A DNA stretch of 64,000 nt, from assembly GCF_036588685.1 (NCBI RefSeq), contig NC_086379.1:84258001-84322000 (forward strand), written 5' to 3'. Positions 1 to 64,000 of the stretch are shown here, one piece after another; the stretch's first letter is position 1, and each line of letters starts with the position of its first letter. A program made the position numbers and the translations under genes. The notes under the pieces were generated by a model. The model saw nothing but the letters and a program-made list of their open reading frames with translations. It did no database searches and was not told where the DNA came from. Source of the stretch: Mytilus trossulus. Its lineage: Eukaryota.

Positions 1-204
1 GGTTTTGATGTTATATTTGTTATTCTCGTGGTGTATTGTCTGTTGCTTGGTCCGTTTCCGTGTGCTGTTGCGTTTCGGTGTTGTGTCGTTGTTCTCCTCT
101 TATATTTAATGCGTTTCCCTCAGTTTTGGTTTGTTGCCCCGATTTTGTTTTTTTGTCCTTGGATTTAGGAGTTTTGAACAGCGGTATACTACTGTTGCCT
201 TTAT
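1..204 (-). mobile_element. Interspersed repeat family A (terminus ATAAAGGCAACAGTAGTATACCGCTG), truncated by window edge
   Basis: Reverse complement of the terminus seen at 3758, 4285, 12045, 23688 and 29192; same-orientation copy at 26070-26410. Confidence 0.75.
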
Positions 205-1370
205 TCTTTACTCTGCAGGTTGATGCAGACAAGATCATCATGTCTTTACTCTGCAGGTTGATGCAGACAAGATCATCATGTCTTTACTCTGCAGGTTGAT
301 GCAGACAAGATCATCATGTCTTTACTCTGCAGGTTGATGCAGACAAGATCATCATGTCTTTACTCTGCAGGTTGATGCAGACAAGATCATCATGTCTTTA
401 CTCTGCAGGTTGATGCAGACAAGATCATCATGTCTTTACTCTGCAGGTTGATGCAGACAAGATCATCATGTCTTTACTCTGCAGGTTGATGCAGACAAGA
501 TCATCATGTCTTTACTCTGCAGGTTGATGCAGACAAGATCATCATGTCTTTACTCTGCAGGTTGATGCAGACAAGATCATCATGTCTTTACTCTGCAGGT
601 TGATGCAGACAAGATCATCATGTCTTTACTCTGCAGGTTGATGCAGACAAGATCATCATGTCTTTACTCTGCAGGTTGATGCAGACAAGATCATCATGTC
701 TTTACTCTGCAGGTTGATGCAGACAAGATCATCATGTCTTTACTCTGCAGGTTGATGCAGACAAGATCATCATGTCTTTACTCTGCAGGTTGATGCAGAC
801 AAGATCATCATGTCTTTACTCTGCAGGTTGATGCAGACAAGATCATCATGTCTTTTCTCTGCAGGTTGATGCAGACAAGATCATCATGTCTTTACTCTGC
901 AGGTTGATGCAGACAAGATCATCATGTCTTTACTCTGCAGGTTGATGCAGACAAGATCATCATGTCTTTACTCTGCAGGTTGATGCAGACAAGATCATCA
1001 TGTCTTTACTCTGCAGGTTGATGCAGACAAGATCATCATGTCTTTACTCTGCAGGTTGATGCAGACAAGATCATCATGTCTTTACTCTGCAGGTTGATGC
1101 AGACAAGATCATCATGTCTTTACTCTGCAGGTTGATGCAGACAAGATCATCATGTCTTTACTCTGCAGGTTGATGCAGACAAGATCATCATGTCTTTACT
1201 CTGCAGGTTGATGCAGACAAGATCATCATGTCTTTACTCTGCAGGTTGATGCAGACAAGATCATCATGTCTTTACTCTGCAGGTTGATGCAGACAAGATC
1301 ATCATGTCTTTACTCTGCAGGTTGATGCAGACAAGATCATCATGTCTTTACTCTGCAGGTTGATGCAGAC
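205..1370. repeat. Minisatellite, 38-bp unit TCTTTACTCTGCAGGTTGATGCAGACAAGATCATCATG, about 30.7 copies
   Basis: Period 38 (205, 243, 281...); only one variant unit seen (TCTTTTCTCT near 851). Confidence 0.98.
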
Positions 1371-1589
1371 TAAACCATCTTAATAGTTAATTCAGTTAAA
1401 AAATGCAAAATTATCTCAGGAAAACATATTACTAGTAGATTATTTCAATAGATCGTTTACTTGTATGCGTAAGGGAACACACGAACTCAAAGTTGTTTTA
1501 CATCTAATAGGAAAAACACATATTCTAACAACGTTAAGAAAGTAAAATACTAAAAGAAAAGACCACCATCTGGCAAAGTGCGGGTCAAA

Positions 1590-1867
1590 CATGCATTTTT
1601 GCGCCTGTCCCAAGTCAGGAGCCTCTGGCCTTTGTTAGTCTTGTATTATTTTAATTTAAGTTTCTTGTGTACAATTTGTAAATTAGTATGGCGTTCATTA
1701 TCACTAAACTAGTATATATTTGTTTAGGGGCCAGCTGAAGGACGCATCCGGGTGTGGGATTTTCTCGCTACATTGAAGACCTGTTGGTGACCTTCTGCTC
1801 TTGTTTTTTTATTTGGTCGGGTTGTTGTCTCTTTGACACATTCCCCATTTTCATTCTCAATTTTATT
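1590..1867 (-). mobile_element. Interspersed repeat family C (SINE/MITE-like; terminus AATAAAATTGAGAATGGAAATGGGGAATGTGTC)
   Basis: Highly similar copies at 36268-36466 (+), 38730-39036 (-) and 49400-49690 (-). Confidence 0.8.
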
Positions 1868-3757
1868 AGTAGTAAGAAAAAAAATATATGTACTTTTTAG
1901 TTTGATAAGACAAGTTGATAATGTTCCTTCTGTTGTTTAAGCTGAAATTGAAAAGAAAACTCTACTTTTTAAAATTGTTTTACTACTGTTTTTGTCTTTT
2001 TGATAGCTGACAATAATACCACAGCTTTTATTTTAGATTTGATAGAAATAGTTTCATCAACGTAGATGCAAATGATTTCTTTTTATCTCATTTGTAAATT
2101 AAATTGTAATCTTATTTTACATATCGATACATTTATTATTTTTAACCATAGTTTGCCTAAGAAGTATTTGGCACAATGTTTGGGTATTATTAATGTCAAA
2201 AATTCGGTCTTTGATTTTATCATCTTTTTTTGTTATTGCAGTTCAAATGAATAGTAAGCACGGTATCTAATTACAAAGACAGTGCACAAACAAAGACGAT
2301 GACATCAAATATGAACTATAAAAAACTATATAGAACATAACTTCAAAACATTCCAAAATAAATTATTTTTAATACTTAAACTGTAGAGCACGGCATTGTC
2401 ATAGAACTGTTCAATTCGGAATATCGTGTTTGTGTTAACGAAACGGTTTCCAAAATTATGTCTGTTCAGGTAAAACAAATCAAAGAAAATGTTTTTACAA
2501 GAATCATTAACCATCAAAGCTGTTTCAACTAACTTGTTGTATAGAGATATTTTATACGTAAAGATAATTCGTACGTCCCAATAACGTAAGAAGAAATCTA
2601 CATCGAAATTAAGAATTAACGCTATCAGTATTTTTTAGTTTCCATAATATTTTTTATTATTGGCATTTTCGGGGGGAATTTCCTTGCGTAATTAGAAGTG
2701 TTCTCGCGTTAATCGAGCAAAACAAGAACACTCGCAAGAACAAGTTCATCTCTCGCTACTTTTAAGGTAGGAAATGCATCAAAAGGTCACACATATCGAG
2801 TGTTATGGCGCTTATATATTGAAATCTGCATATTTCAGTTTTAATTACATGCACATATACAATTAATATATAACATATAGTTGTTTTTCAAAATGCACAA
2901 TTGGCGCAACAAATATATTTATATTCCTTTATATTTTAAATATCAACTGGACACATTTCACGTCTGTGGGAAAAGGCCATCTTGCAATTGACCAATATCA
3001 GTTTTCAAGATAAATACTTATTTTAAGAAATTAATGGTTCATCATTTGATTTACATAAGCAAATAATACTAGGAGTACAAAAATAAGAGGTAATATCATT
3101 TTAAAAAAAAAATAACAATCACCATGATACCATAAACATAAATGGTAGCCCTCTAGTCATGAACAAAACGAATTCCAAATATTTAGCTATAAAAGGATCC
3201 AAAATAACATGACATAACAGTTCAAACCAAATAATAAACTCAAGCAATAATAGCAATGTCTTTTGGTGTTGGTATTTTTATTTATTATCGAATTATAGTT
3301 GTGCTGCCTTTTGTGAAATTTATACACGCATATCTAGTAAATGTATACATATAAAAAAGTCTAAGCACCTATATGACCTTATTAATGTTGATTATTTTCC
3401 TTTATTTTCTTCATTTGAATTACTACACTACATTAAGTTCCGGGTAAAACGTATGACACTAATTCAGCTTAGATTTAATGAGGTAAACAAATCTATTATA
3501 CTCTTCAGTATTCGACTTGATTAAGTATGGTTCATGTCATCCGTGAAATAATTTTCCTAGAAATAGTGTTTATGATGAGATAAGTAGGGCGAACTGTCAG
3601 ATGCACACTACATTACAATTGGTTTCTTCAAACAGGAGACAGAAATCATATCATAGAAAAAAAGGTTGAAGAAGTTATTATCGATTGAATGTTTTTGGCG
3701 TTTGTCGTCTCGGTTTTTTTTCCTTATCATTAGATACTTGATGTATGCTAGGTATCA

Positions 3758-3960
3758 AATAAAGGCAACAGTAGTATACCGCTGTTCAAAACTCATAAAT
3801 ATATGGACAAAAAAACTAAATCGGTGTAACAAACTTAAACCGAAGGAAACGCATTGAATATAAGAGGAGAACAACGACACGACACTGATGTACAATGTAA
3901 TTTATCAAAGAGAGGCGAAAGACAGAGGCGAATAAACAAACATATAACAAACGAACAATC
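3758..3960 (+). mobile_element. Repeat family A copy
   Basis: Begins AATAAAGGCAACAGTAGTATACCGCTGTTCAAAA. Confidence 0.65.
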
Positions 3961-4284
3961 AATTCAGGTGAAAAAACGAAAAACGACAAAAAGTATGAAG
4001 ACTCATCAAGACTCAACAAAACACGTTGGTAAACGGTTTCAACAGAACACGATGGTAAGCTGTATTAACAAAATATACATAGTGAAGATTAAATTTTTTT
4101 TTTTTGGAATGTTTGTATCATTGAGTCGACATTTTTCGTTGCACTGCCTCGCAGATATATTAAGATTTCGGTACAGACGTTTTACCAAATTGTTCTTGCA
4201 GTCGATTTTATGAATACAGTAATTATAACTCCCTCGTGCAAACTTGATCTTAGATAAATTTGCTAGTTCAAGGTCCTTTTGACA

Positions 4285-4720
4285 AATAAAGGCAGCAGTA
4301 GTATACCGGTGGTAAATTTTCATAAATTGAATGAGAAAAGGACAAATCCGGGTTATAAACAAGAGAGGGACGAAAGACACCAAAGGGACAGTCAAACTCG
4401 TAAATCTAAAACAAACTGACAACATGGCCAAAAATGAAAAAGTCAAACCGAAAAACAAATGTACATATGACACAACATAGAAAACTAAAGAATAAACAAC
4501 ACGAACCCCACCAAAAACTAGGGGTGATCTCAGGTGCTCCGGAAGGGTAAGCAGATCCTGCTCCACATGCGGCACCCGTCGTGTTGCTTATGTGATTACA
4601 AATCCGGTAAATAGTCTAATTCGGTAGGTCAAAGGCAAAAGCCTAGGGAGACACATCAACTATTAGACGAAAAACAGAAACAATAGGAACACCGAAGTGC
4701 AAGCGAAAAAAATGCCATAT
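4285..4720 (+). mobile_element. Family A copy interrupted by family D element (about 4358-4632)
   Basis: Family A head at 4285-4357; family D (AAGAGAGGGACGAAAG...GGTGCTCCGGAAGGGTAAGCAGATCC) also at 18570 and 31655; family A-like sequence resumes near 4635. Confidence 0.65.
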
Positions 4721-5023
4721 AGAAACGCACTGTGCGTTTGGTTGTTCTATTTTCTAATGGTATAGGTTCAGTGTTGAGATCTCACCAGACAGAATTAACC
4801 CCGCTGCATTTTGCGTGTGCCTAGATGTAGTTGGAATTCTGCGAAATATAATAGATTGGGGTCAATACCCAAGAGGTAGAAACTATTGACCGATCAAATA
4901 GTTTAACGCTGGCAATTAATAATGCGAACTTATTTTATGTATGAAATTATAACTGACGTATAATGATAGTGCTTATATCGTTCTTATATCTAGTTGATAT
5001 ATTATTTATATATCACAACACGT

Positions 5024-5074
5024 CTTACCATGGTAATATCTAAAATTATTTCGTTGCTATGGTTAATATAAAGG
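5024..5074 (+). promoter_or_regulatory. Putative GPCR promoter: two X-box (RFX)-like motifs and a TATA-like TATAAAGG
   Basis: CTTACCATGGTAAT at 5024-5037, GTTGCTATGGTTAA at 5053-5066, TATAAAGG at 5067, about 110-160 bp upstream of the ATG. Confidence 0.3.
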
Positions 5075-5183
5075 TATACGAAATGTGATTGAAATACCAG
5101 AAAGTGTAGATATAAGGTATCAGACATTGGAGTGATAGCAGTGTGAGTGAAAGTTATTTTGAAGTTTGTATTCTAAACCGGAA

Positions 5184-6284
5184 ATGGCGAGCAAAACGGA
5201 TAATCAAACACTAAATGAAACCAATGTTGGTATGTTTTACATTTTGATTGGAACCGCTATAACTCCATTGTGTTCTGCAATGTTAAACATAATGTGTATG
5301 GTTGTATTGTTTAGATCACATACCCTGCGAAATAGTAGATTTCATTTCCTTACCTTATGTTTAAGTATAGGAGATTTCCTTACAATGATACTTACATTTA
5401 TATTACTTGTCAACTCGTCGTTAGAAGAATTAAGGTTACATGTGAAATACTTGTGTCGTATATTATCGTTGTTGGTCTATTGCTCTATACTGTTTTCATT
5501 ATGTCAGACGTTGTTAATTTGTGTAGAAAGATATTTAGCGACGTCAGCGACAAACAAGATAAGAAGAAATGTTTTAGCACAGAAGAAATATATATTTCTC
5601 ATGTTCGTTCTATGTGTTATATATACAAATGTATTGTTTGGATTAAGCGGCTTCAGTTTGCAATCTGGATGTATAGGGAATGAGTACAACTATCTATACA
5701 TGATCTTCTCTGAAGTTCCTTTAATATTACTTTTTATTGTGATAACTATTATTTACATAACCACTGCTGTAAGAATTAAACAAATAATAACTCGAGTGTC
5801 GTTTATCAACAACGATATATCCTCTCTACAATTAAGCAGAAGAATTATTCGCCTAAAAATGAATCTGCTCACCCTGGGACTAGTTCTGTTGATTTTGGCT
5901 ATATCTGTTGTACCAAGGGTGACTGTGACCTTATTAGGACAATCATCAAGTGGTAACATTGGAAATATCACATTAGTCATACCGCCAATATTTAATCCGA
6001 TTATATATTGCATACGTTTTGTCGAAGTACGAAATATGCTGAAACCCAACTGCATATGGCGCCATGCAAATATTAGATCGCCTAGAAACAACATGTCTAT
6101 GGTTCAGGAATCTTATAATACTCCAGTGGAAGCAGGAACTAGCAGCAAAAGAAACAGTTACAATACGAAAAGGCCTATCCACGAAAATGTGTTCAATATG
6201 GAGTGCACAAAAATTACGGTGATTAGTTTAATTGATAATGGTATTGAAGAAAATGATATTCTTCCACAGAACCAATACGAGTAA
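5184..6284 (+). CDS. Intronless class A (rhodopsin-like) orphan GPCR, 366 aa
   Basis: Seven hydrophobic segments; N-terminal N-glycosylation sequons NQT/NET; TM1 LN, TM2 LSIGD, TM3 Cys and ERY (DRY-like), ECL2 Cys, TM6 SVVP, TM7 NPIIY (NPxxY). The ORF track starts at TTG 5166; the first ATG is at 5184. Confidence 0.93.
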   Translation: MASKTDNQTLNETNVGMFYILIGTAITPLCSAMLNIMCMVVLFRSHTLRNSRFHFLTLCLSIGDFLTMILTFILLVNSSLEELRLHVKYLCRILSLLVYCSILFSLCQTLLICVERYLATSATNKIRRNVLAQKKYIFLMFVLCVIYTNVLFGLSGFSLQSGCIGNEYNYLYMIFSEVPLILLFIVITIIYITTAVRIKQIITRVSFINNDISSLQLSRRIIRLKMNLLTLGLVLLILAISVVPRVTVTLLGQSSSGNIGNITLVIPPIFNPIIYCIRFVEVRNMLKPNCIWRHANIRSPRNNMSMVQESYNTPVEAGTSSKRNSYNTKRPIHENVFNMECTKITVISLIDNGIEENDILPQNQYE

Positions 6285-7154
6285 ATGATAACTGTCTTTT
6301 TATAAAATGTAAAAGAAAATATAAAAAAATATACGTGTGTAATGACATTATGACATTAAAAATATATTCCTTCAAAGGGCCATGATATTTATTTAAGGAA
6401 AACTTATATTCCAACGTTAATTAAAAAAAAAAAAAAATAATAATAAAAAGGAATTATTCCTAAATCTTTTTTTTATTTTAGCTTAGGAAGGAAAAGGGGT
6501 TTCATGAATAAACCATGTTTGAATACGTACTTATAAAAATAGTTTAATCGAAAAACAATATTGCTTTCGTTTAGTGTGGATCGTTATTTATGATTGTCAG
6601 CTTTTATTATCGAAGAGTATCAAGTCATGAATTAAATGTACAATCAAACAAGACGTACTGAGATAAACGAGATTTTAAAACAATACTTTTTATACTTTTT
6701 TCATTTATTTCTCATTTGTTCCGATTTTTTTTTGTTTTACTTTGACATATAACTGTTGTTATTTCGGAATTTTGCATCCACAATGGTCTTAAACCTCGAA
6801 TTAATTTGTTTATTCAGCTAAATATATATGGACAAATACATAGACCTTAATATTAATCTGAAATAAATTTCATTGAAACTGTAGGACAAACATAGGCATT
6901 TTGACAATAGAATATAAATGTATGTCTTTTATATATATAATTGGCACATATTGCTGATGAGACTTGGTCTAGTGCTTTTTAAACTAAATCTTTCTCTATA
7001 ATTTACGCATATCTCCTTCTAAATAGACTATTTTACAACTATATTGCCGTGTGTCCCAGTCAGATTAGGTCATATACTGTCATTATTCGTAGACAGCATG
7101 TCCCGAGATTATATCATATGTTTTCAAAAGAAATGCATTACATAAATCAATCCA

Positions 7155-7410
7155 TATAAAAAGGAAGATGTGGTATTATTGCCAATGAGACAACTATCCA
7201 CAAAATGACACAGACATTAACAACTATAGGTCACCGTACGGCCTTCAACAATGAGAAAAGCCCATACCATATAGTCAGCTGTAAAAGGCCCCGATAAGAC
7301 AATGCAAATCAATTCAAACGAGACAACTAACGGCCTTATTTATGTAACAAATTGAACGAAAAACAAATATGTAACACATAAGCAAACGACAACCACTGAA
7401 TTACAGGCCC
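7155..7410 (+). mobile_element. Interspersed repeat family B (terminus AAAAAAGAAGATGTGGTATGATTGCCAATGAGACAACT)
   Basis: Close copies at 43245-43488 (+), 63060-63395 (-), 12380-12523 (-), 30435-30520 and 47260-47402 (-). Confidence 0.8.
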
Positions 7411-8492
7411 TATGTACGACTAACTTCCTCTTTTTACATAAATAAGACACTTTAAACTGAGATTGGCTTCGTTTAGTTTTGATTTATCCATTATATAGTC
7501 CATATAATCCATTTCAACATGTGTTTGACATTTAGTTATTCTTTAGTCCATAATACCAACAAACCTACTATTTATTCCTTCTTGTCAATAAGTAATGTCA
7601 GGTCTTGTCTTAAGAAATCGTTTTTCGTTATGTTAAAAAACTGATTTGCACTGAAACGAAGACGAACAACTGGCCTTGTCATATAAACGTTGGAAGACAT
7701 AATTATTATCTTTTATATACTAATTGGTAAAAATGTTTATTCAATTTGATGATAATTATTGTTCATCTTTCTACTCATCAAGTATTTTGTCTTATTGATT
7801 AAGAAATACCGGATTATTATAATATTCTACATAGACGGACATTCCCGCAAGAATGAAAGATGAGGGTATATATACTATTTCCAGTGGAGGACAAATTTAA
7901 ATTTAGTTTTTAAGAAAGTGTATTGATCCACTTTCTTAATTGAAATAAAACATAAACTTAATAGAAATTAATCATTCTGATCTTGACGGGATCGACATAA
8001 TTATTCCCCAAAGTTTATCTTGTATTATTTAACGTCATTTTTAACGGCGACATGTGTTTTCAATGGCTGTCTACGGTTGTTATTTGTAAACGCAGCTGTT
8101 TGACAATCCACGCCTCTTTTGGGGAGATATATAATAGCAACAGTTGTTTATCGCAGTTCAATAGACCTATATCTATTGAGTCCAAATAAAACAAATACAG
8201 GCTGCACACTAAAACAGAAAAACACATTTATTATAATTAAATAACAAGGGAACATCAGAAACAATGAACTGCAACAAATACAAACGCCAACACACATGGA
8301 AACGGACTATTTGATATCAACTGCCATATTCTGACTTGGTGCAAAACATTTTAAGAAACAAATAGAGGGTTGGCAAATCTGCCGCTAATATACTAATGTT
8401 TAAAATGCCTCTAAAATGAGAACAGTAAGTGATATGAATACAGTACAAATAAACACAAGAACACTCAGCGACATTCATAAATAAGTAATATA

Positions 8493-8697
8493 GTGATAAT
8501 TTACCATGTATTCGGATATAATTATATTTGTTAATTAAATAAAACCTTACTCAATGAAAACATAAGTAGTGAATATCACAGTTATAGTGGTGCATCTATG
8601 ATAATTTACCATGTATTCTAATATAAATCTATTTGTTAATTAATAAAACCTTACTCAATGAAAACATAGGTAGTGAATATTACAGTTATGGTGCATT
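8493..8697. repeat. Direct tandem duplication, about 105-bp unit x2
   Basis: TGATAAT(T)TTACCATGTATTC...AAAACCTTACTCAATGAAAACATA(A/G)GTAGTGAATAT occurs twice. Confidence 0.85.
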
Positions 8698-9379
8698 CAT
8701 TTTTATATGTGATATTTACCATATACATTGATTTGATTCATGTAATCAAAGGATCAATATGTTTACAAAACTGCAGGCTTAAAAAAACAACGTTACATTA
8801 AGAATTGGAATGTGATGTGAATTTGTTTATAAGAACCAATTTTATTTATAATTTTGCCAGAAACATGCGATTTTAACTTCATATATCACATAGACATTAG
8901 TGTTTTAAAATGCGAACATACGCCTACATCATATCTTCTTAATTCAAATGTGCATTTTCCCCCCTTTTTTGTCTTGTTTGATATTGTTAAGACTTTAGTA
9001 GGTGGGTGTATTTTTGTTTTTTAGTTTTGTCTTCACGATTTGAATACTGTGCACGTATTACTTGTTCGTCTATGAATTTAAATTGTCAACGTTTTACAAT
9101 AATAGAAAAAAAACTGCATTTCTTGGCTTTGAGCCGACGTGCTGACATGTTGTATTTTTCCACTTAAATCAGCTTTCCTGTGTTTGTATTTGGAATCCGA
9201 TTAAGGGTATTCTTGGCTGTATCGGGTTTGTTTTATAAGTTTCGTCTACAGAATAGTTCGTTGAGCAAATAAAAAGGAAACACAAAATGTAAGGTCGTTA
9301 TTCCAAGTAATTGAATTGACATAAAAAGACATTCAAGAAAAGATTTATACCAGCTTTAGTCTACTATTGGTAATAAATA

Positions 9380-9570
9380 AACCCATCATAGATACCAAGA
9401 CTAAATTTAGTATATACGCCAGACGCGTTTTGTCAATAAAAGACTCATCAGTGACGCTCGAATCCAAAAAAGTTAAAAAGGCCAAATAAAGTACGAAGTT
9501 GAAGAGCATTGAGAACCCAAATTCCTAAAAGAGTTGCCAAATACAGCTAAGGTAATCTATGCCTGAGGTA
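9380..9570 (-). mobile_element. Repeat family E fragment
   Basis: Reverse complement of GAGCGTCACTGATGAGTCTT...ACGCGTCTGGCGT seen at 25050, 26875 and 27230. Confidence 0.7.
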
Positions 9571-12044
9571 TAATATAAGTTAGCTTTAATCTTCAATAAA
9601 TTGAATAACTTATCATTGAACAGGTACAACTATCGTTAACTAATAAAATTCAAGAAATTATATAATAAATAATCCCAAACAAAAAAACAATGATTGAATA
9701 AAAAAAGGAAATTATATAAGGTGACCAACATTAAGCAAATATTTCAACTCAAACAATGAAGTAAAAATATAAAATTCACCAAAAAAATGAACTCAAAGGA
9801 AAATTCAAATTGGAAAGTCCTCATCAAATGGCAAAATCAAACGCTTGGGCTTCAAACGAATAAAATAACTGTCATATTCCAGACTTGGTACATGCATTTT
9901 CTTACGTATAAAATGGTGGATTAAAACTTGTTTTATAGATAGCTAAAACTCTCACTTGTATGACAATTGCATAAAATTCAATTACATTGTCAACGATGTG
10001 TGAACATCACAACCAGACGTAACAGGTAATACTGTCAAAAATAGGATACATGGGTCAATAGTGTGTTATAATCTTATCTTAAAAAGCAAAGCAAAAAATA
10101 TTTAACAAAGAAACACAAAAAGGCATATAGACAAAGCACATTGGAAAAAAATTGAAGAAACCAAAACAAAAGTTTAACAAACCACAATAAAACATTGACG
10201 CAATGTATAAAGACAGAGCCACGTCATATGTATCAAAGAAACACAAAGGGTTCATAGACAAAGCACATTACCAAAAATGAAAGTAAGAATACAAAATATT
10301 ATCATAAAACAATAATAAAATGACGAGATGTATTAGTACAGAGTCACAAAAATGCATCTTGAATCATGTTGAAAAAGAACATAAGAAAAACTCAATATCA
10401 CACCACATACGCGCTCCATACAACTTAAGGAATGGCAACACGAACTCCTTTTATTAACTTGTGTGTCCTAGAAGGAATCGCAGTTCTTGCTTTGTATACT
10501 TTGTTGATACTGTCCGTGCTATTTGAGATATCTAAACCGATGGTCGAGAATATGTTTACATCAAATGAAGAATGTCTGTTGTCCTTTTCGGATGAGATAT
10601 TCTATATTGTGTATTTCCATAACAAGCTGCATGTGTACTGATAGTAACAACCGGTATCATTTACTCGTTTGTCAATGCTTTACGGTCACATGACATTTTG
10701 TCTGACATTTTTTAAAAAGGTTTAAGGAGGTTCATTTTTTTTTTATCTAATTAGCTAATTCAAAATCCACTAAATGATTTTATCACATACTTTACTATAA
10801 GTAAAGAGAAATCAACTTTCTCAATGATAAAATTAGAGTTATATATATATACAATGAAAGTATTTCTGTAATTTACATGTAATTTTTTTAAATGTTAATT
10901 TGGCATTTTTGCGGATTGGTCAAAGTAAATATTTTGTCAAAATTGTATGAAAATTAGCGATTAAAATCTATTTTAGTCTAAGTGTTGGGTACCCCCTAAA
11001 ACTCTCTAGTCAAAGTAGACATTTTGTTTTGCTGTTTACAGGTAAGGAACAAAGCAACGAAACATGGTTTCATTGGCATAAGTTATATCTTGTTTGAAAT
11101 GACTTGAAATTGACTCGATTTGATATTTATAAGGAAAGATATAATGCATAAGCACACATATACCTGTATTATTCTATCTGGTGTTTTTGTAATGGTTTGG
11201 ATACATCGGCACAAAAAGTTGGACACTAGTGGTCACTAGTCACTAGTATATAGCAGGAAATATGAAAGTTCTAGCTATTTTTTGTGTGTCCGTTTGTGTT
11301 CCTCCTAAGTCATTTAACAAGCGAAAACGAGAATAAAAGAGTACAAATATGAGTATTCCATCGGACGCATCACTTTTAATATTGTTATCCTTCTGTGTAA
11401 CGAAAATACAATATACCTGTAAAGTAAGAACGAAAGTATAGTAGATGTTTTTTTCTAATTAGGGCCTTAGTCAGTTTACACAAGAAATCTTATATAATCT
11501 TCCACAATATTAAGTCTCATAAGACACAAATACAGTATAAGGTCACACACTAAAAGTTTGGTCAATATTTAATGAACACATGAACTATTTAGATCAAATA
11601 ATCTAAGGCAATCATCCCGCTTACACAGACAATTAAATTATCGTACTGCTTGATTTCCCGCCATTATCATCAATGTCGATGTCAGTGAGAATTACTGCCG
11701 CTCTGTAACTCGTTTCTGTCATAGGTTAAAGCACTTAAGGGACTTGGATCAAACAGTCATTCAGGAAATTAGCAGGAAATTCTTTCCTAATTACGTAAAA
11801 CTGAAACCTAATGCTATCGAAAACATTCTTCTGTTCGTGAAATGCTTTGATTTGACTACAACATAGTAAGTAATTCCGGACCTTTTTAATTGATTTTTTC
11901 ATTAAAAAATAAATTAATTTACAAATCAAAATTAGTTTGATCTCTAAAACACGGACAAAGACAGTTTTTGACCATTGTTCTACCTTGGTTTGGAACCAGT
12001 CGAAATCGTTTTTGTTTTGATTGATGTTTATATAAAATATATAA

Positions 12045-12523
12045 ATAAAGGCAACAGTAGTATACCGTTGTTTGAAATTCACAAATTGCTAGAGAATAAA
12101 CAAATCCGAGCTACAAATTAAAACTGAAAACATAAAATATAAGAGAACTTCGACACAACAGAAACCCAACATTAAAATGAAACACACACAGAAACGAACT
12201 ATAATATAACAATGGCCATTTCCCCGACTTCGTACAGGGCATTTTGAAATAAAAGTGGTTGGTTGAACTTAATTTTGTGGCTTGCCAAACCTCCCACTTT
12301 AATGGCAATGTTAATTATAACTTTAAAATGACAACATTACACGACAGGACCACAATACAAACAAACGTGAGAAAACATCGAAACCTTTTATAGCTGACTA
12401 TGCAGTATGGGCTTTGTTCATTGTTGAACGCCGTACAGTGACCTATAGTTGTTTGTTAATGTTTGTGTGGTCTATTGTGAATAGTTGTCTCATTGGCAAT
12501 CATACCACATCTTCTTTTTTTAT
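12045..12523. mobile_element. Family A copy (+) joined to family B fragment (-)
   Basis: AATAAAGGCAACAGTAGTATACCG at 12044; CATTGGCAATCATACCACATCTTCTTTTTT near 12491-12520. Confidence 0.7.
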
Positions 12524-13989
12524 ATCATTCCAGATAGTCATATATAAAAGGATCCAGTTGCATCTATTTCTTATGGGAAATTTTATTTGAAACTTAACAA
12601 GGGACACAATGGAGAAATTAATGTTTAGTCTGAAATGTATTAACAAAAATACCGAACTCTAAAGTTAATACCAAAAGTTGGAAATCCTTAAAAATCTGAC
12701 GTTCGGTTATATCAACCAACGGGACGAATGTCTGCCAAGGTTAATGTATGCCTGAGTAAGACGGACAGAAAAGAAGAAAGAAACCAATAGCATATAACAT
12801 ATAAGTAGAGGTAAAACCGACACTACAATGGCAGAAGTCGAAAATGATGACCAAAAAACAACATAGAAAACGATTATTAGCCACCCGACCCCATCACAAA
12901 TTTGAAGGTTTCCTGCTACACTGGACGGGACAAGAAACAATGTTGTATATGCGAAACCCTCCATTTATTCAAAGTAATTATGGATGAGTTAGTTATAACA
13001 TCAGTTTTTTCATAGACTTTAGATTTTTCAAAAGAGAATTTAGAAAAAGTAGATTATAAATCAAGTCACTACCTCAAAGCTAAAGTGATTAACACTAATG
13101 ATATACAAAAATTTATCGGTATAGCTCATGGATACAACTAACAAAACAAACAACATTAACCTAGTTGTTTTATAATACAAAAGTTACCATTACAAAATCT
13201 TACAACAATAATTAGATAAGTGGTGGTACTACGGTTATTGATAATCATTTTAATAGAAATAAGTAATCATTTATATAAATGTGCAGTAAAAAAACCGAAC
13301 TCCAATGAAATAAAAGAACAAAAAGTCCTTTATCAAATGACAAAATCAAAAGTTCAGACATGAGCATTATATATAATGTAGAACATGGTGGATTAAACCT
13401 GGTTTTATAACGGACTAAACCTCTCACTTGTGTGAATATAGCATCGAATTCCATTATATCGACAACAATGTGCGAGCAAAACAAACAGTAACAATGGTTA
13501 AAATTGTTAAAATACAATAAAGAAAAGAAAATAACACATAGGCAATCTATATACAACGTTCATAAACAAAATTAAAAGACATGAATTCAAATAAATGACC
13601 ATAGCACTGCAATCTATTCTAATACTTTTTAATTTGATAATTTCGTAAAAAGTAAAATTACAATAATAATGAACTCCGAGGAAAATTAAAAATGGAAAGT
13701 CCCTGAATAGATTTATTTCGACTTTCATTTCCGAAATTGACTGTCTTTTGGTATATATAGGGAGATTATTATCTTAATTTGTATTACAAAACAAGCATAA
13801 AGGTTGCACAACTGTGGTGTATTCCCTTATTTTATTCAGATTTTAATTAAAATATGACTATATTGACTAGTTAAGTATGAAGCACTTCTCCTCATTTACC
13901 TACATCAGAAACGTGCAAAGCCAATTGATATATAAGTACTTGTGAATAGGTTTATGACCAACTAATATATTTCAAAATGTCTAACCAAA

Positions 13990-14175
13990 TCGATGTATCT
14001 CAACTTTGCCTTTTACATTGCATTGTATATTGCCAAACTCTATAGTATAGTGATTATCAATTTCCCCTATCTTAGTAGCAAAATATCACCTTCACTTGCA
14101 TATGGGATTTACATTTCGGTATGTAAGGGCATGCAGCTGCTACTCAGACTATGTAAAACGTCACCCGTGTCGGTT
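13990..14175 (+). mobile_element. Degenerate Penelope-like retroelement RT C-terminal remnant
   Basis: Translates to INFPYLSSKISPSLAYGIYIS, matching the NFPFLSSNIPxxPAYGVYISQ motif of Penelope-like elements; related to 19085-19440. Confidence 0.55.
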
Positions 14176-14672
14176 TTTTTATCACATGTAGTATAAATAT
14201 AATGAAATTCTATGTGACTATCATACAGGTTGATATGTATGAGCTTTTTTTTTATTTTTTTCATTATGACGTTTCTAAGTATTTGTCGTTTGCTTTTGTT
14301 GTTGTTCATTGTTTTGGGTTGGTTTTTTTCCGACGTTTTCCTCTCATTGTTGATAGTCCTTCTCTCAGTTTTCGTGTGTAAGACGGGTGTATTTGTAATT
14401 CGTCAAATTATGACTATTGAACAGTGGAACGTTTGTTGCCTATATTAGAACGACAGAGGCTTTGTCATCTAAACGTACAAAAAACTTTTAACTATAATTG
14501 TTTACTTTTATACTTCGTTAATCTGTTTAACAAGTGTTCAAGTCATTTTGTAGAAGTTGTACAAATAGAAATTATTCAGTAAGAAAATATTGTATAGTAT
14601 GCCATACTTTTACACTCTTTGGTCTTTATCTGAGCATTTACTTTTGCTTATTTAATAACGTTTACTTCTCTT

Positions 14673-14871
14673 TGTATTTCGTATTTTATATTTATTTGAT
14701 AATTATGACAGAGAAATGATTGTGTATTTCGTATTTTATATTTATTTGATGGTTAAGACAGGGAAATGATTGTGTATTTCGTATTTTATATTTATTTGAT
14801 GGTTAAGACAGGGAAATGATTGTGTATTTCGTATTTTATATTTATTTGATAATTAAGACCGGAAAATGATT
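14673..14871. repeat. Minisatellite, 50-bp unit x4
   Basis: TGTATTTCGTATTTTATATTTATTTGAT at 14673, 14723, 14773 and 14823. Confidence 0.93.
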
Positions 14872-16677
14872 TTGTTTCGAGATAATGCTGCTCAGGCAAA
14901 ACTATTGTAGTTCAATGAACCACTGCAACTTTATAAAATAAAAACATCAGCCTGATACACTTTTATTAATACAATACCGTATTATCAGTCTATCTAATTA
15001 AGGTAATGGCTGTTGTTCGCTATTGTATTAATGACCTACCAGTTCCAATGGGTTTTTATACATTATCATCATCCCATATATTTACAGTATAAACAGCTTT
15101 TATCCCGTGATATCTTGAATAAAATGTTTATTTTAACAAATGACTAGGATTTCAATTATTCTAACGTAATTGATTAACTGACTATCTTCCTCAAATATAT
15201 GGATGATGTTTTAGATTGTTATCGTTTAACCTTGAAAAAAAACTATGGAAAAAGCAGTTTAATTTTATGGTTAAATGATTTTAAAGATTTATTGAAAAAT
15301 AAACCAAATAGAAAACTAGTATGTGCAATAAATGGTTCATGTCTTCGATTGTTGTTTTAGAAGTAGGTCTTTACTTACCTCGTTCATACGCGTAACATAC
15401 TTTATGATATCAATTTCCAGCGAAGAATACATCATTTCCTGTGCTCGGTGATTGCATTGCAAAGTTTACTCGCTATGTAAGAAAGACAAATAAACTGTTC
15501 GCAAAGAGAAAGCAAATTTGCGATTACAGACAAAGTTAATTCAGTAACAGATACAGTTTGTTTAACAAAGAAATAAAACTTTGCCAGATATTCATGACTG
15601 GCTGATCTTTACACTAATTAAGTGCCTCGCTGATATAATACGGCTGCCCCGAAGTGTTATTGATATTAAATAATCATTTCAAAACACCTATTACCGACTC
15701 TGAAAGCAGCTCACGTGTGTGGCCTGTATCTCTTTGGAATTTGGTTAAATAAGTCTCTTAGGATTTCGTTGTTTCTTTGGTTTTTGGGGGGAAGGGAATT
15801 TTTTTCTAATATTATATGTCGTCTTTTTCTTGTTTCGGTGTGATGGTTGTAAATTATCCTACATATTTCGCCTTGTTATGACGTTCCTGTAATAACTTTA
15901 CAGTGTATAGTCCCCTAGAATGGTTTACTTTTTACTTATTGTGACGTGGATGGAGAGTTGTCTCCTTGGCAATCATACCACATGTTCTATTTTCATATTA
16001 AAAGGTAAAATATGAATAGTCTGACCCATTTTGAAAATAAAACTAATCATACTTTCTAACAGAGAAAAATTACCGTCTGTGATTACTTCCGCTTTAGCTT
16101 GTTCTATTTGATATATTTTCTAGAAGACCATTTATTTTATTTTAGAAATTGTCCTTATAAGCGATAATTGATGATTGAGTTGCGATGTAATTCCCGGTTA
16201 ATCTTTACTAATATTCACAGAAAAAAGTCTGGTTTCTTCGTAATGAGCACTTTTATTCGTTTATCTATGATAGGGCATTGTCCGTGTTAATACCAAATAA
16301 AAAAAAATGTTGATTACATAAATTGTTATCCAATGGTCATAGATATAATACTAAGAAAAGAAATCAAGGGAAAGGAACAGTTGACTTTGTTTTATTAGAC
16401 CTTATGATAAACAACATTACGCAAAACACAACATGACAAAAACTACGAATCACAATCCCTATAAAAAGATAAATGTTCATATGCTTTCACTTCAAAATGC
16501 AAAAGAAAGGTAGAATATTATTCTTTGCCTTTGTTTTGATAAATCAATTAAATTCATAGTTTTATTTAAGCAGATGTTTAGTACACTAGACCTAAATCAG
16601 AGGATTACATGAGCTTTTCAAATCGAACATGTTGCAAATATTCCCATATAAACTTCAGTTAACAAAAGTCATTCAAT

Positions 16678-16927
16678 AAAATCAATGTTACCCATAAGAC
16701 ACATTGTACGATGACAAATGTTACCCATAAGACACATTGTACAATGAAATCAACGTTACCCATAAGACACATTGTACAATGAAATCAATGTTACCCATAA
16801 GACACATTGTACAATGAAATCAATGTTACCCATAAGATACATTGTACGATGAAATCAATGTTACCCATAAGATACATTGTACGATGACAAATGTTACCCA
16901 TAAGACACATTGTACGATGACAAATGT
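16678..16927. repeat. Minisatellite, 33/35-bp unit x7
   Basis: AATGTTACCCATAAGA(C/T)ACATTGTAC(A/G)ATGA(AATC/CA) repeated. Confidence 0.93.
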
Positions 16928-18569
16928 CAAATAAAACCTTTTAAAAAGAAGAATTTCAAGGTGTATCTTATAGAAAAACGTGCACACAAAAATAAAGTTT
17001 ATCATCTAATACATGCACTAAACCAGCATTAACAGTTATATTAATTGGATCCCATGTGTGTACAAGTGTTTATCTTTATGCCCAAAAAGACCTGCCAAAG
17101 CGGCGTCAGTAATTTTATTGCATACCAGGTTTTTCTTTCTATTATCATCAAATTTCAATCAACAATTTAATAAGTCAGTGCAGTATTATGTCGAGAGTTA
17201 TTTGTGAAAGCAATCATAACCTCAACATTCGAGTTGTAGAAACCGAGCATTCATTCAAAACATCTGAGTTTTGAATTGAATCCATAAAGTTGTAAACGAT
17301 TTTTTTATTATCTTCTTCTCAAATTCATTTAAAAAATATTATGATTATTCACAAATATGCCATGTTTCAATCAGTTTATTGCAAGTCTTCTAAAAAGAAA
17401 ATTCTTTCAATTTATCAAAGTTGAAGATACTCGGCTTATTTAATATACACAAAAGATTATGTATTTAATAATGCATGTTTGCTATAATTCATGAATTTAC
17501 TTCTTTATTTATCATTTGGAACAAACCTAAAGGGTTTTCTAAGAATCATTTTCTTGGTAGTAATTTAATAAAAAAATCTGTTTTTGACGTATGTAAAACT
17601 TACTTAAAGTTATATGACTGGCCTCGAGGAAACTTTGTCAATATTGCTACAATTTTAGCAAAGAAGATTTCTCTTGAGTTAATCAGAAGATTTTAACCTG
17701 AGGAATCCGTGTTGACATTCGGCAATCACATTATTGATCATGCTATAATTGACAACAGGGAAAATGCATACCCAAACATCTTAATTGTTTCCTTTTACTT
17801 GAGGATATAAAGTTGTAATGGAGATAATAATCCTGGTGATCTTGTCGTGTTGACAGTGTACATAAACTTGTTTGTCAAAAGGATCAGTCCTAGATAGGCA
17901 ATTTCCATCTTAATACTACAGCGAGGATAGTGCTGCTATAAAGTAAATAACTTCCGGTATACTCTATTCAAAAAGTGATAAATGAAAGGCAGGGTTATTA
18001 TTTAATCAATACAACTATTATTATTGATACCCCTTTGTATCCAGGCTTCCATATTGTTCTGTTTTAATCATCTGGGTTTTTTAATCATAGATCACAATAT
18101 ATATATTTTTTTAAAAGTGTTGATTGATTCTGTGAAATTTAAGTTTTTCTCTAAACAAAAGTAACTACACGCACATATGATTGTCAATACGTGGAAACAA
18201 AGGTTCTTCAAAAGGTATTAAATATCAAAGTCTAAAAGACATAATTGGAATTGTCGTCAGATCAATAACAAAAAAATCTAAGATTGTGCAGTTCTTATCT
18301 AAAACTCCTTTTTTCTGAACTTTTTGTAACGGTAGGCATTAATTGCCTTTGTGTGTGTGACCTTTAGTTTCATTGGCACTTAAACCTCATCTTTTTATTT
18401 GTTACTCATATAGGGGAAAACAAGATACAGCTTATAATTACAATGGTACAGCAGCCCAACAAAACTAAAAGAGATAACAAAAAGAAGTATCTGCTACAAT
18501 AGGTAAACGTGAATGAAATACACCTAATCGCACCATGTATATAAAGCATTAATGTCAAACTATCAAATA

Positions 18570-18960
18570 GGTACGAAAGAAACCAAAAGGGAAATTGAAA
18601 CGCATGTAACGAAACAAATGTAACAAAAACTGCCAACGCCATGGATAAAAAAATAAAAAATAAAACAAACATACAAATAATAGTACAACAGACACAACAT
18701 AGAAAACTAAAGACTTAGCAACACGACACGAACCCCGCCAAAAACTGGGGCGATCTCAGGGTCACCGGAAGGGTAAGCAGATTAGTTCCATATGTGGCAC
18801 CCGTGGTGTTGCTCATGTTATTACAAACCCGGTAAATAGTCTAATTCGGTAGGTCACATTCGTAGTTAAAAGGGATCTGGATTGTAGTTACGTCATAAGG
18901 AAAATATCCGATATCATCTGTGAAACGGTTATTCCATAATGGTCAAACAACTCGTGATTG
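18570..18960 (+). mobile_element. Repeat family D copy
   Basis: CACAACATAGAAAACTAAAGA...CACGAACCCC...GGAAGGGTAAGCAG...GGTAAATAGTCTAATTCGGTAGGTC, as at 4358-4632. Confidence 0.7.
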
Positions 18961-19084
18961 CGTCTGTAGAATTGTGAAATTCACAATTTGGTTGTTTGTC
19001 CTTTGGTTTTGGCCTTGCTCTTGTCAGTTTATTTCGACTTATGAGTTTGATAGTTCTTTTGTTATCTTTCTTCGTCTCATTTTT

Positions 19085-19440
19085 ATATTTGTACATCGAT
19101 TTTGAAATGGTACTCTCAGTACTCGAATATATGACAAACGAGACTATATTAATTGTGAAATTGTCAATTTCCTGAGCGTAAGTAACAATAGATACCATTT
19201 CCACCTGCATATTGAATATACATTTCTAAATTTATTCATTATTTAATAGCTTGTAGCTCCTACTCAGACTTTGAAAAACGTCACTAGTGTCTGGGCAGAA
19301 AGATGATGAACAAGGGGTATGTCAAAGAACGTCGCGTCTTTTTTCAAAAACAAAAGTTAATCGGTATGTATTTAGACCTTGTTGATAAATATTATGTATC
19401 AACTTCACAAGTGATACACGATGGTCGTGAAGTATATGCT
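19085..19440 (+). mobile_element. Degenerate Penelope-like retroelement RT remnant
   Basis: Broken frames give TRIYDKRDYINCEIVNF, ACSSYSDFEKRH and MMNKGYVKER...DLVDKY, typical of the Penelope-like RT C-terminal region. Confidence 0.6.
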
Positions 19441-22400
19441 TTGGGTACTGACGTTGTTTGTCATCTTAATATATATTGTTTAATAGCAATTTTTTATTTG
19501 TTTTTATAAATATTACTTAAACTGTTTACTTTTTGGTGATATTCATTCGACGTGGATCTGTACTCATACATCCCGTCATTATGTTATTATTCTATGATAA
19601 ACAATGTTGTATTTTTGTCTTTAATTGTTTTTCTGATGTGCTTTGTATTAATGCCGTTTTATGTTTCTTAGTTACATTTGACGAGGCTCTGAACGTCTGA
19701 CTTCATCTTAAGTTTTCTATGTTTTAGTTTTGCAAACTGTTGTTCGTCTTTTTGTCGTTGAATGTTCTTCACATAGCGCTGTTAGTTTGTCATTGACTTA
19801 TGATTATGAATATTACTTTGGTCTCTTACAGTATTGGTTCTTACATCTCCTCTCTCCCGAACACACATACATCTACAAAAACTCTAGTAGCGCTGTCTGT
19901 ATTTAAGCAAGTCTTTTAGATATGTTAAGAAATTTATTACTGAGGTAAAAATTGTAGTACAGTTATACATTATGTAATTGTAAGACACCGTTATTGGTTA
20001 ATTTACTTCAATTCAAATCTTATATCAGGACAGCAATAGACGATGATAACAGTATGAAACGTCATTGCCATATTTCGCAATGTGCACTTTTTTACTAAGC
20101 AAAGATTAACAACCTTTAAGATAAATAAAGAATTATTCATGACAAAATAACTCTACACAATTGTCACGTTTTGTCCTGTAATACGTATTCACGATTCTTT
20201 ATTCTCTAATTATTTCCGAAGAACTGGCAGATAATGAGCATTTTGGGAACAAATTAAGATACAAGACAAAAACAAATGAAGCTGCTACTGAAATATCGTT
20301 TATGTAAATTTCAAACATGAGTTAGATATTTGTGTTATTTGTTTATGGTATGCATCACGAAGTAATACACGAGTATTGTTACCCGTTCATGTGCCAAACG
20401 TTCAAATTAATGCTTTCTTAAATGGAGCCACATGTTGTAACCTAACCTAATAGATATAATTCATTCATATCAGAGCACGCAAATTACATAAATATAATGA
20501 CAGAATATGACATTCACTACTGCGAGACAACTTGTTGGTGAGTAATGGGTTTATAGTTTCCATGATATGTACATCGCGATAGATTCAGCACTTACATTTT
20601 GGACGCATCCAATCTTTATAGCGTTATTTTAAATTTTCAAGTCAATATTGGTAGATACCTAGTTTGCGGGGACTACTTCTTGTCTATATTGAAGCGATGA
20701 TATGCATCCTTTACTAAAAATAAATTGAAGTCTTCATATAGCGGTTCGTATAGTTTTGTTTATTTTTGTAAAAACGAAGTGATTTTTGTTCCAACGGATT
20801 TTAATGCATCCAGTATCTAGTTTGACTTTTTCTTCACTCATCCATGTTTTGGTATGTAAATTCTTCAACGGAATACAGAATGATATTCAAATCGAAGTTC
20901 GAGTGATATATTGACGCTACTTCAGATAAGGTCTGAGAAAAATAATTTTATATATCTTCTCATGTTTAATTCCTGTCGTTTCTCTTGTTAAAACGTGACT
21001 GGAATTAGGAGTGTAAGATACGATAGGATGAAGTTGGGTCTGGAGAAAAAAATGATACTTCAGACATATTGAGTACAAAATTTTGATAATAGTATCAATT
21101 GTACATATCTTTATATATCATTTATAACTTTTGATAATGTTTATGAGATAGTTTTCGACACATTTCCTTTTGCATGTATACATTAAATTCGATTAAAATG
21201 AGAAATGAAAATTAAATTATAATAAATATATGTTTGTTATCATAGTTCATTTTTGTAATTACAGGTGTCTAATCAAAATTGCCATGATATGAAAATTCAA
21301 ATTTACTGAAAATTATAATACAATATCATGAGATCAGTTAAATTGTGACATATTAGACTCATAATGGTAGTTATCACCTCACTCGTAATGCAAATAAAAT
21401 TATATGAATTATTTGTTGTTGTTGCATTTCAAAACAATTTGAAAGTTAATACATCTAACTTGTTTTCTGTCCAATTTGTATTTTAAATGGCTTCATGAAA
21501 ATGATCTATCGTAAAGTTCGAGTGACAATCAATACAGAAATAAGCCTGAAGTAGATCAGCAAAATTGCATCAAATTGATTTCGCCACAAACTTACATGTA
21601 ATTATCACTATAGAAACATTTCTGTGGACGCCATCTCTGTAAATTGGCAAATTATTAAGTCACATTAGAGGTACTAACTTTAAGATGTTCTAATTTCATT
21701 AGCTATTAAGAATAGCCATATGTTATTGGGGTTAAACCAGACAAGTGTGAGTTTCATACTAAGTGCTTCTTTTTCTGACTGTATTATATAAAATAGAGGA
21801 AAATCAGTAAAAATGAGCAGAAATTTCTCGCTCTTAAGATTTTGCAAGAAGTTTATTCACCCGAGTAAAGTCATGAGAAAAATATCTTCACGTCTCTCTT
21901 CAATGTGGGTTGATATAACTCTCTCTTATGGTTTTTAACTGATATCATTGTATTTTCAAAAATGGTCGTCACGTTATTGTCTATATTCTGTCAATTTAAA
22001 GTCTATGACTTCTTACTTGACCTATTCAAACATGGAGATTAACCTGTGTGTAAATAGTTAGTGTGTTCCCATGATCGTGATTACCTTGGTTCTTAATACT
22101 ATATTCATATTTGAAATGATGCTTTCTTTATGGTATGTTACTGACATATTTTTATCAAATCAAAAAGCTCTATTTCAGGTGAGTATTTTAAATAGAATGG
22201 GCTCTTGTGAGCTTTTATGATAGACAGAAGAAAAGTTTTGATGGGGTTCACAGAAAAGGGAAAAGTGATTCAGGTCTGTAGAAAAATCGACTCAACAAAC
22301 TACAAAAATCGACCGAAATAATAAAAATAAAAAAGAGATCGAGAGAATGCAAAGAGAATAATAGGCCAAACATTTTAAGATTAGCAGAAAATGAACAAAT

Positions 22401-23687
22401 AAATAATACAAAAAAAGAAATAATACCCGTCAAGTTCCTCATAAATATATGTATATACACAAGACTTTCAATATAAATCCAACTATCATTTAAGATCCGT
22501 AAATAAGAATGTATGCTTTAAATAACTGACAACGAAAGTACAATGTGTCCAATTCGGGAATCCTTTCAAAGTTTTAAAGAGAAAATCATGAAATATGTTT
22601 TGTAATCATGTAATATGTCATACGATTAGCAGAAGCAAAAAGCCATAGATGTGTTCCGATCGTCTTTGATATTGGAGACAAAAGAGCTTCCGATAACGAA
22701 TGTTCATATAATCTCAAGTTCTTCTTGTACTCGGATCAATGCCAGGATGTTTTGTCGACAATTGTCCTGCTTATTCCGGATGAGGTGCCATAAAGGGGAT
22801 CATAGAGAATCGGTCAACTAAGAGACTGAAGATATCAAAGGGGTAATCAAAATCTTTTAGTCAAAAAAACCAAACAGTACCCTGTGAAAAACGAAATACG
22901 ACGAAAAGAAAACGGGGTTTCCATTTTGTTATGTGTGATCCTTAAATACGCAGCATAGTTTGGTCAGAATTTGGACGATATATATTCAGTTCTTATTTTA
23001 CAGCAAGCAAAAAGTCTAAATACTGAATGTCATATTGGAAAATACCTGAAATTTAAACTAAATCTTTTATAAGATTAAACGTTTTCAGTTTCAAACTTTA
23101 CAAATAATGTAAACGTCAACATGGCCGTTTAAGACTTAAATGCGTTTATAAGTAAACTCTCTCTGTACGCTGAGAAACCTTGAATCATATCGTGGTGTGA
23201 TTTGCAGTTGGCCTGGCGCAAGAATAAATTTCTATCCAATAACTTTCATCCTAATTTTCTAGTTGCAAATCGAACGCCCTTAGTTCTCGACGACCCCTAT
23301 TCCAGATCTTACCTTACCTATTGTATTTCTTGTTTATTTGCTCTCGTCCTTTTAACATGCATGACATATTTTTAATTTGGCAGCATAATATATTTTGTTA
23401 AAACATTAGTGTAAACGAAATATATTGAACTTGCATCATCTTAAAGCATTGATATGCTATTTGGTTTCCTATTCAATTTGACATTTTCTTGGTGAAGGCT
23501 TGCTGCTAACATGAATGCCAGTGCTACTGAAACAATAGTTCTCATTCGTAATAATCAATTTATCACTATTCAAAGTTCTATATAGGACGGAGATAGTCAG
23601 TTAAACCATTGTTTAGATTGTTCCTGATTCTTTCACAACTAAACCAAATTTTATCTGAAACGGTTATATTGATCTGAAAAGCTTTTA

Positions 23688-23900
23688 AATAAAGGTAGCA
23701 GTAGTATACCGCTGTTCAAAAGTTATAAATCGATAGAGAGGAAACAAATTCGGGTTACAAACTAAAACCGAGGAAAATGTCAACTATAAGAGGAAAACAA
23801 CGAAACAACTGAACGCTGAGGTGCAACAAAAATCAAAGGACAATGCAATATACATAGGACATTTTCAGAGAAAATGATAGGTTGATTCTGGTTTTATGTA
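23688..23900 (+). mobile_element. Repeat family A copy
   Basis: AATAAAGGTAGCAGTAGTATACCGCTGTTCAAAA. Confidence 0.65.
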
Positions 23901-24959
23901 CTGAAAAGACTGAACAATACAGTATTACGTTACTTTCAGTTTTTGTTAAATTTTAAGATGTGTCAATGATGGTAAATTCAGTTCTGTTCAGATATTTTGT
24001 TTTAGCTTTGCTTGCAGTCAATTACGATTTTTTTCAGTTAATGTTCAGTCTGTTCAATACATGAAAGACTTGATCGCATGAACACCACACTGAATTGTCG
24101 GAAATACTATTAAAAAAAGTCAAATAACAAAAAATACCGATTTCAAGGGAAAATTCTAGGCAAATGGCAAAATGAAAAGTTCAAACTCAGCAAACGAATG
24201 AATAGCAACTGTCATAGTTCTGACTTGGAACAGGCATTTTCTTATGTAGAAAATGGTGGTAAAAGCTAGCTAAATCCCTCAACTGAACAATACTGAATTG
24301 CTGGCAGCGAACTGTCTTATCAGAACGGAACTTTCTTCAATTGATAAGTTTTAACATGACGTTTTTTAAAGATCAAATAGACCGTTTTAGACTCAAATTC
24401 CTTGCTAGTACTTGTTTCATCTATTCGTGTCGATGTTTTCGTCTGTGTTTTAGTATTGATTTTGAGTATAATTTTAACCGTCACAATACTCGTCAAAATC
24501 TATAAACAAATAACTGTAAAATGAGGTAACGATATCAAGGGATCAATCAAAAACCCAGATGTGCTATATAAACATTGGAAAACAACAAATTATTATGCTG
24601 TTGCTGTCATCTTTTAGAAAATTAAAATATTTGGCAGTAGTATTATAATAACAGACAACAAAATATGATAAGGTTTAAATAAAATATGTTTGAATGTAAT
24701 GAACAACGTGTTAAACACGGTATATTGGAAATCAAAACGTATCTCTTAAATAGAAGTCTTAGTTGAACTTCATTGTGTTGTAGAATGTTACTTATTGATA
24801 TCGGTTTTTATCAACCAGGAAAGTACTGGAAAATGTCTGGTGTCAGATAAAAGAGGTATACTTTCTGATTATGGAATATAGAAATAGGAAAATATCGTAC
24901 TACTGCCAGTGAGACCACGCCCCACTAGACACCAAATGACATAGATGACATAAATGACA

Positions 24960-25130
24960 TTAAGCCGTATTTGGCACAACTTTTTGGAATTTTGGATCAT
25001 CAATGCTCTACAGCTTTGTACAAGTTTGGCTTTATAAATATTTTGGTATGAGCGTCACTGATGAGTCTTATGAAGACGAAACGCGCGTATGGCGTACTAA
25101 ATTACAATCCTAGTACCTTTGATAACTATA
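24960..25130 (+). mobile_element. Repeat family E fragment
   Basis: AGCCGTATTTGGCACAACTTTTTGGAATTTTGGAT...ACCTTTGATAACTA. Confidence 0.7.
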
Positions 25131-26069
25131 GAAGGTAACAACTAGACATGTTGGTCGAAAAACGGTCTTCAACATATGGATAAAACCCACACCACAAAGT
25201 TAACAATGAAAGGCTCCGAAATGACACATATGAAAAAATTCAATCACGAAAACTAACGTTCTGATTTAGGTACAAAGCGATAACCGAAAATCAATTGTGA
25301 TTAACAAAAACAAACATCAAAGAACGGTATAAAACAAGTGGAAGCATTTGAACACGACATCCACTTAAATGGTATTATTTCTTAAAACTTTGTAAGTTTT
25401 ATACCCAATCATACTTTTTGTGAGTTAAAATATCAAATGTATAGCAAAATTTCAAATGTAATATAGTGTTTTCTTTTCTTGTTGTTAACGTGTTCTACTT
25501 ACATTCATTGATGCGACAAATTTCACCTACTTAGCTAAATAATACAGTTAATTAACAAACTACTACTACAATTAAATATTAATAAGATTATAATTGTCAC
25601 TGTTATTAATATAAGTTCGATACCGGGTAAGTCATACAAATCTAATCTTGAATTTCATCCAATTTTTTTTCTTAATTTTCGGAACAAGTTTGAAAAATTT
25701 AAATATGACGTCACTTTGAGCGTTGCATTGACTATGACTAACAGGGCTGTGATTTTGTTGTGTACTCGTTTTATTCTATAGCTAGTCATCAATTCAGTTT
25801 AATCATGTATATCTATTATATAGTAATTTTGTGTCATATTCTTGATAATAATGATGTTTTTGTCCCAGGCGGATAACACAGGCCTCACAACTTTTTGAAA
25901 CTTTTGGTCATCGTCGATCTTCAACTTTGTAGTTGTTATTGCTTTCAAACTTTTGACATCCGAGCATAGTTTGGTGTTGACGTAGTGTAAGTCTGGCGTA
26001 TAAAATTAGTTTTTAACCTGTTACCTTTGATTGCTATTATTCGTGTGTTTCCCTGTCCAATATTTTCTC

Positions 26070-26410
26070 CCATTTATCTGTTTATTTATTGTAACCCTGT
26101 CGTTTTATGTTGTTATTTAAATGTCAGAACTAACACTGTCATTAAAGCGGGAGGTTTGACTTGCCACAAAACCAGGTTCAACGAACCATTTTTTTTTCAT
26201 AAAATGCCCTGTACCCAGTCAAATAAAATGACCATTGTTACATTATAGTTCGTTTCTGTGTGGGTTACACTTCGGTGTTGTGTCTCTAATGTGTCGTAGT
26301 TCTCTTATATTTGATATGTTTCCCTCAGTTTTAGTTTGTAACCCGGATTTGTGTTTTTCTTTATCGATTTATGAATTTTGAACAGCGGTATACAACTGTT
26401 GCCTTTTTTC
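26070..26410 (-). mobile_element. Repeat family A, long copy
   Basis: Ends GAACAGCGGTATACAACTGTTGCCTTT; internally matches 12045-12370 and 29192-29570 in reverse. Confidence 0.7.
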
Positions 26411-26689
26411 ATAAAGTCGATACTTTACGTTCGGTTGTTGATATTGTTTTTGTTGCTCATTCTTGGGTGTTCTATGTAGTGTTTTATGGGTGTGTTCGTA
26501 TGTTAAACGTTTTTCATTCAAACGGTATACTAGTACTACTGCTGTGGATTAATTTATTTTCGGAGGTATCAATTTTCGTGGATTGAGAAAGACTGCCTTT
26601 TCGTGGATATTTGATTTCATGGTTTTGCCAATCTCTGCATACAAAGCCTTTAGAATTTTTTTTAATTCGCTTAACATTGGAATTCGTGG

Positions 26690-27309
26690 TTCAATAATGT
26701 GGTAATTTTTACAAATTTCCTGTATACAAAACTTTGAACTTTTTGAAAAACTAAAGATTTTCTTATCCCAGACATAGATTACCTCAGCCGTATTTGGCAC
26801 AACTTTTTGGAATTTTGGATCCTCAATGCTCTTCAACTTTGTACTTGTTTGGGTTGATATATATTTTTGATTTGAGCGTCACTGTTGAGTCTTATGTAGA
26901 CAAAACGTGCGTCTGGTGTCATAAATTATAATCCTGGTACCTTTGAAACTATTTACACCACTGGGTCGATGCCACTGCTGGTGGACGTTTCGTCCCTGAG
27001 GGTATCACCAGCCCAGTAGTCAACACTTCGGTGTTGACATGAATATCATTAATGTAGTCATTTTTACAAATTTCCTGTATACAAAACTTTGAACTTTTAA
27101 AAAAAACTAAGGATTTTCTTATCCCAGACATAGATGACCTTAGCCGCATTTGGAACAACTTTTTGGAATTTTAGATCCTCAATGGTCTTCAATTTTGTAC
27201 TTTTTTGGGTTAATAAATATTTTTGATTTGAGCGTCACTAATGAGTCTTATGCAGACAAAACGCGCGTCTGACGTACTAAATTATAATCCTGGTACCTTT
27301 GACAACTAT
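26690..27309 (+). mobile_element. Repeat family E, head-to-tail dimer (about 355-bp period)
   Basis: TTTTTACAAATTTCCTGTATACAAAACTTTGAAC near 26706 and 27061; both copies end CCTGGTACCTTTGA. Confidence 0.8.
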
Positions 27310-29191
27310 CAACTGTACCCACAAAAAATTGGTATGCAACGAATTAATAATGGATCCACTGTATTGCCTTTATTTGTTATGGCCATTTGTCAGTTTGCCT
27401 TCGATTTAAGAAGTTTGAATGCAAGTGGTACATTCCAACTCTTTTACTGTTCATTCATCTAAATGTATATGTTTTCTTGCTTGAGAACTTTTTTGTCACT
27501 TTTCTAATAAAAATCGTTGATTACTAAAGGCAACAGTAGTATACCGATGTTCATTTGAACTTTTTTTGGTGGTTGTCTCATTGCCAATGATTGGTATTAT
27601 AAAACTGAAACAATTTTTTCTAAAAGACAAAACAAAAAAAGAAAAATCACAAAAATTCTGAATCGGAAGAAAATTTAAAACGGAAAGGAGTCTCATTGGC
27701 ACTCACACCACATCTTCCTATATCTATAAATATACCATTTTGTTTAATACAGTAATATCTTGTTTTTTTCTGTTTAGCAAAGCAACATGAACTATATGTA
27801 TATAATCTAAGTCAACTGTTTGATTTAATTGTCTGCCATTCAATTCACCAAACGAAGCAATCGAGAAGGATAATTAAGTAAATAAACTCACTTTGCATAT
27901 TTTATGTTCGTATGAACGATTGGTCTTTTCGGTCAATTTGTTCTTGTTGATTTTGACGTTGTGGCCGATGTGTTGATTTTGTAATCTAATTCTGTATTAT
28001 TTGGTTTGCATGCATTATATTTGTCACTTTAATTTACGGCAATTCTATCTGAAGCGCCTAGTAATGGGATGAAATCACACAGTAACCATTTGAACACTTC
28101 ATTTTAACAGAGATATGTATTGAATCTTTCTTTCATATTAAATGGACACGACAGTATCACCATCTCTTTCGAGGTTGTCAATGGTTATCCATTTTTATAT
28201 TTATTTCAAGCATAATAAAGCTGACTTTACGGTATGTGTTTTTCTCATTGATCATTTATGTAAAAAGTATAGGAACAACTCAAACGTGAAAATAAACAGT
28301 TTGGTTTACGGTAAAGCAACTAGCGAAAGGCAAACAGAAAACCGACGATTAACTACTGACTTACAGTTGCCTGGCTTCGTACATGAACATACTGAATATA
28401 GCGTGGTTAAACATAGGTTTGTGCGTTTAGTACTATCATCATATAATTTATCCTGAATCAAAATTACTAGATCTGTTTGAAATGGATCGACACATTACAC
28501 AGATAAATGTTAGTTCATTTCCTCTCGTTAAATTGAATCAGGCATACCTTTATTTGAATATTAATCAAAATACGTTAGAAATGCCCTTTATCTACGTCGT
28601 TTCTTCTCGTCAATGTGATTATACAAATCTTTGTTTAAGATTCACCTATATCAATATTTGACAGTATAGATACTTTAGAGGGCAGGCTTTCCTAAACAAG
28701 AAGGTGTAAAACCGAAATACCAGTTGGGGTTTTCAACCACAATATTTACTCAATTCTTATCTTTACTATCTTGTCTAATGCGAATATTTGTTCAAAACGA
28801 TTTGTCTGTGCATGCTATTTATCAATAAAGGGAGACCTGATGTGGTACTAAAATAATACTTCTAAATGCTCAAGCATCAAATAATATATTATATATACAG
28901 TAGATCCCGCAAAAGTAATTCTTCATATGTTTATTCTCTACATCGAACAAAATGACAAACACTAGCTCTAGGAAGTTGTCATCCCTTTCTTTTCATTTAA
29001 TATTGCACGATTCTTATAAATATATAAGTTTAAACAGGCTCTTACCTACACCCTTAAACCAGACAGTACAATAGATATAGTGCAAGTTCATTTCGTTGGC
29101 CGTACGTTTGCCTTGAATTGTTTTCATCCACTTTATTTGACCTTTGATTGATAGTTGTCTAATTGTGTCATATCACATTTCTATAATTAGT

Positions 29192-29715
29192 ATAAATGCA
29201 ACAGTAGTATACAGCTGTTTGACATTCATAAATCGATTGAGAAAAAACAAATCCGGGTAACAAACTATAACTGAGGGAAACACATCAAATATAAGAGAAG
29301 ACCTACGACACAACAGAAACACAACATTAAAATGCATGTAACACACACAGAAACTATAATATAACAATGGCCATTTACCTGACTTGGTATAGGACATTTG
29401 AAGAAAATATTTTCGAGTTGACACTGGTTTTGTGGCTAGCCAAACCTCCCGCTTTAATGGCGATGTTAAACATAACATTAAAATGAGAACATCACATGAC
29501 AGGACTACAACGCAAATAAATGGGAAAACTTATAGGACAGAAAAAACACACGAATTATAGCTAACAAAACGTACCAGGTTTAAAATTTAATACGCCAGAC
29601 ACAAGTTTCGTCCAAACAAGACTAACCAGTGACGCTCAGATGAAAAAAGTTTGAAAGCCAAAACAAGTACAAAGTTGAAGAGCAGTGAGGACGAAAAGTT
29701 CCAAAAAAGTTGTAC
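29192..29715. mobile_element. Family A copy (+) joined to family E fragment (-)
   Basis: ATAAATGCAACAGTAGTATAC at 29192; CCAGTGACGCTCAG near 29626. Confidence 0.7.
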
Positions 29716-29956
29716 TGGTTAAATACTGGATTATGGAAATAAATATTTTTAAAATTTTGCTTTGCATACCAAAAACATTTAACCACAATTTGAGACTATA
29801 TGGTGACGGTGCCGAGAGAGCCAAGAGCTTTAAACTAGTATGGATTGTTTTTCTGAAGTTTTCGTTTAAAGATCTTTTTATTTCACTGATAAGTCTGATC
29901 CTGGTTTTAGTTAGGGCTTAATATGTAGATCCTTGGTAGCCTTAATGTACTTTTTC

Positions 29957-31072
29957 TAGTGTTGTCAAATCGTACACTTTTGTCTAACCGGTTACTCGGA
30001 TAATCGTTCGACCGATTAACCGGTTAACCGGTAATTTAAGTTGGTGTTTGAAAGCCTTATCAATAGAACCCTACACATAGATATACGATGTGGCATGGGT
30101 GTCAATTTGACAACCTTTCATCTATAAGTCATAAATGAGCTTTTAGTATTGAAGATTTTCCTTTAGCATTATAAGCCTTGTCTGTGAGGTTTCTTGGCGA
30201 AGTTTGACTTAATAATCAAATACACCGTATCAACTGTTACAGTAGCGTGTGTACCAACTTCAGATTAAAAAATCAAAAAAAAAATCTTAATCTCGTAGAA
30301 TTGAATATATCATATGTCTGAAACCGAATATTCTTTCCTTTTCTCTCGTTGTCTCCGAAAATAATGGGGTGTGTACCTATATGTTGTAAAACATTTGGTT
30401 AATAAAGAATTGTTTCAACTTGAAATGATTAATTATAAAAAAAGAAGATGTGGTATGATTGCCAATGAGACAATTCTTCACAAGAGACCAAAATGACACA
30501 GAAATTAACAACTATAGGTCATTGTACATGCTGTACGACCCGTTTCTTCACTCTGTTTTGTTTTTGTTTAAGCATGTAACTCGTACTTTCACGTATACAT
30601 TGAGTACATTCACATTGGGTTGCATTTCACAATTTTGGAATTTAAAGTAAGACTAACCCTTGCACTACGGAGGTTGCACATTTAAATGTAGGTTTACACA
30701 ATATTAGATCGAAAACGAAATAATAAAGTAATTAGTAAAATTAAATCTCATTACTGATTTAAAGTTACTGTTAAAACAACATGTTTACTAATTATGCTTC
30801 TTAAAGATCTTGCCCCGAACTCTAATTAATTTTATGTTTTTAGGATTAACAATAGCATTCAATATACTGTACAATTGATCTGTCAAACTAATTACCACAA
30901 AGACAATTTTTAAATGAAATATAACTATTTAATGATTTGATTTTTAACACCAATTTAGTTAAAATCTATCGTAATTGAAAAAAAGACCGGTTAACCGGTT
31001 AGCGTTTTTAGTATTCGGTATTCGGTCGTTCGACCGATTAACCGGTTAACCGGTTAACCGTTGACAACACTA
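29957..31072. mobile_element. Non-autonomous hAT-type DNA transposon
   Basis: 12-bp TIR TAGTGTTGTCAA / TTGACAACACTA; 8-bp TSD ACTTTTTC / ATTTTTTC (7 of 8 match); subterminal (TTAACCGG)n at both ends; family B fragment inside; no transposase ORF. Confidence 0.85.
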
Positions 31073-31654
31073 ATTTTTTCACAATTTTTCTAATTTTCCA
31101 AAAACAGGGGGAGTTCAAACATAAAGACACTTAATTAATGATAAAGAACATTATTATACGCTTTAAACATCTTGTGTTTCTATATATACATGGGTTATTG
31201 GGTTATCATGTGGGATACAGTAGTTTACTAACAAAGAAAAAACGAGTTTACACACCTAAATATTTTCTGTAAATGTTTCACTTATCTCTGGTTTGATCAG
31301 TTCCTATAAACTGTGGTCAGTTAGTTCCTATAAACTTTGGTCAGTTAGTGTATATAAAATGTGGTCGCCTAGTTCACAAACAATATATTTCCTATATTTC
31401 AATTTAGCGAGGAAAGAGTTGTATCTTTATGGCCATCATCAGGATAGAACGTTTAAAAGCCAGTCATAAAATTATCATTTCTATTTTACTATGGGATTGA
31501 AGTAAATTGCCTTTAGTTTTTATAGATTTGTTACAATCCATTAATTATAGATGTTCTGATAATAAGTGTGGACACATATGAATGTCTTACTTACATAATT
31601 TATGTAAGACTGCTGATACTTATATTGAATTAGTCGTATTAGATTTTAATGAGA

Positions 31655-31846
31655 TAAGAGGGACGAAAGAGACCAAAGGGACAGTCAAACTCATAAATCT
31701 AAAATAAACCGACAACACCATGGATAAAAATGAAAAAGATAAACAGACAAAATATTGTACACATGACACAACATAGAAAACTGAAGAATAAACAATACGA
31801 ACCCCACCAAAAACTAGGGGTGATCTCAGGTGCTCCGGAAGGGTAA
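31655..31846 (+). mobile_element. Repeat family D copy (truncated)
   Basis: Closely matches 4360-4550. Confidence 0.75.
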
Positions 31847-32737
31847 TTATGAATTGTAGCAAAATCAATTAAGAAAAAGAGTTGAGTTATAAAGGAAACT
31901 ATAAACTGTCTTATTCACGAGGTCACATAATTTTGCAGCTGCTACCTAAGTCTTAGCTTTTGACTTGGTCCATACAACAAGACAAAGGTAAGGTCAACCT
32001 TGTCGGACAGATTATCTTAACCTCCCAAGCATACACAGAATACATTTGGCCTATTGTAAGTACAGGGGACTATTCCAGTATGTCCAAGGCATTGATAAGA
32101 GTTCCTGTGAACAGATTACCATCACAATACAATCTAATTAAAATTAAATCTCTGCACTTGCTCAACGTTGTTTATAGGAAGTGCAGAGCTTTAATTTTAA
32201 TAAGATTGATCACAATATGTCCAAGTTCTAAAATCTTTACATAATTTATACAATTGGGATTAGAAGATATTTTCTAAAATCAAGACTTTTCAGTCAATGA
32301 AATATCAATGTTCAGCTATGGACTATATGTATATTTAATATATATAATTTTTATTGTAAGTATCCTTTCAGTAAAACAACTTTGTTATACTTATATAACT
32401 GACACATGCATGTTCAATTCCAAGTTACATTTGTTATTTTTTAATTGTTTTAATATGATTCTTATCACAGATAATATATAATAAATATTTCCCTATGCCC
32501 TATAAGTTCATGGATGATCAAGTTGGCATATTTATTTGTCCTTCGTCCTCCGTAACTATTGGAAACAAATGTATAACCAATAGAACAGCATGTCAAATTA
32601 ACAATATAACACTATCAGTGCATGGGTATCAATAATGTATAATACACAAAATGATTCCACATAAAAGTTTTGTTTCAAATGCATAAATTAATACAAAGTA
32701 AACTTTTGTCATAAAATCCCCCAATCTATAAATAGAA

Positions 32738-33010
32738 TCAACTTGTTGTTCCTTCATTATCTGATGAGTCGGCATTGTCTGTTAACATTCCAAACTTTTT
32801 CAACACTTTATGTTGTCTTGTTGTCCTGAGTGTTTTTAAATCACCAGCATATTGTTGTTCCCTGACTAACTGTTTCTTCTGCTCCTGGAGATCCAGTTGA
32901 TGAGCCTTGTAAGCACGGGTTATATTTATTAGATCCAGTAATTCTTTCCTAAGCTGTCTATTTTCTGTCTTAATTCTATTTGTGTGATCTGTTAAACATT
33001 GAATGGCTTC
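32738..33010 (-). CDS. CCDC166: CCDC166-like exon 6 (terminal)
   Basis: Acceptor TTTCAG, EAIQCLTDH...EGTTS, then TGA; AATAAA on minus strand at 32350-32355. Confidence 0.85.
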   Translation of the reverse strand, partial: EAIQCLTDHTNRIKTENRQLRKELLDLINITRAYKAHQLDLQEQKKQLVREQQYAGDLKTLRTTRQHKVLKKFGMLTDNADSSDNEGTTS

Positions 33011-36000
33011 CTGAAATAAGATAAATAGTTCTTATTAACTTTAATTGAGAAGATAACCTTTAAAAGAGCCTGTTATTCTTACCTGGTACTTTTATGTATT
33101 ACCAGTAAGTTAAATCTGTATATAGCCTTTAAGTGAACTTTCGAAAGATGAAATTTCATTTTTACCATCATTTGATGATAATGTGTCTAGCATGAAAAGA
33201 CAGAGTTTCTGACCATTACACTAGATCAATCAAAAGAGGTAGTTTCACTTGGAGAGTGATCTATAACTTACAAAGAGGTGGGTTAAGAATGAAAATAAGG
33301 TGAAAAAAAATGAACATGTGTCCGACAGGAACTTTGTAAATAAGGCATGTATACAAAACAGGAGGTATGCCCAGGTCTTCTAGCTTCAGAAATATAGAGC
33401 TTCATACAAATGGTTTAAGCTGTTGCAACTGCCTGTCTACAATCTTTATGTTTCAGATGCAACTCTTTTCAATAAAGTTTTATCATTTATTTAAAAACAT
33501 ACAACTACAAATAAATAATGTAACTGTTTCTATTATATGAAAGGACTGTAATAAATCAGGGCAGATCCAGCCATTTTAAAAAGGAGGTTCCCAACCCAGG
33601 ATAAAGGAGGGATTCCAACCATATATCTCCATTCAAATGCATTGATGGTCTAAAAATAAAGGGGATTCCAACCCAAGGACATCCCCTGGATCAGCAGCTG
33701 CTTATCTATTTAATATATAGACTCCTTCTTGTACAAACTTAAAGTAATAAAATCAATACAAGATTTATATTTTAATGAATCAGATAAAAAGAGATCGTCT
33801 GTGACATTTTAAAATAATTGCAGTTTATTCTATTGTATTCAAACTATTGAATTATTTGTCTAGAACTATACAAGATTAACATCATTTCGGTAAATAATTA
33901 TGCTACAGACAAAACTTGTAAAGTATGTTAGCCTATAAACTCTAAAATAATAAAGTCATCTATATCTATTTCAGACATCTACTTTTAAAATTCTTACCAG
34001 GGGAGATAATCATCTTATGACATACATACTGCAGACTTACAATTATTGATAATAAATAAAGAGCTGATGAATCAATGCCTCCTATGTTTTGTGCTGATAG
34101 ATAGATATAGGAATAAGAGTTCCCTTAAGTGGATACCAGATTATAGATAATATTTACCCTTTTAAACTTATAATAATGTGCTAAAAGTCAATTAAATTGC
34201 AGAGGATAAAAAAATCCTAAAAATTATTCTAGAAGGTTTAAATTGTTATGGCTACCCCAAAATTGCTCCCTCAATCATTTCTTTGTACCTAAAACATCAA
34301 TTTTGTACTTTGTTTTCTTTCTTGACCGGCAAGATTCATAAATGTTAAAATAGGTGAAGCCTGCAAATCTCCTTTCAATCATTGAAGAACTACGTACATG
34401 TTCTGATATTATTTTCTCTGATCTCTGACTATTGCTAAACAATTGTATAAAAAATCTTTCTCAGTACACACACACTAACATTTCTGTTTTATGTCATAAA
34501 TGTCTTGGAATGAAAGGTTACACATAAAATCACACTATCAAATTATATTTTATGATGCAAGTAAATCATATTTCAATTAAATCAGAAATCCTAAAACTAA
34601 TAAAGGAAACAGTTGAGAAAATCTTTTAATAATTAATCATAAAGACATTCAAAGGCCAATAACTCTAAATTGTCTCTTTAAAATAGTGGTCTGCCATAAA
34701 TTGTCTCAGAACTTTTGGTGCGTCATAAGTTGTCTTTGATCATAATTTTACTATTTTTCCCATGAAACTCACTATCTAAGATATTACTCAAACCAAATAT
34801 TACAGCACAAAGTTACTTTTCATAAACAAGAAGATTAAGAAATAATTGAAAACTGAGATAATATCATTTATGTAATTTTAAAGCAATGTAATAAATAAAG
34901 TTTTAATTGATTTCCTAATCCCGATATTTAATTGTGGTGCTTGAAAATGATTTAATTTAGTTCAGCTCAGGTACTTGAACGTCAATAAAAATATATAACC
35001 TTTAACAAAATCATATAAACACTGCAATTCAATTACAGACTAATATATAATTATTTAATGTATCATAATGTTAGTCATTTAATGTGGAATCAGAATTCGA
35101 AAGTAGGAAGGCTTTTTGATGAAGGGTAAAATACTCAGTAGAAATTATTAAGGTGGGTGCAAAATAAACATGTCAAAACAAAAGACTTAATTCTAACTTT
35201 GTACCAATTTGACTAGATTATGATATGTAAAATAAAACTCAGATAATACATGTACCGATATATCATTTGAAATCTATCTAAATTGACTGTTAATAAGGAA
35301 ATTTAATAAAAATGCTTAAATTTAACAAATTCTAAATATTTATTTTTTTTTCAAATCAGATCTGACACTTCTAAACTAACAATGTGACTTGATAATTGTT
35401 TTCACTAACTATTGAATTTAACCAGAAAAGTCGTCTATGACAAAGTCATTATTTGATTGTTGGAGTTTTAACGTTACTTTTAAGCACCGCATTTTGTGGC
35501 AGCCAGTTTGTATTGATGGAGGAAGCCAGAGTGCCCAGAAAAAAACACTGACCATCAAAAGAAAAACTGACAATCCTAGTCAATTAAGATGGGAGTAAAG
35601 TACACCCGCACAAGTGTGAAGACTAAGTCATTATAAAGATAGACTACTCGACTTCGTTACAAGGGAGCTTGTCTGTATTATGGCAGCTCTGAGTGATTAT
35701 CATGATGATTAACAATAATGTGTGTTCAAATAAAGGGAGATAATTCATACTATTGTACTTCACATCCAAATGATCCAAATGACAAATTTGATTAGTTTAT
35801 ACAAGGTGGACATTAAACTCTATTAAACAATTCAACAAGAGACAATTTTTTCCAATAACACCTAAATAATGTAAGCAACTGAGGCCTTTAATAATGAGCA
35901 AAACCAAAGTTGTATAGCAAGCTACAAAAGACACTGACATGAGAAAATGTAGTACAATTTAGAGAAAAAAAGCGACTACCTGTTTGCACCTGTCCTAAGT

Positions 36001-39000
36001 CAGAAATCTGATGTACAGTAGTTGTCGTTTGATATAAATTGTGATTTATATAGAGAGTTGTCTCATTGGCACTCATACCACATTTTTCTGTATCTGTATA
36101 CAAGAAAAGTACAAACCAAAAAATGAAAAAAACAAATATGATAGTCTGACATCCACCAAATAACCACTGATTTACAGGTCCCAGACATGTCACAGGCACA
36201 TACAGAGTGGTAAGGGTTTAAAGATGAATATGAGGTTACATTTTAATAGCAATGTTTATTGGCATGCAATAAAATTGAGAAAGGAAATGGGGAATGTGTC
36301 AAAGAGACAACAACCCGACAATAGAAAAAAACAACAGCAGAAGGTCACCAACAGGTCTTCAATGTAGCGAGAAATTCCCGCACCCGGAGGCGTCCTTCAG
36401 CTGGCCCCTAAACAAATATATACTAGTTCAGTGATAATGAACGCCATACTAATTTCCAAATTGTACATGCTGTTTAATTACCTTATTAGCTAATCTCTCC
36501 AGTGTATTAATCTTCTCCCTAGAATCTTCCTCGTATTCTTTCTTGTCTTTAAGGAAGGTAGATTTTACTTGTTGTATTGTATCTGAATGTTTGGCTCTCA
36601 TCTGCATCACTTCAGCTTCAAGGCTTTTTATCTTAGACAACTGTTCATCTTGTAAATCCTTTATTCAATCAAAAGACATGGCATGATTTTTATTGTAGCA
36701 TAAAAAGACAAATATTACCATAATTGTTTTTAAAAGTAAGGTAATAACACCTGATTCAAAGTGCTTTTATTTTTTTAAATCTTCAACATATAAGGAAATA
36801 AAACATATACTATCAATATCAGTAGATAATCAAATAAACAATTCCTTATTTGGAGTTTTTTGTTTTCTATTTGTGTCTATTAGGTTTTGGTGAAGAATGA
36901 TTGAAAATAACCAGATCATAATTATTTTTAACTGAAACAAATTATTTTATAAAGATTCCAAAAAATCATCAGTAAAGACCTTCCATAATATATAATTTAA
37001 AAATATATATGTACTTCCTCTTTGCTCTCACATATATTTTTGAAGTGGATAATAGATTAGTGATTCCTATATAGTTGTCTTTTAAGTACAGACTTGTTTT
37101 TATAAATTACAATTCTGCAGTTGTTTTTACAGAAAATTTTCAATTGCTGCTTTTCAACCAGTTGTATATATCTTTAAAGAATGTCTCTGTTGTTTTCTTC
37201 TAATGTTCTATCATTACTTGTTACCTTATATTCTTGAAGTTGTGACAGTTCTTCTGTTGTTTTCTTTAAGGTATTTTCTTTCTCCATTAACAGTTTTTGT
37301 AGTGCTTCCTTTTTCTCGTTAAATTCTAGTTCCATGAGACTTTTCTCATCTTGTATGTCCTGAATTTCATGTTTGTAATGGTCACTGAGAGTTATAATGG
37401 CCGTCTTTCTCATGGTTTCCTTTGTATCCATATAACTCATGTACTCATGCTACAAAATATGACACGACATTAAACAATCATCAATAAATCAATCCAAGAA
37501 ATATGTAGACACACTTAAGTCTAGTTTATACAACAAAACAAATAATTTTAAGACCTATTTAGTATGAAATTTTGAAAATATTGTGTTGACTGTTATATTC
37601 TAAAGTTACCTCATAGAATGCATATTATGTTTATGATGTACATGTACATGTAAATACAAAATATAAATAAACTTAAAAAATTCATTATGACCAAATAGAA
37701 ATTTCAAAATCAGATGTTGCCATTTTTTCTTCTGTCAATTAAATAGTAGCTACATGCTATAATTGAACACATAACAATAAAACTGACTGTATCAATAACA
37801 CTGAAATGTTTATTAAACTTTCTCTAGTTGTTTAGTAAAGGCTTATATCCTATATCAGCAAATATAAGGACATCTGACACCTAACTACAGTAACATCTAT
37901 AATTATTTTCACTTTTAAAAGTTGCATGATTGTACTTGTATACACACTTACGCTTTCCATTTTAACTCTGTTAGCTTCCTGTTGTAACCATTCATGTTCT
38001 TTACGTCTGACAGAGAATTAAAGAAATTCAACACACACCATAATGTATAATGGACATTGAAGATTGTATTGAAATGTAAGGATATGATCTTTGATTTTGA
38101 AATCCTAACTTATGTTATATGCAATTATTTTATTCAATGGTTGTGATTGGATGACTATCAACGTAAAACTATCAATCTACTTGTCAGTAATTTAGGCTAG
38201 GGAAGATGTAATACAATGTATTGAATTTCAGAAAGTGTAACATTTTGCACTTAGAAATCTTCTATTTATATAATTTCAATATTCATCACTGTCAGGAGAA
38301 ACCCAGAGAATTTGCATAATAGAAGCCTCAATTGATGACAAATTTACGGCAATACTTTACACAACATAATCTTATATTTGTCATCAATGTTATGCCTTTT
38401 TTCTATATATATATGGTGTACACCCATTGTGCAGTGTTTAATTTACATGCAGTATATCATTTACTAGTAACAGTAAGAAAAGATACAGTTCTTGTACTCT
38501 GGCTCTGTTGGTTTCCAGTTCATTTGTAACTTTTTCCAGTCTGAAATTAAAACAGTTTATATCATCATTCATTATTTATTATACATACATTACATACATA
38601 CATTAAATCTTTCAAATTAATGTAATGCTTACATTAATTTGTAAGATTTTCTATGATAATATAATTTAATATTACATCACATGTGTAGATAGTATTATAC
38701 ATGATATATAGGTATAGAGATATAGGGGAAGGATTGAGATCTCGTAAACACATTTAACCTCTCTGCATATTTGCGCCTGTCCAAAGTCAGGAGCCTCTGG
38801 CCTTTTTTAGTCTTGTATTATTTCTAATTTTAGTTTCTTGTGTACAATTTGGAGTTTAGTAAGGCGCATTATCATTGAACTAGTATATATATTTGTTAAG
38901 GGGCCATCTGAAGGACGCCTCCGGGTGCGTGAATTTCTCGCTGCATTGAAGACCTGTTGGTGACCTTCTGCTGTTGTTTTTTTATTTGGTCGGGTTGTAG

Positions 39001-40903
39001 ACTCTGACACATTCCCCACTTCCATTCTCAATTTTATATATTATGTACTGTGTTACAACACTAGATAATAAAGGGCTGCGCTTTAGCGCATGATACGCCC
39101 GTTGCTCTTTTAACTTGTCTTTTATGCTTTAAATATGATCAACTAGAAATAGTGTGAGCCCTGTCAAAAATACCCCCCCCCCCCCCAAAAAAAAAAATAA
39201 TAAATAAAAATGCACAAAAAATTGGCACTATTAAGGTCAATAGATATAAACAATTTATCAAAGTTGCATAAAATCTTGTGAAAGTGTTAGTTACAATGTA
39301 TTGTCCCAAAATTTGAAAATCCCCCCTTTTTTAGCATAAAAATTCATAACATGGAAATGTAAAATCTGAAATTTATAAAAATTAAAAGGGAGCTTACATC
39401 AATAGATATAAACAATTCAACAAAGTTTCATGGACATTGGTGAAAGCCTTTTTGAGTTATTGTCCGAAGTGTTGAAAATCCCCCCTTTTTTATGAATAAA
39501 GCTCCATAAATCCAAAACTTAAAATCTGAAATTAAAAAAAAATGAAAGGGAGCTTACGTCAATAGATATAAACAATTCACTTAAGTTTCATGGAAATTGG
39601 TGTAAGTGTTTTTGAGTTATTGTCCGAAGTGTGGACGACAGACAGACGGACAACGGTATACCATAATACGGCCCGTCTAAAAGAAGACGGGCGTATAAAA
39701 ACTGGTACCTTGAAGTTGACTGACTGAATAACACTTGAAATTCTAATATTAGCATGTACAATGTATAAGTGACTTTTAAAGATTGATTAGTCAGCAACCA
39801 TTTGATTTTCTGGGGGGGGGGGGGGCTATGGGTTTTTTTTTCTGGACAAATTTTTTTCTCGCCTGCAGCGAAAAACAATCTATTTTTTTCGTGACAAGTC
39901 AAAAACAATTTTTTCCTTTTAATTTATAGCATTACATATAGTGGCAGCTGAGGGTGAAACAAACAATTTTTTTTTATCAGAATCAAAAACAAATTATTTT
40001 TTTCTCCCAAAACTGAAAAACAAACTTTTTTTTTACAAAAAAAAACATGCCCCCCCCCCCCCCCGAAAAATCAAATGGTTGCTGCCTTATAGAAAAATAT
40101 GAAATTATAAAGGTTTTTATAACTTAAAAATGATATATAAAAAGCAGGCAATCTCATAAAGATTGTTATACATAAAGTGTGTACATCCAACATGGCGACC
40201 AAGAATAACGCAAATATACCATGTAACATCATGAACATGGTCACCAATAATTGGATGTACACACTTATTGACACTATATTTAAAACGATCTTTGTAAATT
40301 TACCTGCTTGCTGTAAATCATGTTTTTAAGTTTTTAATACACTAATAATATAATATTATTTAATAAACAATGTTTAAAAGTTCCAATATGTGTAAATATT
40401 AAGTGTAATTCGATCATTACAAGTATTTTTTCGGATAATAACAGTGTTATTCTCTCATTCCTGTTACCAGTAACCCGATAAAAATTGATGAGAAAAGATT
40501 AACATTTTAGATTATTCCGGGAAAAACACCATACAAACTTTTGAGATATTAATGATATTGATTATAGATTCTATATGGTTATGTCGCTACGACTTGTATA
40601 TTTGTTGGCCATATAAATATTAAATTACTATCTGAACTTTCAACGGTAAATAAAACAAAGTGATTTAGACGCACAAATTCATTAAATTATTGTCAATTTT
40701 GAATTCTTAACAATCATTCATGCCAATATTTTGATTTGTTCTATGTGACACTTGACTCACTCCTGTTGTAATATGACTTCTTTCTCCGATGGTTCTGGAG
40801 TTCTTGGCTTTTCTAGTCCTTCTCCTGCACCGTCATCTTTGTCTCCTTTACCTCCCTTCTTTCCTTTCTTTCCCTTTCCCTTTTTTCCTTTCTTGGGTGG
40901 CAT
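32738..40903 (-). CDS. CCDC166: Coiled-coil domain-containing protein 166-like (DUF4515 family), 6 exons, 308 aa
   Basis: Exons 40903-40761, 38540-38487, 38006-37952, 37449-37225, 36658-36482, 33010-32738; all GT-AG, total 927 nt in frame. MPPKKGKK N-terminus; LQEYKDLQDEQLSKIKSLEAE...FLKDK...HTNRIKTENRQLRKELL resembles vertebrate CCDC166 (recalled, not searched). Confidence 0.85.
33557..33699. mobile_element. Short MITE with degenerate CAGGGGCAGATCCAG / CTGGATCAGCAGCTG termini
   Basis: Imperfect terminal inverted repeats and an internal TTCCAACC repeat. Confidence 0.5.
36268..36466 (+). mobile_element. Repeat family C copy in CCDC166 intron 5
   Basis: Reverse complement of about 1670-1867 and 38840-39036. 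Confidence 0.8.
36482..36658 (-). CDS. CCDC166: CCDC166-like exon 5
   Basis: Weak acceptor TAAAG, DLQDEQ...LANK, donor GTAATT. Confidence 0.8.
37225..37449 (-). CDS. CCDC166: CCDC166-like exon 4
   Basis: Acceptor TTGTAG, HEYMSYM...LQEYK, donor GTAACA. Confidence 0.85.
37952..38006 (-). CDS. CCDC166: CCDC166-like exon 3
   Basis: Acceptor TGTCAG, RKEHEWLQQEANRVKMES, donor GTAAGT. Confidence 0.8.
38487..38540 (-). CDS. CCDC166: CCDC166-like exon 2
   Basis: Acceptor TTTCAG, LEKVTNELETNRARVQE, donor GTATCT, phase 2-2. Confidence 0.8.
38730..39036 (-). mobile_element. Repeat family C copy in CCDC166 intron 1
   Basis: Matches 1590-1867. Confidence 0.8.
39060..39701 (+). mobile_element. Pearl/HINE (Helentron-associated)-like non-autonomous element with tandem-repeat core
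   Basis: Subterminal inverted ATACGCCCG (39093) / CGGGCGTAT (39688); about 160-bp internal repeats (CAATAGATATAAACAATT three times); GACA/GACG microsatellite; 3' hairpin CCCGTCT...AGACGGG. Confidence 0.7.
39788..40089. mobile_element. MITE with TIRs CAGCAACCATTTGATTTT / AAAATCAAATGGTTGCTG and poly-G/poly-C subterminal tracts
   Basis: Inverted termini read directly. Confidence 0.85.
40761..40903 (-). CDS. CCDC166: CCDC166-like exon 1
   Basis: ATG at 40903, MPPKKGKKGKGKKGKKGGKGDKDD...ILQQ, donor GTGAGT. Confidence 0.85.
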
Positions 40904-41178
40904 GATTTATATATTTTTTAAACTTTATCAAATGGCGTCACTGGTGACTACGGTAACAAAGAACTAGGTAAAATAACTATTTCGCGTCCGGGTTTTGGTG
41001 ATTATTATCCTTCATGAATTGTCTTTAAATGGTTTTAAAACATTATAAATCTTTAAAAAAATGCAATAAATTTATTTTAGATTTGGTTATTTTGGAAATG
41101 TTTACGTTATTTGAGTTGGAAATGTATACGAATTATAATAACGGGATTAAAATACTTATTTTTTAATTCGGAACAAAT
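40904..41178. promoter_or_regulatory. Bidirectional promoter and 5' UTRs shared by CCDC166 and LSM11
   Basis: 275 bp between divergent ATGs; YY1-like AAATGGCG (40930-40937) and X-box-like GTGACTACGGTAAC (40944-40957). Confidence 0.7.
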
Positions 41179-41554
41179 ATGTCTGCGCCCATGGAAAATA
41201 TTGCGGGAGAATTGAAAGTAGAAATATCTGAAAATATTCCTGAAGAATTAGATTTGACATCCCCAAATTTGAATCCTCTGAAAGCTCTTTACTCCGAAAA
41301 TGTATATTTGCCACACAAAAACCCAACAACGTTCAATAATCTGGCAGAATATGAAAATGTTGTTATCAAAGGAAATGTCACATCTAATAGAGGGAGGGGG
41401 AGAGGGAAAAAAGTCCCAAAAGCCACCAGAACAACTACCATAAAGCCACCTGCTGTAACAGAAGGTGTTAACACACAAGAATCCGATGAAAATACTGCTA
41501 AGATGTTAGCACGTAGAAAAAAAATGAATCGCAATGTACTGACAAGAATGTCGG
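41179..41554 (+). CDS. LSM11: LSM11 exon 1
   Basis: ATG at 41179, donor G|GTAAGA, phase 1. Confidence 0.92.
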
Positions 41555-44500
41555 GTAAGATCATTTGAAATAAGGAACTGGCTACGGTTACATGGAAATG
41601 TAGCAATAATAAAAATATTATTGTTACATGAATTTGTGCGTCTAAATCACTTTGTTTTATAATTTTTAATAATAAAATAATAAAAGCTGAAGACATTTAT
41701 TTTATTTTTGGAGCATGTTTAAGTCTGACACATTTTTTATGAAACCATCCCAAGGAGTCATCACACACCAGTGATGCCACATTGTGAATGTATCAGATAC
41801 TGTACAATTCCATTCTGCGATATTCCGCTTTTAGAAGATAAGGCAACCTATAATGTTTGCCATGGTTGCCATTGTCTATTACACTACTACCATTAACTAG
41901 TCTAACAAGCATCACTACAAATTAAATTATTAATACACATAGTGGGTAATACACAATTTCCAAGGTTGATCCGTTGTAGATAAATTTCTATCAAACTACA
42001 ACTTGGAAAAACATTTTGGTCAAATTGTATTGTGAAGGACAAAGCCCCTATTAAATGAGCACTGTCAATGAAAATATACTGTCATTGACTGTCATAATAT
42101 TATCAAATTGTTTTACAGAAATTGATGAAGGTCCCCTCACTATTCTAAAGAAAGCTGTGGAAAAACAACACAGAATTAAAGTTTGGACCAGAAGTGCTGT
42201 CACATGGAGGGGCTACTGCAAAGCTTATCTTATAGCTTTTGATAAACATTTTAACCTGGTAAGTCAAACTGTTCTGAAGCAGGGTGAAACTTTTGTATAA
42301 GACACCTCATAGCTTTTGATAAACATTTTAGTTGTGCTGAAATCAGATAAAAATAAACGGTTTTGTTTTTAGAATTTTATAAATAGGAATACAAGTGTAA
42401 TTTTAAAATGCCAATTGCTACCAATTCAGCCTTTGAAAAATAAAGATACTGTTTTAAAATATTTTTTTCAACTTTGAATTCAGGGGGAAAGGGGGGAGGG
42501 CATCCTTCATTTAAAGAACAAACTTGATACCCTTTTTCTTTATGTATTTTGACTAATATTCTGCACTCTTTATGTATTATTCATTCTTTTGAAAACACCA
42601 TTCAGACCCCTTCCAAATGATATTTAATCTATTTTATCAACTGACAAAATTAAAAAATTAAACCAGTTTACATATCATGTATTTGCAGGCATTGATGGAT
42701 GTTGATGAAACATATCGTATTCCCAAAGTGATCAGAAAACCTCTTCTGGAGACGGTAAGTATTCCTTTAATCTCCTCCTACATTCATGACATTACAAAAC
42801 TCAGCCTTAAGTATTTCTAGTCATCTATTCACATGAATGAGAGAACCTCTTCTGAAGACAGACCTAAAGTATTCCATTAATCTCCTCTTATATTACAAAA
42901 CTCAGCCTTAAGTATTTCTAGTCATCTATTCACATGAATGAGAGAACCTCTTCTGAAGACAGACCTAAAGTATTTCATTAATCTCCTCTTACATTACAAA
43001 ACTCAGTTTAGATTATTCCTAGTCTTAAGAAAACCTGTAGGAGATGATGAAAATTCCTTACAATTAAAAAACAAAAGAATTTTATATTGAAGTCACCTCT
43101 TCATTGTTGAAGGCCGTACAGTGACCGATAGTTGTTACTTTCTGTGACATTTGGTCTCTTGTGGAGATTTGTCTTATTGGCAATCACACAACATCTTCTT
43201 TTTTTAGATCTCAAGGTTGCACTTTGTCATGTTTGTTAATACATATAAAAAAGAAGATGTGGTATGATTGCCAATGAGACAACTATCCACTAAAGACCAA
43301 AATGTCACAAACATTAACAACTATAGGTCACCGTACGGCCTTCAACAATGAGCAAAGCCCATACCGCATAGTCAGCTAAAAAAGGCCCCGATAAAACAAT
43401 GTAAAACAATTCAAACGAGAAAACTAACGGCCTTATCTATGTAAAAAAATGAACGAAAAACAAATATATAACACATAAACAAACGACAGTTGTTTCACAA
43501 AGCACGCCTCTTTTGGAGCCATAATATTCAGACATTTTGTTTTGTTTACCTACTGGTTTTCAGGTATAATTTCTATGTTGCATCTTATAAAAGATCCTTG
43601 ATGAATATTGTTGTTGGTGTGTTTTTGTCTTGTGAAACATGTCCACCTCATTAAATGACTGCAGCAATCCCTTAAGTGTTCATAACAGCTTCATTAGTTT
43701 ATTATTGATTTCAGATTAAAGCCAAAATTTTTACCATCATGGTAGTAGGATGCTATCTGAAATTATTGTGAAAGATTATGTAATTTGGATATATATACAT
43801 TTAAGTACTGTATAGCAGGTGTGTTTATAGTATGAGTGTAAAATTTTGCGATTTTTATTGAATAAGGTATACAAAATATTTTGGTGGTTATTATTTTCGT
43901 GAATATTATTTGGAGATTTTTTTCTACCTGCAAAAATAAGCGAAAATTTATAACCACGAAAATAAATCTAGTCTACAGTATGTTATTTAAAATCAAATGT
44001 AAATTGAGTCAAATCAGTAAATATGCATTTGATATCTTATGCCCCTTCAACAATAATAATATTAAAACCAGAAAGACATCTTATACATGCAGGTCACCCT
44101 ACAATCTTTAAATTTGTAATTATTTTCAGAAATCAAAAGAAACAGAAAGGGATATTGCTATGCAAGGACTATCCAAGACAAGTAGTGATGAAAAGTTGAC
44201 ACAGGTACAATCTGAAAAAACATCAATACAACAATCAGAGAAGGAAGGAGGTGGTGAGGCATTAACAGGTGAGATCGAAGAAGGTCTTCAAGCATTAACA
44301 CATGAACAATCAGAGATGGCAGAAGGTTATAAAGCATTAACAAAGGAACAATGTCACATGACATTGAGTGAGAGATTAACAGACTGTACAGACAGTGAAG
44401 ATACAGATAGTGGTGTGGTGAGAATGACGGAAAATCTGTCTATCAATCAAACGTCAGCTATAACCCATTCAGACAAATATAGAGAGATTGCGTCAGAAGA

Positions 44501-44738
44501 CATTCACCAAGAGCAGACTTCTAGAACTAGTGAAATTTCTTCAATAGAACCAACTAATACTCAACAAATCTCAGAAAGTAGCTCTAAAGTGAAAACTACC
44601 TCGAGTGCTTCTAAATATGCCATGTGTTCACAAGAGAAAGATTATACAACAGAAATTGAGTACATAACCAAACATAGACATATTAATCAGCTGTTCGTCA
44701 GGGGAGATAATGTTGTGTCTGTTGCATTGTTAGATTAA
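41179..44738 (+). CDS. LSM11: U7 snRNA-associated Sm-like protein LSm11, 4 exons, 396 aa
   Basis: Exons 41179-41554, 42119-42258, 42689-42754, 44130-44738; total 1191 nt in frame. LDLTSPNLNPLKALY...FNNLAEYE N-terminal box, RNVLTRM, Sm1 CKAYLIAFDKHFNLALMDVDETY, Sm2 RHINQLFVRGDNVVSV. Confidence 0.95.
42119..42258 (+). CDS. LSM11: LSM11 exon 2
   Basis: Acceptor TTACAG, IDEGPL...FDKHFNL, donor GTAAGT. Confidence 0.92.
42689..42754 (+). CDS. LSM11: LSM11 exon 3
   Basis: Acceptor TTGCAG, ALMDVDETYRIPKVIRKPLLET, donor GTAAGT. Confidence 0.9.
42735..43025. repeat. Degenerate tandem repeat of about 101 bp (x2.8) starting in LSM11 exon 3
   Basis: AACCTCTTCTG(G/A)AGAC at 42738, 42844 and 42945; ATTACAAAACTCAG three times. 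Confidence 0.85.
43100..43488. mobile_element. Two family B copies in inverted orientation (43100-43205 minus; 43245-43488 plus)
   Basis: CATCTTCTTTTTTT ... AAAAAAGAAGATG about 40 nt apart. Confidence 0.8.
44130..44738 (+). CDS. LSM11: LSM11 exon 4 (terminal)
   Basis: Acceptor TTTCAG, acidic linker followed by the Sm2 motif, stop TAA. Confidence 0.9.
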   Translation, partial: KSKETERDIAMQGLSKTSSDEKLTQVQSEKTSIQQSEKEGGGEALTGEIEEGLQALTHEQSEMAEGYKALTKEQCHMTLSERLTDCTDSEDTDSGVVRMTENLSINQTSAITHSDKYREIASEDIHQEQTSRTSEISSIEPTNTQQISESSSKVKTTSSASKYAMCSQEKDYTTEIEYITKHRHINQLFVRGDNVVSVALLD

Positions 44739-46458
44739 AGTATCAGTCAGGGGAGATAATGTTGTGTCTGTTGCATTGTTAGATTAAAGTATCAGTCGGG
44801 GGAGATAATGTTGTGTCTGTTGCATTGTTAGATTAAAGTATCAGTCAGGGGAGATAATGTTGTGTCTGTTGCATTGTTAGATTAAAGTATCAGTCGGGGG
44901 AGATAATGTTGTGTCTGTTGCATTGTTAGATTAAAGTATCAGTCGGGGGAGATAATGTTGTGTCTGTTGCATTGTTAGATTAAAGTATCAGTCGGGGGAG
45001 ATAATGTTGTGTCTGTTGCATTGTTAGATTAAAGTATCAGTCGGGGGAGATAATGTTGTGTCTGTTGCATTGTTAGATTAAAGTATCAGTCAGGGGAGAT
45101 AATGTTGTGTCTGTTGCATTGTTAGATTAAAGTATCAGTCGGGGGAGATAATGTTGTGTCTGTTGCATTGTTAGATTAAAGTATCAGTCGGGGGAGATAA
45201 TGTTGTGTCTGTTGCATTGTTAGATTAAAGTATCAGTCGGGGGAGATAATGTTGTGTCTGTTGCATTGTTAGATTAAAGTATCAGTCGGGGGAGATAATG
45301 TTGTGTCTGTTGCATTGTTAGATTAAAGTATCAGTCGGGGGAGATAATGTTGTGTCTGTTGCATTGTTAGATTAAAGTATCAGTCGGGGGAGATAATGTT
45401 GTGTCTGTTGCATTGTTAGATTAAAGTATCAGTCGGGGGAGATAATGTTGTGTCTGTTGCATTGTTAGATTAAAGTATCAGTCGGGGGAGATAATGTTGT
45501 GTCTGTTGCATTGTTAGATTAAAGTATCAGTCAGGGGAGATAATGTTGTGTCTGTTGCATTGTTAGATTAAAGTATCAGTCAGGGGAGATAATGTTGTGT
45601 CTGTTGCATTGTTAGATTAAAGTATCAGTCGGGGGAGATAATGTTGTGTCTGTTGCATTGTTAGATTAAAGTATCAGTCGGGGGAGATAATGTTGTGTCT
45701 GTTGCATTGTTAGATTAAAGTATCAGTCGGGGGAGATAATGTTGTGTCTGTTGCATTGTTAGATTAAAGTATCAGTCGGGGGAGATAATGTTGTGTCTGT
45801 TGCATTGTTAGATTAAAGTATCAGTCGGGGGAGATAATGTTGTGTCTGTTGCATTGTTAGATTAAAGTATCAGTCAGGGGAGATAATGTTGTGTCTGTTG
45901 CATTGTTAGATTAAAGTATCAGTCAGGGGAGATAATGTTGTGTCTGTTGCATTGTTAGATTAAAGTATCAGTCGGGGGAGATAATGTTGTGTCTGTTGCA
46001 TTGTTAGATTAAAGTATCAGTCGGGGGAGATAATGTTGTGTCTGTTGCATTGTTAGATTAAAGTATCAGTCAGGGGAGATAATGTTGTGTCTGTTGCATT
46101 GTTAGATTAAAGTATCAGTCAGGGGAGATAATGTTGTGTCTGTTGCATTGTTAGATTAAAGTATCAGTCAGGGGAGATAATGTTGTGTCTGTTGCATTGT
46201 TAGATTAAAGTATCAGTCGGGGGAGATAATGTTGTGTCTGTTGCATTGTTAGATTAAAGTATCAGTCAGGGGAGATAATGTTGTGTCTGTTGCATTGTTA
46301 GATTAAAGTATCAGTCGGGGGAGATAATGTTGTGTCTGTTGCATTGTTAGATTAAAGTATCAGTCGGGGGAGATAATGTTGTGTCTGTTGCATTGTTAGA
46401 TTAAAGTATCAGTCAGGGGAGATAATGTTGTGTCTGTTGCATTGTTAGATTAAAGTAT
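44697..46458 (+). repeat. Minisatellite, 49-bp unit GTC(A/G)GGGGAGATAATGTTGTGTCTGTTGCATTGTTAGATTAAAGTATCA x36; first unit is the end of the LSM11 CDS
   Basis: Period 49 from 44697 to the last unit at 46412; one dimorphic A/G position. Confidence 0.98.
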
Positions 46459-47714
46459 AATTTTATGAGAGTTCTGTTTCATGTTTAGTTAAAAACACCT
46501 CCATTGTGAATTAAACTAAACTAAAACAAACCAGGTTCTCTCATGGCCAAGAGCCACACTTCCTGTCTGGTAAAATTGTAAACACTCAAATATCAACCTG
46601 ATCTCCTTTAGAAATGGTTTCCAAGTTATTGCTCGGAAACAACATTTAATAATAATAATAATAATAATTGCGTTTATACATCAGCCATCTTTTTATCAAT
46701 ATTCTCCCTGTCATGTTAACCATATTGAAACTTTTTCATGCCCCACCTAGGGGTATTGCTTTCCAGTCTCTGCATTTGTATTAGTTAAGGTTAAAGTTTT
46801 TGGTCATGGTAAATGAAGTTATGGATGAAGTTGAAGTCCAATCAACTTGAAACCTTAGTACAAATATTCCCTATGATAGGATCTTTCTAATGTTTATGCC
46901 AAATTACAGTTTTGACCCTAATTTTACAGGCCTTTGAACATAGAAAATGATAGAGCAAGTGGAGCATACAAAAATGACATATTCTTGTTTCTTAAAAATA
47001 TCTAACATATTTTACCTTAATTTAATGCTGTTCTTTAAAGGACCATAATTCCAGTATGGCTAAAGTAATAATCATCAATATTTATCCATTTGGTCATGAT
47101 TGGCCACTGTACCATTCCAAATTCATAACTGGATTTCTGATTGAAAATCCAAATTAATAAACCAAAATTACAATTTTTGGTACCTGTGAATACCCTTTAT
47201 AGTTGCTTTGTATCTTTTGTGTAGCTATTTCAACAGATTTTAAAGGGAAATTTAGCTTAGTTTTCTTGTTTGAATTGTTTTACATTTGTCATTTCAGGGC
47301 CTTTTATCATGTTTATAGCGGACTGCAGTATGGGCTTGTTAATTTCTGTGTCATTTGGTCGAATTGTCTCATTGGCAATAATACCGCATCTTCTTTTTTA
47401 TAACCACTTGTCAAATTCATGTTCACCTATTTAACTCAAATCTTTATATTTGATTTATAGCATATTAAAACATATATCCAAATTACAATAAGTCTAAAAT
47501 ACAGTTTTGAACAAAACATGTACTAGATAATTTATTTCAGAACTGCAAGTGTATTTCAGTGTAGAGAGTAAGACGTCATCTAATTAACTATCCAGATGAC
47601 CTCCAAATACTACCCACTGTCACATAACCCATTATAAGCATACATAAATAGAAATAGATTGTGACCATGTGTAATTGGGTTTTATAGGTCTGTTCAATTT
47701 TATGTTAAAGCTTA

Positions 47715-48795
47715 AACAAGAGTGCACACACTGAAATGTCTTGCCTTCTTTACTAACCATTGATATTTTGTTATAAGTCTTAAATATAAAGCTATACTTA
47801 AACTATCACATAAACTTAACATGATCCAAGAAAATGCAGTCTAGGTCATATAAACCGAATTAGAAATACATGTATACCTTACAATCATTCAATACACTAA
47901 GTATGTATATAGTTGACCTATTGCTTATAGTTTCTAAGACTTCACAAAGAAAAGCAAACACTGACCAATTATTGCTATGAGCCATGAAAATTAGGTCAAA
48001 TTCAGATGAAACATGCCAGGCAGACATGTGCGGAACAGCTTACAATCCTTCCATGCAACAAATATAGTTGACCTATTGCTTAGCATTTAAGAAAAACAGA
48101 CCAAAACACAAAACTAAACACTGACTCAGTGAGCAATAAAACCTAAGAAACTGACATATACATCATAAAATATTTCCATACACAAAATATAGTAGGCCTA
48201 CCGGTAATCCATCTTGTACTAGAAAAAAAAAATCTAAAAAAAATTGACTTTGACAACCGAACCATGAAAATGAGGTCTAGGTCAGATGACACCTGCCAGT
48301 TGGACATGTACAACTTGCAATCATTCTAAACTCCAAATATAGTAGACCTATTGCATACAGTATACGAAAATCACACCAAAACTTGACTATAACCATAAAA
48401 ATGAAGTCAAGGGCAGATGACATCTGCAAGTTGGACATCCCTTACATTCTTTCCATACACCAAATATACTAGACCTATTGCTTATAGTATCTGAGATATG
48501 GACTTCATCACCAAACCTTAACCTTGTTAACTGATCAATTAAATGAGATAGAGGTCAAGTGAAACCTGTCCAACAGTCCTGATGACCTCACAAGGTACAC
48601 ACATACCAAATATAGTTATCCTATTACTCTTTAAGTTGTTTTGTAGTAACCAAACCATGAAATTGAGGTCAAGGACAATGGTCTTCAAACTTGTGACAGA
48701 CAGAAACTTCGTAACATAAGGCATCTATTAAGTTAGCTAATGTTGCCGCCCCTGGATCACTATCCCTATGTCGAGCTTTGTGTGACAAAAGTCCT
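47715..48795 (+). mobile_element. HINE/MITE-like element with degenerate tandem core (ATAGTTGACCTATTGC, CATGAAAATGAGGTC repeats)
   Basis: Starts AACAAGAGTG; several degenerate internal repeats of roughly 120-190 bp. Confidence 0.55.
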
Positions 48796-49399
48796 CGAAA
48801 CAACAAAGTTAATTATTCTTTTACCTGTATAGAAATGATTTATTGTGGATCTGATCTGTCAACAAAATGGTTAAGCTTTGTTTCACTTTAAATGTTGATA
48901 TCTTTCATTTCTTTTAGTGGCTGAACATGACTAATGCATGCATAACCAATCTCTATCAGGTTTTAATTGAAAGTCGTATGAAAATGGATTCAATGAGATA
49001 TTTCTCTGCTTATTTTGACAAATTGTCTGCTAAAAACAATTCATTATTTCACTTTTAATAATGATTGAACCAAACGAAATTATATATATTTTTTTTTCAT
49101 ATTTTGTAGCTAGTGCCCCTTTCAGAGTTCTAGTAGTTCTTATATTGTGCTTTTGCACCACTGTCCCATGTAAAGGGAGAGTTAAGGGCTCACAAATATG
49201 TTTGACCTTGCCACATTATCTTTGTCACAAGGCACAAGTCTGTAATTCAGTAGTTATAAATGGTTGCTGTGTTTTATTTATTTAGGTTTTTCAGGTTTGA
49301 ATTATTTAATCTATTATTTTGGAATCCTTGTTTATTATGTTTATATATTATTGAGGTGAATTAGCCTTTGGAAATACATTAGCAGCAAATTGTTTGTTA

Positions 49400-49690
49400 A
49401 TACTTTAACCCAACGGCATTTTTGCACCCATCTCAACATGCTAAAGTCAGGAGCCTCTAACTTTGTAGGTATTTTAACTGTAGTTCATTTATATGTTTTG
49501 GAGTTAATTATAACGTCCATTTTCTCTAAACAAGTACACATTTTTGTTTAGGGGCTAATTTAAGTCGCCTCCCTGTGCAGGATATTGTTGCTGTGTTGAA
49601 GACCCATAGGCGCCCTTCGACTGTTTTCTTGCTCTTTTGTTTCGTTGTTGTCTCTTTGACACATTCCCCATTTCCATTCTCAATTTTATT
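49400..49690 (-). mobile_element. Repeat family C copy (diverged) just 3' of NAF1
   Basis: GACACATTCCCCATTTCCATTCTCAATTTTATT terminus. Confidence 0.7.
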
Positions 49691-49760
49691 ATTATTTATC
49701 TAAGCAACAGACATTGAGTATAAAATTTTATTCACAATGTACTGAAGAATTCATTTGACA

Positions 49761-51178
49761 TCAATAAGGTTGGTTATTAAACTGTGGTCCTCCACCAAAA
49801 CTTGGTTGATTATTTTGAAAGGGTGTTGGATGTCTGCCTTTGTTGTATTCTATATTCTGTATGTAACGATTGTCAACGACAGATCTACTGGGGTTCTGTC
49901 CAGTCTGTCCCTGGCTAACACTATTATTACACATAATATTCTCTGTATTTCTATTGATCATTGTCTGATTGTTATCGTAAGATGTTGGAGCAGGTCCTTG
50001 TGAAAAATTACTATTCTGATAGGGAATATAAGAACCAGAATTTTGATCATTTTGAACACCGTAATTAGAGTTATTTCTTGGTGTAGGTGCTTGCCAGCTT
50101 GTATTGTCAGAATCTGAAGTTCTGGTTGGAGCCTGCCAACTAGTATTGTTAGGATTTGAAGACTTTGGTGCCTGCCAATTTGTATTGTTAGGATTTGAAG
50201 GCCTTCCTGGTGCCTGCCAATTTGTATTATTAGGATTTGAAGACCATTCAGGTGCTTGCCACATATTATTATCAGAACTTGAAGGCCCTGATGGTGCCTG
50301 CCAATTTGAATTGTCCGAACCTGAAGGTCTTGAAGGTGCTTGCCAATTTGTATTTGCAGAACTTGAAAATCTTGAAGGTTCCTGCCAACTTGTATTGTCA
50401 GAACCTGACGACCTTGAAGGTGCTTGCCAGTTTGTATTGTCAGAAGACCTTGAAGGTGCTTGCCAGTTTGTATTGTCAGAAGACCTTGAAGGTGCTTGCC
50501 AGTTTGAATCACCTGAATCACTACAACCCGCAGGTGCTTGCCAATTACCACCAGGTTGATGATTTGTGACAGGTTGTTGCCATTTATCACTTGTCTGCTG
50601 GTTTGAAACTGATTGTTGCCAATTATCAGTAGATTGATTATTGGTGGCAAGCTGTTGCCAATTACTATTATCTGTTTGAAAAGGTGCATTATTTTGTTTA
50701 GTATGATTGTGTCCTTGCCATGCTTGCTCAGATGCATTACTATTAGAGTTCTGCTTGAAAGTAATATTACTCTTTGAGGCTCCAAATGGTTGGCAGTTAC
50801 TGGTCTTTTGAAGAGCATTTGTATTACTCCATTGGTTAGATCCAAAACTGAAGTTTGGCGGAGGTTTACTAAGATCTTGATTAAACATCATCTGCCCCGA
50901 ATTGTTTCCCTGTGGTGGCTGGAAATCATAGGCATTATTACGAGGAGGCTGATTAAAAGGTCCAGAGTTTCCACTGAAAGTTTGTCCTCCTTGATTGACA
51001 TTACTTGGCCCATTACTGGCATTGAATCGAGGCCTGTTTCCTTGATGTTGTGGTTGATGAGGAAACCTTGGGTTGTTATGGTTTGGAGGACCTCTTGGTT
51101 GAAATTTATTATGCTGTCCACCAAATGGAGCAAACTTTCTTGGACCTTGATGTCTTTGAGCACCAGGATTGAAATTAC
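49761..51178 (-). CDS. NAF1: NAF1 terminal exon, N/Q/S/P/G-rich with WQAP repeats
   Basis: Acceptor TTTTAG, open for 472 codons to TGA; AATAAA (minus) at 49727-49732. Confidence 0.8.
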
Positions 51179-54100
51179 CTAAAATTTGAAAGAAGACGCA
51201 TTTAGTTTTTCTATTTCTATATACAGGTATATAAGCTTTATCTATATTTTGCTTTCTGTAAAGTTTTGACGAAATAGATTGATTATCTTCTTAAAAAAAC
51301 AACATAAACAATACATCAAAATTTTGATTCATTTTACCAAAGAGGACTCTATGGATTCAATTCATTTACTTTTGTGGTAAAAATGTATTTACTGCTGAAG
51401 ACAATTGTACAATGAATAATAATTAAGAAATACATCATGGGGGCTTGAATATATCATGATTATACCACAGGTTATCACTTCATGGTAAATATTTTACCCT
51501 GAGCGATAGCGAGGGGTAAAATATCAGCATAAAGGGACAACCAGTGGTAGAATCACAATATTTTCATTTTAATTTGTGTTGAACACAATACACATACTTT
51601 TCATACTTTTTATAATAGAAGTTATTTCACTCAAAATGTGTTAAAACGGCAAAATATCACTTTTAAATCATGCTTTGAGTGGGGAAAAGCCAAGTTTGTC
51701 TGGCATAGATCCTGTCCTTAATTGACAAATGAAAGTAATTTGTTTAAAAAGTGTGTAATATCGGAATCAAATCGGTTACTGGCAAATGAACTATTGCAAA
51801 AAGGCAGTTTATTACATAATCCTTAAACAAACAAAATTCAGCTGTTGTCTTTTGTTGCTGTATAACATATTTGTTTTTCGATCATTACTTTATACGTAAG
51901 TTTTCTAGTTTGAATTGTTTTACATTTGTCGTTGCGAGGCTTTTCATAGCTGATTATACTGTATAGGTTTTTCTGATTGTTGAAGAGTGTACATTGACCT
52001 ATAGTGGTTGACTTCTATGTCATTTGGTATCTGGTTGAGAGTTGTCCCGAAGACTTTAAACAGATTTGACCTCATTCTCGTGTCTGATTATTTAGAAACT
52101 GGTTGAACTGCACCACACATTGTGGTATCAATCAGGGATATCAGTGTATCAAACCAGTATTATTGTTTATGCAAAAAATGGATGAAAATTAATTTCTGCT
52201 AACTATAACAATATATAAGAAAGAGAGGAGGTATGAAGAAAGCTGCTAAAATCTGTAGATTAGTATGATGCTGACTATTTATCATGGATTATCTCCCCCT
52301 ATAATACAAGCAGACACATTTGTATAAACATTTACCAATCTGCCCTGAATTAATACTTACTGTTTACATGGATTACCTCCCCTTACAAAACTACAAGACA
52401 CATGCATTGTATTTAAGAATTGAATGCTTCTTTTTGTAACTTCATTGGGGTGTAAAAGTGTTGACCTAAGTACATTTTGTATGAAGCGCAGAAGCGCTTC
52501 ATTCTAAAAATGTGTGCAGTCAACACTTTTACAACCCTATGAAGTTACAAAAAGAAGCATTCAATACATTGTTTAGCTAGGATCATGAAAACACGAATTT
52601 TATAAATTTTTTATTTAATTCACCTGTGCACTTTATTGTGGGACCTCGTGTTATCATGAATGATAAGTTTTATTGTGTAATGCAATTGCTTAAGGAATAA
52701 CATGTGATGTGCAGTTAGCCAATCAGAATAACGTATTATAATTAAACATACATCTAATGTAATTATTAACATTTTATGCATATCTGCCCTAGGTAAATAC
52801 TTACTGTTTCCAGTTTGCTGTGGTTCATTGGTAACTTCATTTGACCTAGAGATAGAAATACATTTACTCATTTAACATAACAAAACAAAAACATGCCTGA
52901 TAAGAACAACATATGCATTTAAATCTCTGACACTTTTTGATATCAATGAATTGACAAAACTGTGAAAATCATTTATATACGAGTGATTTATAGTTGACAG
53001 TCAAACAGCTAATTAAGAATGTGCAAAAGATTAAAAAGTGAGACAAAAGTGAAATAAGAGGGAAAGAGAAATTATGTAGATTGAAACAATAACTGTACAG
53101 CAGCTTTTTTTCCAACAATATAAATTTACGTTTTGGGCATTAACAAATAGTGTCTCAATTATAAAAAGAAATCACAATCAGAACCACTGTTTATATATGA
53201 TATATAATCTGTGAATTTGCTGTGGTTATAATGAATATTTTAATGTGTTCACTTTCTGGAATAATTAGATTCTGTCATACCAAAGAGACCTGTGTATTTC
53301 TGTTCTATGTATGGCAAGATTAATGTTTAAATCAGAAGCCTTGGTATCAAAAGGTCATCAATAACCTCCAAAATTTATCATGGAAAAGTTAATCTACTAT
53401 ACTTAAGATACATTTTTGACTTTACTGTACTTACTGTCTAAACTTTTTCTTCCTGCTATTTTTAGCACCAGGAAGTTGATCAACATCAGCATTTTCTTGT
53501 TGCTTTTTATTTCTATGCTTGGCTTTAGCTCGTTTTTCTTCCTCATCATCTGAGAACTCTACAAACTGAAATATAAGAAGTTCATTAAATCAGGATGATC
53601 ATTTTTTGTAAGATTTTTTTTTTAAATTTTCATGTGTCTTTTATAGGTTACTTTATTGTGCTCATAGCTCATTGTTGAAGGCCTTATAGTGCCCTGTTTA
53701 CACCCTTTGGTTTGTTGTGGGTTGTCTCATTAGAAATCAAACCACATCTCCTAAGACTCCTTTAAAATCCTTTTTTAAAGGTGTAATACCACCAAATCAT
53801 GGTACCTCACATCCGGTTGTAAATAGGTCGACAAAAATATTCCTTGAATTTGACAGTTGTAGGTAATTAATCCTACATTTTATTGCAGTAAAACATTTCT
53901 GGGTCATAAACATATATCTTGGGTATTCCAAAGCACCATTATTTTTTTGTTTTGTGTTTCTATAGGATATTTTGGAAAGTTGAGGTTACATGGTTACTAA
54001 ATCTTGTACACAGGTTAAATAAGGGAAGAAATTTGATTGGTTAACTTCCAATGATGGTTATTTTCTAATATGCAATGAAATATTATGTGAATTTTTTCTA

Positions 54101-57100
54101 TAGTACTGGACAGGATAAAACTTTACTCATGCCAAGTATTTCTTTATTTGAAACAAAGATAAATTCGCAACATTTTTTTTTAAAAGTGCAAATTTAACAA
54201 AGACTAATAGGGGAAAATCAATGGTTGTATTGCACCTTATAAACTTACAGAAGGTTTGAAGATGCCAAAGAGGAAACAAACAGAATTAATCAACAAAAGA
54301 CATAGAAAAAGTAAGTGCATCCACTTCCTTTAGCTATATAATATCAAAACTTAGGACACATTAAACAAGAGGCTGTCACAACGACAGCAAACCGGATTTA
54401 TTAACATTTATTTGTGTCTTGGCAATATCACAAAGTCAAAATCGACATTATTGAACTTGACCTCCATTTTGTCATCAGTCACAACATCTTAAAATTTGAA
54501 AAGCTTTGGTTGAACAGTTCATGAGTAAATGCACGGACACGACTGGAAACATCATTTTTCAATCTTTCAAGAACCATAACTCCTGAACGGTAAAAGTCAA
54601 AATCGTCATTCTTGAACTTGACCTCCATTTTATCATCAGTAACAACATAATAAAATTTGGGAAGCTTTGGTTAAACAGTTCATGCATAAATGCACGGACA
54701 CAACTGGAAATGCCATTTTTCAATCTTTCAAGAACCATAACTCCTGAACGGTAAAAGTCAAAATCCTTATTCTTGAACTTGACCTTCATTTTGTTGTCAG
54801 AAACAACATATCTAAATTTTAAAAGCTTTAGATGAACGGTTCATGAGTAAATGCATGGACAACATTTGGTTGCCGCCCGCCCTGCGTACATCCCCAAATC
54901 AATAACCGACATTTTTGTCACAAAAATCCGGTTAAAAATGGAGAATGTGTCAATGGGACATAAATGAATCAGGGGCATAAACATATTTCTGAAAGATACA
55001 ATTTTCTAGGAGTGTATTTTTATATGTGTAGTATATTACATCCTGGTACATGTATTACCTTAGCGGGTGGTTCATTGTTGTCTTCCCAAGATGCATCTGA
55101 ACCTTTTATTCTGAAAACAAAAATATTGCGTTGTATTATTCTGATTATTTGTATAGGGCATATGGGATTTAAACATAATGAAACAAGTGAAACTGTGAAC
55201 TACTGCTCAATGATGATACCCCAGCAAAATATTTCCATAAACAGGAAGTTCTTGAGCACTGAATCTGAAAAGGCATCACACAGTATTGTAGTTCCTGAGA
55301 AAAATGTGACAAAAAATTTCAACTTGGCTATCATGTGTAAAATGATAAAAGTGTTCTGTAAACAGGAAGTTGTTGAGTGATGAATCTAATAGCGCATCAC
55401 ATGGTATAGCTGACTTATATACACTTAAAACCAAATTTCAGAAATCCTTGTATTGTAGTTCCCAAGAAAAATGTGACGAAAATATTCATGGGACGGACAG
55501 ACTGATGGACGGATTGACAGACAGAGGTAAAACAGTATACCCCCACTTTTTTAATAATCAGAAACTATCAAGTATCTCAGGAAAGATGTCTTGACAATCA
55601 TAACATGTGATATATGCATGAAGAAAGATGCCAGGCAATAAACAGATACTGGAAAATGAATTTATGTCGAAGGAAAATGTCAAGAAATTAACTACCGTGT
55701 ATATATGTAATATGTAAACCATAACTGTTTCATAACACCTGTTGACTACATACTTTTAAGCTGTACATCATGAAATATACCTATTTAATCATGTATTCTT
55801 TATACAAGTTAATTTTCCTTATATAATGTTTAATACTTGGTTTCCAAGGAAATAAAGAGAATCTGGTGACCTTTATGAAAGTTTTTGCAAATAAATATAT
55901 GTTAAAAGGTAAATGTGTAAAATATCAAATATAAAAAAGTACCTTGTTATACTGAAAATTTTGCAATTTTGCAAAAATTGTGCAGTGTGGTATGTTCACT
56001 GTTTAATATAGCTATCTAAATGAGCACTTTCGTTCGTGGTAAAATATTTAGCATAAAGGGCCAACCCGTGATAAAATCAGTATAAATTCAAGCCCCCATG
56101 AATTATTTCTTAATTAAACCTATAATCAGAGCTATAAATTAGTAATGGATCATTTATATGACACCATTCTTCCTTATTAATACATTCAATATTCTATGCA
56201 AATATCAAAACCTATATCACAAAATATCTGTCTGATTTCTTACTGTTTCAAATGTTCTACAAATACATAATTTGTATACTGATCCACTTTAGGGGCACAG
56301 TACATCTTTGTTCCTATGGAAACCTCTTTGTTGGTGATATCTTCAAGTGAGTTGAATCTTACTGAATACCATGGTAGCGCTACTGGTCCAAACACTTCAA
56401 AGATCTGACAAAAATAATTAAACATTTAAATATACAACATTTAATGACATATAATATAACTTGTTATGTAAAGCAGATAACAAACAATTGAAGTTCCTTT
56501 TGATCATATATTTTTTTATCAAGTAAACCATCTATCTGAATATTTTGCTTTCTGCATTATTCTTAATTTCCTCTTTTTGACACAATTTTTAAAATGAAAA
56601 TGTGAGAAGACTGCTCTTTAAAATAATGTGAGTTGATTGCCAATCAGACAACTATTCACAATCTTGAGAGTAAAGAACAAATAAATAAATGATTTTAGAA
56701 GTTAAAAAAAGCAGAAATGTGGTCACTATTGAATACATAACATAAAATTTACTATAAATTAAAAAAAAACTGGAGTTATCTCCCATTAGGAGCTTATTTT
56801 TATTTCTGCATTTTTTTTAAGTATCAAATAAAATGAATATAATTCAGAATCAAAATTTGTATTATATCAGTAAAATTCTGAAGTGATCATTGCCAGTTAT
56901 TTGAGATCCAAGATGGAAAAACATTCTTATATTACCTCACCTTTAACTGTATAATGACTAACAAATTTAAAATCACAAGTACACACCATAACAAAATGAT
57001 TGTAAATACTTTATCATGTAGTTACTGAAAGCAAGCTCACAGAACTTAACCTGATAATATGAAATCATGGACAAGTCTAATGCAGTTTATTTAAGACCTA

Positions 57101-60082
57101 TATGTATTTCAAACCAGCAAAATGTATACAATGTATAATGGTTGGGCTATCTTAATATCTTGATGAAGCCTTCAAATTATATTTCTAAAATCTAAATGCC
57201 CCAGTAGTACATGACTCTACAGAGCTAAGATGTTAGAAAAAAGTCGGAAAAAGTGTTGGATTTTAATAGGAAAGCATGCATGAAGGAATGATGGACATGT
57301 GAACTCATCCCCCTCGCCCCTCCTCCAATCCAGCTACTGTCGAGAGTGACAGGGGCTACTAAAACCTACCTTTCCACAAGCTGCTCTTCCTTCTAAAAAT
57401 AGAATTGTGTCTTCATTCAATGGCGGCATATTATCATTTGATTGTACCACAACTGAAAAATATAAAATTAATTACAACAGTGTATTTCTTTTAGCTGACA
57501 AAATATATATGGATGTTGGATAAATTAACACAAACTTTAAAGTAAAATTACTCAACTTTTCAACCAATTTTTAGGTTTATGATATACACAGATACTATTA
57601 TTTATTTTTTTTCAAATATATTGCCAGAAATATAAAAGATTGTTAGATCAATTTGCAAGTTTAGATTTTCCCCCACAAATAGAAGTTGCTACAAACAAAA
57701 TAATGGATTTTGTTTGAAGTAAAAAATAAATTTTTGTGAGCACTGAATGGTTAATTTTGCTTTCATTTTGCAATTTTTTATTTTTTTTAAATAAACATTG
57801 AATTGTGTTTAGCTAGCATTTAATAAATCGCATGAAATTCACTGACTAGGATCTCAATAATGATCAGTTCGCTACACTATTTTGTTAGAACCATTGAAGA
57901 TAGTGATAAATCTATATACATTGGAAGATCAAAATATCAAGTCAGTACCATATAACCTTCTGGTTGCATTTTATGCAATCTTTACCCAAAAACTGTATTA
58001 TCCATTACTAAACCAGATTTTTTAAATCTTACGAAGAAGGGATCTCACTGTTCAGTGCTCTTTCGCATGTTTAGCTGAACATTAGTGTCTGTGTTACGTT
58101 TCATTGACAGTCATACCACATCTTCTTTTTTATGTAAACATTTTATACTTGAGAATGTTCTATATATATGATTTCCATCTCAATGTTTATACTTACCTAA
58201 CACTCCTATAACACTGGTAACATCCCCAATATGTATCAGCTGTACAGATTCATCTACTGTTATAGCTAAATCTTCTAAGGGAGGTAAGTCCTGAAAAAAA
58301 TTAAACTTTATATTAGTTTTCATAATAAACTTTCTTCTTATCAGTTAGTATTATTCATACTTACAAAACATGTGATCATGGGTTAGTTTAACACACAGGA
58401 TCAAGAAGGATACATTAAATACTATCAGAACCTAAAAAATTGTCAAACTATATGTCATAAACTGGTCAGACTAACCCAATGCTGATCGTTTTTGCTAAAT
58501 AAACCAATGATGTTTCTGGCATCATATTTGGATGTGGTCAGTGCAGCCCTACATGAAGCTGATGAAAAACTTCAGTCTTTCATTGATTCCTTACTAAAAC
58601 AATTTCAATAGGGAATGGTCTGTGGTCTGATGTATAATGTCTGCAATTTACACCAACTACCCTGGTATGGTCAAATTAACATAATCATGATAATTGTATT
58701 GATGTAAGAAAAAAAACAGCATTCTAACACTGCACACTCCAATATAGTCTGTTTTATAGATTACCTCAGGAAATAATTCTCCTTTTGTTCTGATTTCTTC
58801 CTTACACAGTTTGATCTGTTTATCTGTCAATGATGAAGTACTGGAATGTCTGGATCTACTAAAATAATTCAAGGAAATTTATATTTGTGTTGTTGAACAT
58901 GCATGGCACTCACACCACATCTTCCTATATCTATGAATACCTATTCTTCCATCAGATAAATTTTAAAATGTTCAAGTCTAAATATTTTTTCAAGGAATAG
59001 GAGTAAAAAACTTAGATTCCCATTTTAAAAACCATTAAAATATTTTTAATATAATACTTTTTATCAAAATAAATACTAAATCAATTGCTTTTATCATGTT
59101 TATTTTACTCGGTTCTAAAAGACCTTATTCAACAAACTCTAAATAATTATGTATCTCTTCCTTGAGAAATCAGTCTCAATTGATAAGAAAGGCTTACCAA
59201 ATATTGGAAATTTATCCTGCATTTTATTGAAAAATTATAAAATTCAGAATGAAAATGGTGATTGTGTAAAAGAGACAAAAACACGGCCAAAAAGAGAAAA
59301 TTTTCAGCTATATCATGTATATTGTAAGAACAATTTTTCTTTAAAATCCTGTGTACTAACCTCTGTGGTTTCTTAGCTTGTTCTGCTTCATCTTCAGACT
59401 CTGATGAAGATGACGATGAAGTAGAATCACTAGATATGTTATTTTCTACATCAGATTCAGGCTCCACTTTTATACGGTACTGTCCAGGGTCAATCTGACT
59501 GGTGATGATACAATCATCATCAATAGGTTCTACTTTAACTGTCACAATGGTCATGGCATCAGATTGTTTTGATGAGATTTCCGTGGATACTGGTTCTGAC
59601 GATTTGGTTTCACCATCAGGAGATTCCAAAACTTGTTCATTGTCCTCTTTACATTCGTTCTTCTCACTACTAATACAACTAGTATTTATTTGACAGTTTT
59701 TCTGCATGCTACTGTCATTTGTTTTATTAACAGAATCATCAATTAGTACGTTGCTCTGTTTGTTTATTTCCATACTTGTGACTTCTGAATCTACGACTAG
59801 GAGTTTACTAGGACTATCTAAAACAACAGCTGAATCATCAGAGTCGTTCCCCTTTGCAATCACTTCCTTTAGCTTGTTCAAATTTTCTCTAATTTTTTGC
59901 AACTTTTCCGTTTTGTTTTGTTCCCTTTGAACATCATGTGATTCTCCCTCTTCATCAGAGATTAATACTTGACCTCTATCTACATTAATTATGTCTCCAC
60001 CATCCTCATTGGCTACCTTTACTGAGCTACCCTCTATTTCATCACAGTCAACAGCAATACAATCATCAACAGCTTTATCCAT
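49761..60082 (-). CDS. NAF1: H/ACA ribonucleoprotein complex non-core subunit NAF1, 9 coding exons, 931 aa from Met 60082
   Basis: Exons 60082-59361, 58858-58765, 58290-58197, 57452-57370, 56404-56244, 55110-55059, 53565-53435, 52845-52805, 51178-49761; total 2796 nt in frame. Gar1/Naf1 domain RTKGELFPEDLPP...GKIFEVFGPVALPWYSVRF and KGSDASWEDNNEPP...EFSDDEEEK signature. An acceptor 3 nt before the ATG implies an upstream exon that was not identified. Confidence 0.93.
50085..50660 (-). repeat. Coding tandem repeat, 36-42-bp units encoding (N/S)WQAPxxSxxxNT
   Basis: TGCCA (antisense of TGG-CA) recurs every 36-42 bp. Confidence 0.9.
52417..52770. mobile_element. Fold-back element with about 150-bp near-perfect hairpin (52420-52565)
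   Basis: TTGAATGCTTCTTTTTGTAACTTCAT...GTGTTGAC / GTCAACAC...ATGAAGTTACAAAAAGAAGCATTCAA with central ATGAAGCGC-AGAA-GCGCTTCAT; the right boundary is a guess. Confidence 0.75.
52805..52845 (-). CDS. NAF1: NAF1 41-nt exon
   Basis: Acceptor TCTCTAG, SNEVTNEPQQTGN, donor GTAAGT; needed to convert phase 2 to phase 1. Confidence 0.75.
53435..53565 (-). CDS. NAF1: NAF1 exon
   Basis: FVEFSDDEEEKRAKAK...RKKKFR, donor GTAAGT. Confidence 0.9.
53778..54238. mobile_element. MITE with 16-bp imperfect TIRs AAGGTGTAATACCACC / GGTTGTATTGCACCTT
   Basis: Inverted termini flanked by TA-rich sequence. Confidence 0.65.
54364..54938 (+). mobile_element. HINE/pearl-like element with about 163-bp tandem core (x2.6)
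   Basis: Subterminal inverted AACCGGATTT / AAATCCGGTT; AAAGTCAAAATC...TTGAACTTGACCT three times; 3' hairpin GACA-TTTT-TGTC. Confidence 0.75.
55059..55110 (-). CDS. NAF1: NAF1 exon
   Basis: IKGSDASWEDNNEPPAK, donor GTAATA. Confidence 0.92.
55180..55555 (+). mobile_element. HINE/pearl-like remnant with GACG/GACA microsatellite
   Basis: AAACAAGTG start, duplicated TATTGTAGTTCC...AAAATGTGAC core, GGACGGACAGAC tract. Confidence 0.55.
56244..56404 (-). CDS. NAF1: NAF1 exon
   Basis: IFEVFGPVALPWYSVRF...YVFVEHLK, donor GTAAGA. Confidence 0.92.
57370..57452 (-). CDS. NAF1: NAF1 exon
   Basis: VVQSNDNMPPLNEDTILFLEGRAACGK, donor GTAGGT. Confidence 0.9.
58197..58290 (-). CDS. NAF1: NAF1 exon
   Basis: DLPPLEDLAI...IGDVTSVIGVL, donor GTAAGT. 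Confidence 0.9.
58765..58858 (-). CDS. NAF1: NAF1 exon
   Basis: RSRHSS...RTKGELFPE, donor GTAATC. Confidence 0.88.
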
Positions 60083-60085
60083 TAT
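59361..60085 (-). CDS. NAF1: NAF1 exon (acidic/Ser-rich N-terminus)
   Basis: Acceptor TTTCAG, ATG at 60082, SSDSTSSSSSSESEDE tract, donor GTTAGT. Confidence 0.85.
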
Positions 60086-61185
60086 CTGAAAAATAAGATG
60101 ACAGAAGTTATAAGTAAAGTATTACATTGATTGTAAATGTGTAAGTTAAATTCTAATTAGATCCACAACACCAATCAGTGCTCCAGGACATGGTGCCAGT
60201 GGAGAACAGGGCACTTTATAGGGTTTGGAAAGTCCACTTCTAAATTTATTTGTCTACCTTTTGTGTGTGTGTTCTAATATATGACATGCTGCATTTGCTT
60301 TGAGAATAAACCCATGCTCTAAATCCAATAAAATTTGTTTGCACCATGCAATACATAGTATCCTATCAGTTATAAATTCATTGTACATGTAATGGAACAA
60401 GATTCTAACTTGATTTATAACTTGTCATAACTACATTAAATAACAAACAATCCTACCACTAAATTCTTCAAACAATGTACTAAAAAAAAATGGGGGAAAA
60501 ATCCAAAATGTCATGAATGTCATGTCACTCCTCAATAATACAATGTCTTTTAAAAAATGAGTTATTTCCCTTTGAACAGAAATCTTGTATTATAATTAGG
60601 GTTCATGTGAGTCCTATGGCTAAAATGGCTGAATTTTCACCTCAAAATCTACTCTAAGTGCAGATAAACCTGTGCATCTGGAAAAGTTTTAAGGCATAGC
60701 ATATCCTAGATACTTTTAATCCAAATGCATTACTTGTTTAAGAAAAATGGATTTGGCAGTGCACTTTTTTCATCCCAGCAGAAGATGATAAAATTGACAA
60801 ACAGCTTAGTTTCACCTGATATGGTCCACTCAGGTCCATAGTTTAAATCACCAATTATTGTCATATATCTATCGTTCATCTATTGTCCATTTTAATTAAT
60901 GCAGTTCACTTCAATTATTACCTATGGGCAATAGATCCACAGTAGACACAAGTCAAAGTTCAACTATCAAGGTTTTAGCTTTTCTTCTTGTTTGAAGAAG
61001 TAAAAGCCATTTATTTTGGCACCTGCTGGAGGAATGAAAAAAAGTTCTCAGCAAATCTTGTTATTTTTTTTATTTTTCTAAAACATAGAATGTATTTGAC
61101 CTTTGTTTATCTAGGGCAAGCTATGCCTTAAAAGTATTCACTGAAATTTTTAGATCATTTAATCTCATCTAACAAAATCTTAGCT

Positions 61186-62050
61186 CATGACATATTTATT
61201 CAAACAAGAGAAAACAACCTATGGACAAGTAATATGAAGAAATGTATCCATAATCTGGGTTTCTCGTATTTAACATCTTTTAATGTACCTATTACACCTA
61301 TGCTTGCTCAAATAAAACAACAAATTCATGACCAAATTTTACAAGAACAGAATTCATATACACGTATTACAGAATCATCAAAATAATCATGTTTTTCAAC
61401 ATTTTTGTTTTTCAAATAAACGTACACACTATGTTGACCTATTGAATATGTTAAAAGATAAGGCACCTTTGGCAAAACTAAGGCTAAGTGTACTCAATCT
61501 TGAAATTGAAAGAGGTAGATACATGCAAGTTAACAGAGAAGAAAGGTTGTGCAAATTATGTCATAATAAAAATATAGAAGACGAAAAACATTTTATCTTG
61601 CACTGCACAAAATATGAATCACAAAGAAATGTTCTTATACCAAAATTGTCCTATTTTAAAAATTATGAAAAACAATCCAAAACGGAGGATGAATATATCA
61701 AACTATTACTTAATAGCAAGTGTAGAAAAACACTGAAATTAATATCATCTTTTATTAATCAATCATTTGAATTAAATGATTAATGAAAAATGTCCTTATA
61801 AATGAGTAATATGAACAATTTGAAGCTATAACATACAATTTACTTATGTCAGTAGTCTATTCTTATGAATTAACCTATATATATATATTGATATATTTAT
61901 AACTGCACATTTCATTTTTCGAAATGTGCACAATGATATGCTATGTAGTATTGTTAAATTGCTGCATCATGACTATTTGTATACTAGTTGTATGGGCCGT
62001 TGCCAATTATTGTAATTGAGTTTGTGCCAATAAAATATTTGTATTTGTAT
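61186..62050 (+). mobile_element. 5'-truncated, frameshifted non-LTR retrotransposon (CR1/L2-group-like) 3' end
   Basis: KLRLSVLNLEIERGRY...ERLCKLC...IEDEKHFILHC C-terminal Cys/His motif; upstream frame ends in TAA near 61385; 3' AATAAA plus (TTTGTA)2 tail; (T)AGCT duplicated at 61181-61185 and 62050-62054. Confidence 0.8.
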
Positions 62051-62147
62051 AGCTAAAAATTTGGTTATTAATGGTGGAGGAAGCTGTTACTTAGAAAGCA
62101 CCACCTGGATTGTAGATTGATCTCCAGGTCATTTTAGGGGGCATCTT

Positions 62148-63814
62148 CAGGGCCGTAACTACATTGAGGCAAATGAGGCAAATGCCTCATGTTTGAAATT
62201 TCAAAAAAAATAAAAAAAAGTTAAAAAAAAAATTAGTTCATTTATTGTCCAATACTGTATTACTATAGTCTGGGTGTTAACTTTCATTTGTAAACATCAG
62301 ATTTTGCGATGTTGCATGTCCATTGATGTCCAGATATTATGCGAGAAAATATTTTAAGACTATACGATGCTACTGCTGACTGGACACATAATAAAAATGG
62401 TCTTTCCTTCAAGGGGAATTGAATTTGATTTCAAAGAATACAAAACTGGGTTTTTTTTGCAGATAAAGACTAGATAGCTGACATGGTTTAAATTAAAGTA
62501 AGGCCACCCAATTCCTGGTATCAGATAATTTGAAAAAAACCAACAATGTATTGCTATATGACCTTTTACATTGAAGCCCTGTTAAACTTGCATTAAGTCG
62601 TGTTCAGACCCTTAAACAGAAAATAAAGAAATATGGAGTAAACGTGCACGGGCCTTATCCCATAGATTATCAATGCATAGAAAAAATACAAATGCTCAAT
62701 AGTCAAAGTTTTTATTCCTGTTCTTTATCTTGAAAGTTGATTGAGGGTCTTCAACAATAAGAATCATTAATACCGTAAAACACGGTCAAGATGGTCCCTA
62801 GTGTCGATTTAAGCAGTATATTTTAAAAAAGTATTTAGTACTTAAATGCATGATTTTTATTAGTTATTAGTGGCTTTGGACTAGCTGTCAGATAACTGCG
62901 AGTACTCTCAGATCTGTTCATTGTGTCTTTTTGTGTCGGGATGTATAAGTACCCGGCCACGTCTACTTGTATGTTTGTCCATCTGATGAGTTTGAGCCTT
63001 TTTCAACTGATTTTATAGTTCGTTGTTTATTGTACTGTTATACCACTGTCCCAGGTTAGGGGAGGGTTGGGATCCCGCTAATATGTTTAACCCCGCCACA
63101 TTATTTATGTATGTGCCTGTCCCAAGTCAGGAGCCTGTAATTCAGTGGTTGTCGTTTGTTTATGTGTTACATATTTGTTTTTTTTCTTTCATTTTTTTAC
63201 ATAAATAAGGCCGTTAGTTTTCTCGTTTCAATTGTTTTACATTGTCTTATCGGGGCCTTTTAAAGCTGACTATGCGGTATCTGCTTTGTTCATTGTTGAA
63301 GGCAGTACGGTGAACTATAGTTGTTAATGTCTGTGTCATTTTGGTCTTTTGTGGGTAGTTGTCTTATTGGCAATCATACCACATCTTCTTTTTATAATAA
63401 AGTATAATACTGCACTGTCACTATATTTTTAATCTAGTCATTTAAAATCCCCAAAGTCTAAGCACAATACAAGACCAGAACAGACAGATCTGGTATTGAT
63501 GATTATGAGAATTACGATATTTGCTTCATCCTTATATCTGCCTTTTAATGGTGTCCCTAAAACCTAAAAGACTTGAAGTCTTAAATTACAATGAATCCTT
63601 GTTTTTGTTTTGAGACCAAAATATTGTCGGAAAAAAATAGCTAAAAATTCATTATGTTTCAATGTAAGAAAGAGTCAGAGAAACGCTCAGAATGCACGAT
63701 TTTGCGTTAATTCGCTCAGAGCTTCTGGGGGCCTTTAGCGGTCCCCAGACCCCTCGCCCAAAATTTTTCGAATATATTTTGCCTCACAATTACAAGAGGC
63801 TAGTTACGGCCCTG
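62148..63814. mobile_element. Non-autonomous TIR DNA transposon (hAT-like termini) with nested family B-containing repeat (about 62850-63395)
   Basis: 14-bp perfect TIR CAGGGCCGTAACTA / TAGTTACGGCCCTG; 5-bp TSD ATCTT at 62143-62147 and 63815-63819. Confidence 0.85.
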
Positions 63815-64000
63815 ATCTTAGTCCAAATAATTATGACGTCTTGAAAGGCTATTATTTTTTTTATCTTTAACGCCTAACTTCGACGTCATAACACCAAACT
63901 CATATTTTCAGTTGGACTTTGAGTGGTAATTTACTGCTTTATTAAAACGTTTAGCTGATTTCTCCTCAAAGATGCCTCAGTTAATTTAGGAGTATAAAAT

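What the first reader, a model, noticed from the sequence alone, without database searches (positions are those of the whole stretch)
40650..41660. Perfect 33-bp inverted repeat at mirror positions in the first introns of head-to-head CCDC166 and LSM11
Seen: ATGAATTTGTGCGTCTAAATCACTTTGTTTTAT occurs identically in the sense strand of both pre-mRNAs, starting at intron-1 position 79 (CCDC166) and 74 (LSM11). Identity stops sharply at both ends, there is no TSD, and I saw no third copy in the window. The pair brackets a 1-kb cassette holding exon 1 of each gene plus the shared promoter. Inference, three options: (a) a shared promoter-proximal DNA or RNA element co-regulating the two genes; (b) recombination sites for an invertible cassette, where inversion would swap first exons of different phase (2 vs 1) and frameshift both genes; (c) the scar of a template switch or gene conversion at an open promoter.
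Basis: partly seen in the sequence, partly recalled or inferred. Interest (0 to 1): 0.82.

Follow-up and report, generated by a model that had tools for sequence, protein, structure and literature searches.

The report
Repair scar copied into a transposon
The perfect 33-base inverted repeat is real and unique in the genome, but it is best read as an ordinary DNA-repair scar: a short piece of one gene's first intron was copied backwards into a break inside an old transposon in the neighbouring gene's first intron.

Summary
The two arms, 40650-40682 (-) and 41628-41660 (+), are 33/33 identical and 945 nt apart. Identity ends sharply, and these are the only two copies in the 1.3-Gb assembly. Intron positions 79 and 74 and exon phases 2 and 1 are correct.

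In this copy, 130 bp present in the nearest relative are replaced by 45 nt (41630-41674). The first 31 of these, plus a shared AT, make up the 33-mer.

The junction sits at the 3' foot of a 14-bp hairpin in the transposon's terminal repeat. The transposon pieces on either side of the arm are collinear, so the cassette has not been inverted since the transposon arrived. The copy therefore went from left (CCDC166-like intron) to right (LSM11 intron).

Nothing supports a shared regulatory element or an invertible switch. "Sense in both pre-mRNAs" follows automatically from inverted copies across a divergent promoter.

This is an ordinary mutation of low interest.

The parts
40650..40682 (-). Left arm, the inferred template (source). 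It is unique sequence in intron 1 of the CCDC166-like gene, at intron positions 79-111.
   Evidence: The surrounding 40645-41560 has no other copy in the genome.
41628..41660 (+). Right arm, the inferred copy. It is 31 templated nt (41630-41660) plus the 2-nt AT (41628-41629) shared with the end of the transposon hairpin.
41630..41674 (+). The 45-nt filler block. It replaces the 130 bp that the nearest transposon copy (L004) carries at this place. The last 14 nt (41661-41674, AT-rich) are of unknown origin.
   Evidence: Pairwise alignment, multiple alignment. No second template was found in the window.
41574..41629 (+). The outer 56 nt of the terminal inverted repeat of a Mutator-like non-autonomous DNA transposon (2 mismatches to the family). 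It begins 19 nt after the LSM11 exon-1 donor.
41598..41629 (+). Hairpin inside the terminal repeat (14-bp stem, 4-nt loop). Its 3' foot is exactly the filler junction.
   Evidence: -8.7 kcal/mol as DNA, z -4.8, and no shuffle out of 200 folds as well.
41675..41867 (+). Resumption of the same transposon copy, collinear with the terminal repeat and 90% identical to the nearest copy. The copy is truncated after 41867 and has no second terminal repeat in the window.
40760..40903 (-). Exon 1 of the CCDC166-like gene (ATG at 40903, donor G at 40760, phase 2).
   Evidence: There is a weak DUF4515 hit on a downstream exon.
41179..41554 (+). Exon 1 of LSM11 (phase 1).
   Evidence: It matches the human LSm11 N-terminus at E 5e-7, including the terminal NVLTRM.
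40504..40644 (+). Fragment of an older low-copy repeat (70-74% identical to three other loci). It ends 5 nt before the left arm, and the left arm is not part of it.

Best explanation
The repeat is a mutational scar: a templated (filler) insertion. A Mutator-like non-autonomous transposon first inserted 19 nt into LSM11 intron 1. Later this copy suffered a break or a stalled, aborted synthesis at the 3' foot of a 14-bp hairpin in its terminal repeat. The free 3' end (ending ...GTTACAT) paired through a 2-nt AT microhomology with the + strand about 950 nt upstream, in CCDC166-like intron 1. It copied 31 nt there and let go. After 14 more nt of unclear origin it rejoined the transposon 130 bp further in. 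The net result is a 130-bp deletion, a 45-nt insertion, and a perfect 33-nt inverted duplicate. Shown: the right arm lies at a transposon deletion junction, the left arm is the only other copy in the genome, the junction falls at the hairpin foot, and the transposon is collinear across the arm. Inferred: the enzymology. Rough split by my own judgement, not computed: fold-back ('snap-back') priming of a long resected 3' tail on its own strand about 50%, which gives inverted orientation in cis directly; template switch to the sister chromatid or at a stalled fork about 30%; abortive gap repair after a transposase cut about 20%. The near-mirror intron positions (79 and 74) are taken as coincidence. 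On the right side the position is fixed by where the transposon landed (19 nt after the donor) and where its hairpin ends (56 nt in).
For: 1. Window 41564-41629 and 41675-41867 match dozens of dispersed copies at 80-97%, and the homology stops at 41629, where the arm begins.
2. In 81 of 83 other transposon ends, the bases after GTTACAT read NGGAGACTAA. None carries the 33-mer.
3. The nearest copy has 130 bp where the window has 45.
4. The 33-mer has only two copies in 1.3 Gb.
5. The hairpin foot coincides with the junction. Two other copies (L005, L076) carry independent rearrangements at the same base.
6. The transposon copy is about 10% diverged from its nearest relative, while the arms differ at 0 of 33 positions. 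Since 0.9^33 is about 0.03, the copying is younger than the transposon insertion.
7. Published work describes the same product: single-copy gap filling inside TIR transposons, with cis bias mostly under 5 kb and median microhomology of 2 bp (PMC8277862), and fold-back templated inverted insertions at breaks (PMC11724301).
Against: A template about 950 nt from the junction is far for the classic snap-back insertions in the paper I read, where the loop was 41 nt. The 3' junction is not clean: 14 nt are unexplained. A 2-nt microhomology is no evidence by itself. The left arm lies only 5 nt beyond the end of an older repeat fragment, so its own history is not fully clear. No outgroup, second haplotype or read data were available, so the order of events rests on the internal logic of one assembly. 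Mirror placement within 5 nt is unlikely by chance (under 1% for a template anywhere within about 1 kb), although this was noticed post hoc.
Confidence: 0.8

Rival explanations
1. Same kind of event, opposite direction: the 33-mer arose in the transposon copy (untemplated, or from a lost third source) and was later copied into the CCDC166-like intron.
For: The left arm sits 5 nt beyond the truncated end of an older repeat fragment, so it too lies next to an old breakpoint. No outgroup is available to polarise the event.
Against: This needs two events and an unexplained origin for 33 non-transposon nucleotides. No third copy exists in the assembly. The right arm is demonstrably secondary, since it replaces transposon sequence. 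Nothing is demonstrably missing at the left arm.
Confidence: 0.07
2. A functional element shared by both genes (option a): a promoter-proximal DNA site or intronic RNA motif, kept identical by selection.
For: Perfect identity, symmetric placement at about +75 in both first introns, and sense orientation in both pre-mRNAs.
Against: The right copy is filler inside transposon debris. Sense-in-both is a geometric necessity. No Rfam hit, including U7-type RNAs. The 33-mer has no structure of its own (-0.2 kcal/mol, z +0.65). No other promoter in 1.3 Gb carries it. Perfect identity is explained by youth.
Confidence: 0.05
3. Recombination sites of an invertible promoter/exon-1 cassette (option b), or a substrate for occasional homologous inversion.
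For: Inverted perfect repeats bracket a 1-kb cassette. In principle 33 bp of identity can support rare recombination.
Against: The transposon parts are collinear across the right arm, so there has been no net inversion since its insertion. The reference orientation gives intact genes. The inverted state would join exons of phase 2 and phase 1 to the wrong genes. No recombinase-sized reading frame lies in or beside the cassette. The arms arose by a one-off repair event.
Confidence: 0.03
4. Scar of a micro-inversion made by staggered breaks, which leaves inverted duplications at inversion breakpoints (mechanism recalled from Drosophila comparative studies, not checked here).
For: That mechanism gives perfect inverted duplicates with sharp ends and no target duplication, bracketing the inverted segment.
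Against: The terminal-repeat piece (inside the arms) and the internal transposon piece (outside) keep the order and orientation of intact copies. A pre-inversion state would therefore have had a split transposon. It would also have had both first exons facing the wrong genes.
Confidence: 0.02
5. Assembly artefact or error confined to one haplotype.
For: No reads could be examined. The assembly holds only one copy of the locus.
Against: By my own judgement, artefacts of long-read assembly are long fold-backs or collapses. They are not a 33-nt inverted insert sitting in a microhomology-bounded deletion at a hairpin foot, inside otherwise normal gene structure.
Confidence: 0.03

Closest known systems
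Single-copy Pack-TIR formation by transposition-independent gap filling in animal DNA transposons (Tan et al. 2021, PMC8277862)
   Same: Host sequence is copied into a gap inside a TIR transposon. The parent lies in cis within a few kb, microhomology is about 2 bp, only a small part of the transposon is lost, and the capture happens after insertion.
   Different: Only 33 nt were captured, whereas their pipeline needed a BLAT score of 100 or more. The second terminal repeat is missing here. The captured piece is intronic and has no coding potential.
Fold-back / snap-back templated inverted insertions at double-strand breaks (SD-MMEJ, polymerase-theta end joining; PMC11724301, PMC5728401, PMC2943611)
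   Same: A deletion plus an insertion whose inserted bases are an inverted copy of nearby sequence on the same molecule. Short microhomology at the junction, secondary-structure-forming sequence at the break, and insert length within the reported 5-34 bp range.
   Different: The template is about 950 nt away rather than tens of nt. One junction carries 14 extra nt. The enzymes cannot be identified from sequence.
Abortive gap repair that creates internally deleted non-autonomous elements with filler DNA
   Same: An internal deletion starting close to a terminal repeat, with foreign filler at the junction.
   Different: That route requires a transposase-made gap and a sister copy. This copy is old (about 10% diverged) and one-ended, so a transposase-independent break is at least as likely.
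Bacterial invertible promoter switches (fim, hin type)
   Same: Inverted repeats bracket a promoter-containing segment.
   Different: There is no recombinase, the arms arose from a one-off repair event, the inverted state would be non-functional, and there is no sign of past inversion.

Membership tests
Templated (filler) insertion at a deletion junction | The insertion coincides with loss of resident sequence at the same site | tested here: met
   130 bp of the nearest transposon copy are replaced by 45 nt at 41630-41674.
Templated (filler) insertion at a deletion junction | An identical template exists elsewhere, typically nearby in cis | tested here: met
   The only other copy in 1.3 Gb lies 945 nt away on the same molecule.
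Templated (filler) insertion at a deletion junction | Microhomology at the switch points | tested here: inconclusive
   There are 2 nt (AT) at the entry junction. The exit junction is obscured by 14 unexplained AT-rich nt.
Templated (filler) insertion at a deletion junction | Dependence on a particular polymerase or pathway (Pol theta, Pol delta, MMBIR) | not testable with these tools
   This needs genetics or an induced-break assay.
Pack-TIR / Pack-MULE (Tan et al. 2021 operational definition) | Non-transposon sequence flanked on both sides by sequence of one transposon | tested here: met
   Transposon sequence at 41574-41629 and 41675-41867 flanks the filler.
Pack-TIR / Pack-MULE (Tan et al. 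2021 operational definition) | Both terminal repeats present (each at least 10 bp of the consensus termini) | tested here: not met
   The window holds only one terminal repeat, and the copy is truncated after 41867.
Pack-TIR / Pack-MULE (Tan et al. 2021 operational definition) | The captured fragment is long enough for an unambiguous parent (BLAT minScore 100) | tested here: not met
   The captured stretch is 33 nt.
Invertible DNA switch | Both orientations exist in the population of molecules | not testable with these tools
Invertible DNA switch | A dedicated recombinase next to or inside the element, and both states functional | tested here: not met
   The cassette holds only the two first exons and a 275-bp spacer. 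The longest other reading frames are 45-135 aa overlaps. Inversion would mis-join phase 2 and phase 1 exons.
DNA transposon bounded by the two arms | Target-site duplication outside the arms and further copies in the genome | tested here: not met
   The flanks are ...GGTAA and AATTT..., with no duplication. There are only two arm copies genome-wide.
Mutator-like (MULE) non-autonomous transposon (the element that hosts the right arm) | 9-11 bp target-site duplication and long terminal inverted repeats | tested here: met
   9-bp duplications flank L004, L009, L010 and L011. Both ends are alike over at least 126 nt. No transposase was examined, so the superfamily call is provisional.

The most novel reading that the evidence does not exclude
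The template was not chosen at random. The donor lies in the transcribed, open promoter-proximal part of the divergent partner gene, at a near-mirror distance from the first donor site. This would fit templating from exposed DNA, or from the nascent CCDC166-like pre-mRNA, whose sense sequence equals the inserted + strand, so that the bottom strand would have been made by reverse transcription during repair. That would be a natural germline trace of transcription-coupled or RNA-templated break repair at a bidirectional promoter.
Probability: 0.06. Interest if true: 0.55.

Novelty: new member of a known kind. Interest (0 to 1): 0.22.

Why it matters
The main value is as a worked example. A striking 'perfect symmetric inverted repeat around a shared promoter' turns out to be a repair scar once the hosting transposon is recognised. 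The direction of copying and the order of events can be read from a single assembly. It adds one natural instance of a long-range (about 1 kb), 31-33-nt inverted templated insertion at a hairpin in a transposon terminal repeat. This is shorter than what Pack-TIR surveys detect and further from its template than the laboratory snap-back events in the paper read here. It has no evident consequence for either gene.

Tried and rejected
**High-copy element fragment.** Rejected: only two copies genome-wide. Looser core hits share no flanks.

**Longer diverged inverted duplication.** Rejected: flank identity is at background level.

**Transposon bounded by the arms.** Rejected: no target duplication, and real exons lie inside.

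**Staggered-break inversion.** Rejected by transposon collinearity.

**Structured RNA or a known RNA family, including a U7-like Sm site suggested by AATTTGT...TCTAA.** No Rfam hit at E up to 1, and the 33-mer does not fold.

**Second template for the 14 extra nt.** None found in the window.

**Left arm as part of the older neighbouring repeat.** Rejected: homology ends at about 40644 and the other copies continue differently.

**Large protein searches.** Not used, because the question did not depend on them.

**Spliced gene models.** Exons were searched singly, by reference.

**Earlier notes of the scan.** They held nothing on this transposon or on template switching.
Full report
**Observation.** The 33-mer is present exactly as described, at 40650-40682 on the minus strand and 41628-41660 on the plus strand, with 945 nt between the arms.
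- No dinucleotide shuffle of the window gave a match.
- When the two contexts are aligned on the 33-mer, identity falls to background at both ends.
- No target-site duplication lies outside the arms.
- In the whole 1.3-Gb assembly the 33-mer occurs only at these two places, allowing up to 3 mismatches.
- A looser search with the 24-nt core gave seven further 3-mismatch hits, against two for the reversed control. The four I fetched share no flanking similarity with either arm.
- It is the only perfect inverted repeat of 24 nt or more within 3 kb in the window. The other eight pairs are 70-96% complementary and look like transposon pairs.

**Gene context.**
- The minus-strand exon 1 runs from the ATG at 40903 to a GTGAGT donor whose G is at 40760. 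It is 143 nt long (phase 2).
- The plus-strand exon 1 runs from 41179 to 41554, with the donor G at 41555. It is 376 nt long (phase 1).
- The arms therefore start at intron positions 79 and 74.
- The plus-strand exon matches the N-terminus of human LSm11 (6v4x_D, E 5e-7), down to the NVLTRM that closes the exon.
- A reading frame about 500 nt downstream, taken as the next LSM11 exon, matches Sm-fold proteins, including LSm11.
- The CCDC166 identity rests only on a weak DUF4515 hit on a downstream exon.
- Exons were searched one at a time by reference.

Searching 40300-42000 against the window's own genome shows that 41564-41629 and 41675/41705-41867 belong to a dispersed repeat. It has dozens of copies at 80-97% identity, and every match to the first piece stops at 41629.
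- The family has 9-bp target-site duplications (L004, L009, L010, L011).
- Its terminal inverted repeats begin GGCACTGG and stay alike at both ends for at least 126 nt.
- Elements are 1.0-1.9 kb long.
- A 32-nt hairpin motif of the terminal repeat occurs 469 times, which implies about 235 elements.
- I call it a Mutator-like non-autonomous transposon. This is provisional, because no transposase was examined.
- The window copy starts at 41574, 19 nt after the LSM11 donor. It is truncated after 41867 and has no second terminal repeat in the window.

**The junction.** In 81 of 83 other transposon ends, the bases after ...GTTACAT read NGGAGACTAA and continue with the terminal repeat.
- In the window copy, the bases after GTTACAT are the 33-mer.
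- Against the nearest relative (L004, 90% identity over 193 bp), the window has 45 nt (41630-41674) where L004 has 130 bp. Transposon sequence then resumes in the same orientation and order.
- The first 31 of the 45 nt, together with the AT that ends GTTACAT, make up the 33-mer. The remaining 14 nt are AT-rich, and I found no template for them.
- The junction lies at the 3' foot of a 14-bp, 4-nt-loop hairpin in the terminal repeat (41598-41629; -8.7 kcal/mol as DNA, z -4.8).
- Two other copies have independent changes at the same base. L005 has a deletion between two ACAT microhomologies, and L076 has a small insertion. This suggests mild recurrent fragility there: 3 of 84 ends, counting the window.

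**Direction and order of events.**
- The right arm replaces transposon sequence, so it was put there after the transposon inserted.
- No transposon copy carries it, and its only other copy in the genome is the left arm, 945 nt away. Capture therefore happened in place, with the left arm as template.
- The terminal-repeat piece lies inside the arm pair and the internal piece lies outside. They still keep the arrangement of intact copies, so the cassette has not undergone a net inversion since the transposon arrived. This excludes a staggered-break inversion scar and argues against an operating switch.
- The transposon copy is about 10% diverged from its nearest relative and 13% from the majority consensus. 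The arms show 0 differences in 33, and 0.9^33 is about 0.03. The copying is therefore clearly younger than the insertion. Youth, not selection, explains the perfect identity.

**Mechanism (inferred).** A break or an aborted synthesis at the hairpin foot left a 3' end ending in AT.
- To produce the plus-strand sequence of the right arm from that end, the template must be the plus strand at 40650-40682. That is the same strand, upstream.
- This is the geometry of fold-back ('snap-back') priming on a resected 3' tail, which yields an inverted copy in cis directly.
- A switch to the sister chromatid, a fork-stalling switch, or abortive gap repair after a transposase cut would give the same product.
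- The literature describes this class. Single-copy captures inside TIR transposons of animals arise by transposition-independent gap filling, with a strong cis bias (mostly under 5 kb), median 2-bp microhomology and small transposon deletions (PMC8277862).
- Short (5-34 bp) fold-back templated inverted insertions form at breaks in yeast (PMC11724301).
- Secondary-structure-forming sequences drive synthesis-dependent microhomology-mediated end joining (PMC5728401 and PMC2943611, abstracts listed).
- The present case differs in its long template distance (about 950 nt) and its messy second junction.
- It falls below the size threshold of the Pack-TIR survey and lacks a second terminal repeat. 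It works like that process without meeting its operational definition.

- 'Identical in the sense strand of both pre-mRNAs' follows automatically for any inverted duplicate that straddles a divergent gene pair.
- A shared regulatory or RNA element has no support. There is no Rfam match at E up to 1, no fold of the 33-mer and no other occurrence at any promoter. One copy is secondary filler in transposon debris.
- An invertible cassette lacks a recombinase, would break both genes, and has left no trace.

**What remains uncertain.**
- The near-mirror placement (79 versus 74) is the one feature not explained. On the right side it is set by the transposon's landing point plus 56 nt of terminal repeat, so I treat it as coincidence.
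- Chance alone would put the template within 5 nt of the mirror point in well under 1% of placements. An influence of open, transcribed chromatin, or even the nascent RNA serving as template, cannot be excluded.
- The left arm lies 5 nt beyond the end of an older low-copy repeat fragment (40504-40644). The other copies of that repeat continue differently, so this says nothing about the arm's origin, but it leaves a small chance of a more complex history.

**Limits.** I did not try to reach the same DNA in public collections by other tools. Polymorphism, presence in a second haplotype, conservation in relatives and rare inverted molecules are therefore all untested. The assembly holds a single copy of the locus. 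Other first-stage notes on this window report further local duplications within LSM11. I did not check them.

**Verdict.** It is an ordinary mutation of a known class, so interest is low.

Noticed in passing
window 41574-41867; loci L004-L042, L046-L105: A Mutator-like non-autonomous DNA transposon family. It has a 9-bp target duplication, terminal repeats of at least 126 nt starting GGCACTGG, a 14-bp hairpin at repeat positions 25-56, elements of 1.0-1.9 kb, and about 235 elements in the genome. At least two subfamilies differ in an 83-bp internal segment.
   Followed up: partly
L005 (minus strand, around 1671-1734) and L076: Two other copies of that transposon carry independent rearrangements starting at exactly the same base as in the window, the 3' foot of the terminal-repeat hairpin. 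One is a deletion between ACAT microhomologies and the other is a small insertion. This suggests a recurrent fragile point.
   Followed up: partly
window 41555-41574: The transposon inserted only 19 nt downstream of the LSM11 exon-1 donor site, leaving the GTAAGA donor intact. The copy has lost its far end (more than 690 bp and the second terminal repeat), about 190 nt before the reading frame that carries the next exon (it opens at 42055).
   Followed up: no
window 36303-36422 and 38886-39005: A 120-nt inverted repeat pair, 93% complementary and 2463 nt apart, brackets two coding exons of the CCDC166-like gene (about 36449-36640 and 37174-37440). They are probably two copies of one repeat in opposite orientation.
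   Followed up: no
window 39786-40090: A palindromic element with long G-runs and C-runs (104-nt arms, 70% complementary, 97-nt spacer) in CCDC166-like intron 1. It looks like a MITE.
   Followed up: no
window 40504-40644; L044, L045: A fragment of an old low-copy repeat (70-74% identical to loci on contigs C2 and C14), truncated 5 nt before the left arm.
   Followed up: partly
window 43101-43351 and 52419-52565: Two compact inverted-repeat elements (52-nt arms at 90% with a 147-nt spacer; 47-nt arms at 96% with a 53-nt spacer), MITE-like. The first lies in an LSM11 intron.
   Followed up: no

Follow-up and report, generated by a model that had tools for sequence, protein, structure and literature searches.

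The last exon of LSM11 in Mytilus trossulus runs into a copy-number-variable minisatellite whose units each repeat the stop codon along with a putative poly(A) signal, and we lean toward the view that the mRNA is cut within the first few units, leaving 3′ ends that form a short ladder in 49-nt steps and dwindle along it. The array lies at 44697..46458 on the + strand of the window (the whole 64,000-nt stretch of DNA analyzed), where Tandem Repeats Finder reported 36 head-to-tail units with a period of 49, 36.0 copies, 99% matches and zero indels. With 49-bp units repeated 36 times at one locus, the array has the form of a minisatellite or VNTR (10–100 bp units, head-to-tail, one locus).

The array begins inside the gene, as the original prediction had it: unit 1 (44697..44745, +) comprises the last 13 codons of LSM11, the stop codon TAA (44736–44738, +) and 7 nt, is in frame with the 396-aa gene and supplies its real C-terminus. 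A 24-nt core of the unit matched 36 times in the 64-kb window, every time within the array, while none of 100 shuffles had any match; no second locus with the array unit was found within the window, and a 24-nt pattern had 0 matches in metagenome contigs. Units differ at position 4, which is A in 13/36 and G in 23/36. The predicted unit peptide VRGDN thus holds for the 13 A-type units, unit 1 included, but not for the other 23, which would read VGGDN and give Gly for the invariant Sm2 residue Arg385 (e.g., 44700 versus 44798 and later units). The order of A- and G-type units was indistinguishable from random (15 runs versus 17.6 expected, P=0.23), and the last unit departs from the repeat pattern at 46459. 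The array as coding sequence was ruled out, with stops in all frames of both strands within the 147 nt translated, and the LSM11 protein is left unaltered.

The array likely arose when the end of LSM11 was duplicated in tandem and then amplified. Forty-seven of the 49 unit bases are gene-end sequence and at most two junction bases differ; the unit junction departs by 1 base from the continuation of the last unit and by 2 from the upstream flank. There is no foreign sequence between copies, which rules out a mobile-element insertion duplicating the gene end and points to plain tandem duplication and subsequent amplification. Rfam gave 0 hits in 40000–50000. Hairpin-driven amplification was also rejected, as DNA folding showed no hairpin. 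None of 33 LSM11-like or Sm-like loci carried an array of period ≥20 with at least 4 copies, a weak control because the loci are distant (none is from a mussel, and the C-terminal motif occurs in 5/33).

A second near-perfect array lies at 205–1370 (38 bp × 30.7), with a single base varying among its 30 full units. No gene or gene end was recognized there, so such amplification is not special to LSM11. The 38-bp unit contains an acceptor-like pyrimidine-CAG motif, and this array begins immediately behind sequence that resembles the terminus of a widespread interspersed repeat.

The host gene is well supported as LSM11. A four-exon GT-AG model on the + strand comprises exon 1 (41179..41554, ATG at 41179), exon 2 (42119..42258, holding most of Sm motif 1), exon 3 (42689..42754) and a last exon whose coding part (44130..44738) encodes an acidic/Ser-rich long spacer and Sm motif 2. 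The 396-aa product has the same length as the NCBI-named M. trossulus LSm11, and its last exon is 100% identical to XP_063446466.1 (U7 snRNA-associated Sm-like protein LSm11, Mytilus trossulus, 396 aa). Its best solved-structure match is human Lsm11 (E 6e-25), the Pfam LSM match is above cut-off, and Sm1 and Sm2 motifs separated by a long spacer, behind an N-terminal extension like that of human Lsm11, are the features expected of LSM11. The predicted gene identity therefore stands. The name derives from similarity and the NCBI label, and U7 snRNA binding with Lsm10 is putative here. Nothing found ties the array to U7 function, and the histone-processing link drawn in the original prediction is unsupported. 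Arg385, encoded by array unit 1, is invariant in an alignment of 7 mussel proteins; the corresponding Arg in Sm proteins contacts RNA.

Other repeats and neighbors were noted around the gene. The LSM11 spacer has a 42-bp coding repeat in 2 copies (44271–44352), and the spacer repeat is longer by 28 residues in some M. edulis/M. galloprovincialis proteins (431 versus 403 aa). Intron 3 contains a 101-bp repeat (42755–43006, 2.2 copies) that by eye resembles the exon 3 end and donor region, possibly an older duplication across an exon boundary of LSM11. A coiled-coil gene at 40903 (−), with a weak DUF4515 match below cut-off, stands head to head with LSM11 (41179, +), their start codons ~275 bp apart, and the two genes probably share a promoter. 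Further along, a convergent gene (49761–51290, −) is a 509-codon low-complexity open frame with no Pfam match, within which 50085–50506 is a degenerate 42/36-bp coding repeat of NWQAP-type units. A single-exon rhodopsin-family GPCR frame (Pfam 7tm_1) lies at 5163–6284.

Public sequencing runs contain the array, and its copy number varies between two DNA runs, as estimated from depth alone. Contigs were placed on 46375–48300 for 4 of the 20 listed runs (X1, X2, X9 and X11), and array junction words were present in all four. X1 and X2 are DNA runs, X2 bearing another organism label and belonging to another study than X1; X1 may be the sample of the window itself and is then not independent of the assembly. 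In X1, a 79-nt G-type cycle contig had a depth of 786.7 versus 39.7–47.5 for the unique flank, equivalent, per haplotype, to 17–20 copies for an array of G-type units throughout or 21–25 at the G share of the window. X2, whose cycle is A-type, gave about 3–7 copies per haplotype, from three solved values that are partly discordant at low depth. Scaling 15 repeat-rich bins predicted the single-copy depth of X2 well (8.6–10.2 versus 8.4–9.7 observed), whereas its summed array depth was 58.6 versus the 170–217 expected for X1-like alleles, so that alleles differ between the two runs. In X1 as in X2, the exit contig begins at 46429, the point where a path leaving a tandem cycle has to branch off. 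The multi-copy array thus recurs in contigs from DNA runs, and the allelic variation foreseen for this VNTR is borne out (about 17–25 versus 3–7 copies per haplotype). X1 is also heterozygous at 46951–47084, where one contig equals the window and the other has 8 differences and 2 gaps.

The layout of each unit resembles a metazoan poly(A) site. ATTAAA, a candidate poly(A) hexamer, overlaps the stop codon at 44734..44739 (+) and recurs every 49 nt at unit positions 38–43; a GU-rich tract at 64–77, beginning 20 nt after the hexamer, is supplied by the next unit, so that the candidate downstream element of the first hexamer (44760..44773, +) is a copy of coding sequence in unit 2. In ten metazoans, according to PMC1539018, the hexamer peaks 19–23 nt upstream of the cut, with UG-rich elements 5–10 nt and U-rich elements 15–25 nt past it. 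PMC1574307 places AUUAAA at 16% of poly(A) sites in humans and 10% in flies, and the cut usually 5′ of an A. Counting 19 to 23 nt from the hexamer start, the first cleavage zone is predicted at 44753..44757 (+), in the purine-rich positions 8–12 of unit 2, with the GU tract 3–7 nt beyond. A variant hexamer, the spacing and a downstream UG/U-rich element are all in place, as predicted from the unit, by rules drawn from vertebrates, insects and nematodes and none from molluscs. Hexamers are common in the window: of 54-nt stretches sampled from the rest of it, 6% contain ATTAAA and 15% contain ATTAAA or AATAAA, so that the hexamer alone is weak evidence of a poly(A) site. No UGUA occurs in the 49-bp unit. 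Of the CA dinucleotides that had been proposed for each unit, the first (position 48) is present, but a second (position 52) requires an A-type unit to follow, as at 12/35 junctions; both were rejected as cut sites, being 4 and 8 nt past the hexamer and so nearer than the usual site.

Behind the last unit, the final hexamer (46449..46454, +) meets its own U/GU-rich unique flank (46459..46490, +) at the same distance. From this layout we infer that it preserves the context before duplication, that the flank was the original downstream element and that the original poly(A) site lay there, with an ancestral cleavage zone, by spacing, near 46468–46472 (+). The next ATTAAA outside the array (46510..46515, +) and the first AATAAA beyond it (47156) are possible fallback sites. 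Folding predictions suggest that RNA structure is a minor factor. The GU tract is predicted to be mostly paired (unpaired probability about 0.2), and the same holds for the unique flank past unit 36. For the first hexamer, the prediction is an open state (0.99) with at most 2 units transcribed and a more paired one (0.38–0.55) with more. Against a unit shuffled and then repeated, the fold gave modest z values of −2.2 (8/300) and −1.7 (15/300); hairpin values of −5.2 and −4.3 were set aside as inflated because the shuffle breaks up the repeat.

Contigs from two further runs give a weak hint that LSM11 mRNAs carry about 1–3 units. X9 and X11, from 2 studies, are RNA by guess only; their zero depth on the unique flank beside 12–17 on the gene end is RNA-like. 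Each has a 79-nt A-type contig in unit-start register without mismatch (depth 16.6 in X11 and 14.3 in X9), A-type like units 1–2, whereas the X1 DNA cycle is G-type. Bin means imply a second contig that fits only 46412–46441, with a depth of 12.3 (X11) and 13.3 (X9); this entering contig, presumably exon 4, is unlisted and its depth was obtained by subtraction, and the resulting contig set reproduces all four bin means. The ratio of cycle to entering contig is then 1.35 in X11 and 1.08 in X9. Depth is zero over 46442 to 46764 in both, where the DNA runs X1 and X2 continue, so these contigs give no sign of read-through to a single distal site, weakly in keeping with the original prediction of ends inside the array. 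Contigs show neither transcript ends nor levels, and no poly(A)-tailed loose end was found among the matches listed, a minority of all rows (the listing stops short of 34,314 pieces, 514 joints and 1,476 loose ends). The RNA-run contigs listed carry the Ala codon of the window at a residue that is Val in the proteins of M. edulis and M. galloprovincialis; runs were found with the window sequence, so that other alleles are unsampled.

Simulations narrow the transcripts that could produce this pattern. In a k=31 graph, transcripts ending in units 2–4 yield exactly the observed pieces, whereas different pieces result from one unit alone, from ends in unit 2 only, from transcripts running through all of 10 units and from the genomic haplotype. 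Simulated libraries (2×100 reads, 250±50 fragments, assumed free of 3′ bias) gave ratios of about 1.0–1.7 for a cleavage of 0.3–0.5 per unit, the matching value depending on haplotype and tail. For the window haplotype, a cleavage of 0.1 per unit gave ratios of 4–5 with a G share near 0.7, and read-through of all 36 units gave 20–30 with a G share of 0.65; a cleavage of 0.8 per unit gave 0.2–0.5. Background DNA could explain the X11 cycle (expected depth 16–20 versus 16.6 observed), whereas the 14.3 observed in X9 is 4–5× the median expectation of about 3 (maximum 13–17).

A short ladder is likely given the spacing, the k=31 graph and depth ratios matching a cleavage of 0.3–0.5 per unit. Building on the observed array, the identity of its gene and the copy-number difference, we infer each cleavage step as follows. 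ATTAAA on the stop codon would already have been the LSM11 poly(A) signal before duplication, with the U/GU-rich flank, now stranded past unit 36, as its downstream element. Duplication would then have given each internal hexamer a GU-rich downstream tract, copied from coding sequence, at a working distance. Each cassette may cut ~30–50% of arriving transcripts, or more if the libraries are 3′-biased, so that ~65–90% of messages would end within three units; a preference for proximal sites among tandem poly(A) signals is cited in PMC3884648 (to Denome and Cole 1988). Further copies would be largely invisible to the mRNA, and the array may therefore grow or drift cheaply, by slippage or unequal exchange, with long alleles behaving alike. 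On such alleles, copy number would barely alter the 3′ UTR, contrary to the predicted tracking of its length with the VNTR allele.

Alternatively, the internal cassettes may be mostly silent and transcripts may read through to the original site, so that the 3′ UTR has the length of the allele and the animals behind the RNA-like runs have 2–3 copies. We consider this unlikely. The contig pattern also fits it: simulated read-through of 2–3 copies ending at 46478 or 46535 gave ratios of 0.5–2.2, spanning the observed 1.08 and 1.35, and a two-copy allele gives 1.35 exactly when end effects are ignored. X2, with its few A-type copies like the RNA cycles, shows that short alleles exist, and the last hexamer has a suitable flank at the right distance. 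The simulated exit piece is 50–107 nt, and SPAdes-like graph cleaning clips short dead ends. X1 has no entry contig, so graph cleaning does distort the array graph. Logan contigs undergo SPAdes-like simplification with words seen once dropped, according to a preprint (10.1101/2024.07.30.605881), and the short exit piece could have been removed in this way. Against read-through, X11 bears the organism label of X1, which averages 17–25 copies; both RNA runs would have to combine alleles of very few copies with the loss of the exit piece to clipping; and the internal cassettes match published spacing.

It is rather improbable that the first cassette alone is used, which would give a single 3′ UTR of about 15–20 nt and leave the other 35 units out of mature RNA. 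The F7 VNTR offers a precedent for first-site choice (PMC1557585), the first hexamer is predicted to be most open before further units are added, and the closed cycle of X11 could be background DNA. Such ends, confined to unit 2 up to +15, would nevertheless leave the cycle unclosed, cleavage as strong as 0.8 per unit gives ratios well below those observed, and the X9 cycle stands above its median background estimate.

The notion of up to 35 working cassettes, created by a single duplication that made coding sequence serve as the downstream element, with ladder reach and mRNA level varying with allele length as an inherited control on a factor of histone processing, seems to us decidedly doubtful. 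A long ladder, in which most or even all 35 cassettes work at low efficiency, its extent follows copy number and LSM11 output is tuned, is very unlikely. The cassettes are alike except for one base, their spacing is correct and copy number varies, but weak cleavage of 0.1 per unit predicts far higher ratios and a largely G-type cycle where 1.08–1.35 and A-type were seen, and 0/33 of the distant LSM11-like or Sm-like loci carry arrays (none a mussel; C-terminal motif in 5). The predicted set of some 35 used cleavage sites is thus reduced to a short ladder at most, since the contig depths fit about 1–3 units per mRNA. An assembly artefact, suggested by nearly homogeneous units, by the 17–25 rather than 36 copies implied by X1 and by the possible shared origin of X1 and the window, is extremely unlikely and largely refuted already by the cycle depth of X1, the exit contigs in X1 and X2, the junction words in 4/4 runs and the aperiodic order of A and G units.

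If the short ladder is correct, one long-read library would show how probable cleavage is at each of a series of identical signals, spaced 49 nt apart within a native gene. The array would also distinguish scanning, in which the first site wins, from competition; in the literature found, choice among identical poly(A) signals was addressed only with constructs. It would also mean that tandem duplication can make a new poly(A) site out of coding sequence, while a long ladder would be a built-in ruler for per-site cleavage efficiency. The 23 G-type copies behind the coding copy are a potential source of mutational load, since gene conversion that carried their G into unit 1 would alter Sm2 Arg385. 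The array is also a highly variable marker; judged by the DNA alone, it is a minisatellite of a common sort at an uncommon location.

In the literature covered, which was largely outside subscription journals and supplements, no VNTR multiplying a stop codon and a poly(A) signal was found, and several systems share parts of this arrangement. The synthetic tandem signals of Denome and Cole were reportedly engineered viral signals in mammalian cells. Several stood in a row there and the proximal one was preferred, as relayed in PMC3884648 (Denome and Cole 1988), whereas the LSM11 array is natural, has 49-nt spacing and up to 36 copies, and carries a variant hexamer. The LSM11 array also resembles the polymorphic T-rich sequence in the ATP1B1 3′ UTR in being a length-variable 3′ element; that sequence shifts poly(A) choice (PMC3788127). 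It is a short downstream element, much like a homopolymer, that acts on one site and does not multiply it. The LSM11 units are 49 bp of gene end, whereas those of the D4Z4/DUX4 macrosatellite are kilobase-sized and each hold a whole gene. The DUX4 poly(A) signal lies outside the array, the reverse of the LSM11 case. Copy number and 3′ processing interact in D4Z4 (PMC2965761), which is its likeness to the LSM11 array.

The LSM11 array is a member of the VNTR class and a candidate locus of tandem alternative polyadenylation, and its closest known case is the 37-bp VNTR in intron 7 of F7, whose first unit spans an exon boundary and whose donors are identical, the first being chosen (PMC1557585). 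In both, the first unit spans a gene boundary and an RNA-processing signal, a putative one in LSM11, is multiplied into identical, potentially functional copies. The signal in F7 is a 5′ splice site within an intron that is removed, whereas the LSM11 units multiply a candidate poly(A) hexamer together with the stop codon, 36 times. Unlike in F7, the putatively used sites of the LSM11 array would owe their downstream element to something new, the coding sequence of the next unit.
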